Origin: Thermodesulfobacteriota bacterium
GTDB lineage: Bacteria; Desulfobacterota_D; UBA1144; Nemesobacterales; Mycalebacteriaceae
DNA length: 64,000 nt
Direction of reading: 5' to 3'
Assembly: GCA_965198945.1 (NCBI GenBank)
Contig: CBDAQI010000013.1
Location: 191,160 to 255,159 of the forward strand
The position numbers and the translations under genes were made by a program. A model generated the notes under the pieces. It was not told the DNA's origin. It did no database searches and was given only the letters and a program-made list of their open reading frames with translations. This document shows positions 1 through 64,000 of this stretch, in pieces (position 1 is the first letter of the stretch; each line of letters starts with the position of its first letter).

Positions 1-277
1 CGCCGAACAACCGTTTGATGTCTTCCTGAGTGGCGAGAGTGTCTTCAATAGTGTCGTGCAGAAGCCCGGTTGCAACGGTATTATTGTCAAGCCCCATCTG
101 CGCAAGTATGAGTGAAACTTCAAGAGGATGGCTCAGATACGGCTCCCCGGAAAACCTCTTTTGGCCGGCATGCACCTTGGCGGAATAAACATATGCTTTC
201 TTTATAAGACTGATATCTGATTCCGAAAGGGAACCGCAACGCCCGGCTTCATCAATAATATCGTTAAGTCTTATCAT
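1..277 (-). CDS. spoT: RelA/SpoT family (p)ppGpp synthetase/hydrolase, N-terminal part (runs off window)
   Basis: Manual translation from ATG 277: MIRLNDIIDEAG...KAYVYSAKVHAGQKRFSGEPYLSHPLEV...ATGLLHDTIEDT (HD hydrolase motifs); lies directly after gmk. Confidence 0.9.
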   Translation of the reverse strand, partial: MIRLNDIIDEAGRCGSLSESDISLIKKAYVYSAKVHAGQKRFSGEPYLSHPLEVSLILAQMGLDNNTVATGLLHDTIEDTLATQEDIKRLFG

Positions 278-289
278 TCAACTTCAGAT

Positions 290-892
290 TCAGTCAGAAT
301 ATGCCGCTTTGATGCTTTCTATTCTTTCTTTACGGGTTCTAAACATCTTTATGGCGGACTCAATCTCTTTTTTTGCGTCATCAAGTTTGTCATTCACAAT
401 TACGTAGTCGTATTGGTGAATAAGGGAAAGCTCCTGTCTTAATGAATCAAGTCTTTTGTTTATGCTGCCCGTATTTTCGGTGTTTCTTTTTCTGAGCCTT
501 TCCTTGAGCCTGGCAATGTCAGGCGGAGCGACAAATATCAAAACGGCTTCGGGAAATCTGTCTTTAATGCTCCCGGCGCCTTTGACATCCACATCCAGAA
601 TTACATCAGCCACTCCTCCCGCGGCCGAAGACGCCTTTTTTATCTCATTCCACGGGGTTCCGTAACGGTTTCCGTGAACAACCGCCCATTCGGCGAAATA
701 CCCTTCGTTTATAAGGCGGTCAAATGTCTCATCGTCAACAAAATCATAGTCATTGACATCGCCGTTATCTTCCGGTCTGTGCTCACGCGTTGTACAGGAA
801 ATGGAAAAATCCACCTCCGGCATCACACTTCTTATATGTTTCACAAGTGTTGTTTTGCCGCTCGCGGAGGGACCTGAAATTACAAATATCAT
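290..892 (-). CDS. gmk: Guanylate kinase
   Basis: GPSASGKTT P-loop, SCTTR, EWAVVHGNRYGT, ILDVDVKG. Confidence 0.96.
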   Translation of the reverse strand: MIFVISGPSASGKTTLVKHIRSVMPEVDFSISCTTREHRPEDNGDVNDYDFVDDETFDRLINEGYFAEWAVVHGNRYGTPWNEIKKASSAAGGVADVILDVDVKGAGSIKDRFPEAVLIFVAPPDIARLKERLRKRNTENTGSINKRLDSLRQELSLIHQYDYVIVNDKLDDAKKEIESAIKMFRTRKERIESIKAAYSD

Positions 893-901
893 TGCGGTGC
901 A

Positions 902-910
902 ATTATATCA
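902..910 (-). promoter_or_regulatory. Extended -10 promoter (TGaTATAAT) 9 nt upstream of gmk ATG
   Basis: Minus strand reads TGA-TATAAT-tgcaccgca-ATG; no Shine-Dalgarno. Confidence 0.65.
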
Positions 911-926
911 GAAGGCTTGGAAAAAC

Positions 927-1604
927 TTAAAAAGAAGCGACATTCACGGCGTCAAGTTCAGAGACTGATGCAACAACTGTGTCAGCCCGCAAAAGCTCTT
1001 CGCGCGGATGTGAATTTGTCACCGCAACACATTTCATCCCCGCCGCCTTTGCGGCGGAGATCCCATGCGGGGAATCTTCTATTACAACACACTCCCATGC
1101 GCGGACTTGACTGCCGGACACCGGTATGGCATTCAATCCTTTCAGGGCGTGAATAAAAATTTCCGGGTTGGGTTTGCAGCTTTCACAGTCTTCAGCGCTT
1201 GCCACAAAGGAAAACAGACTGAGAAGATCTGCACGCAAAAGTGTTGATTCTATCTCTTTTCTGAGGGCTCCGGAAGCTATTGCAAGAGCAAAACCTGCCG
1301 CCGCAAGAGACTTTATAAAATCTTCAATACCCTCAAAAAAAGGGCAGCTTTCTATCAGTGAAGATGTCACAAGTGATTTTTGACGGGTCAGCTCCGCCAC
1401 CGTACCGGCATCTGTGTCTTTGCCGTTTTCTCCCAGCAGAGCCTTGAAGAATGTCTTGTCATCAAGGGCGAGATATTTTGAAAAATAATCGCTTTCGGAA
1501 ATCTCAATCCCGAGCGGGGAAAGGACATTCCTGAAAGCCTCCAGATGAACTTCTTCAGTATCGGCAATAACACCGTCAAAATCAAATATAACAACCCTTG
1601 CCAT
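927..1604 (-). CDS. HAD-family phosphatase (beta-PGM/CbbY-like)
   Basis: IFDFDGVIADTE, KPNPEIF, CVVIEDSPHGI. Confidence 0.9.
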   Translation of the reverse strand: MARVVIFDFDGVIADTEEVHLEAFRNVLSPLGIEISESDYFSKYLALDDKTFFKALLGENGKDTDAGTVAELTRQKSLVTSSLIESCPFFEGIEDFIKSLAAAGFALAIASGALRKEIESTLLRADLLSLFSFVASAEDCESCKPNPEIFIHALKGLNAIPVSGSQVRAWECVVIEDSPHGISAAKAAGMKCVAVTNSHPREELLRADTVVASVSELDAVNVASF

Positions 1605-1661
1605 TGTTAATTTTCCAAAGCAGAATGGTAGGATAGCACACTAGACAAGAGGTTTTTATCA

Positions 1662-1997
1662 ATGAGCTACTATGACCCCGAAGATTTGAAAAAATTTGGC
1701 GAAGTCGGCGGTTTCGCAAAGGACTTGATGGATAAATTTTTTGACTATTACAATGCGGCCACATCGGAGGAAGGATCTCTGACAAAACGCGAAAAAGCCC
1801 TGATTGCGCTCGCGGTGGCGCATTCAAAGCAGTGTCCTTACTGTATAGAAGCCTACACGAACAAATGTATTGAAAGCGGAGCGGGTCCCGAAGAAATGAC
1901 CGAAGCCGTTCATGTAGCGGCCTCAATGGAGGCGGGAGTGAAACTGATACACGCTGTTCAGATGCGCAAAACTATGAAGAAAAACGGAGCTATCTGA
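1662..1997 (+). CDS. AhpD/carboxymuconolactone-decarboxylase-like protein of the arsenosugar-associated peroxidase-like family
   Basis: REKALIALAVAH..QCPYC (CxxC), EAVHVAA; family typically next to ArsS; RBS GAGG upstream. Confidence 0.85.
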   Translation: MSYYDPEDLKKFGEVGGFAKDLMDKFFDYYNAATSEEGSLTKREKALIALAVAHSKQCPYCIEAYTNKCIESGAGPEEMTEAVHVAASMEAGVKLIHAVQMRKTMKKNGAI

Positions 1998-2020
1998 AAA
2001 CCTTACGGTGAAAAGCTCCG

Positions 2021-3019
2021 ATGATGAAACAAAACAAAGCAGACAAAGACTTCGTCCGTTTTATAAAAAGATTGGGGATAAGCATAACCCCTCTTTCCGT
2101 TAAAACCCTTCAGGTAAACATAACAAAGCTCTGCAATCAGGCGTGTGTTCACTGCCATGTTGACGCATCTCCGAAACGCACTGAGCAAATGAGCCGGACA
2201 ACGGTCAACCGCTGTCTGGAAATCCTTGCGGACAAAAAAATGGAAATTCTTGATATTACCGGCGGCGCCCCCGAACTGAATCCGCATTTTGATTATTTTG
2301 TTGAGAAGGCGGCCGGGCTCGGCAAACGGGTAATAGTCCGTCACAACCTCACCGTTACACTTGACGGCAATCCCGTGAACGGTGAAAGCAAGGAGTATCT
2401 GCCTGAATTTTTTGCCCGGCACGGAGTTGAAGTGGTTTCATCTCTGCCTCATTACGATGAGTATTTTACCGACAAGCAGAGAGGGAAAGGGGTTTTTGAA
2501 AAGAGTATTCGCGCCGCACTGCTGCTTAATGAACAGGGATACGGAAAAGAAAAAAGCGGGCTTGTATTGAATTTTGTCTACAATCCGCCCGGCGAATATC
2601 TTCCCTCAGATCAGGATGGTCTTGAAAAAACTTTTAAGGAAAAACTCAGAAGCAGGCACGGCATCAGCTTCAACAGCCTTTACTGTTTGACAAATATGCC
2701 CGTCAACAGGTTCCGGCAGTTTCTAATCAGAAAAAACAAATACGAATCCTACATGGAAAAACTTATCTCATCGTTCAATCCCGCCGCCGCAGAGAGAGTG
2801 ATGTGCAGAAACATGATAAGCGTTGACCATAAAGGCGCTCTTTATGATTGTGATTTCAACCAAATGCTGAAAATGGGGGTTGTCCGCAAAGACGGAGAAA
2901 AAGCCACCGTATTCAACTCATCGGTTGAAGAAATAACGGGGCGCGGCATAAAGTTCGGAAGCCACTGTTTCGGCTGCACCGCGGGATGCGGAAGCAGCTG
3001 TGGCGGAGAAATTTCTTAA
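2021..3019 (+). CDS. arsS: Radical SAM/Cys-rich protein, arsenosugar biosynthesis ArsS family
   Basis: CNQACVHC, LDITGGAPELNP, MCR..ISVD..G.LYDCDFNQML, C-terminal HCFGCTAGCGSSCGG. Confidence 0.9.
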   Translation: MMKQNKADKDFVRFIKRLGISITPLSVKTLQVNITKLCNQACVHCHVDASPKRTEQMSRTTVNRCLEILADKKMEILDITGGAPELNPHFDYFVEKAAGLGKRVIVRHNLTVTLDGNPVNGESKEYLPEFFARHGVEVVSSLPHYDEYFTDKQRGKGVFEKSIRAALLLNEQGYGKEKSGLVLNFVYNPPGEYLPSDQDGLEKTFKEKLRSRHGISFNSLYCLTNMPVNRFRQFLIRKNKYESYMEKLISSFNPAAAERVMCRNMISVDHKGALYDCDFNQMLKMGVVRKDGEKATVFNSSVEEITGRGIKFGSHCFGCTAGCGSSCGGEIS

Positions 3020-3091
3020 TTTTTGATTCCGTCCCGCCACAACCGGTTCGGGCTGTGAAAATCCCTGAAAACTGATATTATTCAGCCCCGT

Positions 3092-3691
3092 ATGGACACG
3101 GTCGCAGTTTTTCTTAAACACCCGACCCCCGGAAGGGTAAAGACCAGAATCGCAAAAGATATTGGAGCCGTGCGCGCCGCACGGATTTACTCCGCAATGG
3201 CTGAAGCCGTTGTTGAGACAATAGCCGGCCAGCATCCCTTCCACATATTTTATGACCCTCCGGAAAAGAAAAATGAAATTGCGCAATGGCTGGGATTTAG
3301 GGAAAATCTTATTGCTCAAAGAGGAAACAGCCTGGGTGAAAAAATATCAAACGCAATTGATGACTGTCTGGCCGGAGGGAGCCGCAAGGTCGTTGTAATA
3401 GGAACGGACTGCATTGAGTTGACATCCGCAATTGTTAAAGACTCGTTTAAAAAGCTTGATGAAGCGGACGCCGTAATCGGGCCGTGTGAAGACTGCGGGT
3501 ATTATCTGATAGGATTAAAACAAAACCACACAAAAATTTTTGAAGGAATAGATTGGAGCACTGATAAAGTTATGCATCAAACTCTTGAAAAAATGGAAAA
3601 ACTTTCTCTGAAAACAAGTTTGCTGGAACAACTGCGTGACATAGACTCCGTAGAAGACCTCAGCGAAGACATCATGAAAAAAATAAACTGA
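3092..3691 (+). CDS. TIGR04282/DUF2064-type arsenosugar-associated glycosyltransferase-like protein
   Basis: FLKHPTPGRVKTRI, QRGNSLGEK, VIGTDC, VIGPCEDCGYYLIGL, IDWST, LRDIDSVEDL. Confidence 0.88.
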   Translation: MDTVAVFLKHPTPGRVKTRIAKDIGAVRAARIYSAMAEAVVETIAGQHPFHIFYDPPEKKNEIAQWLGFRENLIAQRGNSLGEKISNAIDDCLAGGSRKVVVIGTDCIELTSAIVKDSFKKLDEADAVIGPCEDCGYYLIGLKQNHTKIFEGIDWSTDKVMHQTLEKMEKLSLKTSLLEQLRDIDSVEDLSEDIMKKIN

Positions 3692-3703
3692 AAGAGCGGC
3701 AAG

Positions 3704-4444
3704 ATGATTGAAACACCGCTTTCCCAACCCGCTTTCACCCTCGCCTTTCTTGCGGGTGTGGCATCTTTTCTTTCACCCTGCATTTTTCCGCTTATTCCGG
3801 GATATCTATCCGCCATTTCGGCAAAAAACTCCCGCAGCGTCATGCCTTCGGGCGGGGCTTCTCTGCTTTTTCCGACACTGTTTTTCGTTTCCGGATTTTC
3901 AATTGTTTTTTCACTTCTTGGAACATCGGCCTCTTTTTTCGGCTCTTTTCTGTCATCAAACAGAGAAATTCTTTCAACCGTTTCCGGATCTCTGATAATG
4001 ATTCTCGGTCTCTTTACAATGGAAGTGGTGAAAATCCCTTTTCTTCAAAAAGAAACGGCGCGCATTCAGATAAAAAGCGGAAGATCCGTCTATGTGTTCC
4101 TTCTCGGATGCGCCTTTGCAATCGGATGGACACCTTGCATAGGGCCCATGCTTGCTTCAATACTGTCTTATGCGTCTTTTCAAGAACCGGGGAGAGGATT
4201 TTTCCTGCTGCTCGTATATTCCCTTGGAATTGGAATGCCGTTTATTCTCACGGGTCTTTTCTTTTCCAGATGGCGGACGCTTTCGCATGCCGTGCGGAAT
4301 TATTATCCTTTTTACAAATATATCGTGGGTTCAATGATGGTGATTGTGGGCTTTTTAATGTCAGCCGACCTTTTGTTCTATCTGAACATATACGGACAGA
4401 GAGTGTTTGAACTGCTGGGAATAGATTTCTGGGAGAAAATCTGA
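3704..4444 (+). CDS. ccdA: Cytochrome c biogenesis/DsbD-type transmembrane reductase CcdA
   Basis: FLSPCIFPLIP and AIGWTPCIGP motifs; multiple hydrophobic segments. Confidence 0.93.
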   Translation: MIETPLSQPAFTLAFLAGVASFLSPCIFPLIPGYLSAISAKNSRSVMPSGGASLLFPTLFFVSGFSIVFSLLGTSASFFGSFLSSNREILSTVSGSLIMILGLFTMEVVKIPFLQKETARIQIKSGRSVYVFLLGCAFAIGWTPCIGPMLASILSYASFQEPGRGFFLLLVYSLGIGMPFILTGLFFSRWRTLSHAVRNYYPFYKYIVGSMMVIVGFLMSADLLFYLNIYGQRVFELLGIDFWEKI

Positions 4445-4470
4445 TTGTGTGGGGCGCCGGCGTGGAAGTG

Positions 4471-4499
4471 TTGACTAACCGCGTCTGTTTGCTTATATT
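4471..4499 (+). promoter_or_regulatory. Sigma70-type promoter for the FmdB-malic enzyme unit
   Basis: TTGACT-17 nt-TATATT; RBS GGAGGAG before ATG 4536. Confidence 0.6.
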
Positions 4500-4535
4500 T
4501 TCCTCTAACTTCCACATGCCCCGGAGGAGTTTTAT

Positions 4536-4796
4536 ATGCCTTGTTATGAATATGAATGTATTAAATGCGGAGACCGGTTTGAGTTTCTCCATCTTGGAAA
4601 AGACGATATTGCGAAATGCGAAAAGTGCGGAACCAAAAGGGTGAAAAAGCTGCCCTCTTCATTTGGTTTTGGATTCAAGGGCTTCGGAGCGCCCTCCGTA
4701 TCACAGGGTGAACCGGCGGCTATGCCCGGAAAGGAACAGGAAAGCGCTCAGGGGGGATGCGGATGTTCGTCCGTTTCCTGTGGTTGCTCTTCTTAA
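4536..4796 (+). CDS. FmdB-family zinc-ribbon protein with Cys-rich tail
   Basis: MPCYEYECIKCG...CEKCG; tail GGCGCSSVSCGC. Confidence 0.88.
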   Translation: MPCYEYECIKCGDRFEFLHLGKDDIAKCEKCGTKRVKKLPSSFGFGFKGFGAPSVSQGEPAAMPGKEQESAQGGCGCSSVSCGCSS

Positions 4797-4820
4797 CAAA
4801 AAATTACGAGAGAAATTAAA

Positions 4821-6110
4821 ATGGCAAAAGAAAAAGACTTAAAAAAATCCGCTCTGGAATATCACAGGAAAGAAAGAAAAGGAAAACTTGAAGTTCTTCC
4901 GACAAAACCGTGTGACACCCAGTGGGACTTGTCTCTCGCATACTCTCCCGGAGTTGCGGAGCCGTGCAGAGAGATAGAAAAAAATCCGGGCGCCGCATAT
5001 GAATACACCAACAAAGGCAATCTTGTCGGCGTCATTTCAAACGGAACGGCCGTTCTGGGGCTCGGCAACATCGGCGCGCTGGCGGGCAAGCCCGTTATGG
5101 AGGGCAAAGGTGTTCTGTTCAAAAAATTCGCTGACATTGACGCCTACGACATTGACATAAACTGCTCCGACCCGGACCAATTCATTGAAATCGTAAACAG
5201 TCTTGAGCCCACCTTCGGAGGAATAAATCTTGAAGATATAAAAGCTCCGGAGTGCTTCAAGATTGAAGAGGAATTGAAAGAGCGGATGGAAATTCCGGTT
5301 TTTCATGATGACCAGCACGGAACGGCCATTATATCGGGCGCCGGTCTTATAAATGCCTGCGAACTTTCAGGCAAAAACATTGAAGACCTTACAATGGTTT
5401 TTAACGGAGCCGGAGCATCGGCAATAGCTTGCGCAGAACTTTTTATCTCTCTCGGTGTCAAAAGGGAAAACATAATTATGTGCGACAGCCGCGGAGTCAT
5501 ATACGAGGGACGGGGCGAGGGAATGAATCCGCAAAAAGAGATGTTCGCGGTTAAAACAACACACAGAACCGTTGAAGATGCCATGAAAGGGGCGCAGTGT
5601 TTTGTCGGCCTTTCAAACGGAGGCGCCGTAAGCAAGGATATGGTGAGAAGCATGGACAGCAATCCGATAATCTTCGCCATGGCAAATCCCGATCCCGAAA
5701 TCTCATATGAAGACGCCAAAAGCGCGAGAAATGACGATGTTATTATGGCAACCGGAAGGTCTGACTACCCGAATCAGGTCAACAATGTCCTGGGCTTTCC
5801 TTTTATATTTCGCGGCGCTCTTGATGTGCGGGCAAAAGCAATAAATGAAGAGATGAAAATAGCGGCCGTTCACTCTCTCGCCGCTCTCGCAAAAGAGCCG
5901 GTTCCCGAAAGTGTAATAAAAGCCTACGGAGGAGACCCGATTGAATTTTCTCCCGATTACATAGTGCCGAAACCGTTTGATCCGCGCGTTCTTGCATGGG
6001 AATCGGCTGCGGTCGCCGAGGCGGCAATAAAGTCCGGCTCTGCAAGAATCAAAATAGACATCAAAAAATACAAGCAGTCGCTTGAGAAAAAGATACAAGA
6101 CCAGCTTTGA
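4821..6110 (+). CDS. maeB: NAD(P)-dependent malic enzyme (MaeB-like, without PTA domain)
   Basis: [46 protein letters not shown]. Confidence 0.92.
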
Positions 6111-6772
6111 GTTTCCATGCCGTCATTTTTGACATGGACGGGGTGCTGATAAACAGCGAGCCTCTCTGGGAAGAAACGGAAATCAGACTTCTCAAGTCAA
6201 TGGGAGCGGAATATGATCCCGCTTTCAGAGACAACGTTGTCGGTCTCAGTCAGGCTGCCTCGTCAAAACTTATCATCCGCGAATTTGGTTTGAATTGTTC
6301 TCCTGGGGAACTGATAAGCCGCCGCGTGGAAATTCTCCTTGGCATATACGATGAAAAACTCACAATGTTCAAGGGCGCCGGTGAGCTCATTGAAAGTTTG
6401 AAAAAGGCGGGATTTCAAACCGGTCTTGCCTCCAGTTCACCGATGAGAGTAATAAACTATGTGCTTGAAAAGTTTTCTCTTATGACGTTTTTTGACGCCG
6501 TAGTTTCGGGAGACTGCGTGGAAAACGGCAAACCCGCGCCGGACATATATCTGCTTGCGGCGGAGAAACTGGGAACAAAACCGTCGGAATGCATGGCCGT
6601 TGAAGACTCTCCCAACGGGGCAAAATCGGCTGTTTCAGCGGGAATGTTCTGTATAGGAATTCCGGACAAACGTCTCAAACTTGAAGAATTTCAGGTTTGC
6701 GACGCAATTTGCAACAGCATGGCCGAGGCAGAACAAATTATTTCTCTACAGGATTTTAACGGTCAAAGTTAA
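6107..6772 (+). CDS. HAD-family phosphatase
   Basis: [29 protein letters not shown] start overlaps maeB stop. Confidence 0.9.
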
Positions 6773-7259
6773 ATTTTTTTGGAAAATCAAAATCAACCAG
6801 TTTTCCGTTTCCGCCCGAAAGATTAGCCCACAATTCCGCGTCAGTTTCAATTTGAACAACGCCGCAAGTGGGAACATTTGCTATTGCTTCTCCGCTCAGC
6901 AGATTTGACAAGTCCGTTACCGCAAAATTGTGACAGAAAACCGCCACCGTTGAGAATTTTTCATCCATTGCCAATTCAACGGCTTGAAGAAGGCTGCCGG
7001 CGTCAAAAGTGTAAAAAACTTCATTCGTGATGATTTTTTCGGGCGGAAAGCCTGCGGATTGGGTTACAAGTTTCGCCGTGTCAAAAGCCCTTTTTGCTGG
7101 GCTTGAATACACGGCTTCAAAACTTATCCGTTTTTGTTTCAAAAGCTCTCCCATTTTCGGAGCGTCAGAAAGTCCACGCTCATTGAGCGGACGGTCAAAG
7201 TCCGCAACTTTCCGGGTGCGATCGGACTTCGCGTGTCTTATTAAAAAAAGAGTCTTCAT
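6756..7259 (-). CDS. sixA: SixA-type histidine phosphatase
   Basis: LIRHAKSD, DRPLNERG, SSPAKRA, HN, PTCG. Confidence 0.88.
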   Translation of the reverse strand: MKTLFLIRHAKSDRTRKVADFDRPLNERGLSDAPKMGELLKQKRISFEAVYSSPAKRAFDTAKLVTQSAGFPPEKIITNEVFYTFDAGSLLQAVELAMDEKFSTVAVFCHNFAVTDLSNLLSGEAIANVPTCGVVQIETDAELWANLSGGNGKLVDFDFPKKFNFDR

Positions 7260-9445
7260 TTCACTTGGGCAAGACGCTTTATTAAGCGCCGTGAGTCTTC
7301 AACTGACGGAGCATAGAAACGCGCTCTGCTCGGAGTATCGCCTATTTTGATTGAATAAGCGCTCTGCGGAAGTTCCGAGAACATATCCTCATCAGTCTTA
7401 TCATCTCCCATTGCTATGACACAGTCCGGTTTATTTGAAAGCCAGCGGCGTATTGAGGCTCCTTTGTTTATTGAAAAATCGCATATCTCCACAACTTTAT
7501 TTCCCTGAATAACTTTGACTCCGAGATTCTGAACCGCTCCCGCAAGCGTCTCGTTCAACTCGCCCGTTCTGACAAACGCAAGGGAAGGATCCACTTTTCT
7601 GTAATGCCAGGCCAGAGAGTAGTTTTTATCTTCTATGAAGGAGCCTGGAGTCCTGTCGGTAAAAACTTCAAGGATGTGCAGAATGTCTTTTTTCCAATCC
7701 GTTGAAACCGTGGCCGCGCGCTGCCATCTTGGCCCGTCCTTTATCCATGCGCCGTGCTCGGCGACGATTGCGTTGCTTGAGTCTCCTAGCCATTTTGAAA
7801 GAGTTTTTCTGTCTCTTCCGCTGACGATGACAAGTTTGGCGTGCGGATTTGAAGAAATGGCACGCAAGTATTTTTTTATTTCCTCATCGGGTTTTGAGTC
7901 TCCGGGATTTTCCGTGAATGGAACAAGTGTGCCGTCATAATCAAGAAGGACAACCGAGTTACGGCTTGAACGGAATTTTCTGACAATTTCAGAAGACAGA
8001 CTTTTTGAAAGAACCTGGGATGACATTGCCGATTGCCGCCCTTTTATGGCGCGCAGCGCGCTGATAAAATCTTTTTTCCAACGTGCGAGGTCATATCTTA
8101 AGAGTCTCCGCCTCATGGCGCCCATATTGAGTTTGCGTTCGTCGTTTTTCATTTCAAGAGCTGAGAGAAGGATGTCCGAGATTTTTGAAATATCGTTGGG
8201 ATTGACGATAAAGGCTTCACCGAGCTCTCTTGAGGTTCCCGCAGTTTCGCTGAGAATCAGAGCGCCCAGCCCGTCGGGACGTGATGAAACATACTCTTTT
8301 GCGATAAGGTTCATGCCGTCTCTTTGAGGGGTTATAAAAAGAATATCGGCCAGGGAATAGAGTGCGACCATGCCCTGAAAAGTAAAAGACCGGTAAAGAT
8401 ATTTAATGGGCTCCCATCTAAGGCTCCCCCATTTGCCGTTTATTTCACTCACCATGCGCTCAATTTTTGAGCGTAAAATCTCGTAACGCTCCACATCGGT
8501 ACGTGAAGGAACGGCTATCAGCAAGAGAACCACCTTCTCTCTCCATTCCGGATTTTTCTTCAAAAAAAGCTCATAGGCTTCAATGCGTTTTTCTATTCCC
8601 TTTGTGTAATCCAGCCTGTCTATTGAAAGAATTATCCGGCAGCCGTCGGGAAAAAGTTTTTTTTGCATACTCACACTCTTTTTAACCGGAGGTGAATTGC
8701 GTGCGGAGGAAAACCGGTTTACATCCACTCCCATCGGAAACATGTCCGCCTTAACAAGCCGCTCACCTACCGTAAAAATGCCCAGAGAGTTTTCAATCCT
8801 TTTCACCCTTCTGACACTTTCGGCAAAATGCCTTACGTAGTCAAAAGTGTGGAATCCGATTAAGTCCGCACCAAGAAGGCCGTCCAGTATCTCTGCTCGC
8901 TCGGGAATAAGTCTGAATATCTCCGAAGAGGGAAAAGGCGTATGCAGAAAAAAACCGATTTGAGAGTCGGGCAGAGATTTTCTGAGCAGAGCCGGGAGAA
9001 GCATCAAATGGTAGTCATGTATCCATATCGTATCGCCGCCGCCGGCGATTTGAAGAACCGAAAGAGCGAATTTCTCATTGACCTTGCGGTATGTTTCATA
9101 GAAGCGCTTATTGTATTCGGCAAACTGGGGGAAATAGTGAAAAACCGGCCAGACCGTGGAGTTGCAGAAACCGTTATAGTGCCCGTCCACTTCTTCCGCA
9201 CTTAAAAAAACGGGGCGGATATTTTTCCCGGCAAATTCGTGTCGTAATTCACTGACATCTTTGCGGGAAAGCGATGAAGAAGATATCCCGGGCCATCCGA
9301 CCCAAACACCGTTTTCCCCGAACCCGGCGGCGCCGAGCCCGGTGGCAACACCGCCCACATTCTTTTTCAGGGAAAAACCTCCCCGCTTCTTTGGTATAAC
9401 TGAAACCGGAAGACGGTTTGAAATTGTTATTATCTTTGCTGACAT
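7256..9445 (-). CDS. Bifunctional trehalose-6-phosphate synthase/phosphatase (OtsA-OtsB fusion)
   Basis: Start re-assigned to ATG 9445 (MSAKIITISNRLP); GT20 motifs WIHDYHL, DRLDYTKG, DGMNL; HAD domain LDYDGTL, GDDKTDEDMF. Confidence 0.93.
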   Translation of the reverse strand: MSAKIITISNRLPVSVIPKKRGGFSLKKNVGGVATGLGAAGFGENGVWVGWPGISSSSLSRKDVSELRHEFAGKNIRPVFLSAEEVDGHYNGFCNSTVWPVFHYFPQFAEYNKRFYETYRKVNEKFALSVLQIAGGGDTIWIHDYHLMLLPALLRKSLPDSQIGFFLHTPFPSSEIFRLIPERAEILDGLLGADLIGFHTFDYVRHFAESVRRVKRIENSLGIFTVGERLVKADMFPMGVDVNRFSSARNSPPVKKSVSMQKKLFPDGCRIILSIDRLDYTKGIEKRIEAYELFLKKNPEWREKVVLLLIAVPSRTDVERYEILRSKIERMVSEINGKWGSLRWEPIKYLYRSFTFQGMVALYSLADILFITPQRDGMNLIAKEYVSSRPDGLGALILSETAGTSRELGEAFIVNPNDISKISDILLSALEMKNDERKLNMGAMRRRLLRYDLARWKKDFISALRAIKGRQSAMSSQVLSKSLSSEIVRKFRSSRNSVVLLDYDGTLVPFTENPGDSKPDEEIKKYLRAISSNPHAKLVIVSGRDRKTLSKWLGDSSNAIVAEHGAWIKDGPRWQRAATVSTDWKKDILHILEVFTDRTPGSFIEDKNYSLAWHYRKVDPSLAFVRTGELNETLAGAVQNLGVKVIQGNKVVEICDFSINKGASIRRWLSNKPDCVIAMGDDKTDEDMFSELPQSAYSIKIGDTPSRARFYAPSVEDSRRLIKRLAQVK

Positions 9446-9514
9446 ATAACACTGAACCGAGGCCTGAAAAGCTGCGTCGGCATTTTTCAAGTATAATACA
9501 CCCCGGCACCAACT

Positions 9515-10054
9515 ATGAGAATAATAAAAGGAATCCTCAGCGCGGGGGTTGTGGCCTTCTGCGCCGTTCTGATTGTTTACGCTTTTGACAAACGCATTTC
9601 CGAAAAACGCGGTCAATGGCCGGAATCTCCTCTTGTAGGCAAAACCGCCCCGGCATTCATTCTTAAAACTTTTGACGGCAACACGCTGGAATTGAAAGAT
9701 TTTCAGAACAGAACCGTGGTGCTTAATTTCTGGGCTTCGTGGTGCGTACCATGCGCGAAAGAAGTTGAGGAGATAAACAAAGCGCAAAAAAAATACGGCG
9801 GAAAAGTTGTTTTTCTCGGAGTAAATGTAATGGATGAAACCGAAGAAGCTCTGGACTTCATCTCAAAAAACAAAACCGTTTATCAAAACGGCTATGACCC
9901 TGAAAAAACAGTGCATATAGACTACGGGGTTGCCGGTGTGCCGGAAACTTTTTTCATTAACCCGAAAGGGGAAATATGGCGGAAAATTTCAGGCCCGCTT
10001 ACATTTGGTGAAATATCGGAAACTCTTCTATCGGCTTCACTGGAGCAAAATTGA
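9515..10054 (+). CDS. TlpA/ResA-family membrane-anchored thioredoxin
   Basis: N-terminal TM, LNFWASWCVPC, YGVAGVPETFFI; TATAAT at 9492-9497. Confidence 0.9.
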   Translation: MRIIKGILSAGVVAFCAVLIVYAFDKRISEKRGQWPESPLVGKTAPAFILKTFDGNTLELKDFQNRTVVLNFWASWCVPCAKEVEEINKAQKKYGGKVVFLGVNVMDETEEALDFISKNKTVYQNGYDPEKTVHIDYGVAGVPETFFINPKGEIWRKISGPLTFGEISETLLSASLEQN

Positions 10055-10101
10055 CATTGCGGAGTTTCCAGTAAAAAATTGTCCCGTTCTCTTCCCCTGT
10101 A

Positions 10102-11580
10102 ATGAACTTTAGTCAACTACTACAAAGCGCTTCTCTCGCGGCACCGGAACTTATTCTTTCTCTTGCGGGTCTCGTTTTAACTGTGTTTGCGCCTTTGTTG
10201 AAAAAAATTTCGGAACAGAAACGGTCTCTGTTTTTCTGCGCCGCAGCTCTGGCGGGCACTGGTGCGGCTTTCTATTTTAACTCGGCCAGATTTCACTCCG
10301 CCGAGACGGCTTTTTCGGGATTTATTGTGCTTGACCCTTTTTCCGGATATTTCAACTCAATCTTTCTTGTGAACATTGCGGCGACAACCTTATTCGCAAG
10401 GGCCCACCTGCGCGAAGCCGAAAGACTGGGTGAGTTTCTCGCCCTTGCGCTTTTTTGCACGGTGGGAATGATGTTTATGGCGGAATCAGTGGAATTTGTG
10501 TCCCTTTTTATAGCTTTTGAAACAATGTCAATATCTGTTTACGCCCTTTCGGGATTTTCACGAAACATTTTCTCGTCAGCGGAGGCCGGAATCAAATACC
10601 TTATAACCGGGGGTTTTGCGTCCGCGGTTATGCTGTTTGGCATAGCGCTTCTCTACGGCGCGACCGGAAGCCTTATGTTTGAGGAAATAGGGGCGAGTTT
10701 CTCAAACTTGTCATCAAATCCCATGCTGATAACCGGAACCGTGCTTGTGTTTGCGGGGTTTATTTTCAAAATAGGAGCGGCGCCTCTGCATCAGTGGATA
10801 CCCGATGTCTACGAGGGTGCTCCGCTGCCGGCCGTGGCTTTTATGTCAGTCGGTGTCAAAGTTGCCGCTTTTGCCGTTCTTGCAAGATTCGCGGTTGAAA
10901 TAGGAGCCGCAGGAGACTGGGGTTTTCAATCAGCGCTAATAGTAATTGCGGTGATAACAATGCTCGTGGGAAATATTTCGGCAATCGTCCAAAACAATAT
11001 TAAAAGAATGCTAGCCTATTCAAGCATTGCCCATGCCGGGTATGCGATAGTCGGAATTATCGCCTATCTCTCAGGAGAGAACACCGAGGGGCTTTCAGGA
11101 CTTTTCTACTATCTTTACGCATATACGATAATGAGTCTCGGAGCATTTGGCGTCATATTGCTGATTGGAAAAGAGGATAATGAATATAAAACATTCGGCG
11201 ACATATCGGGGCTCTGGAGAACAAAGCCCGTTTTCGCGGTCGCCCTCGCCGTGTTTATGTTTTCACTTGCGGGAATACCCGTAACCATAGGTTTTTTTGC
11301 AAAACTGAAAGTGTTCCTGCCCGCCGCAAAAGAAGGAATGTATTGGCTTGTTGTGTTCGCTCTTGTTAACAGCGTTGTATCCGCATACTACTATTTGAAA
11401 GTGCTGGTGTTTGCTTTTATGAGACCCGTCACAAAGCAGCAAACTGAACCGGGACAAGCTGATTTGGGAGCGCAGGCGGTGATTCTGATTCTGTGCGCCG
11501 GGGTTCTGTTACTGGGAATTTTCCCCCTGTATTCGGTTGAAATTACAGATGCCGCCGCACGGGTATTGACTGTCAGATGA
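10102..11580 (+). CDS. nuoN: NADH-quinone oxidoreductase subunit N
   Basis: EAGIKY, FKIGAAPLHQWIPDVYEGAP, KRMLAYSSIAHAGY, SLAGIP. Confidence 0.95.
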   Translation: MNFSQLLQSASLAAPELILSLAGLVLTVFAPLLKKISEQKRSLFFCAAALAGTGAAFYFNSARFHSAETAFSGFIVLDPFSGYFNSIFLVNIAATTLFARAHLREAERLGEFLALALFCTVGMMFMAESVEFVSLFIAFETMSISVYALSGFSRNIFSSAEAGIKYLITGGFASAVMLFGIALLYGATGSLMFEEIGASFSNLSSNPMLITGTVLVFAGFIFKIGAAPLHQWIPDVYEGAPLPAVAFMSVGVKVAAFAVLARFAVEIGAAGDWGFQSALIVIAVITMLVGNISAIVQNNIKRMLAYSSIAHAGYAIVGIIAYLSGENTEGLSGLFYYLYAYTIMSLGAFGVILLIGKEDNEYKTFGDISGLWRTKPVFAVALAVFMFSLAGIPVTIGFFAKLKVFLPAAKEGMYWLVVFALVNSVVSAYYYLKVLVFAFMRPVTKQQTEPGQADLGAQAVILILCAGVLLLGIFPLYSVEITDAAARVLTVR

Positions 11581-13808
11581 CAACTCCAAAAAGCCGATTC
11601 AAGAATGAAGCCGCGGGATTCGGGCTTTTTCTGCTGGGAGCCATTATCGCCGCAAGTCTTGTGGCGGGCGGCTCGCTTTCCCCCTTTGGAGGAGGCGCGG
11701 TCGGCTGGGTTGGAAAACTCATATCAAAGACTCTTTCATTTGGCCTGGGAGTATGTTCCTATCTGGTTCCGGCCGCATGCGGTTATTTCAGCATAAGGAT
11801 TTTATTTTCGGACATGGACCGGAGACAGGCGTCAAAAGATGCGGCCGCAATAGTTTTTCTTGTAATTTCCTGCTGTCTGTTTTCCGCAGTGGCTCTTGAA
11901 AAGGTTTTTACCGGTTATCTAACCCTGAACGGAGCGGGAGGAAAACTGGGAACACTTGCGGCGGGACTGACTCTGGGCAGCCTGGGCATGTTCGGTTCTT
12001 ACATAATATCGCTTTCAATTACTGCCGTATGTGTTGTTTTTCTTTTGAGAACAAGTTTGCTCTCGGTTCTGTCCGGGTTTTTCGGGATATTGGCAAAGCT
12101 GTTAAGAACAGCCGCGGCCGTTTGTCTGAAAACCGGAGGATTCCTTATCAGGAGCGCGGTCAGAACGGGAAGAAAAGTATCATCCATTGTGGCGGAACAA
12201 CTTAAGAAAAGACGTGAAAAAACAAAAAAAGCCATTTTATCACCCGTTTCCAAAACTCAGCGGGCACCTGATTCCCCGGAGAAAAAAACAAGTGACGAGC
12301 AGCCTAAAATTGTCGTCAAGAAGGAAAAAACGCCTCTTGTAATAGTTGATAAAGATACTGATGAGCAAAAACCTGCGAGAGGCGGTTTTCAGCTTCCTCC
12401 AATTGAACTCCTGGAAAAAGCGGAGATGCAAAAAACAGACATAGACAAAGAAAGCGCCTATAAAAACGCACGTTTGATTGAGGAAAAACTGGAGAGCTTC
12501 GGGGTTTCGGGAAAAGTAACCGAGATAAAACCGGGGCCCGTAATAACGATGTTTGAATACAAACCCGCCCCCGGCGTAAAAGTCAGCAAAATTTCCGCTC
12601 TTGAAAACGATCTGGCAATGAGTCTGAGCGCTCTGAAGGTGAGAACCATCTCACCCATCCCGGGCAGAGATGTTGTCGGCATTGAGGTTCCCAACGCCGT
12701 GAGTGAAACGGTCTGTCTGAGAGAGCTTATTGAAAACTGGGAATTTTCCGAAAGCAGCTCTTTTCTGACAATAGCCGTGGGAAAAGACATATCCGGAACC
12801 CCTTATTACACAAACCTCGCCGCCGCTCCGCACCTAATGATAGCGGGAACAACGGGTTCGGGGAAAAGTGTTCTTATGAACTCTCTGCTTGCAAGTCTGT
12901 TCTACAAAGCCGGTCCCGACCGTGTGCGTCTTCTTATGATAGACCCCAAAATGCTTGAATTCGCAATATACGAAGGCATCCCCCACCTGCTCCATCCGAT
13001 TGTGACGGAACCGAGAAAAGCTATTGCGGCGCTAAAATGGGCCGTCGCCGAGATGGAAAGCAGGTATCGGCTTTTGTCGCAAAAAGGGGTGAGAAACATA
13101 GATTCCTACAATACAAAAATAGAGAATGAAAAAGGCGCGGACTCTCCCGAAATACTCCCCTACATAGTAATTCTCATAGACGAGCTTGCCGATTTAATCC
13201 TGTCAGCCGCGGCGGACACCCGCGAGGCCATAATCAGAATAGCACAGAAGGCGCGCGCCGCCGGCATTCACCTTGTTGTCGCCACACAACGCCCTTCGGC
13301 TGATGTTGTCTCCGGACTGCTGAAAGCCAACATTCCCGCAAGAATCTCATTTCTTGTTTCTTCAAAAGTGGATTCAAGGGTCGTGCTTGACGCGCACGGC
13401 GCCGAGAGCTTGCTCGGCAAAGGAGACATGCTTTTCCTTAAACCCGGAACAAACTCTCTGGAAAGAATCCAGGGAGCTTTGATAACCGACGGCGAGAGGG
13501 AAAAAATTGTTGATTTTCTCAAATCACAGAGCGCTCCGGTGTTTGATGAAAAAGTTACGGAGGCCATAAACAAATCCGAACAGCCGCAAAACGGTGAGGA
13601 AAAAGAAGGCGATGACGACATGTATGAACAGGCGTTGAACATTGTAAGAGACGCGGGACAGGTTTCAATTTCAATGCTTCAGCGGCGTCTCAAAATAGGC
13701 TATAACCGCGCCGCAACAATAGTTGAGCAAATGGAAAAAGAGGGAATCGTGGGAGAACACAAGGGAGCCGGAAAAGCAAGAGAGGTTAATTTTCCAACCG
13801 AAGAATGA
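11577..13808 (+). CDS. ftsK: DNA translocase FtsK
   Basis: N-terminal TMs, AGTTGSGKS, IDELAD, ATQRPS, gamma domain LQRRLKIGYNRAA. Confidence 0.96.
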   Translation: MTTPKSRFKNEAAGFGLFLLGAIIAASLVAGGSLSPFGGGAVGWVGKLISKTLSFGLGVCSYLVPAACGYFSIRILFSDMDRRQASKDAAAIVFLVISCCLFSAVALEKVFTGYLTLNGAGGKLGTLAAGLTLGSLGMFGSYIISLSITAVCVVFLLRTSLLSVLSGFFGILAKLLRTAAAVCLKTGGFLIRSAVRTGRKVSSIVAEQLKKRREKTKKAILSPVSKTQRAPDSPEKKTSDEQPKIVVKKEKTPLVIVDKDTDEQKPARGGFQLPPIELLEKAEMQKTDIDKESAYKNARLIEEKLESFGVSGKVTEIKPGPVITMFEYKPAPGVKVSKISALENDLAMSLSALKVRTISPIPGRDVVGIEVPNAVSETVCLRELIENWEFSESSSFLTIAVGKDISGTPYYTNLAAAPHLMIAGTTGSGKSVLMNSLLASLFYKAGPDRVRLLMIDPKMLEFAIYEGIPHLLHPIVTEPRKAIAALKWAVAEMESRYRLLSQKGVRNIDSYNTKIENEKGADSPEILPYIVILIDELADLILSAAADTREAIIRIAQKARAAGIHLVVATQRPSADVVSGLLKANIPARISFLVSSKVDSRVVLDAHGAESLLGKGDMLFLKPGTNSLERIQGALITDGEREKIVDFLKSQSAPVFDEKVTEAINKSEQPQNGEEKEGDDDMYEQALNIVRDAGQVSISMLQRRLKIGYNRAATIVEQMEKEGIVGEHKGAGKAREVNFPTEE

Positions 13809-13821
13809 AGACTGAAAAGAC

Positions 13822-15030
13822 TTACCGGTCAACCTCTCCGAGCACAATATCAATGCTACTCAGCGCGGCGACGACATCGCCGAGAAGCTCTCCTTCAAGC
13901 ATTGGCGACAAAGACTGAAGATTCACAAATGACGGCCCCCTCACGCGCATGCGATAAGGTTTTTTAGTTCCGTCACTCACAAGATAATAACCGAGCTCGC
14001 CTTTGGGGTTTTCAACCGCGTGATAAACCTCTCCGGCAGGCGGTGAAAAACCGTCATAAACAAGAACAAAATGACGGATAAGAGACTCCATTCTGGTATA
14101 TACCTTTTCCTTTTCTGGAAGGACGATATCGGGCAAATCAGCTATGTGAGGGCCGCCCGGCAGGCTGTCTATCGCCTGTTTTATGATCCTCACACTTTGT
14201 CTGCACTCTTCCATTCTGCAAAGATAACGCGAGTAAACATCCCCTTCTTCACCCACAGGAATATCAAAATCATAGTTTTCATAACCGAGATAAGGTTTTG
14301 ATTTTCTTAAATCAAACGGGACACCGCTCCCCCTCAAAGTTGGTCCGGAAAGCCCCAAATCCAAGGCATCTTCGGCGCTTATATGGGAAATTCCTTTTGT
14401 TCTCTGAAGCCAGATGGTGTTTTTTGTGAGAAGTTTGTCAACCTCATCCAGAGTTTTTGGAAAAGCGGTGAGAAAATTGTTCACGGCTTCTTCAAACCCC
14501 TCGGGCAGATCTTTCGGGAGCCCCCCCACCCTCGGATACGAAGTGGTCATTCTTGCGCCACAGACCATTTCCAGAATATCGTAAATTCTCTCTCTTTCCT
14601 TGAAGCAATACATGAAAGAACTGAAAGCCCCGAGATCCAGAGCGCCGGTTCCTATGGCCACCATATGAGACTCTATTCTGCCGAGTTCAAAAAGAATGAC
14701 TTCAGCCGTCTTCGCTCTTTCGGGAATTTCATTTTCTATGCCAAGCAGTTTCTCAACCGCAAGAACAAAACCTATGTTGTTGCAGATTGCGGCGAGATAA
14801 TCCATCCGGTCGGTATAGGGAAGGCACTGCTGATAAGTTATGTCCTCACAGAGTTTTTCTATTCCTCTGTGCAGATAACCCATGTGAGGAACCACTTTTT
14901 TAATGGCCTCTCCCTCAAGACTCAGGACTATTCGCAAAACCCCGTGCGTGGCGGGATGCTGCGGCCCCATGTTTAAAACCATTTCTTTGGTATCCGGGCT
15001 TTCGTCTGAAATAAACTGAACGCGCTCCAT
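13822..15030 (-). CDS. nuoD: NADH-quinone oxidoreductase subunit D
   Basis: NMGPQHPATHGVLR, GYLHRG, DIVLGEVDR. Confidence 0.97.
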   Translation of the reverse strand: MERVQFISDESPDTKEMVLNMGPQHPATHGVLRIVLSLEGEAIKKVVPHMGYLHRGIEKLCEDITYQQCLPYTDRMDYLAAICNNIGFVLAVEKLLGIENEIPERAKTAEVILFELGRIESHMVAIGTGALDLGAFSSFMYCFKERERIYDILEMVCGARMTTSYPRVGGLPKDLPEGFEEAVNNFLTAFPKTLDEVDKLLTKNTIWLQRTKGISHISAEDALDLGLSGPTLRGSGVPFDLRKSKPYLGYENYDFDIPVGEEGDVYSRYLCRMEECRQSVRIIKQAIDSLPGGPHIADLPDIVLPEKEKVYTRMESLIRHFVLVYDGFSPPAGEVYHAVENPKGELGYYLVSDGTKKPYRMRVRGPSFVNLQSLSPMLEGELLGDVVAALSSIDIVLGEVDR

Positions 15031-15542
15031 CAGAAGTTCCCCTTTTTGAGCGCTTTTTCAAAAGACCGTTTTGCCGGTTCTCTGTTCCTCACATTAAAAT
15101 CTTTGCGGAGAGGAAATCCTTCATAGTCCTCGGCGAGAAGGATCCTCCTCATGTCCGGATGGCCGGCAAAATTAATGCCGAACATGTCAAAAACTTCCCT
15201 CTCAAGCCATTCCGCCGCCTTCCAGACCGGTGTGACGGAATCTATCCGGGGAGTTTCCCCATCAAGCGCCGTTTTAAGGAAAACCCTGAGTTCTTCATCG
15301 TATTGCGAATCAAAGCGAACCGCATTGTAGACAATTTCAAAACGCGGACCGGATTTTTCGCCCAACCAGTCAACGGCGGTAATGTCGGAAAGATAGACAA
15401 ATCCCAGCTGTGTTTTCAGTTTGAAACACGCTTCTTTTATGCGCCCGGAGTCTATAAAAAAAACCGGCTCCCCGCCTCTCATTTCCCCCGAAGACAAAGA
15501 GAAATCCGAAAGCGCGTTTTCAACAACATCTGCTATGTTCAT
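15030..15542 (-). CDS. nuoC: NADH-quinone oxidoreductase subunit C
   Basis: [31 protein letters not shown]. Confidence 0.95.
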
Positions 15543-16024
15543 TTCAGAGGCGGGCCTTCGTTTTCTATTTTTTTCTGTATTTTGATCACTGCGTCTATAA
15601 GAGCTTCCGGACGCGGCGGGCAGCCGCCCACATAAACATCAACCGGCAGAAATTCGTCTATACCCTGAACAACCGCATAACTGTCAAAAGGACCGCCGCC
15701 GCAAGTGCATGACCCCATCGCTATAACCCATTTCGGTTCAGGCATCTGGTCATAGATTTTTCTGCACACCGAAGCCATTTTATAAGTGATTGTTCCGGAA
15801 ACTATCATAAGGTCCGCCTGACGGGGTGAAAATCTCGCCACTTCCGCGCCGAAACGCGCCATGTCGTAGCGCGACGCAAAAGCTCCCATCATCTCAATTG
15901 CACAACAAGCCGTTCCCAAAGGCATGGGCCAGAGACTGTTTTTTCTTGACCAGTTAACAAAAGCGGAAACCTTTGTTGAAATAAAACCGTCTCCGCCCAG
16001 CAGACCGCCGCTGTTCATCGCCAA
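15539..16024 (-). CDS. nuoB: NADH-quinone oxidoreductase subunit B
   Basis: ACCAIEM, SPRQAD, GCPPRPE. Confidence 0.97.
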
Positions 16025-16371
16025 TTGAGGGCCCCCTTGAAAAGCACATAAAAATATCCAGCAACGATAACGGAAATAAATACTGCAATCTCAACCGCCG
16101 CAACGAGACCAAGATCCCGGGCGACTACGGCCCAAGTTATCAAAAAAACCGCTTCTATGTCAAAAAGTATAAAAAGCGCCCCGACAATATAGTATTTAAC
16201 GGGAAATTCCCCGGCTGCGTCTCCGACCGGAGTTATGCCGGACTCATATGGTGAAGATTTTTCTTCGGCGGGCTTTTTACGGCCGAAAAATACGGAAAAA
16301 AAAAGCAGAACAACCGCGAGACCAATCGTCAAACCCCAAATAATCACTATCGGAGCGTAGCTGTGAACCAT
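16015..16371 (-). CDS. nuoA: NADH-quinone oxidoreductase subunit A
   Basis: PYESG, FILFDIE, KGALNW. Confidence 0.95.
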
Positions 16372-16380
16372 TCCGCAACA

Positions 16381-16408
16381 AGGTTAAGTCATGGGACAGC
16401 ATTGTCAA
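16381..16408 (-). promoter_or_regulatory. Sigma70-type promoter of nuoA
   Basis: Minus strand TTGACA-16 nt-TAACCT-9 nt-ATG. Confidence 0.6.
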
Positions 16409-16423
16409 GAAAGGGACAGCATT
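16393..16423. repeat. 11-bp direct repeat GGGACAGCATT x2 (20-bp period)
   Basis: Exact copies at 16393-16403 and 16413-16423. Confidence 0.85.
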
Positions 16424-16464
16424 ATTTGTATTGTGTATGATTATCGCTCCGGCAGCCTATTGCC

Positions 16465-17172
16465 ATGACTACGAACTCCGCTGAACTTAATGTTTTTATA
16501 ACCTGTATGCGTGAAGAGGAAAACCTTAAAGTTCTTCTGCCCCGGCTCATTGGTATTCTGAACGGATACGGAATAACATACAAAATAATCGTGGTTGACA
16601 CCGTTTCCCCAATGGACGGCACCCCGGATTTATGCCGCAGATTTGAAAATGTCATTTATGTGCCGACCGAAGGAGAAGAAGACGGATACGGCAAAGCGGT
16701 GCGAACCGGAATCAAAAATGTAAATGCGAAATACGCAATACTTATGGACGGCGACCTTTCGCACCCGCCCGAAGTAATACCCTCCATGCTTGATATGCGC
16801 AAGAAAAAAGACATGGTGATAGCCTCGCGTTACACCAAAGGGGGAAGCTCTGACGACTACACCGCAAACCGGCTGATGTCTCGCGCTCTGAATATCACCT
16901 GCTCGGCAATAATGGGAATTGACTGCAAAGACTGGTCAACGAGTTTCAAACTTTATAGAAGCTCGCAGATTCAGGCTCTGGATTTAACATGCGAGCATTT
17001 TGACATACATCAGGAAATCATCTGCAAACTTCACGGAAACCATCCGGATTTCACCTTTGCCGAAGTTCCGATGGAGTTTTCCAAACGAGTGCACGGCTCG
17101 TCAACGCGCAGACTAATCTACGCCTATTCCCTAATAAAAACTATTTTCAAACTCCGCCTGGGTCTTATTTGA
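16465..17172 (+). CDS. Family 2 glycosyltransferase (polyprenol-phosphate sugar synthase-like)
   Basis: EEENL, GYGKAVRTG, MDGDLSHPP, IASRY..GG, R..G.S. Confidence 0.88.
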   Translation: MTTNSAELNVFITCMREEENLKVLLPRLIGILNGYGITYKIIVVDTVSPMDGTPDLCRRFENVIYVPTEGEEDGYGKAVRTGIKNVNAKYAILMDGDLSHPPEVIPSMLDMRKKKDMVIASRYTKGGSSDDYTANRLMSRALNITCSAIMGIDCKDWSTSFKLYRSSQIQALDLTCEHFDIHQEIICKLHGNHPDFTFAEVPMEFSKRVHGSSTRRLIYAYSLIKTIFKLRLGLI

Positions 17173-18115
17173 CAAGACGAACTGCGGTTTTAACCGCTTC
17201 CTGCATACTGCGCGGGTCGGCCATCCCGCTCCAGGCTATGTCAAAAGCAGTTCCATGGTCCGGAGAGGTTCTGACAATCGGAAGGCCAAGTGTTATGTTC
17301 ACGCCCCTGTAGAAAGCGAGCATCTTAAAAGGTGCCAGGCCCTGATCGTGATACATTGCTATCACGGCGTCCCACCTTCCTTCCATTGCCCCATAGAAAA
17401 CCGAATCCGCAGCGATGGGACCGGAAACATCAAAACCCAGCGCGGATGCTTTGAGAACGGCGGGAGCAATTTTTTCAATTTCCTCTCTGCCGAACTCCCC
17501 GTTCTCTCCCGCGTGGGGGTTGAGGCCGCAAACGGCAATCTTCGGAGAATCTATGGCAAACCTCTCCGATAAAACCGAAGAGCATATAGTTATTGTGTTA
17601 AAAACAGATTCCTGAGTTATGAGAGCGGGAACCTCTCTGAGCGCGCAATGAATTGTAACAAGAGCCACCCTGAGATCCCCTCCCTCAAACATCATCACGG
17701 CTTGTTCCGAATTAGTCATATCCCTGAACATTTCCGTATGCCCCGGATAAGGAGAACCCGCCAGTCGTATGGCTTCTTTATTGATCGGCGCCGTAACAAC
17801 CGCGGCCGTCCGCCCCGAAATCGTATATTCAACGGCCTTTTCTATTGAAAAAAGGGATTCGCGCCCCGAAGATTCACTCACTTTTCCGGGGACCAGATCG
17901 TCAAACCGGAGCTCACCGCAATCAATAAATTCAACCGTGTCCGGGTCTTTTGAGCCTATAAGTTCGCATGCGCCCGAAAAAATTTCCCTGCTTCCGAAAA
18001 TAACCGGCTCGCACAACCCCCTTGTTTCATCAGACAAAGCAACTTTTGCCACAATTTCGGGGCCTATTCCTCCGGGGTCTCCTAGAGTCATCGCTATTTT
18101 CGGTTTGGCGCCCAT
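17165..18115 (-). CDS. pdxA: 4-hydroxythreonine-4-phosphate dehydrogenase
   Basis: GDPGGIGPE, GHTE, GLNPHAGE, MYHDQG, RTSPDHGTAFDIA. Confidence 0.96.
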   Translation of the reverse strand: MGAKPKIAMTLGDPGGIGPEIVAKVALSDETRGLCEPVIFGSREIFSGACELIGSKDPDTVEFIDCGELRFDDLVPGKVSESSGRESLFSIEKAVEYTISGRTAAVVTAPINKEAIRLAGSPYPGHTEMFRDMTNSEQAVMMFEGGDLRVALVTIHCALREVPALITQESVFNTITICSSVLSERFAIDSPKIAVCGLNPHAGENGEFGREEIEKIAPAVLKASALGFDVSGPIAADSVFYGAMEGRWDAVIAMYHDQGLAPFKMLAFYRGVNITLGLPIVRTSPDHGTAFDIAWSGMADPRSMQEAVKTAVRLVK

Positions 18116-18121
18116 AAGCTT

Positions 18122-18886
18122 TTAATTCATCAGTCTGAAAAGATCCAGACTGTTGCGGAAAAGTCTCTCTTCGGTCTCATCCGGCTCTTCCCCTCTTATA
18201 TCCGCTAGAAGTTCAAAAACATGACGCACAAAAGCGGGTTCATTGTCTTTTCCTCTCATCGGAACCGGTGCAAGATATGGAGAATCCGTCTCAATAAGAA
18301 TTCTGTCAGCAGGGGCTTTTTTTGCCGCCTCACGAACTTCGGGAGCGTTTTTGAAAGTCAAAATCCCGGAAAAAGATATGAAAAAATCCATATCAAGAAA
18401 CCTCTTCATGGTTTTATAGTTCCCTGAAAAACAGTGTATTACGCCCGGTTTTTCTCCGCATCGCCCGTTTTTCACCACGGCCGCAACGTCTTCTTCGGAA
18501 TCCCTGATATGAACGACAAAAGGCAAACCCAACACACCCGCCATTTCAATGTGCGCCTCAAATGACTTAATCTGAATTTCACGGGGAGATTTCATATAGT
18601 GATAGTCAAGACCGGTCTCACCGATTGCGACAACTTTTTCGTGTGAAGCAAGTTCTGAAAAAACCTTTACGGTGTCATCCTGAAAAGTTGAAGCGGAATG
18701 AGGATGTATTCCGACTCCAGCATAAACGGAATTAAACCGCTCGGCGATTTCAATGGTTTTAAGAGCTGTTTCATGTTTTGTTGAGACGGAAAGGATTTTT
18801 TCCACCCCGGCCGCTCCTGCTCTCTCAACCGCCCGTGCGGATGATTCTCCGAGCATTTCCAGATGCGCGTGTGTGTCTATGAGCAA
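18122..18886 (-). CDS. tatD: TatD-family hydrolase
   Basis: DTHAH, GIHPH, GETGLDY, HCFS, ETDSPYLAP. Confidence 0.94.
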   Translation of the reverse strand: MLIDTHAHLEMLGESSARAVERAGAAGVEKILSVSTKHETALKTIEIAERFNSVYAGVGIHPHSASTFQDDTVKVFSELASHEKVVAIGETGLDYHYMKSPREIQIKSFEAHIEMAGVLGLPFVVHIRDSEEDVAAVVKNGRCGEKPGVIHCFSGNYKTMKRFLDMDFFISFSGILTFKNAPEVREAAKKAPADRILIETDSPYLAPVPMRGKDNEPAFVRHVFELLADIRGEEPDETEERLFRNSLDLFRLMN

Positions 18887-19365
18887 CCGTCAGTATCCTC
18901 CGGAGGTTTTTTATCCTCATCCCGCACAAGGTCTTGCAATTCTTCAAGAAACTCATTCACATCGTCAAAAGATTTATAGACGGAAGCAAAACGCAAATAA
19001 GCAACCTTGTCCAGATAACGCAAGTGATTCATAATCTGTTCGCCGATTTCATTTGCCGGTATTTCACGCTCACCCTTGCTGGCAAGTTCGCCCTCCAGCT
19101 TAAGGACGAAGTTTTCTATATCTTCCATTCTGATTCCGCGTTTTTCGCAGGCTTTTTTTACTCCGTCAAAAATTTTTTCCCTGCGGAAAGGCTCTTTGCG
19201 CCCGTCTTTTTTTACAACGGAGATTCTAACTTCCGGACGCTCATAAGTGGTAAATCTCTTTCCGCATGAACCGCATTCCCTTCTGCGACGAATGGACGGA
19301 GTTTCTTCATTGCTGCGTGAATCTATAACGCTTGTATTGTCTTCCATGCAGAAAACGCACTTCAA
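18877..19365 (-). CDS. nrdR: Transcriptional repressor NrdR
   Basis: [29 protein letters not shown] cone, [10 protein letters not shown]. Confidence 0.96.
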
Positions 19366-20609
19366 ATTTTCATCCCCTCATATACCGGAAATTTTATGCA
19401 GAGCTCTTTTGCCTCGGCCTCCAGTTTCGTAAGTTTTCCCTCATCTCCGATATTTTGCAGCGCTCTGTCAATCAAATCGGCAATTTTTTCTATCTCCGCC
19501 TCTTTCATTCCGCGAGTTGTAACGGCCGGAGAGCCGATTCTTATGCCGCTTGCGATTGCCGGGGGGTGTTTGTCAAAAGGAATCGCATTCTTGTTGACCG
19601 TGAGACCGGCTTTTTCAAGCGCTTCCTCGGCGTCCCTGCCCGTAATATTCTTACTTGTCAGATCAACAAGCAAAAGATGGTTGTCCGTTCCGCCGGTCAA
19701 AATATCAAAACCGCGCTCCATAAGATTTTCCGCCATGGCGCGCGAGTTGACAACGGTCTGTTTCTGATACTCTTTGAAATCAGGGGTAAGCGCTTCGGCA
19801 AAAGCGACCGCTTTTGCGGCTATGACATGCATAAGCGGCCCTCCCTGCACTCCGGGAAAAACCCTGCTGTTTACGGTTTTCTCATGTTCTTTTTTCATCA
19901 TTACAACTCCGCCTCTGGGGCCTCTGAGGGTTTTGTGTGTTGTTGTTGTGACAAAATCACAATACGGAACGGGATCGGGATATATTCCCGCAGCCACAAG
20001 CCCGGAGGGATGCGCGATGTCTGCCATCAGCAGCGAGCCGGACTCGTCCGCAATCTCTTTGAATTTTTTGAAATCAATCTTCCGCGGGTAAGCGCTGAAC
20101 CCCGCAATAATCATCTTAGGTCTGTGTTTGAGAGCAAGCTCTCTCACTTCATCGTAGTCTATGAGAAAGGTTTGCGGATTCACGCCGTAGGAAACCGCGT
20201 TATAGTAACGCCCTGAAAAATTGACTTTGCTGCCGTGGGTAAGATGCCCTCCGTGCGCCAAGTCCATTCCAAGGAAAGTGTCGCCGGGGTTCATGCACGA
20301 AAAGAAAACGGCCATATTGGCCTGAGCGCCGGAATGGGGCTGCACATTTGCAGACTCCGCCCCGAAAATCTTTTTTATCCTGTCGCGCGCAAGTTCTTCC
20401 ACAATGTCAACAAACTCGCATCCGGCATAGTATCTTTTTCCGGGAAGCCCCTCGGCGTATTTGTTGGTCATAACGCATCCGAGCACTTCCATCACGGCGC
20501 GACTGGCATAGTTCTCAGAAGCTATGAGCTCAATTTTGAACTCCTGTCTCGCAAGTTCGCGCCTTATGGCGTCAGTAATTTCAGGGTCTGTTTTTTCAAG
20601 GATTGACAA
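19362..20609 (-). CDS. glyA: Serine hydroxymethyltransferase
   Basis: [28 protein letters not shown]. Confidence 0.98.
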
Positions 20610-30209: not shown

Positions 30210-31295
30210 ATGGCGTCACAAAAACTCATTAGTATCAATGACTTCCACCGCAAAGCGAAAAAAAAACTTCCGCAGATGTTCTATGATTATTACGCGGCCG
30301 GAGCAAACGATGAAATCACACTTTCTGAAAATAGCGAGGCATACAAACGTATAAAACTGAGATATAGAGTGATGGTTGACGTTTCGGAGCGGGATATGTC
30401 CGTAACAGTCTTCGGTAACAAAGTGTCAATGCCGATTCTTGTGGCCCCGACCGCTTTTCACGGACTGGCATCACCCGAGGCTGAATTTGCCACTGTCAAA
30501 GCCGCAAATAAAGCCGGAACTCTTATGATTCTCAGCACACTCTCAAATACAACGCTTGAGGATGTAAAAAAGGAGGCGGCAATTCCTCTCTTTTTCCAGC
30601 TTTATGTCTACAGAGACAGGAGCGCAACGGCCGAGCTTGTAAAAAGAGCCGAGGAAGCGGGCTACGGAGCCATTGTTGTTACGGTTGATGCCCCGATTCT
30701 GGGAACACGCGAGCGCGATGTGCATAATGACTTCCGGCTTCCCGAAGGGCTGACAATAAAAAACATGACGGCGGCTCAACTTGAAAGAATGAGCGAAGAA
30801 ACGGGATCGGGTCTCGGCAACTACTTCGCCTCGTCAATAGATCCTTCACTTTCTTGGAAAGATATTGAATGGCTGAAAGGAATAACAAAACTTCCCGTTC
30901 TCGTAAAGGGAGTAGTTCATCCCGAAGATGCCAAACTTGCCTTGAAAAATGGTGCGGACGGTGTTGTGGTCTCAAATCACGGAGGAAGACAGCTAGATAC
31001 AAGCCCCGCCACAATAGAAGCGCTGCCCGATGTGGCGGAAGCCATGGACGGTGCGGGAACACTTTTTGTGGACGGAGGAATACGGCGAGGGACCGATATT
31101 TTCAAAGCGCTGGCCCTCGGAGCTGACGCAGTTCTCCTGGGAAGGCCTATTTTGTGGGGGCTTGCCGCGGACGGAGAAAAGGGAGCGGTTCAAATCCTTG
31201 AGATACTCAGAGCGGAATTTGATAAAGCGATGATGCTTTGCGGTTTTTGTTCAGTCAGCGAAATCAAGAAAAGGGGTAAAGAAATTCTGTTTTGA
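30210..31295 (+). CDS. FMN-dependent alpha-hydroxy-acid oxidase (glycolate/L-lactate oxidase family)
   Basis: DYYAAGANDE, FQLY, TVD.P..G.RE.D, SNHGGRQLD, DGGIRRGTD. Confidence 0.93.
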   Translation: MASQKLISINDFHRKAKKKLPQMFYDYYAAGANDEITLSENSEAYKRIKLRYRVMVDVSERDMSVTVFGNKVSMPILVAPTAFHGLASPEAEFATVKAANKAGTLMILSTLSNTTLEDVKKEAAIPLFFQLYVYRDRSATAELVKRAEEAGYGAIVVTVDAPILGTRERDVHNDFRLPEGLTIKNMTAAQLERMSEETGSGLGNYFASSIDPSLSWKDIEWLKGITKLPVLVKGVVHPEDAKLALKNGADGVVVSNHGGRQLDTSPATIEALPDVAEAMDGAGTLFVDGGIRRGTDIFKALALGADAVLLGRPILWGLAADGEKGAVQILEILRAEFDKAMMLCGFCSVSEIKKRGKEILF

Positions 31296-31305
31296 AATCA
31301 GGGCT

Positions 31306-32505
31306 TTATATTCTATAGTGAGAATTGAGTTTTACATAATCAAGTGACAAATCGGACATCAGCACAAACCCCCTGCCCTTGCCTGCGGACAGACGGATTT
31401 TAATTGTAAACTCACTTTGCTTCATCATTTTTGCGGCTTTTTTCTCCACTCCGGCAATTTCCATACCGGCGCTCATAACTTTCAGTTTTCCGATAAAAAT
31501 ATCCATCTTTGCCGGGTTGAATTTGATCCCAGAACTTCCAACCGCAGCGGCAACCCTTCCAAAGTTGGGATCTTCTCCAAACAAAGCGCATTTGACAAGG
31601 ATTGATGAACCAACCGCCTTTGCCGCTTTATCAGCTTCTTTTGAATTTCCGGCTCCCTCAACCTCAACCCTTACGGCTTTTGTGGCACCTTCACCGTCCT
31701 CAACTATCATCCGCGCTATGTCAAAACATACTTGAGAAACCGTTTCCACAAATTTTTTGCCGTCCCCGCTTGAAGAGGAAAGCGCCCTGCCTCCGGCAGT
31801 TCCTCCGGAAAGAAAAAAGACTGAATCATTTGTTGACATATCGCCGTCCACAATTATCCGGTTGAAAGACCGGTCGGCCGCCGTTCGGATGGTCTTTTCT
31901 GCAAAGGACCGCGTAATTTTTACATCCGTTAAAACAAAACACAGCATGGTGGCCATGTCGGGAGCAATCATTCCGGCTCCCTTTCCAATAGCGCAAACGG
32001 TGGCTGTTTTCCCACCGATTTTAATTTTTTTTGAGGATATTTTCGCAAAACCGTCCGTTGTCATTATTGCCGCCGCCGCTTTCTCCGCCCCCTCGGATGA
32101 AAGTTGTGAGACAAGTCCGGGAACAGCTTTTGTTATTTTCTCTTCAGGGAACCCGCCGCCTATCAAACCCGTTGAAGAAGGTATGACAAGAGAAGGAGAA
32201 ATTTTGAGGCTCCGCGCAAGAGCAAGAGTTGTTGATTTGGCCGCAAGTTCACCGTTTTTGCCGGTCATCGCATTTGCGTGTCCGCTGTTTATCAAAAGCG
32301 CCTGACAAAAGCCGTCGCTGACGCGCTCCATTCCCAGAATAACGGGGGCGGCTTTAAGCCTGTTTGTCGTAAAAATTGCCGCCGTCACCGCGGGTTCTTC
32401 CGCATATATAAGCGCAAGGTCGGCCTTACGGTTTTTTTTAATTCCGCAGGAAACGGAACTGAAAAGGAATCCCGGAACCGTAATTTTTATTTCGTTTTTC
32501 CTCAT
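31306..32505 (-). CDS. argJ: Ornithine acetyltransferase/N-acetylglutamate synthase
   Basis: KGAGMIAPDMATML, VDGDMSTND, DGEGATK, DPNFGR. Confidence 0.96.
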   Translation of the reverse strand: MRKNEIKITVPGFLFSSVSCGIKKNRKADLALIYAEEPAVTAAIFTTNRLKAAPVILGMERVSDGFCQALLINSGHANAMTGKNGELAAKSTTLALARSLKISPSLVIPSSTGLIGGGFPEEKITKAVPGLVSQLSSEGAEKAAAAIMTTDGFAKISSKKIKIGGKTATVCAIGKGAGMIAPDMATMLCFVLTDVKITRSFAEKTIRTAADRSFNRIIVDGDMSTNDSVFFLSGGTAGGRALSSSSGDGKKFVETVSQVCFDIARMIVEDGEGATKAVRVEVEGAGNSKEADKAAKAVGSSILVKCALFGEDPNFGRVAAAVGSSGIKFNPAKMDIFIGKLKVMSAGMEIAGVEKKAAKMMKQSEFTIKIRLSAGKGRGFVLMSDLSLDYVKLNSHYRI

Positions 32506-33212
32506 CGGAACAACATATTCTCCAGAACCTTCGCAGATTTCAACACTTTTCCCGTCTGATACTGAAAGAAGGAATTAAAACAGATTACATTTTCCATTGC
32601 AAGGTCTCCCTTGATTACTTCGGCACAGTTGAACTTACGCGCGGATTTTTCGTGCGACTTGCCGGCGCACTCGCCGCACAAAAAAATACCGGCGGGAAAA
32701 ACCAGAATTCCCCGCCCGGGATTTTGAAGCCCGCACCGGTCGCAGCCCTGAAATTCCATACCATACCCAAGACTCTCAAGCGCAGATTTCTGAAAATTCA
32801 AAAACGCCGCGGAACCGCTCCCGCGGCTCATTGCGGAAAGAGATTTCAGGGCCGCGGTGAAAATTTTTTCATCAGAGATTTTGTCTTCTGTAAACGCTGC
32901 ATCTATAAGCTCAACAAGACAGTTTGCCTTGAGAAATATCCTCATGTCCTTTGCCACACCGGCAAAACTTTCCAGCACTTCAGAGCTTTGAAGAATTTCT
33001 CCGCCGGAACGGTTTGAACCCAGTTCAACTTTCAGCAGAGAAAACATCTCAAGGCTTCCGCCGAACCGCTTCCTGCTTGAAACGGCGTTTTTTGCCACAG
33101 CCCTCAGCTTGCCAAACTCTTTTGTGAATAAGGTGGCAAAAATGTCCGACTCTCCGACGGGAGTTTTTTTTATCAGCAAAGCCTTGCAGCTTTTTGTATC
33201 GCCGTTTTTCAA
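32502..33212 (-). CDS. recO: DNA repair protein RecO
   Basis: GESD..ATLFTKEFGKL.AVAK.A..SRKRFGG.LE; CxxC...CxxC. Confidence 0.88.
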   Translation of the reverse strand: MKNGDTKSCKALLIKKTPVGESDIFATLFTKEFGKLRAVAKNAVSSRKRFGGSLEMFSLLKVELGSNRSGGEILQSSEVLESFAGVAKDMRIFLKANCLVELIDAAFTEDKISDEKIFTAALKSLSAMSRGSGSAAFLNFQKSALESLGYGMEFQGCDRCGLQNPGRGILVFPAGIFLCGECAGKSHEKSARKFNCAEVIKGDLAMENVICFNSFFQYQTGKVLKSAKVLENMLFR

Positions 33213-34582
33213 AACAGCAGTATTGTTCCCACAAAAAGGTAGAAGACCGAGCCGAGAATATCATTAAACATCATAAGAAACGGACCGGATGAAGCGGCCG
33301 GGTCAACTCCCACTTTTTTCAGAAACATCGGAAGCCCGACTCCAATTGAAGAGGTTGCCAGTGTTGCCGACAGCATGGATATGAAAACCGTGCCGCCAAC
33401 CATTATATTTGTAGGCTCTCCGGGACTGACAAATTCCACCGTTACCGCGCCTATCGCCCCGCAAATCAGTCCCATAAGCAAACCGACTTTCATCTCCGCA
33501 ATAAGAATTGAAAACACCTGCCCTCCGCTGATTGTCCCCATTCCAAGAGACCTGATTATAACGGTGTTTGTCTGAACCCCGACGTTTCCGCCCGCCGCCA
33601 TAATAGCGGGCATAAAAGCGGCAAGTATTGCAAACTGTTCAAGGGTAATCTGAAAATTACGCAGAACAATGAACGCTATGAGAAGCTCACCGAGAAGCGT
33701 AAAAAGAATCCAGGGTATGCGCACTTTTACCCTTTCAAACATGGGAGTATGTATGGGGTGCAGGTGGTTTTCCACACCGACCATTTTGTAAATATCCTCT
33801 TCCGCCTCCTCGGATATGACGTCCATTATGTCATCGCCGGTTATTCTTCCGAGCAGTCTTCCATTTTCATCCACCACCGGGGCGGACATGAGATCATATT
33901 TTCTGAACAAGACGGCGGTTTCCTCCTGATCCATCAGCGGAGAGAGTGTTGTCTCCCGCGGCACTGATTCCATAATGCTCCACAGCGGAGCGGAGCCGTC
34001 TGATATCACAAGTTTTCCAAGAGAGACTGTGCCCGACAGTTTTTCATTTTCATCAACAACATAAATCCTGTGGTATTCCTCAATTTCATCTGAATTGGAA
34101 AGATTTCTTATTTTTTCAATGGTTTCCTTAACCTGTGATTCGGGAGAGCCCTTAAGGACTTCAGTCTGCATTATTCCGCCCGCCGAATCATCCGGATATT
34201 TGAGCAACGGCTCAACTTCTCTGAGCTCTTCGGGATCTATTTTGGAAAGAACCTCTTCCGCTTTTGCCTCAGGGAGTTCCTGGATAAGGTCCGCGGCGTC
34301 ATCCGAATCCATTTTTTCGGCTATATGGGCAATTTCCTGCTCGTCAAGTTTGGAAAGCAGTTCCTCCCGCAGGCTTTCATACAGTTCGGGAAAGATTTCA
34401 GAGGCGACATGGGTGCCCAGAGAGGAAAGAACAAAAGACTGTCCGTCGGTGTCTATATCCAGGGAGTCTATAATTTTTACTATCTCAGAAGGGTGAAGCC
34501 CTCCGAGATCCCTTACAATCTCGGCGGCGGCACGGCTCTCAACATGCTGTTCCACCCTTTCCTTTAGTTCCAGGTTATCCAT
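33209..34582 (-). CDS. mgtE: Magnesium transporter MgtE
   Basis: DSDDAAD, SAGGIM, CBS pair, GGNVGVQ, DPAASSGPF. Confidence 0.95.
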   Translation of the reverse strand: MDNLELKERVEQHVESRAAAEIVRDLGGLHPSEIVKIIDSLDIDTDGQSFVLSSLGTHVASEIFPELYESLREELLSKLDEQEIAHIAEKMDSDDAADLIQELPEAKAEEVLSKIDPEELREVEPLLKYPDDSAGGIMQTEVLKGSPESQVKETIEKIRNLSNSDEIEEYHRIYVVDENEKLSGTVSLGKLVISDGSAPLWSIMESVPRETTLSPLMDQEETAVLFRKYDLMSAPVVDENGRLLGRITGDDIMDVISEEAEEDIYKMVGVENHLHPIHTPMFERVKVRIPWILFTLLGELLIAFIVLRNFQITLEQFAILAAFMPAIMAAGGNVGVQTNTVIIRSLGMGTISGGQVFSILIAEMKVGLLMGLICGAIGAVTVEFVSPGEPTNIMVGGTVFISMLSATLATSSIGVGLPMFLKKVGVDPAASSGPFLMMFNDILGSVFYLFVGTILLF

Positions 34583-34644
34583 TTCCCGCTAATTTTATCG
34601 GTCAGTTATACTAAAACCAAGAAAACTCACGCGAGGTTCTAAAA

Positions 34645-34992
34645 ATGCTCAGAGACAGAAAGATTAAGTTCGGCAATCCGCCGGAAAGAGAGTGGAAACT
34701 GCTTAAAGAGAAAGTCGGCAAAGGAATTGAGTATATGCTTCCCGATTCTCAAAGGTGGTTTCTCGCAAGGCTTGAAGGAGACGGAATAAGAATCACTTCC
34801 GCGGAAAGAAATGTCCGCCCGCTTTCCGTGCCCGATGAGCCGCTGATTGATTTTGAGGAATTTAAGGTTGTCGCAGGCGCCTACAATGAAACTTTGTTCG
34901 GAGGAATAAACAACCTCCAGCCAAAACTCAACGCACAGAAAAAAAGCCCCAATATGCGCTACATATTTATGCTTGTTTACAATTTACTTTAA
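34645..34992 (+). CDS. Hypothetical protein
   Basis: 115-aa ORF filling the gap, with RBS GAGG and upstream TATACT; no motif recognised. Confidence 0.7.
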   Translation: MLRDRKIKFGNPPEREWKLLKEKVGKGIEYMLPDSQRWFLARLEGDGIRITSAERNVRPLSVPDEPLIDFEEFKVVAGAYNETLFGGINNLQPKLNAQKKSPNMRYIFMLVYNLL

Positions 34993-35015
34993 GTCTGTCC
35001 GGAAAACACGAACAT

Positions 35016-36116
35016 TCAAACATCAATACCGGTGATCTCTGATATTGAAGAAACTCCTTCTTTTTCCATAAAATTGACAAGCCCTCTGTTTATCCGACCC
35101 GCAACTCCGGGGCCCTCTCCTCTTATCGCGGTAAAAACCTGAAGCGCATTTGCTCCGGCTTGGATTTTCTCAAGAGCAGTTTCAGTGTCTTTTATTCCGC
35201 CGGAACCGATAATTGTCATTTTTCCGCCGGTTTGAAGCCGTATATGTCTGATCCTGTCAGTTGAGAGTTTTCTGTAGTCCGGATCATCTCCGCTCACTCC
35301 ACCGCTTTCACTCTCCCACTTTTCACCATATTTTGCTTTAATCACCGAAGAATTGGTCGTGTTTGTGGCTATGATTCCAGCCGCGCCGGATGATAAAACC
35401 GCTTCTATGATTTCGTCTATCCGGTTAAATGAGGTCTCGGGAGATATTTTCACATAAACCGGTATTTTCTTTTCACCGGAGGCAACCGCCGCAACGCTTT
35501 TCAGTATTTCAGACAGAGCTTCTTTTTGTTGAAAATCTCTCAAGCCCGGAGTATTTGGCGAGCTCACATTAACCGCGAAGTAGGACGCAAAAGGAAGTGT
35601 TTCCCGTGCCACTGACGCATGTTCATCCGGGGCTTTTTCAGGCGGAGAGTCTTTGTTGAGACCAATGCTTATTCCAATCGGCATCGGCATCGAAGCGGCG
35701 GTTTGCAGGTTGCGCACAACACCTTCAGCGCCGGGGCTGTTAAAGCCGAGCCGGTTTAGAAACACACCCGGAGCAAGAGAAAACAAACGAGGTTTCGGAT
35801 TCCCCTCTTGCGGACGCAATGTTACCGAACCAATCTCCGCGCATGAAAAACCCATTGCGTGCATACCGGCCACAGCCCTTCCCGTTTTGTCCCACCCCGC
35901 CCCCACAATAAGAGGATTTTCAAGATGCAAACCGTCAATCTCAATTTCAAGGCGCTTGTCTTTGAATCTTTTTCCGGTGTTCGCGGCAAGTTCGGCAAGC
36001 AGAAGGGTCAAAGACGTTTTTGATGCGATATGAAGAGTTTCAACAACAAAAGAGTGCAGAGATTCCGAATCAAACCCGTCAAGTATCGGGGTTAACAGTT
36101 TTTTGTAGATTGACAC
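35016..36116 (-). CDS. pyrD: Quinone-dependent dihydroorotate dehydrogenase
   Basis: AGWDK, GNPKPRLF, NRLGFN, NVSSPNTPGLR, TNTT, GGVSG. Confidence 0.95.
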   Translation of the reverse strand: MSIYKKLLTPILDGFDSESLHSFVVETLHIASKTSLTLLLAELAANTGKRFKDKRLEIEIDGLHLENPLIVGAGWDKTGRAVAGMHAMGFSCAEIGSVTLRPQEGNPKPRLFSLAPGVFLNRLGFNSPGAEGVVRNLQTAASMPMPIGISIGLNKDSPPEKAPDEHASVARETLPFASYFAVNVSSPNTPGLRDFQQKEALSEILKSVAAVASGEKKIPVYVKISPETSFNRIDEIIEAVLSSGAAGIIATNTTNSSVIKAKYGEKWESESGGVSGDDPDYRKLSTDRIRHIRLQTGGKMTIIGSGGIKDTETALEKIQAGANALQVFTAIRGEGPGVAGRINRGLVNFMEKEGVSSISEITGIDV

Positions 36117-36132
36117 TCTTCACCGCTCCCCT

Positions 36133-37218
36133 CTAAACATTGAAACGGAAAAGCATAATGTCTCCGTCACAGACCTCGTAGTCTTTTCCCTCAGACCTCA
36201 TCTTTCCGCTTTCCCTCGCGGCGGTCTCGGAACCCGACTCTATAAAATCTTCGTATTTGATAGTTTCAGCCCTTATGAAACCCTTTTCAAAATCCGAGTG
36301 TATTACTCCCGCCGCCTGAGGGGCACTGGTTCCGCGTTTGATTGTCCACGCCCTTACTTCCTTTGGACCGGCGGTAAAATATGTTATCAAACCAAGCCCG
36401 TCATAAGCGGCTTTTACAAGCTTTTCCAGACCGGTTTTTTCAATGCCCATTTCACTGAGAAATTCCGCTTTTTCATCGGGCTCAAATCTTGATATTTCCT
36501 CCTCAATCTTTGCCGATACCGCCACGCAGGAGCTTGAGTTGTTATGAGCATGTTGTTCCACGGACTCTGAAAATTCTGAATCAGCGGAGCCGTCATCCAC
36601 ATTACAGACATAGAGAAAAGGTTTTGCTGTCAGAAGAAAAAGATCCCGCTCTTTTTCAATTTTCAGCAACTCGGTATTGCCTCTGACGGAGTTTCCGTTT
36701 TCAACAAACTCTCTGATTTGAATAACATCGGACAGGTGTTTTTTAATTTCTTTATCACCGCTCTTTGCCTGTGACTCAAGTTTATGCTCTCTTTTTTCAA
36801 GCGTTTCAAGATCTTTCAAAATCAGTTCATTCTCAATTGTCGCTATGTCGCGCACGGGGTCAACGTCGCCGTCAACATGGGTGATATCCTCATCCTCAAA
36901 ACACCTGACAACATGAACTATTAAATCCGTTTCACGGATATGTGAAAGGAAAGCGTTTCCTCTGCCCCTGCCTTCCGATGCGCCTTTTACAAGGCCGGCA
37001 ATATCAACAAACTCAACAAATGCCGGAACCTTCTTCTGAGGCTTTACCATTGAAGCTATTTTTTCAAGTCGCTCATCAAAAACCGCAGCCACGCCCAGAT
37101 TCGGCTCTATTGTGCAGAAAGGAAAATTTCCCGCTTCGGCTTCAGCGTTCGTGAGAGAGTTGAAAAGTGTGGACTTGCCTACATTTGGAAGCCCTACGAC
37201 GCCGCATTTCAATCCCAT
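36133..37218 (-). CDS. ychF: Redox-regulated ATPase YchF
   Basis: GLPNVGKST, FPFCTIEPN, DIAGLVKGAS, IHSDFEKGFIRAE. Confidence 0.97.
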   Translation of the reverse strand: MGLKCGVVGLPNVGKSTLFNSLTNAEAEAGNFPFCTIEPNLGVAAVFDERLEKIASMVKPQKKVPAFVEFVDIAGLVKGASEGRGRGNAFLSHIRETDLIVHVVRCFEDEDITHVDGDVDPVRDIATIENELILKDLETLEKREHKLESQAKSGDKEIKKHLSDVIQIREFVENGNSVRGNTELLKIEKERDLFLLTAKPFLYVCNVDDGSADSEFSESVEQHAHNNSSSCVAVSAKIEEEISRFEPDEKAEFLSEMGIEKTGLEKLVKAAYDGLGLITYFTAGPKEVRAWTIKRGTSAPQAAGVIHSDFEKGFIRAETIKYEDFIESGSETAARESGKMRSEGKDYEVCDGDIMLFRFNV

Positions 37219-37231
37219 AAGTTTTTACCGG

Positions 37232-37307
37232 GGTGAATGACCGGATTTGAACCGGCGACCTCCGAGGCCACAACTCGGCGCTCTAACCAGACTGAGCTAC
37301 ATCCACC
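37232..37307 (-). tRNA. tRNA-His (GTG)
   Basis: G-1, acceptor GTGGATG/CATTCAC, anticodon arm CCGAG-TTGTGGC-CTCGG, T-loop TTCAAAT, C73; no encoded CCA. Confidence 0.95.
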
Positions 37308-37319
37308 ATTTTATTTTCG

Positions 37320-37394
37320 CGCGCCCGAGAGGATTTGAACCTCTGACCCACGGATTAGAAGTCCGTTGCTCTGTCCGGGCTGAGCTACGGGCGC
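37320..37394 (-). tRNA. tRNA-Arg (TCT)
   Basis: Acceptor GCGCCCG/CGGGCGC, anticodon arm ACGGA-CTTCTAA-TCCGT; no encoded CCA. Confidence 0.95.
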
Positions 37395-37418
37395 AAATTA
37401 CAAAACCTGCAAATAGCC

Positions 37419-37492
37419 TCGGGGCGAGAGGACTCGAACCTCCGACCCCGGCGTCCCAAACGCCGTGCGCTACCAAACTGCGCCACGCCCCG
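37419..37492 (-). tRNA. tRNA-Pro (TGG)
   Basis: Acceptor CGGGGCG/CGCCCCG, anticodon arm CGGCG-TTTGGGA-CGCCG; TATAAT at 37511-37516 upstream. Confidence 0.95.
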
Positions 37493-37524
37493 AACTATAA
37501 GCGCGGGTCTATTATACATAAAAG

Positions 37525-38415
37525 TTACTTTCCCATTCTGAACTTATTCCAATACCGCACAAGCCCTTTTACATTCATTGAAACCGTATCGGTGTTTCTG
37601 TAGCTCTCGGTGAAAGCCGCGCCTTTTTCATTTGCCTGAATAAAATCATCCAGGTGTTTTTCAAAACCGGGCTTAATCTCTTCCTCACTCATTCCTTTGT
37701 TCAGCTTCTCTCCCACATAAAACACAAAATCCTCAAGAGTGACCGAAAATTCGTCCAAGTGAGAGTCAACATCCGAATACTCTCCGAAATGGGTCGGACA
37801 AACACTGTTGGGTGAAATTTCGCGGATTTTTTTCACCGTTTCATCCCACAATTCCAGATTGATTTCGGGAGGGGGAGTGGGCGGAATCACAGCCCCGCCT
37901 CCTATTCTTACGCCGGCCGCATCACCCGAAAAAAGAACTCCGTCAGCCAGATAACAGTGGTGATGGCCCGCATGCCCCGGAGTGTCAAAAGCCCTTATTT
38001 TCAAGTTGCCGGCCGAGACCGTCTCTCCGTCGGCGACAACTTCAACACTGTCTGCCGGAACCGGACGCACTTGTCCCCAGAGCGTTTCCATTTTGTCTCC
38101 GAAAATCCGTGTTGCCGATGAAACAAGACGCTCGGGCGCTGTCAGATGTTCCGCGCCGTTTGGATGAACATAGACTTTTGCTCCATTTTCAGCAAACTTC
38201 CACGCTCCTCCCGAATGGTCAAGATGGATATGTGTTACAAACAGATGCCGCACATCTCCGGGCTTGAAGCCGAGTTTTTCCAGCTCTCCGCAGACGTTTT
38301 CAAAGGTTGACTCAGGTCCGCTCTCAAAAAGAACAAGTCCGTCAGAACTCTCAAGCAGGTATGATGCTATTACTTTGGGAGAAATAAAACTGTGGTCTAT
38401 TATCTGTGGTTTCAT
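37525..38415 (-). CDS. MBL-fold metallo-hydrolase
   Basis: THIHLDHSG, TPGHAGHH, FSGDA, PTHFG. Confidence 0.92.
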   Translation of the reverse strand: MKPQIIDHSFISPKVIASYLLESSDGLVLFESGPESTFENVCGELEKLGFKPGDVRHLFVTHIHLDHSGGAWKFAENGAKVYVHPNGAEHLTAPERLVSSATRIFGDKMETLWGQVRPVPADSVEVVADGETVSAGNLKIRAFDTPGHAGHHHCYLADGVLFSGDAAGVRIGGGAVIPPTPPPEINLELWDETVKKIREISPNSVCPTHFGEYSDVDSHLDEFSVTLEDFVFYVGEKLNKGMSEEEIKPGFEKHLDDFIQANEKGAAFTESYRNTDTVSMNVKGLVRYWNKFRMGK

Positions 38416-38458
38416 ACATTAGAATCTACTGTCTGAACGGCCCGTTAACAAGAAGCAA

Positions 38459-39340
38459 ATGACTCCTCTGCTTAAATTAAAGACTCCGGAACATTCCGCC
38501 GATGTATGGGCCAAACTTGAAAATCTCAATCCCTCAGGAAGTTCCAAAGAAAGAATTTGCTCTGCGATAATCACGGAAGCTGAAAGCCGGGGCGTTCTCC
38601 GTCCGGGAAAAACAACCCTGGTGGAAGCGACAAGCGGAAATACCGGCATTGCGCTTGCTTTTCTGTGTGCTGCAAAAAACTACCGCGCCGCGCTTTTCAT
38701 GCCGGAAGGCACCGGAGCTGAAAAAAAAGCGGTTGCAAAAGCTTACGGAGCCGAGATTTTTGAGCCCCCCGGGGGGAAAACAATGACGGAAGTGATCAGA
38801 ACGGCACGGGAATTTGTCAGGAAAATGCCGGACAAGCGTTTTTTTATAGATCAGTTTTCAAACCTTCTGAACCCCCAAACTCACAGACTTGAAACCGCAA
38901 GGGAAATTCTCTCTCAAATGGAGCTTGCGGGCAAAGCGGAAATCAACGCTTTTGTAATGGGTGTGGGAACGGGAGGAACAATTACCGGCGTCGGAAGGGA
39001 AATTAGAAAGGCCTTTCCGCATTCGGAAGTCGTGGCGGTTGAACCGCATTCATCCGCCGTTCTTTCGGGGAAAAAAACCGGGAAGCATTCAATATCGGGC
39101 ATAGGCGTCGGTTTTATTCCCGATGTTCTGGATACCGAATGTTACGGCCGCGTAATCACGGTGACCGAAGAGCAGGCCCGCCAGGGTGTTATGGAACTCG
39201 CACGAAACAACGGGATTTTTGCCGGGCTGTCATCCGGAGCAAACTATTTTGCCTCCATGAAGACGGCTGAAAAGCTCGGCCCCGGGAAACGGACGGTAAC
39301 GATTGTTTGTGATTCGGGAGACCGTTATCCGGAAGTCTGA
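38459..39340 (+). CDS. cysK: PLP-dependent cysteine synthase family protein
   Basis: AKLENLNPSGSSKER, EATSGNTG, GVGTGGT, GLSSGA, DSGDRY. Confidence 0.88.
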   Translation: MTPLLKLKTPEHSADVWAKLENLNPSGSSKERICSAIITEAESRGVLRPGKTTLVEATSGNTGIALAFLCAAKNYRAALFMPEGTGAEKKAVAKAYGAEIFEPPGGKTMTEVIRTAREFVRKMPDKRFFIDQFSNLLNPQTHRLETAREILSQMELAGKAEINAFVMGVGTGGTITGVGREIRKAFPHSEVVAVEPHSSAVLSGKKTGKHSISGIGVGFIPDVLDTECYGRVITVTEEQARQGVMELARNNGIFAGLSSGANYFASMKTAEKLGPGKRTVTIVCDSGDRYPEV

Positions 39341-39382
39341 ATGATGTGTTGTTAACAAGACGGGATAAAGCCGGAAGGCACA

Positions 39383-39411
39383 TTGAAACACGCCTCTGCG
39401 TGTGATATTTT
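39383..39411 (+). promoter_or_regulatory. Sigma70-type promoter of ftsH operon
   Basis: TTGAAA-17 nt-TATTTT with extended TG; spacer holds inverted repeat CACGC/GCGTG. Confidence 0.55.
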
Positions 39412-39426
39412 CAAGGAACGCCCCAA

Positions 39427-41358
39427 ATGAAAAGCGGTATATTCAAGAACATATTTATCTGGTTGCTGATTTTTGTCGCACTTGTAACCTTCTACCAGTT
39501 TAAGGACTCGTCAAGCAATGTCCGGCTGGAAATATCCTACAGCGATTTTCTCTCACAACTTGAAAGCGAAAAAATCAGCGAAGTTAAAATCACCACTGAG
39601 AACGGACTTGTTGAAGGCGCTTTTATACAGGGGTTTGTGCCTCCGCAGGCTGTGATGGAAAATTCCGTGCCTTCCGATAAAGATCCGGCCGAACCCTTCA
39701 GATTCAAAACATTCGGCCCCCTGAATCAGGACATCCTTCTCCAGAAACTAATGAGTCAGGGAATTAAATTCAGCTATGAAAAAGATTCCGACCGGACACT
39801 GGGGCAAATTCTCATAAGCTGGGGGCCGTTCCTTTTTCTTATACTTCTTATGCTTCTTTTTCTGCGCCAGGTTCAAGCCGGCGGTTCCAGGGCGATGTCT
39901 TTCGGGAAAAACAAAGCCAAATTACTGAATATGGAAAAAGGCAAAGTAACATTTGACGATGTGGCCGGAATAGATGAGGCAAAAGAAGAAGTCGGAGAGA
40001 TAGTTGAGTTTCTCAAAAACCCCGCGAAATTCACTTCAATTGGAGGCAGGATTCCCAAAGGGGTTCTGCTTGTGGGTTCTCCCGGAACCGGAAAAACCCT
40101 GCTAGCGCGCGCAATCGCCGGAGAAGCAAATGTGCCTTTTTTCCTAATCAGCGGAAGCGATTTTGTTGAGATGTTTGTGGGCGTCGGTGCGTCAAGGGTC
40201 AGAGACCTTTTCAGCCAGGCAAAAAAGAACTCGCCCTGCATAATATTCGTGGATGAGCTCGATGCGGTCGGCAGGCACAGGGGAGCCGGGCTCGGGGGTG
40301 GACACGATGAAAGGGAACAAACCCTGAATCAGCTGCTTGTTGAAATGGACGGTTTTGAAAACAATGAAGGCACAATAGTTATGGCCGCCACCAACCGCCC
40401 TGACGTTCTTGATCCTGCGCTTCTGCGGCCCGGAAGATTTGACAGACAGATAGTGGTCCCCAGACCCGACCTCAAAGGACGGGAGTCAATTCTTCAAGTT
40501 CACTCAAGAAAAGCGCCTCTGGAAAAAAATGTTGACCTTGCAATGATCGCCCGCTCAACACCCGGTTTTTCCGGCGCAGATCTTGAAAATCTTGTCAACG
40601 AGTCCGTTCTTCGCGCGGCGCGTGAAGGAAGAAAAACCGTGTCAATAGAAGACTTTGAATTCGCAAAAGATAAGGTCATGATGGGGTCGGAGAGGAAAAG
40701 TCTTGTAATCAGCGAGAAAGAGCGCGAAATCACCGCTTATCACGAAGCCGGTCACGCCCTTGTGGCAAAACTTACACCGGGCGCAGACCCCATACACAAA
40801 GTCACAATCATCCCGCGCGGCATGGCTCTCGGAGTAACTCAGCAGATTCCGGAAGAAGATAAATACACACAGTCGCGCTCTTATTTGAACACGGTAATAA
40901 TGGTTCTTCTGGGTGGACGCGCGGCGGAGGAAATTGTATTCGGGGAGCGAACAAGCGGAGCCGGCAACGATTTGAAACGAGTTACGGAAATTGCTAGAAG
41001 AATGGTCTGTGAATGGGGAATGAGTGAAAAAATAGGCCCCATATCACTCGCCAAGACTGACGAACAGGTTTTTCTCGGAAAAGAATTTGCAAAAAGCGCT
41101 GACCACAGCCAGCAGACCGCTGAAAAAATAGACATGGAAATTAAATACATTGTGGAAAAGAACTATGAAAAAAGCATGAAACTTCTCAATGACAACATAG
41201 ATCTCCTCAAAGCGGTCGCCCGGAGGCTTCTTAAAAAAGAAAATATCACCGGGAAAGAAATTGATGAAATAATGGAGTCTTCCAAACTTTTCGCCAAGCA
41301 CTTCAAAACCCCGAATTCGCAGATGGAAAAAACTCCGAAAATATCGTCCGCACAATAA
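39427..41358 (+). CDS. ftsH: ATP-dependent zinc metalloprotease FtsH
   Basis: Two TMs, [39 protein letters not shown]. Confidence 0.98.
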
Positions 41359-42245
41359 TGAAAAACAGCCCTTCAAAGAAGCAACTCCATCAGAAACAAC
41401 CCTTTTTTAAAGCAGGAAACAAAATTCTTGACACATCAAAAACTCTCTTAATGGGGGTGCTGAACCTGACACCCGACTCTTTTTATGAGGCCAGCAGGTG
41501 CGGTGCGGTTGATAAATCTCTTTTCAGGGTTGAACGGATGCTGACAGACGGAGCGGACATAGTTGACATGGGAGCGGAATCCACCCGCCCCGGCTCTGTG
41601 CGGATTTCCGAGGAAGAAGAGAAAAACCGCCTAATGCCCGTTCTTGAAAAATGTGCAAGAGAGTTTGGAGACGCGGTTTTCTCGGTGGATACGACAAAAG
41701 CGGCCGTTGCAAAAGACGCCCTTAAAAACGGAGCCTCAATGATAAATGACATAAGCGGCCTGACATTTGAGGATTCAATTGCGCACAGTGTTGCTAGTGC
41801 GAAAGCGGCAATAGTTCTTTCACATACCTCCGGCCGTCCCGACATAATGCAAAAAAAAACGGCATATACCCGCGTTGTCGGAGACATAATTGAGAAATTG
41901 GAAAAATCGGTTTCCAAAGCCGTGGAAGCGGGAGTGCGGACCGAATCAATAGCCATTGACCCCGGAATCGGTTTCGGCAAAACTGAAAATCAGAATCTTC
42001 AGATACTCAACCGTCTTGATGAATTTTTCCAAATGGAACTGCCTGTTTTAATAGGAACATCGCGCAAGTCTTTTATCGGAAAAACTCTGGGAGGCCTGCC
42101 GCCGGAAGAGAGACTTGAGGGAACGGCCGCAACAGTGGCGATAGCCATCATGAAGGGAGCTTCAATTGTGCGAGTTCATGATGTGAAGGAAATGGCGCGG
42201 GTGGCAAAGATGTCAGACGCCATAAAAAAAGAGATGGCGGCATGA
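41358..42245 (+). CDS. folP: Dihydropteroate synthase
   Basis: MGVLNLTPDSF, ESTRPG, DPGIGFGK, SRKSF, RVHDV. Confidence 0.96.
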   Translation: MKNSPSKKQLHQKQPFFKAGNKILDTSKTLLMGVLNLTPDSFYEASRCGAVDKSLFRVERMLTDGADIVDMGAESTRPGSVRISEEEEKNRLMPVLEKCAREFGDAVFSVDTTKAAVAKDALKNGASMINDISGLTFEDSIAHSVASAKAAIVLSHTSGRPDIMQKKTAYTRVVGDIIEKLEKSVSKAVEAGVRTESIAIDPGIGFGKTENQNLQILNRLDEFFQMELPVLIGTSRKSFIGKTLGGLPPEERLEGTAATVAIAIMKGASIVRVHDVKEMARVAKMSDAIKKEMAA

Positions 42246-43057
42246 ACGAATTGATTGAAATTTTTTCGCTGGATTTTTCCGGCGGCTTCAGAATAAGAGA
42301 CACCATAGACATAATAGCCGTTACGGTGATTGTTTATAAACTGATAGGGCTGCTTGAAGGGAAACGCGCCATACAGATGATAGTGGGCCTGTTTTTCATT
42401 TTCGTTTTCTACCTTGTTTCCGGGAAACTGGAAATGTTCACAATAAACTGGTTTCTCGGTGAATTTCTAAGCGCAATAGTCGTAATTATAGTGGTGCTTT
42501 TTCAAAGCGACATAAGAAAAGCTCTCGCAAGCATAGGACGAGGCTCGCCCTTTCAGAAATTTCTCAAACATTCGGACTACAATGAGAGCGTGATTGATGA
42601 AATAGTCAAAGCGACAAACTATATGGCAAATAACAAAATCGGCGCAATAATTGCGGTTGAAAGAATGAACAGTCTGATGGATTATGCTGAGGACGGAATA
42701 GCCATCAATACGGAAATATCAGCGGAAATGCTGATAAGCATTTTCAATCCGGGCTCGCCTCTTCACGATGGAGGGGTGTTGATTCAGAGAAACAAAATTA
42801 CTTCCGCAGGCTGTTTTTTCCCGATAGACACAAATCCCGAAATTCCCAACAACTTTGGAACGCGCCATCGTGCGGCGCTGGCCTTGTCAAATGAAACGGA
42901 TGCCGTCACCATTGTGGTATCTGAAGAAAGAGGAGAAATTTCGCTGGTTTTGCAAGGTGAAATGAAGTCCGGAATGGATGTAACAACCCTTCGAAGCGCT
43001 CTTATTTCCTCCCTTGAACGCCGCGAGTCCGGAGAAAAAAGTCATGAAGCCGCCTGA
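42242..43057 (+). CDS. cdaA: Diadenylate cyclase CdaA
   Basis: Three TMs, LHDGG, GTRHRAA, VVSEE. Confidence 0.94.
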   Translation: MNELIEIFSLDFSGGFRIRDTIDIIAVTVIVYKLIGLLEGKRAIQMIVGLFFIFVFYLVSGKLEMFTINWFLGEFLSAIVVIIVVLFQSDIRKALASIGRGSPFQKFLKHSDYNESVIDEIVKATNYMANNKIGAIIAVERMNSLMDYAEDGIAINTEISAEMLISIFNPGSPLHDGGVLIQRNKITSAGCFFPIDTNPEIPNNFGTRHRAALALSNETDAVTIVVSEERGEISLVLQGEMKSGMDVTTLRSALISSLERRESGEKSHEAA

Positions 43058-44051
43058 AAAAAAGGACGAAAGCAAGGAAAAAAGTCCCTATCAGAAAAAA
43101 TCGCGCCTGCGGGTTTTTTCAGTGAATATCGGGCGTCTTGCCCTTGCGGCTTTTTTCGCAGTCGTGATGTGGTTCACCGCCAACTATGAATCCGATTTGG
43201 AGAAAGATGTTGAAATACCGATCAACTACCTCAACCTTTCGGAAGATTTTATAATAAGCAACAGACCCTACCTCCCAAGCTATATTAAACTGAGAATCAA
43301 GGGAACGCGCAGTCAGGTTTCATCCGTTTTGAAAACCAACACCTCAATCAACATAGACTTGACAGACAGAGCGGAGGGAATTTCCTCCCACGAGATAAAT
43401 CCGGAGTCGGTCAGCCTTCCGAGAAATGTGCAAATTGTCAGAATAAGTCCGCGTGAAATTGTTCTGGACATAGACACAATCTTTGAGAAATTTGTGCCGA
43501 TAAAACTTGAGATGGGGCCGCCGCCACTGGGATATAGAGTTGAGGGAGAGCCTGAAACCAGTCCTTCAACAGTCAGCATCAAGGGGCCGGGAAAAGTCAT
43601 GCGCGACATCAATGAAGTTAAAACCATTCCGGTTGCTCTCGCCAAAGAGAAAACAACTTTTTCGGTGGACGTGGGTCTGGTATCGCCAGATTCCCGTGTT
43701 ACTTTCCCGGAAACTCAAATTGTAAAGGCGACGGTTAGAATAATTGAACTGGAAATAGAAAAAACCTTCAAAAACCTTAAAGCCAAAATCAGGAACGCCT
43801 CGGAAGACGAAGAATATAAAATGGAACCTGAAACGGTTGACATAAAGTTTCAGGGTCCCCGCTCTCTTGTAAACAATCTTCACGGTGAAAATATAGATAT
43901 ATACGCCGATATTAAAGATGTTGAGAATTTCCCCGAAGGCGACACAAAAAACTTTCCCCTTTTCCACAATTATCCAAATAGTGACAAAATCCGGGTTGTG
44001 GAAATCATGCCCGGCAAAGTGGCAATAACAAAGCAAGGTGCGGAGGAATAG
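43044..44051 (+). CDS. cdaR: CdaR/YbbR-repeat protein
   Basis: ATG 43044; single TM then YbbR-like repeats (IKGT, P.TV.IKGP, PETVDIKFQGP); lies between cdaA and glmM. Confidence 0.85.
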   Translation: MKPPEKKDESKEKSPYQKKSRLRVFSVNIGRLALAAFFAVVMWFTANYESDLEKDVEIPINYLNLSEDFIISNRPYLPSYIKLRIKGTRSQVSSVLKTNTSINIDLTDRAEGISSHEINPESVSLPRNVQIVRISPREIVLDIDTIFEKFVPIKLEMGPPPLGYRVEGEPETSPSTVSIKGPGKVMRDINEVKTIPVALAKEKTTFSVDVGLVSPDSRVTFPETQIVKATVRIIELEIEKTFKNLKAKIRNASEDEEYKMEPETVDIKFQGPRSLVNNLHGENIDIYADIKDVENFPEGDTKNFPLFHNYPNSDKIRVVEIMPGKVAITKQGAEE

Positions 44052-45422
44052 TTGCCGGCGGGGTTATTCGGCACGGACGGGATACGGGGAATTTCCGGTC
44101 TTTTTCCTGTAGATAAAAGGGGCGCCGGCAAAATCGGTTCGGCGATTGCCCGAGTTTTTTTGAAAAAAGGGGGAGAGTCGCGCGTTGTTATCGGGAGAGA
44201 CACGAGAAAGCGCGGAAAAACACTTCAGGAAAACCTCTGCGGAGGACTTATGTCCGGCGGAGCAAAAACCGTTTGTGCGGGAATCTGCCCCACCCCCGCC
44301 ATTGTATCCCTGCTTCTTGAACAAAAAGCGGATGCCGGAATCATGATTTCCGCCTCACATAACCCTCCCGAATACAACGGCTTCAAAATATTTAATTCCA
44401 AAGGGTTCAAGATTGACAGGAATGTGGAAACCGAGATTGAAAACGTTTTTGAAGAATTGAAAGACGCTCCCGCTCTTGAGAGCTCGGAAAGAAAAGTGGC
44501 GGAAAATTCCGCATGGCGTCAAATATACTCTTGCTCTCTTGAGTCATCCGTTTGCGGGAAGCGAAATCTTTCGGGAATAAAAATCGCTCTTGACTGTGGA
44601 AACGGAGCGATGTTTGAAATCGCGCCGGAGGTTTTTGAAAAAACCGGCGCACAACTCTCACATACAGGTCGGGAACCTGACGGTGAAAACATAAACAAGG
44701 GCTGCGGAAGCCTTGAAACCGGGCGGTTGGCGGAAGATGTGAAAAAAAACGGCGCGTTTCTCGGAGCCGCACTTGACGGAGACGGAGACAGAGTCACTTT
44801 CTGCGATGAAAACGGAAATGAGGTGGACGGAGACAGAATAATAGCTCTTTTCGCGCGCGAAATGCTGGAAAACGGAACATTGAAAAAACCATGTGTCGTA
44901 ACAACTGTTATGAGCAACAAGGGACTTGAACTGTTTTTTGAAAAAAATGGAATACATATGCTCAGAACCGATGTGGGAGACAGAAATGTGGCGGAAGCAA
45001 TGAAAAGGGAAAATATCAATTTAGGGGGTGAAAAATCGGGACACCTGATTTTTTCCGACCATTCAACAAACGGAGACGGTTTGCTTGCAGCCCTTTTTGT
45101 CGCGGACATTGTAAAAAGAAAAAATAAACCTCTTTCACAAATCCTGCCGGAATTTGAGATGTTTCCGCAAATTCTAAAAAATGTCCGGGTTTCCCGAAGA
45201 AAGGAGTTTGAGCTGATATCAGGTCTTCCGGAAACTGTTGCAAAACTTGAGAAACAGCTTGGAAAAGGCGGAAGAATCCATCTCCGTTATTCCGGAACGG
45301 AACCGCTTGCGAGAATTCTTGTTGAGGGAGCGTCTCAAAATTCTGTTGAAAAAACGGTCGATGAGATCTCAGCCGTTATTGAAAGTTCAGTTGGAGAAAA
45401 AAGTGGCGGAACTCAATGTTAA
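44052..45422 (+). CDS. glmM: Phosphoglucosamine mutase
   Basis: FGTDGIRG, ISASHNP, DGDGDR, GGEKSGH, RYSGTEP. Confidence 0.96.
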   Translation: MPAGLFGTDGIRGISGLFPVDKRGAGKIGSAIARVFLKKGGESRVVIGRDTRKRGKTLQENLCGGLMSGGAKTVCAGICPTPAIVSLLLEQKADAGIMISASHNPPEYNGFKIFNSKGFKIDRNVETEIENVFEELKDAPALESSERKVAENSAWRQIYSCSLESSVCGKRNLSGIKIALDCGNGAMFEIAPEVFEKTGAQLSHTGREPDGENINKGCGSLETGRLAEDVKKNGAFLGAALDGDGDRVTFCDENGNEVDGDRIIALFAREMLENGTLKKPCVVTTVMSNKGLELFFEKNGIHMLRTDVGDRNVAEAMKRENINLGGEKSGHLIFSDHSTNGDGLLAALFVADIVKRKNKPLSQILPEFEMFPQILKNVRVSRRKEFELISGLPETVAKLEKQLGKGGRIHLRYSGTEPLARILVEGASQNSVEKTVDEISAVIESSVGEKSGGTQC

Positions 45423-46116
45423 CATAGACCACATAGCGACAATCAGACAGGCACGGGGCGGAACGGAACCGTCTCCCGTAAAAGCCGCACTTGTGGCTGA
45501 GAAAGCGGGAGCGTCGGGTATTGTCGCACACTTGAGGGAAGACAGACGGCATATAAGCGATAAAGACCTTTACGAACTGAAAAAATCCATTAGTACAAAA
45601 TTGAATATGGAAATGGCGGCAACCAATGAAATGGTTGAAATAGCTCTGTCGGTCTCTCCCCATATGGCGACTCTTGTGCCCGAAAAAAGAGAGGAATTAA
45701 CAACCGAAAACGGTCTTGAAATATCAGGGAATCAGGAGCGGATAAAAAATGTGATTTCCGTGCTTTCGGAAAAAGGCATAGAGGTGAGTCTGTTTATAGA
45801 CCCGAGTTTTGAGCAGATAGAAGCTGCGGCGGACATAGGAGCAAAATGGGTTGAAATACACACGGGAGGGTTCGCGGAAGATTCTCCGGATCAGGACAGG
45901 GAAAAAGAATTTGAACTTATAAAAAATTCGGTTTTATATGCGCTGGATCTTAAACTGCATGTTTCCGCCGGGCACGGTCTTGACTATACGAATGCGGGTA
46001 TTATCTCATCAATAAAAGGCGTTGAGGAATTGAACATAGGGTATTCAATAGTTTCAAGGGCGGTTTTTGACGGCATGGAACGTGCGGTGAAAGACATGAT
46101 TGAGGTGATGGGTTAA
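45403..46116 (+). CDS. pdxJ: Pyridoxine 5'-phosphate synthase
   Basis: Start re-assigned to GTG 45403; LNVNIDHIATIRQAR, HLREDRRHI, AGHGL, ELNIG. Confidence 0.95.
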   Translation: MAELNVNIDHIATIRQARGGTEPSPVKAALVAEKAGASGIVAHLREDRRHISDKDLYELKKSISTKLNMEMAATNEMVEIALSVSPHMATLVPEKREELTTENGLEISGNQERIKNVISVLSEKGIEVSLFIDPSFEQIEAAADIGAKWVEIHTGGFAEDSPDQDREKEFELIKNSVLYALDLKLHVSAGHGLDYTNAGIISSIKGVEELNIGYSIVSRAVFDGMERAVKDMIEVMG

Positions 46117-46195
46117 GAGACCGGTTAGACAGCGGAATCGCCCGGAGTTTTTCGTCCTTTCAATTTATTCATAAATTTTTGACAAAAATAAGAGA

Positions 46196-46464
46196 CCGGA
46201 TTTCCACGAGATTTTGTCACCGTTGAAAGATTGCACCCATGGGGGTGGGGCAGAATCCCCGGTCCCGTAATTCCTATAGCCCAATAGGCACTATTGCATC
46301 TCTCTCGTCATTCCTATACCCCGATAGGAACTATTGTATCTCTCTCGTCATTCCCGTTTCTTCTCCGTCATTCCCGCATCCTCTCCCCTGTCATTCCCGT
46401 GGAAACGGGAATCCAGTATTCCGACAAATTTCTGTCATAAACCTCGGATTCCGTGTCAGGCAGA
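46196..46464. repeat. Palindromic repeat cluster 1 (CGTC/dRS3-type)
   Basis: Five GT(C/A)ATTCC starts at 46266, 46306, 46346, 46366, 46389; full unit GTCATTCCCGTGGAAACGGGAATCCAGTATTCCGACAA at 46390-46427. Confidence 0.9.
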
Positions 46465-46568
46465 TAATTACAGGGGGCAAGTTGGCCGTTTTTTAATTCA
46501 ACAACCGGTTCATTTCTCATCAGCAACCCTCTTAAACACAGCTTTTTATCTTTTTTTCATATTTTTAG

Positions 46569-46629
46569 TTGCCAACAAAAACAGTTTTTCCCTATAACAG
46601 TGCATAACCAAAATTTAATTCATAGGAGG
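46569..46629 (+). promoter_or_regulatory. Promoter and RBS of island gene 1
   Basis: TTGCCA-18 nt-TATAAC, AGGAGG at 46624-46629. Confidence 0.55.
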
Positions 46630-46637
46630 ATAATACT

Positions 46638-47777
46638 ATGGGAACAAATTGGAAACTAAACAGTGTGTTTAACGGCGATGTGGAATTGTCCAAGGAAGAC
46701 ACTTACTACAATGTGGGCAGCTACGCGGTTCCACAAGACAGGATGCTGCTTATTACGGCGCGATTGAAATACACGCTGTTTGATCCTATCTCCAGAGGAC
46801 TGCCCTTCCCGGTAAAGACACAGACCTTTGCTGGTATGGTTTCGTCCAACTTTCTAAGGGAAGGAGGGGTTAGATACCTGGAGCTAGAATGCGGGCAGTT
46901 CAAAATATCGAGAGCGGTTTTGCGTGATTTTGACACGAAACTTGTGGTAAAAACTGAAGGAAGTGGCCATCAGTTGCAGATTGCAAAATGCTGTGAGGCG
47001 TCTGATGATTCAAAAGAGGAGGGAGGTTCTGTTGATGAGTGCCGGGAGACTGAAAAAAAGAAGAAAGTTCCGGGCGTGTTTAGAGAGGATCGTATCTCTT
47101 TTATTCCAACCAGCGATATAGAGGTGGAGATTTCTGAGGTTAAATCGGACCTTGCCGATGGGGAGGTAACAAACCCGAAGATTGCAGATGGGGCTGTTAA
47201 TACATCCAAACTTGCCGATGCGGCTGTTACTGCAGATCAAATTGCTGACCTTACAATAACACGGGAAAAATTGGCGTTTCGCATAAACGGTGCTGAGCCG
47301 GGGCGTAACACTATTCGTCCATACCATTTTCACGATTCAAAAGAGGTAACCAGACTAATATGCGAACCCATTTTGTTATATTCATCATCAAATAATTCTC
47401 ACACAACAAATGAAATAGTAACTCTGTCAGAACCAATTTTTAATTTTACTGATGTGGAGTTTTGCATCCGCACATCAGGGGGTGATGGCGCATATAATGG
47501 ATTGAATGCGGGCAAGGTTAGTGTGGGATGTGTTTTGCAGTCGGGAACATCAAACGGTTCCGGTCTTCTTCTTGTATCAGACCAAAATGGTCGACATGGA
47601 GAGGATAGGATTGAAATCAGGCGTGTTACATCATCAAACAACACTCGTTGGCGAATAATTAGGGAACAAGCGGGAGGGAGTTCTCCAACATTCCGCACAG
47701 TATCAGTTCGCGGGTTTCATCGCATTGCGGGGAACTATACCCGGGCTGAGCTTGATTTAATCAACGGGGGTAATTAG
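46638..47777 (+). CDS. Orphan phage tail-fibre/receptor-binding-like protein with (L/I)ADxxVTxxK decapeptide repeats
   Basis: LADGEVTNPK-IADGAVNTSK-LADAAVTADQ-IADLTITREK (47151-47276); C-terminal LLYSS...IVTLSEPIFNFTDVEF resembles fibre head motifs; strong RBS. Confidence 0.6.
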   Translation: MGTNWKLNSVFNGDVELSKEDTYYNVGSYAVPQDRMLLITARLKYTLFDPISRGLPFPVKTQTFAGMVSSNFLREGGVRYLELECGQFKISRAVLRDFDTKLVVKTEGSGHQLQIAKCCEASDDSKEEGGSVDECRETEKKKKVPGVFREDRISFIPTSDIEVEISEVKSDLADGEVTNPKIADGAVNTSKLADAAVTADQIADLTITREKLAFRINGAEPGRNTIRPYHFHDSKEVTRLICEPILLYSSSNNSHTTNEIVTLSEPIFNFTDVEFCIRTSGGDGAYNGLNAGKVSVGCVLQSGTSNGSGLLLVSDQNGRHGEDRIEIRRVTSSNNTRWRIIREQAGGSSPTFRTVSVRGFHRIAGNYTRAELDLINGGN

Positions 47778-47826
47778 CAGCATAGCTAATCCAATCTTCT
47801 GAAAATGTGAGGAATTAGTTCTGTAG

Positions 47827-47863
47827 AAATTGAACGGGGAGTTTTTGCCTCCCCCTTCAATTT
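47827..47863 (+). terminator. Hairpin terminator after island gene 1
   Basis: AAATTGAA-c-GGGGAG loop CTCCCC-c-TTCAATTT followed by ATTC. Confidence 0.6.
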
Positions 47864-47896
47864 ATTCGGGCAGTTTTGTTTTTATCAAATAAAGAG

Positions 47897-48012
47897 ACTG
47901 GATTCCCACTTTCGTGGGAATGACGGGACAGAGCAATTTTTTGTGTTTCTCTGTCATTCCCTTGAAAACGGGAATCCAGTATTCCGACAAGTCCTTTCAT
48001 AAAAGCCGGATT
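47897..48012. repeat. Palindromic repeat cluster 2 (back-to-back pair)
   Basis: Reverse unit ACTGGATTCCCACTTTCGTGGGAATGACG (47897-47925) and forward unit GTCATTCCCTTGAAAACGGGAATCCAGTATTCCGACAA (47953-47990). Confidence 0.92.
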
Positions 48013-48065
48013 TTGAAAAAGCCCTTTATTCACATAAACTTTTTTTCAGGCAGCGGTTTTTCAAA

Positions 48066-50092
48066 ATGTCAAGGTTAGCGGTTGTATTGATTCTGGTTTT
48101 CCTCACCGCCGGTTGCGCCAGTTCGGGAGGAGGCGGAGAAATTTCTCTGAGACCGCCGCCACCTGCAGAAAGAATAATGGTGCAACTGTCTGCACAATCA
48201 TCTGTGGCAAGTCTCGCTCGCATTCCAGGAGTTGACGGAGAGGTCAACATTCAGCCACTTCCTCCAAAAAGTTTTGTGCCATTGCCAAAGCCTGTGAGGC
48301 TGCCCAAGTCTTCCCCGATGTTGAGAAGACCCATGAAACGGGGAACTCCCAATCCCGTAGTGTCGGTTGACCCGCCTGAGAGTTTTGTGCCGTTGCCGGA
48401 GCCTGTGAGGGTGCCCAAGTCAAGGGCTTCAATTATAAGTCATTGTGAAAATGTAAGGGGTTTTGACGACACAGCAGGTGTGACATTATGCAACCGTGCG
48501 AGAATACCGGGACTTATCCCTCTTTATAATCTTGTCTCGGCTGATATTGACAGAAAAATAGCCAACAAAGAAACAATAGAGAAAATCGGGGTGGTAATTG
48601 ATGTAGGCGATCACGGCAGGGCAGTGTTTAGGACAGCAGAAATTGCCACCAGGAAGGAACTACTTCAATATTTTGATGCGCCTGGTTCTTTTCAAATAGC
48701 ACAAAAGTTTAGAACAGAAGTAGCTGCCGGAAGCATAGTCAACATTTCTTTTGGAGGAATTTTTGTAACATCAGCATTATCATCAGTGAGGTCCAGGATT
48801 AGCCCTCAGGATGTGCGGATGTCCCGCTCTCTTCTTCTCTTACCTACCGGCAATTTCGAAGGGCCTGAACCTGCGCAAAGCCGGCAAGCTCTCAGAGAGA
48901 TTCATGCTTTGCCGGATGTGAACAACGCCGGTTCTGTTCTTCTGGTTGCGGGACTCACACAGAATAAAGCATTCCCGCTGACAGACGGAAACGGTTTTCA
49001 CAAAGGATACAGAGCCGTTCCTACCGATGGTATTCCTTTCCTTCAATACATCCGGACTCAAACCGTTGCGGAAGCGCGGCGGATTACTGTGTGACTGCAC
49101 CATACAGAGTTTATACAACAGTAAAAAACAGCAGACCTGTTTCAGCAAGGCGGTTTTTGCACGATGAATTCAATTATAAGGAGGGCACAAGTTTTTCCAC
49201 CCCCATTGTTATGGGCACACTTGTAAACCTGCGCTATGAGTGGCCTCATCTTACAAACCAGCAACTTGTAAAGCTCGCCTGCGTAACTGCAGTAGACCTT
49301 GGAGATCCGGGAAATGACCCCGTCTACGGTTGCGGTCAATTCTCCGTCTCAGCCATCTGGCTCCCCACGGGAGATCTTGTTGACCCAGCTGAATTGCTTC
49401 CCGTTGCCCGGGGCGACATAGCCGTATCCGGAGCATCTGTATCCGAACCCGTTGTCGTAAAGGGCTATGAAAACAACGAGTTTGCAAGAGACTATGAAAT
49501 TTCAGTTCCCCTTTCCGCTTCATCTTCTTCCCTGCGCATAGAACCGTCTGTCTCCTGGAACAGTATAAAAAGCATGATTGACTTCCGCGATTCGGGTTAT
49601 CTGTCAGTCCCCGTTGTGGACGGAGGAAGCGCCGCTCATCTTTTCAAAGGAGCTTTCTTCTTCATGAACGGGCAATACGGAGTGGGCAGAGCGGGCATAT
49701 CGCACACGAGCGGATTTTCCGTTGCATTTGAAAGAGAGACGGATTCTTTTTTCGGCAGTGTTGGCAGCGGTTCCTATAGATTCGGAGACACGAACAAGGT
49801 GATAGCGTCATTTGACAGGTATTTCGGGTTGGGCGACACATATGGGATAGGAGTGGGAGCTGCTGCGGCATATGGAGAGGTTGATCCCGTGTATTCACTG
49901 ATTAAATCAGCGAGGGGACATGCGCAGACGGCGCGAGTGTCATTTATGAGGCGGAAGAAGAATTTTGATGTCGGTGTGGAGTTTAACTACAGCACGGGGT
50001 TGAAGGGAGACATAACGGTTCAGAACAGGAACTATGAGTTGAATCCCGCTGATGAAAAGGGTGTTTTGTTTACAATGAGGTTTGTGATGTAG
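48066..50092 (+). pseudogene. Lipoprotein S8 subtilase with Pro-rich linker and beta-rich C-terminal domain, split by a 2-nt frameshift at 49088-49094
   Basis: Lipobox LTAGC; ORF1 has VVIDVG, DHGRAV, IVNISFG, PTGN; ORF2 has TAPY, EGTSFSTPIV, AVDLGDPGNDPVYGCG; deleting one TG from (TG)3 fuses ITV-TAPY. Confidence 0.78.
48261..48421 (+). repeat. Intragenic 50-bp duplication encoding PP(K/E)SFVPLP(K/E)PVR(L/V)PKS
   Basis: Copies at 48261-48310 and 48372-48421, 42/50 identical by manual alignment. Confidence 0.9.
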
Positions 50093-50125
50093 GGGATGCT
50101 TTTCTCTTCATTTCTGCATTTTCTC

Positions 50126-50888
50126 TGTCATTCCCAATTCTTTCCCCGTCATTCCCCTTTCTCCCGTCATTCCCGTGGAAACGGGAATCCAGTATTCCGA
50201 CAAGTCCTGCCATAAACCCTCGGATTCCGTGTCAGAGGCAGAATGACTTGAAGGGAGAAATAGCATCTTCGCCTAAGCGCAAATGGAAATACGGACAACA
50301 CAAAAGCGGATTCTAAGTTTTTTATCTGCATACACTTTTGGCGATTGCAAAAACATTTAATTCAATGCCGGATTATGTGTCTCACACAGAATAGCTAATA
50401 ATGAAAACAATGATGCTCTGTCATTTCTAATACTGGATTCCCGTTTCCACGGGAATGACGAGAGCGAGAAAAGACGATTCTGTTTAGTTCCGTATTTTCT
50501 CTTTCATTCCCCTGAAAGATTGTCCCTGTGAAAACGGGTGGGAATCGTGGGCAATGCAGCAAATGACACTCAACAAAGGCAATGTTGTCTGCCGGTGGAG
50601 AGAAAACGACAACAAAGCAACTCTTTATTCAAAAACAACTTTGTGTCTGCGCCCCGGAGAACAGACAGAACAAAACGCTCCACTTTGGTGTTACAACTGA
50701 CTTTCTACAATGTGTTTAATAAATACTGGATTCCCGCCCCCGTTTCCACGGGGACATGCTTTCATGAGGACAAGCTTTCACGGAAATGACGGAGAGGGAT
50801 AGAAAAAAACTTAAAAAGAGAACAAGGAAATCCAGTATTCCGGCAAAATCCACCATAAACTCAGATTGTATACCAAACACGGAATGGC
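50126..50888. repeat. Palindromic repeat cluster 3
   Basis: Three GTCATTCCC starts ending in a full unit 50165-50203; perfect 32-bp inverse copy 50429-50460; nested units 50504-50546 and 50722-50791; degenerate forward unit 50826-50888. Confidence 0.9.
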
Positions 50889-50979
50889 TAATAACATAAA
50901 AAATGATTTCTTGTAAAAAGTAAGATTTTGCTCTCTTTTTCCATCTTTGCAGACATTAGAATATAATCCCAAAGGCAAT

Positions 50980-51357
50980 ATGATAATAGGAATTGGAACC
51001 GACATTGTGGAAAATTCCAGAATTGAATCAGTCATTTCACGACACGGAGACAGATTCATGGAACGGCTTTTCTCCAAAACTGAAAGAAACCACTTTCTCA
51101 AATTCAACTCATCGGTCCAAAGTATCGCCGCTTCATTTGCCGCGAAAGAAGCTTTTGTGAAAGCCCTTGGAACCGGTTTCAGATACGGTATTTCTTTTTC
51201 TGACATGGAAATTATCAGAGACTCGCGCGGAAAACCGTTTATTAAACTTTCGGGCAAGGCGGAAGATTTCTTCCGGAAAATGGGAGCAGGGCACATACAC
51301 CTTTCAATGTCGCACGAAAAATCACACAGTGTGGCCGTTGTGGTGCTTGAATCCTGA
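50980..51357 (+). CDS. acpS: Holo-ACP synthase
   Basis: ATG 50980: MIIGIGTDIVE, FAAKEAFVKALGTG, GKP, SMSHE; TATAAT 12 nt upstream. Confidence 0.95.
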   Translation: MIIGIGTDIVENSRIESVISRHGDRFMERLFSKTERNHFLKFNSSVQSIAASFAAKEAFVKALGTGFRYGISFSDMEIIRDSRGKPFIKLSGKAEDFFRKMGAGHIHLSMSHEKSHSVAVVVLES

Positions 51358-52622
51358 TGAGTCCCCAAAACCCGCTTGATTATCTTGACTCTCTCAGTCA
51401 GCACACCGTTAAACCCGGACTTGAAAGAATATCAAACATTCTGAATGCCGCCGGCAATCCCCACCTGTCGCCAAACACCGTTGTTATAGCGGGAACAAAC
51501 GGAAAAACATCAACCGCGTCCATGCTTTCGGAAATCCTGATTTCATGCGGTTTTACAACGGGTCTTTATACTTCGCCCCACCTTGTCCGGGTCGGAGAGA
51601 GAATAAAGATAAACGGCAAACCAATAAGCGATTCCTATCTGGGAAATTTGATTGACAGAGTTCGCATAATTTCCGGGGACGGCAAAATAAAAGCGAGTTA
51701 TTTTGAGACCGTCACCGCCGCCGCCTTCATATCGTTCCACGAAAAAAATGTTGATTTTGCAGTCATGGAAACCGGAATGGGTGGGAGGTGGGACGCCGTA
51801 AACGCGGCGCGCCCCACGGTGTGCGCCATAACAAATGTTTCCATGGACCACATTCAATATCTGGGTGATACGCCGGAAAAAATAGCAGCTGAAAAAGCGG
51901 GAATAGCAAAGAAAAAAGTTCCTCTTGTAACGGCCGCAGAGGGAAATGCCCTGAAGGTGATTGAAAAAAAATGTTCGGAGAAAAAAACCCCTCTTTTGAA
52001 AATTAAAAGAGACTTTAATTGTCTGCAAACCGCACGGGAAGTTTTTTCATATTCCGGTCGGTCGTGGAATATTAAAAACATCCGCCTTGGCATGGCAGGC
52101 GGCTTTCAGATAAAAAACGCATGTCTGGCCCTTGCTTGTGCGGAGATCATTTCCGGACGCGGCTTTGATATTAATCCGGAACAAGCAAAACAGGCTCTTG
52201 AAAAAACCCGTGTCGGAGCAAGAATGGAATACACGAGAGTATCCCCTCCCCTTATTATAGACGGCGCTCATAATTCGGAATCAGCCCGCTGTCTTACGCT
52301 GTCAATAATGGAAAATCATCCCTCGGAAAAGTTTGTTTTTATAATAGCCATGTCAAATGATAAAAATCCGAAAGAATTTTTCAAACACATAGAACCGGTT
52401 TGCCGGCGCCTTATACTCACCCGCTCACAAAGCCTGAAAGGTGAGAGACCGGAAACACTTATGAAATTAGCGCCCGTGAGCATTGAAGCCGAAATTGCGG
52501 AAACAACGGAAGAAGCGTTGAAAACAGCCTTGAAAACAGCCCTTCCCTGCTGTGTTACCGGTTCATTGTATTTTGCGGGAGATGTAAAAAAACTTTTTGA
52601 AAACGGCTCAATCAAGATTTAG
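51357..52622 (+). CDS. folC: Folylpolyglutamate synthase/dihydrofolate synthase
   Basis: AGTNGKTS, YTSPHL, ETGMGGRWDAVN, DGAHN, GSLYF. Confidence 0.95.
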   Translation: MSPQNPLDYLDSLSQHTVKPGLERISNILNAAGNPHLSPNTVVIAGTNGKTSTASMLSEILISCGFTTGLYTSPHLVRVGERIKINGKPISDSYLGNLIDRVRIISGDGKIKASYFETVTAAAFISFHEKNVDFAVMETGMGGRWDAVNAARPTVCAITNVSMDHIQYLGDTPEKIAAEKAGIAKKKVPLVTAAEGNALKVIEKKCSEKKTPLLKIKRDFNCLQTAREVFSYSGRSWNIKNIRLGMAGGFQIKNACLALACAEIISGRGFDINPEQAKQALEKTRVGARMEYTRVSPPLIIDGAHNSESARCLTLSIMENHPSEKFVFIIAMSNDKNPKEFFKHIEPVCRRLILTRSQSLKGERPETLMKLAPVSIEAEIAETTEEALKTALKTALPCCVTGSLYFAGDVKKLFENGSIKI

Positions 52623-53333
52623 GAATTCGCACATTCCGCAAATTTTGGAAAACCCGTGGTCTCCCATTACACTTTCAAGATCGCTCCTGCCGTATTTTGT
52701 AGTCAGAATAATTTTTCCCCGCCTTCTCCATCTGTGAGAGACTATGTTCTCAAACACGCTTTTCTCCCAATCGGTAAGTTCACGCGAACTCATTCCCACT
52801 CCGTCCAGAATAAGCACCTTTGCATTAAAACAGGAATCAAGAAAAGCGGATTCCGAAACCCCCTCTTCTCTGCTTTTGAGCCGCAGAATTAAATCGCTAA
52901 AATCCTGGAACAGACAGTCTATCCCGTTTCTCAGAGTCAAACGAGAGGCGGCGGCGGCGGCAAGGCGCGTTTTCCCGCGGCCGGAGGAGGAGGAAAGAAT
53001 AAAACTTTTTTCGCGCGGATACCCCGCTATGAATCTCTCCACATATTGCGCGGCGGAGATCATATTTTTTGTTCCCTGCGCGTTCACTTCTACGAAAGCC
53101 ATAACGGCAGGTATCCTGGCGTTATTGTATTTTTTCACATTGTTGTGAACGGCGGAGCAGGCGGAGCAGGCAATTTTGTATCTGTATTTGTCTTCTTTTC
53201 TTCTTTCAACCGTGAAACCGCATCCACCGCATTTTGTGCAGTTTTTTTTGCACTCGCATATATGTGCGCGGGCAAAATCCCGGCCGGGCTCTATTAAATA
53301 AAAAAGACCGCCGCATTTTTTACATTTGTCCAT
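52608..53333 (-). CDS. DnaC/IstB-like AAA+ protein with Cys-rich N-terminus and degenerate Walker motifs
   Basis: CxxC repeats, ARIP, SSSSGRGKT, VLILDGVG, ILTT, C-terminal KICGMC. Confidence 0.65.
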   Translation of the reverse strand: MDKCKKCGGLFYLIEPGRDFARAHICECKKNCTKCGGCGFTVERRKEDKYRYKIACSACSAVHNNVKKYNNARIPAVMAFVEVNAQGTKNMISAAQYVERFIAGYPREKSFILSSSSGRGKTRLAAAAASRLTLRNGIDCLFQDFSDLILRLKSREEGVSESAFLDSCFNAKVLILDGVGMSSRELTDWEKSVFENIVSHRWRRRGKIILTTKYGRSDLESVMGDHGFSKICGMCEFLNLD

Positions 53334-53386
53334 TTTATGCAGTTTCGGTCAAAAATCCGTTCAGTGGCGTCAAAATGGCTGAGAGT

Positions 53387-53944
53387 TCACTTTTTCCATT
53401 TAATGTTGCACCCCATGCTCGGAATCTGATTTGCGGGAGGCGAATTTCCATCAACGGCTGCTTCAAGGGCTTCTCTGAGGTCTTTTCCGGTAACCGGCTT
53501 TCCGTTTTCAGGTCTTGAATCATCAAGCTGCCCCCGGTAGACACAGGAAAGATTTCCGTCAAAAACGAAGAAATCCGGTGTGCAGGCGGCGTCATATGCT
53601 TTTGCCACATCCTGGGTCTCATCAAACAAATATGAAAACGGATAGTTAAGTCTTTCCGCGTCATCGCGCATCTTTTCGGGTGAATCTTCCGGGTAGTTTT
53701 CAACATCATTTGAATTAATGGCCACGAAAGAAACACCGCGTGCGATGTAATCATTTGCAAGGTTTACGAGTTCGCTTTGTATATGTTTCACATATGGGCA
53801 GTGGTTGCATATAAACATAACAACGGTTGCAACATCGGATTTGAAGTCACCGAGAGTTTTCATTTCACCGCTTACGGCATCGGGAAGATTAAAATCAGGG
53901 GCTTTCATCCCCAGGGGAATCATATTTGAAGGTGTAAGAACCAC
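53387..53944 (-). CDS. AhpC/TSA-like thioredoxin family protein
   Basis: GTG 53944 after RBS AAGGAGG; FICNHCPYV, YPEDS, CTPDFF, YRGQLDD, SMGCNIKWK. Confidence 0.92.
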   Translation of the reverse strand: MVLTPSNMIPLGMKAPDFNLPDAVSGEMKTLGDFKSDVATVVMFICNHCPYVKHIQSELVNLANDYIARGVSFVAINSNDVENYPEDSPEKMRDDAERLNYPFSYLFDETQDVAKAYDAACTPDFFVFDGNLSCVYRGQLDDSRPENGKPVTGKDLREALEAAVDGNSPPANQIPSMGCNIKWKK

Positions 53945-53963
53945 AATGAACCTCCTTGTTATG

Positions 53964-54158
53964 TCATTTTGAGTCTGAAAAACCGGTCTTTTTATGGGTT
54001 CCGTCACAAAACGGCTTGTCTGACGAAGCGCCGCATCTGCAGAGGGCGACTTTGTCTCCACAATCAATTTTTCTGCCCGAAGAATCAAAAATTTCGTAAA
54101 CTCCAGACATTATCATCGGACCGTCTTTGAGAATCTGTAATGTTGATTTTTTGTTCAT
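53964..54158 (-). CDS. CDGSH iron-sulfur domain protein
   Basis: ATG 54158; DGP, LCRCGASSDKPFCDGTH. Confidence 0.9.
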   Translation of the reverse strand: MNKKSTLQILKDGPMIMSGVYEIFDSSGRKIDCGDKVALCRCGASSDKPFCDGTHKKTGFSDSK

Positions 54159-54299
54159 GCCGGCAATTTTATCACAGAAAAGCCGTCTCGTCATTCTCAA
54201 TAAAAACGGGGACGGAAACATTTTGAGTTGAAAAAAGAAAAACCGTGTCATACCTTCCCCGGATGGAACGCGGGGAATATGATATATTCTAACCCATCA

Positions 54300-54962
54300 A
54301 TGATAATTTCCCCCTCAATACTTGCGGCTGATTTTACAAAACTTGGCGAACAGGTCCGGAAGACCGCCGAAGCCGGTGCGGATTGGGTACATGTGGATGT
54401 TATGGACGGTTGTTTTGTTCCGAACATCAGCATAGGCGTTCCGGTTGTGAAATCACTTTCAAAAATTGACTGCCCGCCAATGGATATTCATCTGATGGTT
54501 AAAAATCCCGAAAAAATTATCGGGGCGTTTGCAAAAGCGGGCGGCGGCGGGACAAACAACATCACGGTTCAAGCTGAAGCCTGCAAAGATGTTTCATCCG
54601 TGCTTGCGCATATCCGCTCTTTCGGAGTTATGGCGGGAGTGGCTCTCAACCCGTCAACACCGCTGTCTCTGATTGAAAGTATTTTGCCGCAAACCGACAT
54701 TGTGGTTGTTATGTCGGTTGATCCGGGGTTTTCAGGACAGAGTTTTATGGAATCGTCTCTTGAGAAAATTGCAACTCTGCGGAAAATGCTCGGACCTCCG
54801 GGCGCTGGAGTTCCACTGCTTGAAGTGGACGGGGGTGTGGATTTTGAAAAAGCAAAGGCGGTTCTCAAAGCGGGTGCTGACGTAATCGTAAGCGGTTCGG
54901 GCATATTCGGACAACAAGACATAGGGGAAGCGGTCAGAAAAATTAAAGGAATTGAAATTTAA
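54300..54962 (+). CDS. rpe: Ribulose-phosphate 3-epimerase
   Basis: ATG 54300: ISPSILAADF, HVDVMDG, MSVDPGFSGQ, EVDGG. Confidence 0.96.
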   Translation: MIISPSILAADFTKLGEQVRKTAEAGADWVHVDVMDGCFVPNISIGVPVVKSLSKIDCPPMDIHLMVKNPEKIIGAFAKAGGGGTNNITVQAEACKDVSSVLAHIRSFGVMAGVALNPSTPLSLIESILPQTDIVVVMSVDPGFSGQSFMESSLEKIATLRKMLGPPGAGVPLLEVDGGVDFEKAKAVLKAGADVIVSGSGIFGQQDIGEAVRKIKGIEI

Positions 54963-55611
54963 CGGCGGATACCGTGCGGTGAATGACATTTACACAAAAG
55001 AGATCAAAAACTATTTCCGCTCTCTTTCAGGAGGAGCGCTGATAATCTCGTCAGAAGACGAACACACACTGCTGAAATGGAAAAAAGAAGGGATTTCCAA
55101 GCAGGATGTGCTTGTTGGAATAAAAAAAGCTTTTCAAAACAACAACGGGAAAAGACTGACTATTTCGGGATGCGGAGATTTTGTTGAGAGGCGTTTCCGC
55201 AAATTACATAGGGCGGATGGGAAAAAGCCCGGTTCTCAGAACAAAAGTGATGCTGAAGCACACTCAATCGCTCTGAGGGTCTTTCGCAATATCTCATCCG
55301 CAATGGAAAACACTGATGATGCCAATATAAAAAAATGCCTTGAAAAAGCCGGTGGGATTTTCTTAAATGACGCGCCCGGTTCAAAGAACATCGGTGATTC
55401 TATTGGCAAAATACGCAGACAGACATGCGCGGAACTGCTTGATCTCCTGCCCGTGGAAGGCGCGGAAAATATTAAAAAGCGGGCGGAGCAAACCGTTTCA
55501 TCCTCGGGAAGGACTTTTATAAATGAGGAAGAAAGAAAAAAAGCGCTTGAAACTTTCATTGACAAGCTGATTATAAAAGAAGCGGGGCTTGAAGGAGTAT
55601 TTGATATTTGA
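54952..55611 (+). CDS. Hypothetical protein, possible DnaD/DnaB_2-like N-terminal domain
   Basis: EI..YF....G..LIISSED...L.KW...GI....V..GI.KAF pattern; start may be GTG 54978. Confidence 0.55.
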   Translation: MKFNGGYRAVNDIYTKEIKNYFRSLSGGALIISSEDEHTLLKWKKEGISKQDVLVGIKKAFQNNNGKRLTISGCGDFVERRFRKLHRADGKKPGSQNKSDAEAHSIALRVFRNISSAMENTDDANIKKCLEKAGGIFLNDAPGSKNIGDSIGKIRRQTCAELLDLLPVEGAENIKKRAEQTVSSSGRTFINEEERKKALETFIDKLIIKEAGLEGVFDI

Positions 55612-55672
55612 AGCTCTCAAAGGCCAGACTATCTCATATTTTCATACACCCGATTCAGACTAAAGGCCGCGA

Positions 55673-57322
55673 ATGATTAAAAAAGATTTTATAAGGCAGG
55701 AAATAGCAAAAGATGTATCCGAAGGCGGTCGGGTTGCCACACGCTTTCCCCCCGAACCCAACGGCTATCTGCACATTGGACACGCGAAATCAATCTGTCT
55801 TAACTTTCTCGCGGCCATGGAGAACTCCGGAACCTGCAGTCTGCGGTTTGATGATACAAACCCCAGAAAAGAGAAAAAAGACTTTACCGAAGCGATTAAG
55901 ACCGATGTGAAATGGCTTGGTTTTGACTGGGAAAAAGACGGCCTGCGCTTCGCATCCGACCATTTTGACACACTGTTTGAATTTGCCCGTTTTCTTACGG
56001 CAAGAAATGAAGCGTTTGTGGACGACCTCAGCGCCCAACAAATAAGGGAATATCGCGGCACCCTTACACAGGCGGGGATACACAGCCCGTTCAGAAACAG
56101 AAGCGGGGAAGAAAGTCTCAAATTGCTTGAAGGAATGAAAAAAGGCGAATTCGCCGAAGGTGAGAAAGTCCTGCGGGCAAAAATTGACATGTCTTCGGGC
56201 AATATAAACATGCGTGACCCGGTCATATACCGCATAATCAAAATCCCTCACCATAAAACCGGCGAAAAATGGAAAATCTACCCCACATATGACTTTGCCC
56301 ACCCGGTTTCAGACGCAATTGAAAATATAACGCACTCGCTATGCACGCTTGAGTTTGAAGACCACAGACCCCTCTATGACTGGTTTGTTAAACGTTACTG
56401 TGAGTTTGCAAACGGGTCTCAAAAACAAAGACCGCGCCAGATTGAGTTTTCGCGCCTGGAACTGAGCCATACGGTTATGAGCAAAAGGAGACTGTCAGAA
56501 CTTGTGAAAACGGGCGCGGTAAAGGGATGGGACGACCCGCGAATGCCTACAATATCCGGGATGCGGAGGCGCGGTTATCCGGCGGAGGCAATAAAAATTT
56601 TTTGTGACCGGGTGGGAATTACAAAACAAAAAAGTGTAATTGAGGTAAAACTGCTTGAGCATACGGTCAGGGAATACATGAATAAAACCGCTCCGAGAAG
56701 AATGGCGGTTCTCAATCCGTTAAAAATCATCATTACCAACTATCCTGAAAATAAGGAAGAGATTGTCTCCGCCGTCAACAACCCCGAAGATGAAAACGCC
56801 GGGGAAAGACCCGTAATTTTTTCAAGAACTCTTTTTATAGAGAGAGAGGATTTTATGGAAAATCCCACGAAAAAATTCCACCGTCTTTTTCCGGGCGCCG
56901 AAGTGCGGCTCAGATACGGATACTTTGTCACCTGTAAAGAGTTCAGAAAAAATGACAAGGGCGAAATCACTTTTCTGCTTTGCGAATATGACCCCGAAAC
57001 AAAAGGTGGAAACGCGCCCGACGGCCGCAAAGTGAAAGGAACAATTCACTGGGTCAGCGCTGAGAAGCACGCCAAGGCTCAAGTGCGGCTTTATGACCGT
57101 CTCTTCAATGAAAAAACCCCCTCAGCGACCGACTCAATCAACCCGGATTCACTCCGGATAGTGGAAGATGTCCCCGTTGAAATGTCTCTGACAGAAGCAA
57201 AGGCGGGAGAGTTTTTTCAGTTTGAAAGAAAAGGATATTTTACCGTTGACGAGGATTCGGACAGCGAAAAAATTATTTTTAACCGGACCGAAACTTTAAG
57301 GGATTCATGGAAAGGCGAATAA
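55673..57322 (+). CDS. glnS: Glutamine--tRNA ligase
   Basis: RFPPEPNGYLHIGHAK, RFDDTNP, MSKR, GWDDPRMPT, FQFER.GYF. Confidence 0.97.
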   Translation: MIKKDFIRQEIAKDVSEGGRVATRFPPEPNGYLHIGHAKSICLNFLAAMENSGTCSLRFDDTNPRKEKKDFTEAIKTDVKWLGFDWEKDGLRFASDHFDTLFEFARFLTARNEAFVDDLSAQQIREYRGTLTQAGIHSPFRNRSGEESLKLLEGMKKGEFAEGEKVLRAKIDMSSGNINMRDPVIYRIIKIPHHKTGEKWKIYPTYDFAHPVSDAIENITHSLCTLEFEDHRPLYDWFVKRYCEFANGSQKQRPRQIEFSRLELSHTVMSKRRLSELVKTGAVKGWDDPRMPTISGMRRRGYPAEAIKIFCDRVGITKQKSVIEVKLLEHTVREYMNKTAPRRMAVLNPLKIIITNYPENKEEIVSAVNNPEDENAGERPVIFSRTLFIEREDFMENPTKKFHRLFPGAEVRLRYGYFVTCKEFRKNDKGEITFLLCEYDPETKGGNAPDGRKVKGTIHWVSAEKHAKAQVRLYDRLFNEKTPSATDSINPDSLRIVEDVPVEMSLTEAKAGEFFQFERKGYFTVDEDSDSEKIIFNRTETLRDSWKGE

Positions 57323-57376
57323 TCCGGAATTTCAGCCCCGCTCTACCCTCTTTCTGATTTTGGCGCTCCCTCTTGC

Positions 57377-58348
57377 CTATTTGGTTTCAAGCCATTCGGG
57401 GTGTTTCCCGTTTTTTGCGCTTGTAATTTCAAAAAAAGTTTTTTGAAGCAGTTTTGTGATTTTACCGGGTTTGCCATTCCCTATTTTTCTTCCGTCCACT
57501 TCACGCACCGGAGTTATCTCGGCCGCCGTGCCGGTCAAAAACACCTCATCCGCAACATAAAGCTCATCTCTTGTGAAACGCTGTTCTTTTAATTTAAGCC
57601 TTTCGTCTTCTATAAGATTGATAACACAATCACGTGTTATCCCTTCCAGCAGGGAGGTCGGCGGAGGAGTCTTAATCAGACCGTTGCGAACAATAAAAAT
57701 GTTTTCGCCGCTTCCCTCAGACACATAGCCTTCGTGGTCAAGCAAAATGGCTTCATCAAATCCCTCGGCAAGCGCTTCCTGTTTGGCAAGAACCGAGTTG
57801 ACATAGTTGCCGCAAATTTTAGCCTTCGTCATAAATGAATTCACATGCATGCGCGTAAAAGAGGAGATTTTTGTTCTTATGCCGTTGTTTATGCCGTCAT
57901 CCCCGAGATACGCCCCCCAGCTCCATGCGGCGACCGCGGTAACAACGGGATTTTCCAACCCCTGAAGACCCATTGAACCGCAACCGATAAAAGAAATCGG
58001 GCGAATATAAGCCTCTTTGAGGCCATTTTTTTCAAGCAAATCAAAAATGGCGTCAGTGATTTGCTTTTTTGTGTGGGGAATCTTCATCCCGGCAATGTGA
58101 GCAGACATAAAAAATCTGTCTATGTGAGGACCGAGTCTAAAAACCAGAGCCTTTCCGTTTTTACTGCTTTTGTATGCCCTGATGCCCTCAAAAACTCCCA
58201 TTCCATAGTGCAAAGTATGGGTCAGAACATGAATATTGGCGTCATTCCACCTGACAAACGAGCCGTCCATCCATATAAGCCCGGGCGTATCAAAATTGAA
58301 TTTGGAACCTGCGGTTTTGTCCGCAGTTTTTAATAAAGAAGGAGACAT
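57377..58348 (-). CDS. ilvE: Branched-chain amino acid aminotransferase
   Basis: [40 protein letters not shown]. Confidence 0.96.
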
Positions 58349-58357
58349 TGGAGGGTT

Positions 58358-58386
58358 ATTGTAACGAGAGGCATATCAAAGGGCAA
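58358..58386 (-). promoter_or_regulatory. Sigma70-type promoter of ilvE
   Basis: Minus strand TTGCCC-17 nt-TACAAT-9 nt-ATG. Confidence 0.65.
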
Positions 58387-58395
58387 CAGCAATAC

Positions 58396-58413
58396 ACCCG
58401 CCCCGCGGCGGGT
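58396..58413 (-). terminator. GC hairpin after the GT4 gene
   Basis: ACCCGCC-ccgc-GGCGGGT; weak U-tail. Confidence 0.35.
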
Positions 58414-58420
58414 TGGAAAT

Positions 58421-59674
58421 TCAGGCTTCCATAAGAACGGATTGAATCTCCCGCGCCGTCTTCTCCGCAGAGTAAAGACTTAAAGCCCTTTTTCTTCCCG
58501 CCTCTCCCATTAAACTCCTCATATCCGCGCTGTCAATCAGTTTGCGAACACTTTCAGTCATTCGTGAGACATCTCCCGGAGGACTCAAAATTCCCGTCAC
58601 ACCGTCTTCCACGGACTCCTCTATGCCCCCGACTTTGAAACCCGCAACCGGAATGGCAAAAGACATTGCCTCTATGACTGAACGAGGAAACGGATCCGGA
58701 TAGTTTGACGGCATAAAAAATATGTCAAAATCCGCCAGACATTCGGTAACATCTTTTCTGAAGCCCGTAAAAATAAAACTGTCCGCCACTCCCATTTCCC
58801 GGGCTCGTTCTTTAATTTCTGAAAGATGGTTTTTTGCAAAAAAACCCGGCGTGTCACCGACAATAACAAACTTGAGCTTTCCCCTGAACAACCACTCTTT
58901 CTCCAAAAGAGCCGAAGCAACCTCCAGCATATAAAGATAACTTTTACGGGGAACAACCCTGCCCGTGTTTCCTATCACAATTGATGATTCGGGAATTGAA
59001 AATTGCGTTCTCAAAACACCCTTGCTCCGATTTTCGGGATTGAAATCCTCAGGGTCAACCCCGTTGTATATGACGCACACCTTTGCATTGGTTCCGAACT
59101 GAACGGAGGTCGCTTTTGAAACGCATATAATTTTTTTGACCACCGATAAAGAAGCAAGACGCGTTATGACAAACCTCAAAAAACGGGTTTGCTGTATGTT
59201 TCTCACATGCCAGACAACGGGACATCCGTGAATTAAACCGATAAAAGCTCCGGTTATTTTTGCTATTGTGCCGTTGCAGTGAATTAAATCTATGCGGCGT
59301 TCACTTATTATGCGGCCGAAAGTGAAAACAAGAGAGGCTATGCGCGCTATGTTCACAGCGGCGGAAACAATTTTCAACAATGCCGTGATGACCGAAGCGG
59401 CAAATCCGGAACCGTCCGCCCATTTCAGCAAAAAATTCTCCTTCCAAGGACGGAAAAGACCGTCGGGAAAACGCGGGTCAACAATAACATCACGATAAAT
59501 ACCCTCTTCTTTGAGTCGTTCGGAAAAAATATCGTCTCTTGGAATAAGAATAAACGGACGTATAATTTTCCTGTCAATATGTTTCAGTATGTAGAACAGA
59601 CTTCTTCCGGGACCGCCGTCACGAACCGAATGATTTATAAACAGGACTCTTTTTTCAGCATTTTCCGGGGTCAT
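58421..59674 (-). CDS. Family 4 glycosyltransferase
   Basis: VIYNGVD, GRVVPRK, DPFPRSVIEAM, GGIEESVEDG. Confidence 0.92.
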   Translation of the reverse strand: MTPENAEKRVLFINHSVRDGGPGRSLFYILKHIDRKIIRPFILIPRDDIFSERLKEEGIYRDVIVDPRFPDGLFRPWKENFLLKWADGSGFAASVITALLKIVSAAVNIARIASLVFTFGRIISERRIDLIHCNGTIAKITGAFIGLIHGCPVVWHVRNIQQTRFLRFVITRLASLSVVKKIICVSKATSVQFGTNAKVCVIYNGVDPEDFNPENRSKGVLRTQFSIPESSIVIGNTGRVVPRKSYLYMLEVASALLEKEWLFRGKLKFVIVGDTPGFFAKNHLSEIKERAREMGVADSFIFTGFRKDVTECLADFDIFFMPSNYPDPFPRSVIEAMSFAIPVAGFKVGGIEESVEDGVTGILSPPGDVSRMTESVRKLIDSADMRSLMGEAGRKRALSLYSAEKTAREIQSVLMEA

Positions 59675-59725
59675 TTTAACTCTTGAAAATTGGAGGAAAA
59701 GGTTCTGAATTTAACACATTCACCC

Positions 59726-61079
59726 TCACTTCTCCTCCTTTTTGCGAAAAAACAGCCTTACTGGTGTTCCCTCAAAACCAAAATTATCTCTTATCCCGTG
59801 CTCAATATACTTAGCGTAATGGGCGGGCACCGCCGCGCTTGTGGCGTTTGTGAAAATAACAAACCCCGGCGGTTCCGTACGAACCTGAGTCATATAATAC
59901 GCCTTGAATTCGCGTCCCCTGAAAATTGAAGGCCCGCCGCTGACCGCTTTCTTGAGAAAATCATTCAGTTTTCTGGTGGGAACCCTTTTTTGATGAGACA
60001 GGCGGGCGCTGACAGCATCCTCAAACAGTTTTTTTATTCTTTGCCCCTTCAGAGCGGATATTTTTACTATCCGTGAAAAATAAAGCGCGCCGCCCAGACG
60101 CTCAATGGTTTTTTCTTCCGTATTTTTTATCCGCCGCACACTCTCAGGCGCCATATCCCATTTGTTAAGAGCTATTACGGCGGGTTTGCCCCTGTTCTCA
60201 ATAAGCCCCGCAAGACGTATATCCTGGCGCGACGGGCCTTCGGAAGCATCTATGACAAGAACCGCCACATCGCATGCGGCTATGCTTCTTATGGCTTTCA
60301 AGGTTGCGAGCCGCTCAACGGAGTCGTCTATTCTGGCCCTTTTTCGCACCCCGGCCGTGTCGGTAATCAAATAGTTTTCCCCCAGATATTCAAACGGAAT
60401 ATCAACGGCATCCCGTGTGGTTCCGGGAAAAGGGGCCGGTTATCATCCTGTCAGTTTTGATAATTGTGTTGACAAGCGTGGACTTGCCGACATTCGGCTT
60501 GCCGAGAACCGCAATCCGAAGCGGAGGCTCTCCGTCTTCATTTTTCCCCGAAACCGCCAAATCCCCAAGAGCCAGCGCAATATCGTCCAGAAGCTCATAC
60601 ACATTGCGCCCGTGAAGAGCGGAAATTCCCCTCATTTTGACTTCTCCCACGGAATGGAAATTATCAACAAATTTTTCATGCCGGCCGTGGTCTATTTTGT
60701 TTACAAAGCAGAAAATCTTTTTTCCGCTTTTTCTGAGCATCCGCATAATCTCATCATCCTGCGGAACCGGGTTTTCTCTGCCGTTGAGAAGCATCAATAC
60801 GAGGTCCGCTTCTTCAATCGCAATCTCCGCCTGCTCTTTCGCCCCCGGTCCTCCGCCGTATCCTCCAAGGGGCTCCAGCCCGGCCGTGTCAACGATGGAA
60901 AACCCGACACCGTTCCAACTCACATCCGAGTAGATCCTGTCTCTGGTAACTCCGGGCACGGTCTCCACAATTGCCTTGTCAGTTCCGGTAATACGATTGA
61001 ACAAAGTTGATTTGCCGACATTCGGTCTTCCAACTATCGCAACAAGGGGAACGGAATTATTTTTGTGTTCTGCCCGCAT
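59726..61079 (-). CDS. der: Ribosome biogenesis GTPase Der (EngA), with one +1 frameshift at about 60428-60435
   Basis: Two G-domains (GRPNVGKST, GKPNVGKST, DTAG, NKID/NKWD) plus KH-like tail; removing one base restores MITGPFPGTTRDAVD. Confidence 0.92.
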
Positions 61080-61159
61080 ATCGGATGAGCAATTATATAT
61101 TATTGTCATACGGGGAGGCGGAGAATATTTCACATAATTGCCTCATAAAAAACAAAGTT

Positions 61160-61597
61160 TTGAAAAAGAAAAACGCAAAGAGCCTTTCAGTCTCGGTTGT
61201 TAAAAAAAGTGAACTCGCGGACAAAGAACATCTTTCGCTTATTAAATCATGTGCGCGGAAAACCGCCGGGCTTCTTTCACTCAAGGGCGAACTGAGCATA
61301 GCCGTTGTTGACGACGAAGAAATGAGAGAACTCAACCGGAGATACAGAAACATATCCAGAACCACCGACGTTCTGGCATTTGAGCTTGATAAACCACTGA
61401 TGGGCGAGATTGTAATATCTTTTGAAACCGCCCGGAGACGAGCCGGACTCTATGGAATCACACTTGAGGAAGAAATAAAACGGCTTGTTGTTCACGGCAT
61501 GGCGCATATTGCCGGCCACACACATAAAAAAAAGAAAGACGGTGAGAAAATGCGCGCCGAAGAATTAAGGATTCTCAGTGCCGTCTCCGGTCTGTGA
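61160..61597 (+). CDS. ybeY: rRNA maturation RNase YbeY
   Basis: LNRRYR, TDVLAF, GEIVIS, HGMAHIAGHTH; start approximate (TTG 61160). Confidence 0.9.
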   Translation: MKKKNAKSLSVSVVKKSELADKEHLSLIKSCARKTAGLLSLKGELSIAVVDDEEMRELNRRYRNISRTTDVLAFELDKPLMGEIVISFETARRRAGLYGITLEEEIKRLVVHGMAHIAGHTHKKKKDGEKMRAEELRILSAVSGL

Positions 61598-62230
61598 GTC
61601 TCCAGTTTGTCCGGCCCCCGGAGGATTTGCGGGGGGTTCGGGCTCAGTTGTTTCTTGTGTCTGAAAACTCTTAAAAGAAACCGGCTCTGAAGCCAAATCT
61701 CTTTCTATTTCCTCAATCTCTTTCAAAGTGGGAAGGTCGGAAAGTTTTTCCAGACTGAAAGTCTGAAGAAACTCTTCCGTCGTTTTATAAAGAAATGGTC
61801 TGCCGGGAACTTTTTTGCGTCCGCATATTTGAAGCAGCCCTCTGTCCGTAAGAAGGTTCATAACGGCGGACGAATCCACACCCCTTATTTCTTCCACATC
61901 GGCCTTTGTCAGCGGCTGCTGATATGCGGATATCGCAAGCACTTCAAGAGCAGCCTTGCTCAGTCGCAATTTTTTGATTTTTTTATTAAAGCGCATCACT
62001 TCATCCGCATAATTTTTTCTTGTGCGAAACTGGTAGCCCCCGGCAACCTTCACAAGCTCAAATGCTCTGTCCATGGCGCCCCACTCGTCCGCGAGCTCAT
62101 TGCAAACGGCTCCCACATCCTCCGAAGCAAGTTCCGGCAGACTGTTTTTCAATGCCGCCGCGCTCACGGGTGATTCCGATGAGAAAATCACCGCTTCAAT
62201 CATTTTTTTCATCCGGTTCTTTCCCGTCAT
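61565..62230 (-). CDS. scpB: SMC-Scp complex subunit ScpB
   Basis: IEAVIFSS, VAGGYQFRT, LSKAALEVLAI.AYQQP, IRGV, PGRP. Confidence 0.95.
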   Translation of the reverse strand: MTGKNRMKKMIEAVIFSSESPVSAAALKNSLPELASEDVGAVCNELADEWGAMDRAFELVKVAGGYQFRTRKNYADEVMRFNKKIKKLRLSKAALEVLAISAYQQPLTKADVEEIRGVDSSAVMNLLTDRGLLQICGRKKVPGRPFLYKTTEEFLQTFSLEKLSDLPTLKEIEEIERDLASEPVSFKSFQTQETTEPEPPANPPGAGQTGDSQTGDGTENP

Positions 62231-63005
62231 TTTTCCCCTCCGAGTATAAAAGCTTTATGGTTGAAAACGGTTTTTTCTGAAACAGTTCAACAACTTCCTT
62301 TCTGGCAAGCTCAAGAACTGCGATAAAGGAAACGGCGACCCTGCTTCTTGAAGGTTTGGCATCATCGTCAAAAAGCATATTGAAATCTTCTATGACACCT
62401 TTTTCCCTGATTCTTGAATGTATTTCAATCATCCTTTCTTCCACGGAAACGGGATCTATGGTGAATGCAAGGTCTTTTTTGTCATCCTGGCTGATTCTGG
62501 CTCTCATCTCACAGAGCGAAACTATCAGAGGCCAGACACCCGATACGACTTCGGTTTCAACCTCCGGTTCACCAAATTCAGCCGAATACCCGAGCCCCTT
62601 CGCAAAAACATCTCTTCCGAGCAAACTCATATCGCCCATTCTGGCGGCCGCATCCCTGAACCTCTCATACACGATAAGACGCCGGGCGAGCTCCATGCGC
62701 GGGTCAACGGGGTCTTGTTCGTCGTCGTCATCGGTTTTCGGCAGAAGCATTCTGGACTTTATAAGCCCAAGTTCCGCGAGAAGTGGAAGATACCGGGCAA
62801 CATTGTCAAAACTGCGTCTTTCCATAATTTCCAAACTGCGGTTGTATTGCTCTGATATTTCCGCAATCGGTATGTCATATATGCTGATTTCACTTTTTTT
62901 GATAAGCGAAAGAAGTAGATCCAAAGGCCCCTCAAACCGTTCAATATCAACAGTATAAAAGTCTTTTTCAGAGGGTTCCGTGAGCGTTTTCTGTTCCACC
63001 ATCAC
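62196..63005 (-). CDS. scpA: Segregation and condensation protein ScpA
   Basis: FEGPLDLLLSLI, IKSRMLLP, FIAVLEL. Confidence 0.95.
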   Translation of the reverse strand: MMVEQKTLTEPSEKDFYTVDIERFEGPLDLLLSLIKKSEISIYDIPIAEISEQYNRSLEIMERRSFDNVARYLPLLAELGLIKSRMLLPKTDDDDEQDPVDPRMELARRLIVYERFRDAAARMGDMSLLGRDVFAKGLGYSAEFGEPEVETEVVSGVWPLIVSLCEMRARISQDDKKDLAFTIDPVSVEERMIEIHSRIREKGVIEDFNMLFDDDAKPSRSRVAVSFIAVLELARKEVVELFQKKPFSTIKLLYSEGKNDGKEPDEKND

Positions 63006-63011
63006 CAGTTC

Positions 63012-63655
63012 TCAAAACATCCACTGAGTTCCCGAAAAAAGAATTACGAGCTGTTTGACCGGAGCCCACAACACTTTCATAAACCCTTCTCTTGCAAATA
63101 TAAAAAGTCCGAAAAGCAAAAGCATTCCTATTTTCTCAAAACGCGCGTAAAAGTCTGCGATTCTCTGCGGAAGAATTCCGTAAAGGATTCTTGAACCGTC
63201 AAGAGGAGGAATGGGTATCAGATTGAAAACCGCGAGCGCGACGCTGTAAAAAAGTAGAAGAAACATCAGATTTGCAACAAACTGACCGGTTTGTGAAGCG
63301 AAAAAACTTTCCGCGCCGCTTCCGGAAACAACTCTTATCACGGCGCCTATAAAAAGAGCGGTCAACAAATTTGACAGCGGCCCGCCGCCGCTATGTATAT
63401 CATTTTCCTCTTGGGGTTTTTGAGGTTGTAAAGATTGACGGGAACTGGTTTCGCCCACCCGAATCCGGCTATAAACATCAGAAGGGTTCCAAAAATATCA
63501 AGATGGGCGATTGGATTCAGGGTCAGCCGGCCCATTTTTCTCGCAGTGTCATCTCCGAGTTTGTCGGCGGCAAGGGCGTGGCTGAATTCATGCACGGTCA
63601 ATACAAAAAGTATCACAATCACTGAGGCCGCAAGTTGAAAAGGGTCGGAAAACAC
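63012..63655 (-). CDS. Site-2 protease (M50) family protein with one -1 frameshift at about 63379-63383
   Basis: HEFSH, GWAKPVP in one frame; GPLSN, NLIPIPPLDG in another; adding one base gives AAAGPLSNL. Confidence 0.88.
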
Positions 63656-63657
63656 CG

Positions 63658-64000
63658 TTAAGCCCTCGGGTGAAACCTTTTATGAAGTTTTTTTAATTCA
63701 CCGTTTTCAACCGAAGTGTAGATTTGTGTGATTGAAATATCCGCATGGCCGAGCAGCATCTGTATCGTCCTGAGATCCGCTCCCCCTTCCAGCAGATGAG
63801 TGGCAAAGGAATGCCTCATCGTGTGCGGACTTATGTTTTGCGTTATTCCCGCAACAACCGCGTAAAACTTTATCATTTTCCAAAGGCTCTGTCTTGTGAG
63901 GCGCGTCCCTCTGCGCGAAACAAAAATGTATGGAGACTGCCTCCCCTTCAAAAGCGCATCCCGTGAGCCGTTTATATACAAGTCAAGTTTCTCAAGAGCT
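63658..64000 (-). CDS. xerD: Tyrosine recombinase XerD, C-terminal part (start outside window)
   Basis: [35 protein letters not shown]...FHPRA; xerD-S2P-scpA-scpB context. Confidence 0.92.

Follow-up and report, generated by a model that had tools for sequence, protein, structure and literature searches.

A lineage-specific mosaic island of CGTC-1 REPs and multi-copy surface-type genes between pdxJ and acpS, probably built by homology-driven recombination

In Neisseria, 'minimal mobile elements' are loci at which a conserved pair of housekeeping genes encloses differing cargo; exchange of this cargo is thought to occur by homologous recombination after DNA uptake. For tbpB of Neisseria, a clustering of recombination breakpoints in REP arrays is reported. 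In the NIME arrays of the same genus, copies of a 20-bp palindrome with the consensus ATTCCC-N8-GGGAAT are interleaved with other repeat families beside variable cell-surface-type genes; exchange of the adjacent genes by recombination has been inferred, and the array itself encodes no recombinase (PMC1797815). According to Bentley et al. (2007; PMC1797815), such arrays were unobserved outside Neisseria. The dRS3 repeat of Neisseria has been equated with the CGTC-1 family of REPs (Di Nocera et al., 2013; PMC3733652), whose features are a CGTC tag (sometimes TGTC), a CCA tail and an 8-bp stem that starts with AT and encloses a 4-nt loop, and which is listed for five phyla, the source lineage of the present DNA not being among those shown there.

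Here we describe an island of a small marine bacterium in a 64-kb window (the whole stretch of DNA that was analysed, 64,000 nucleotides), which separates pdxJ from acpS by 4863 bp, as compared to 12-24 bp in five of five congeners, where acpS lies directly 3' of pdxJ; the statement of an earlier, sequence-only reading that the two genes are normally adjacent was thereby confirmed. At 29 loci of relatives, acpS was found 8-257 bp from pdxJ in 23 cases, while at the remaining six folC followed pdxJ within approximately 0.65-1.1 kb, and the pdxJ-to-folC distance did not exceed approximately 1.1 kb at any of the 29. When the junction was compared across relatives, as the same reading had proposed, it proved to be conserved, and by comparison with every relative examined the interval of the source genome is an insertion. 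The island and its flanks carry the following features (window positions and strand).

45412..46116, + strand: pdxJ, left flank (ORF 45238-46116, PdxJ domain from about 45412; Pfam PdxJ, E 3e-94)
46117..46238, + strand: left end of the island, unique within the genome as a whole (repeat family D14)
46263..46342, + strand: two tandem 40-bp units with a variant palindrome (ATTCC-TATAG/C...), 85% identity (family D7)
46343..46389, + strand: left-arm half-sites GTCATTCC, about 21 nt apart, before core 1 (families D1 and D2)
46390..46460, + strand: unit copy 1, CGTC-1/dRS3-type REP core and conserved tail (palindrome 46393-46412, tag TGTC, tail CCA)
46461..46637, + strand: upstream module of the gene-A paralogs (alignment of eight paralogous upstream regions)
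46638..47777, + strand: gene A, 379 aa (PHROGs phrog_892 tail fiber, E 2.4e-8)
47836..47854, strand not assigned: terminator-like hairpin 3' of gene A (consensus scan)
47897..47983, strand not assigned: head-to-head REP dimer, inverted core 47897-47924 and core of unit copy 2 at 47953-47983 (pair I6)
48066..50092, + strand: gene B, S8 (subtilisin-like) peptidase with a lipoprotein signal and an unmodelled C-terminal domain (Pfam S8)
49184..50762, + strand: segment common to other loci (sequence comparison with contigs C4, C10 and C11)
50093..50247, + strand: half-sites and unit copy 3 (core 50166-50196, palindrome 50169-50188)
50429..50468, - strand: inverted core, 97% complementary to copy 3 with a 232-nt gap (pair I2)
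50722..50800, strand not assigned: variant palindrome (50722-50760) joined with a right arm of the core; repeat R2 at 50738-50800 (I12-I14, I21-I22)
50826..50886, + strand: unit copy 4, degenerate, with only the right arm and tail, left arm lacking, no hairpin (D3; folding)
50980..51357, + strand: acpS, right flank (Pfam ACPS, E 1.7e-21)

The four copies of a repeat unit reported earlier, all in the + orientation (46390, 47953, 50166 and, degenerate, 50826), were recovered: the 21-mer GGGAATCCAGTATTCCGACAA, expected 0 times in shuffles, occurs on the + strand at 46407, 47970 and 50183 without mismatches and at 50826 with two. Copies 1 and 3 are indeed identical over 38 bases (46390-46427 and 50166-50203; family D4), and the copies head the segments assigned to them, namely gene A, the S8 peptidase gene B, a non-coding stretch and acpS. 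Five palindromic cores ATTCCC-N8-GGGAAT were found in the window compared to 0.4 expected, all of them between 46393 and 50456, and copies 1 and 3 are preceded, at about 20 and 40 nt, by one to three extra left-arm half-sites GTCATTCC. Copy 1 folds into an RNA hairpin of -13.7 kcal/mol, and for the REP dimer in its full length the folding energy is -48 kcal/mol (z -6.9). The tandem 40-bp units have no other occurrence in the genome, repeat R2 has 15 matches genome-wide including the copy listed above, and 46156-46181 in the left end is 77% alike to 47853-47878 in the segment 3' of gene A. The inverted cores, the variant palindrome, the half-site arrays, the frameshift in gene B and the multi-copy nature of the cargo and non-coding part were absent from the earlier account.

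Genome-wide, 38 cores were present in 1.39 Mb as compared to 0-2 in 20 shuffles, distributed over about 20 places and 9 of 14 contigs. All 35 oriented cores have an 8-bp stem starting with AT and a 4-nt loop, with the tag CGTC in 29 and the tail CCA in 27, and left-arm half-sites precede 16 of the 35 (0.04 expected per 90 nt). Judged by its sequence, the core is a member of the CGTC-1 REP family, known as dRS3 in Neisseria, and it carries every feature listed for that family; the likeness to dRS3/NIME repeats pointed out previously is thus real. Head-to-head dimers, lack of a flanking transposase and patchy copy numbers between related genomes are likewise common to this repeat and the described CGTC-1 REPs, whereas tandem left-arm half-sites at approximately 21-nt spacing were not found among the CGTC-1 features described there (PMC3733652). 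No other genome of the phylum sample had so high a core density (30 strict cores in 1.39 Mb), and the sole gene-A expansion is also in this genome; in the congener G002, 14 cores form a dense array within 2 kb. A search for the unit throughout the genome, suggested as a check of its link to variable cargo, found it absent from most intergenic spaces, and six of the eight gene-A paralogs have a core and unit upstream. About nine plain housekeeping intergenic spaces also hold cores without cargo; cores are therefore enriched near variable genes but not confined to them, and part of this enrichment is non-independent, since copying of the gene-A module takes the unit along.

The locus has in common with NIME arrays the consensus of the palindrome, the interleaving of cores with other repeat families beside surface-type genes, the inferred exchange of adjacent genes and the lack of an array-encoded recombinase (PMC1797815). 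It differs in belonging to another phylum, Dadabacteria to judge by the labels of homologues, in having 38 cores and not hundreds, and in its cores being parted mostly by whole genes and not by 50-150-bp RS elements (PMC1797815); in addition, an Nf-type phage or IS110/Piv-type gene was not found in this genome. Alternative cargoes, as carried by the minimal mobile elements of Neisseria, were not seen at pdxJ-acpS in the one genome of the species.

In gene A, an orphan N-terminal domain is followed by a tail-fibre-type repeat at residues 166-215 and by a C-terminal part that is unique. The gene-A family comprises eight paralogous loci in the genome with a common upstream module and N-terminus but differing C-termini, and two of the paralogs diverge only after a stretch of 904 nt with 99.6% identity. 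The N-terminus was not found in any of 30 relatives, and in a search of 5.8 billion proteins it was covered by paralogs of its own genome only. The upstream module is 96% identical to C11:24064-23887 and contains a predicted promoter (TTGCCA at 46569-46574, an 18-nt spacer and TATAAC at 46593-46598) and a putative AGGAGG ribosome-binding site, and the gene-A copies on C5 and C6 are trailed by segments resembling that of the hairpin 3' of gene A. Homology among the gene-A loci starts at or just before the core in six of the eight paralogs. The 60-75-bp unit, which had been regarded as an independent cassette border, is instead the 5' edge of an approximately 250-bp upstream module that travels with the gene-A paralogs. 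Sequence identical to the stretch with copy 3 (50093..50247) precedes a gene-A paralog on C4 and C11, but not here.

Gene B is frameshifted between 49010 and 49040, giving ORFs 48066-49094 and 49091-50092 (tblastn), and contigs of four runs that cover this site show no differences. Intact paralogs are carried by C4 and C10, and the C4 copy adopts a subtilisin fold in the predicted structure. Relatives hold five copies (G005), one (G001) or none (G002-G004), and the link to cores is weak in them, with a core near one of the five copies in G005 and none near that of G001. The 5' halves of the three copies in the source genome cannot be aligned, and from the Gly-Thr-Ser motif on the copies are 100% identical. 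Positions 49184-50247 are 100% identical to C4:38614-37551, 49184-50762 are 97.7% identical to C10:40862-39293 (100% over most) and 49938-50247 are 100% identical to C11:29442-29751, and 100%-identical tracts of 1.0-1.4 kb, common to two other loci, adjoin unalignable sequence. The tracts end within gene B, in the tail of the unit (50247) and in R2 (50762), and not at the palindrome. Other places in the genome hold further copies of both cargo genes and of most of the non-coding part; the cargo is multi-copy and mosaic, and the tracts of 100% identity common to other loci fit the exchange by homologous recombination that had been offered earlier as one route.

The cores could also be substrates of a trans-acting recombinase or transposase, the candidate being a single RAYT-like Y1 protein or an unrecognised enzyme; cleavage at the CGTC tag would then allow segments bounded by REPs, gene cassettes among them, to be transferred to other REP sites. 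As previously claimed for the interval, an integrase or transposase was not found (Pfam scan of its two long ORFs), and among 147 ORFs scanned with Pfam of the 167 called in 15 repeat-bearing regions no recombinase was found except the RAYT-like gene, a Y1_Tnp gene at C11:6417-7259 (281 aa) that reaches 75.8 bits with the NCBIfam model 'REP-associated tyrosine transposase' (cut-off 80). A RAYT gene flanked by the repeat had been proposed earlier as something to look for; the RAYT-like gene is not flanked by the repeat, nor does it correlate with it, as 5 of 7 relatives with cores carry the gene and so do 16 of 24 without (including G001 and G003, with 0 cores). REPIN/RAYT systems likewise have inverted REP pairs forming long hairpins and a single-copy, vertically inherited Y1 transposase-like gene, yet their tag is GTAG and not CGTC, and the gene here is unflanked and without covariation (PMC3337134, PMC2817692, PMC5581495). 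The conserved unpaired tag, similar to that of RAYT substrates, the REPIN-like hairpins of the head-to-head dimers, the inverted cores bracketing gene A (pair I4) and the tag-side half-site arrays, possibly scars of repeated events, speak for such an enzyme, and a dRS3-specific recombinase was proposed for NIMEs (Bentley et al., 2007; PMC1797815). However, CGTC REPs are without an associated transposase in any species covered by Di Nocera et al. (PMC3733652), the IS110 and resolvase families, the former an earlier suggestion, were not found in the 95%-complete genome, the tracts end away from the palindromes, and a target-site duplication beside the cores was not evident on reading the sequence; we consider this explanation unlikely. 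The earlier reading also proposed an integron-like array, that is, promoterless cassettes each ending in a recombination site and captured serially by a dedicated integrase, which we regard as extremely improbable. Like integron arrays, the island has units in a single orientation heading gene-sized segments of lineage-specific cargo, but no single common promoter, IntI or attI/attC-type sites. In attC sites, R''-L''/L'-R' arms and extrahelical bases are found, while the present unit is a perfect 20-bp palindrome, which we take to be a simple REP hairpin and not attC-like. An integron integrase was not found in the 95%-complete genome; its only two tyrosine recombinases matched XerC (277.7 bits) and XerD/tyrosine recombinase best, and scored far under cut-off with integron-integrase models. 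With a promoter-like module of gene A's own, tract ends off the site, and the site also inverted and in housekeeping spacers, the integron reading is refuted as far as sequence allows.

Another explanation, likewise unlikely, is that the REPs are bystanders, 3'-end RNA hairpins or terminators copied along with duplicated gene modules without any role, the island then resulting from a few duplications or foreign insertions via gene-internal homology or illegitimate joining. The + cores lie 3' of genes (270 nt after pdxJ, approximately 175 after gene A and 74 after gene B), in line with the mainly downstream location of REPs (Di Nocera et al.; PMC3733652), their hairpins are stable, cargo-free spaces also hold cores, and tracts end within gene B. 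On the other hand, the start of gene-A homology at or just before the core, the two tract ends in repeat modules and the coincidence of top core density with the only gene-A expansion argue for a role of the repeats. Finally, the island or its internal order could be a chimera from an assembler walking through dispersed repeats. The k=31 contigs of all four runs break at every core and in the conserved parts of genes A and B, the 1.0-1.6-kb exact repeats being resolved in the original assembly only, and in run X3 depth was 29 at the 5' half of gene B compared to 12.4 at gene A. Nevertheless, Logan contigs cross both junctions with 0 differences, from pdxJ to 46419 (300 bp in; run X1, record 1) and over 50754-51400, from 225 bp inside the island into acpS (record 8), while a single 3281-nt contig (record 3) joins gene A, the dimer, gene B and core 3, making an artefact very unlikely; this support is not independent, since the runs belong to a single study and the source sample may be among them. 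A contig joining pdxJ to acpS (empty site) or a circular junction was not present among the contigs of the four runs, neither the pdxJ 3' end nor the unit had a match in scans of public metagenome contigs (0 matches), and no population-level variant of the locus was observed in either set.

The interval is thus probably a lineage-specific mosaic island that arose, in a NIME-like manner, when dispersed modules of repeats and genes recombined through their homology. In it, CGTC-1 REPs and other short repeats are interleaved with two genes from multi-copy surface-type families that diverge fast, and homology-dependent recombination and gene conversion among paralogous modules scattered over the chromosome most likely built the island and would continue to remodel it. 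The exchanging modules would be R2, the REP with its half-sites, the promoter module and the conserved 5' part of gene A, and the conserved 3' part of gene B. To judge from the identity patterns, RecA-type recombination presumably made these tracts, with the repeats acting as portable homology. A ComEC homologue is encoded in the genome, DNA uptake is therefore conceivable, and exogenous DNA may have contributed. The outcome would be variation of surface-type proteins, and the locus resembles a Neisseria-style recombination hot spot rather than an integron.

The genes pdxJ and acpS are normally neighbours in this lineage. PdxJ was searched in 30 relatives and 29 loci were examined with 1.5-kb flanks; glmM-pdxJ-acpS-folC is contiguous in all five congeners, and 23 of the 29 loci have acpS 8-257 bp from pdxJ. 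The remaining six gave no acpS match above the detection threshold, yet folC follows pdxJ there within about 0.65-1.1 kb. In the genome studied here (G000; 1.387 Mb in 14 contigs, 95% complete) the pdxJ reading frame ends at 46116 and the acpS ATG stands at 50980, leaving 4863 bp between two genes whose matches are 12-24 bp apart in the congeners, and 5.2 kb between pdxJ and folC. The usual adjacency assumed by the sequence-only reading is therefore borne out; judged against these relatives, the interval is an insertion, and acpS-folC is severed from pdxJ by it. The motif TTTCCA-18-TATAAT is present at the right end of the island (50938-50967), 13 nt ahead of the acpS ATG, as a consensus match only.

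The repeat unit originally described for this interval, a core palindrome with a conserved tail of about 60-75 bp in all, proved real and could be extended. The 21-mer GGGAATCCAGTATTCCGACAA occurs without mismatches at 46407, 47970 and 50183 and with two mismatches at 50826, always on the plus strand, where chance would give none, and unit copies 1 and 3 share 38 identical bases. The palindrome ATTCCC-N8-GGGAAT is found five times in the 64-kb window, every time within the pdxJ-acpS interval, against 0.4 expected. The following elements of the interval had been overlooked.

Additional repeats in the pdxJ-acpS interval
46263-46342: two 40-bp units in tandem
46343-46389: tandem left-arm half-sites ahead of unit copy 1
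47897-47924: inverted core
50093-50165: tandem left-arm half-sites ahead of unit copy 3
50429-50468: inverted core
50722-50760: variant palindrome fused to a right core arm
50738-50800: repeat R2, with 15 matches genome-wide including this copy

The core at 47897 and unit copy 2 form a head-to-head dimer with a fold of -48 kcal/mol (z -6.9). R2 is built round a CCCCGT-GGAA-ACGGGG palindrome and is found at other places in the genome (e.g., contig positions C10:5928, C10:19387, C5:30155, and C11:62231), at times joined to the right arm of a core, as at 50722-50760 and C11:24120.

Under a relaxed definition G000 carries 38 cores, compared to 0-2 in 20 shuffled sequences. All 38 fit ATTCCCxx/xxGGGAAT and pair at seven or more of the eight stem positions, the 8-bp stem beginning with AT, and the 4-nt loops are mainly GGAA, GAAA, GTAA or GCAA. 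Among the 35 cores that could be oriented, the tag is CGTC in 29, TGTC in four and AGTC in two, and the tail is CCA in 27 and CCG in six. As defined by Di Nocera et al. (2013; PMC3733652), CGTC-1 elements have an unpaired 5' tag CGTC, at times TGTC or CCTC, an 8-bp stem with A then T at its first two positions, a 4-nt loop, a short unpaired 3' tail fitting CCA, and no dedicated transposase gene beside them. The same account equates the CGTC-1 elements of Neisseria with dRS3, and describes CGTC REPs as lacking a dedicated transposase and as clustered, in Neisseria, in mosaic intergenic regions. Tag, stem, loop, tail and the absence of a flanking transposase all agree, and on these sequence features the cores of G000 are assigned to CGTC-1.

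The strict pattern GTCATTCCC-N8-GGGAATCC occurs 30 times in G000 and is present in 22 of the 120 genomes of a phylum sample that includes it; only two others in that sample have more than 10 strict cores, one with 66 in 4.0 Mb (G036) and the congener G002 with 13 in a single array. The extended core with tail CCAGTATT was found in at least 120 stretches from genomes labelled as many different phyla, showing that the core is a cosmopolitan and known element. Among the matches listed, CGTCATTCCC-N8-GGGAATCCAGTATT (24 specified bases) is exact in genomes (loci L079-L158) labelled Nitrospinota, Desulfobacterales, Planctomycetes, Aminicenantes, Accumulibacter, Coxiellaceae, Saccharibacteria and, in one case, as a Micrarchaeota MAG, a striking breadth for a 32-nt element without a known mobilising enzyme. 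Less familiar are the half-sites GTCATTCC, of which one to three extra copies lie about 20 and 40 nt off on the tag side at 16 of the 35 cores (0.04 expected per 90 nt); they are not among the CGTC-1 features given in the definition of PMC3733652, and may have originated as scars of recurrent events, as iterons bound by a protein or through slippage. The repeat family itself is catalogued and cosmopolitan, and what is new is the lineage, the half-site arrays and an orphan gene family in eight copies.

The latter family is represented in the island by gene A (46638-47777, 379 aa), which had been called tail-fibre-like. It has no match in Pfam or NCBIfam, and its PHROGs tail-fibre match (phrog_892, E 2.4e-8) covers residues 172-213, a 45-residue repeat motif only, while some paralogs match PHROGs tail-fibre families far more strongly (1e-41). 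In a search of 5.8 billion proteins, the N-terminal domain (about 165 residues) was covered only by the G000 paralogs; it was detected in none of 30 relatives, and reached a best score of 0.77 in the ESM Atlas, under lead level. By these searches it is an orphan. An AlphaFold2 model from the eight-paralog alignment had a mean pLDDT of 36.8, unusable for a fold search, and no N-terminal signal peptide was apparent by eye. A true phage tail fibre was rejected as the identity of gene A, given the motif-only match and the orphan N-terminus: searches of this 95% complete genome for tail sheath, Baseplate_J and HK97 capsid families gave no match, and all paralogs are flanked by housekeeping genes, so that "tail-fibre-like" names a motif and not a phage context.

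The eight paralogous loci, on contigs C13 (the island), C4, C5, C6 and four times on C11, have a common upstream module consisting of a -35/-10-like TTGCCA-18-TATAAC and an AGGAGG ribosome-binding site. The paralogs are mosaic, with a conserved N-terminus followed by tail-fibre repeats in varying number and unrelated C-termini, and two copies are 99.6% identical across 904 nt and divergent beyond. Since core and unit form the 5' edge of this module in six of the eight paralogs, the 60-75-bp unit, first read as a cassette element heading each segment, is largely the front of a duplicated gene module.

Gene B (48066-50092) is an S8 peptidase by its Pfam match, with a lipoprotein signal, and residues D123, H129, N208 and S327 are the same in all of 10 homologues. 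The intact 627-aa paralog on C4 gives a subtilisin-fold model over residues 64-360 (pLDDT 80-95) with Foldseek matches to subtilisins (E about 3e-8), and the model thus points to a subtilisin fold with an Asp/His/Ser triad for the family; in the C-terminal part of about 230 residues, pLDDT is below 35 (residues 393-626). The copy in the island switches frame between 49010 and 49040. Contigs from four of four public sequencing runs span this site without any difference, so the frameshift is no error confined to the assembly; the island copy has probably become a pseudogene. The multi-copy family is patchily distributed among congeners (G005 has five copies, G001 has one, and G002-G004 lack it), and the C4 locus, whose upstream aminotransferase gene is common to a G005 locus, may be the ancestral site. 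In one run (X3), contig depth was 29 for the 5' half of gene B (48002-49213) and 12.4 for gene A (46914-48031), with flanks at 12.6-14.4, and the contigs end just past unit copy 2. This gene-B type may also occur in another context in that sample, contig depth being a poor measure.

The three gene-B copies have 5' halves that cannot be aligned, and are 100% identical from a Gly-Thr-Ser motif on. Positions 49184-50247 are identical to C4:38614-37551 over 1064 bp, 49938-50247 are identical to C11:29442-29751, and 49184-50762 match C10:40862-39293 at 97.7%, mostly at 100%. Past 50247, the C4 and C11 copies run into a gene-A paralog, and the island copy and C10 have the non-coding segment that follows in common. 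Perfect tracts beside unalignable sequence, ending in shared modules, are the characteristic mark of gene conversion or ectopic homologous recombination in the recent past. We regard homology-driven recombination between dispersed modules as the likeliest mechanism and a probable one; by it, the island would have been built from modules present elsewhere in the genome. A ComEC homologue is encoded in G000, its Competence family match (C1:162074-162909) falling in two pieces in different open frames, which may be a frameshift or a slip.

The tracts end inside gene B, in the tail of the unit and in R2, near a palindrome and in no case at one, a pattern that bears on whether the REPs are mere bystanders of these exchanges. 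Cores adjoin gene A at six of its eight loci, and also gene B and three YadA-like adhesin genes, while about nine housekeeping spacers without cargo carry cores too; copying of the unit along with the gene-A module makes part of the association with gene A non-independent. Relatives have cores between genes that are paralogous or variable, in G005 between TMEM260-like paralogs and beside one gene-B copy, and in G002 next to a restriction-modification/ATPase block; most gene-B copies of the relatives are without a core. We consider a bystander role unlikely. The YadA-like genes, of adhesin type, are large for a genome of 1.39 Mb: a trimeric-autotransporter-type frame of 2746 aa (C10:6321-14561, locus L035) has cores at C10:5778, 6018 and 6147, and frames of 1633 and 406 aa (C12:139888-144789 and C12:146720-147940, locus L043) have one at C12:146911. 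The small contig C9 (4779 bp, locus L034) holds six cores at 1939-2494 and five frames without a Pfam match.

An enzyme acting on the REPs in trans would be another explanation. Apart from one RAYT-like gene, no recombinase was detected in the interval, as the sequence-only reading had stated, or beside the other repeat loci (147 ORFs scanned of 167 called, 15 repeat-bearing regions), and neither the IS110 DEDD domain nor a resolvase was found in the 95% complete genome. The RAYT-like Y1 gene (C11:6417-7259; L038:6414-7259, minus strand) scores 75.8 bits against a cut-off of 80. It has a C-terminal HTH, neighbours cytochrome c maturation genes and purD, and is single-copy in four of five congeners and multi-copy in G017 (11 matches). 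The stretch C11:5421-8651, which surrounds it, is free of cores, whereas in REPIN/RAYT systems the RAYT gene is flanked by the REPs it mobilises, and among 31 genomes compared, G000 counted, 16 of 24 core-negative and five of seven core-positive ones carry the gene. With neither flanking cores nor co-variation with the repeat, its role as mobiliser is unsupported, and we give a trans-acting enzyme as little weight as the bystander explanation. The proposal of an integron-like cassette array, which the succession of repeats and cargo genes had invited, is highly improbable. Integrons have IntI beside the array, whereas the two PF00589 matches of G000 have XerC and XerD/tyrosine recombinase as best models, adjoin the island in neither case, and score 114.6 and 80.4 bits with integron-integrase models against a cut-off of 265. 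Moreover, integron cassettes are promoterless, have an attC site at the end of each and are expressed from one Pc, whereas the gene-A paralogs carry their own promoter-like module and ribosome-binding site, and in contrast to attC, the island repeat forms a perfect palindrome of 20 bp, of which inverted copies exist too.

Contigs assembled from k-mers of four public runs (two samples, one study), all of which break at repeats, bear out both island junctions and the linkage of gene A to gene B. No empty site or pdxJ-acpS joint was seen in them, and such contigs cannot show rare variants. Short listed joints with sides of 27-46 nt were discarded as evidence of rearrangement, since dispersed repeats give such joints. 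Public metagenome scans with the pdxJ 3' end and with the 21-mer unit returned 0 records each, so there was no sister strain for comparison, and G000 is the one genome of its species in this analysis.

The closest known parallel to this locus is the NIME array, in which dRS3 palindromes (ATTCCCNNNNNNNNGGGAAT) flank RS repeats; these arrays are tied to divergent surface genes, with homologous or site-specific recombination proposed, and are described in the same account as genus-specific, none having been observed outside Neisseria (Bentley et al., 2007; PMC1797815). The island combines five exact dRS3 cores with other repeat families (R2, half-sites and tandem 40-mers). However, where NIME arrays have 50-150-bp RS repeats between dRS3 copies, the spaces between cores here are mostly genes of 1.5-2.2 kb, with short spacers of 28 and 232 bp. 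The link to surface genes is seen in one genome of the species, in which cargo-free spacers also carry cores, and its relatives and homologue labels point to Dadabacteria/Thermodesulfobacteriota rather than Neisseria. A classical NIME-like array without a cargo gene is present in the congener G002, with 14 cores in 2 kb (L076:5721-7677; G002:C1:1388717-1390698), the loop GCGCAGGC being invariant in the 13 that fit the strict pattern, flanked by an Eco57I-type restriction-modification gene and an AAA ATPase on one side and pgk/gap on the other. We conclude that the pdxJ-acpS locus of G000 is a NIME-like mosaic island, in which CGTC-1/dRS3 REPs and short repeats are interleaved with members of two multi-copy mosaic families of surface-type genes, set into a conserved operon junction and having tracts identical to those at other loci.

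The same dRS3 core has the same apparent job here, in an uncultured marine lineage whose genome is very small: it borders variable multi-copy surface-type genes that have tracts of perfect identity in common. This suggests that gene exchange assisted by REP arrays is more general than thought. With 38 cores and 8+3 paralogs, G000 offers a compact test system, and its planktonic genome, although "streamlined", still invests in an expanding orphan gene family. It is possible, if doubtful, that the island belongs to a programmed variation system of the Neisseria type far outside Neisseria, in which CGTC-1/dRS3 REPs, tag-side half-site arrays and the portable promoter module would take an active part in seeding, copying and reshuffling both gene families into housekeeping operon junctions, possibly helped by a trans-acting enzyme that recognises CGTC hairpins. 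In that case CGTC REPs, for which no transposase is known at present, would serve generally as organisers of recombination for surface variation in many phyla.
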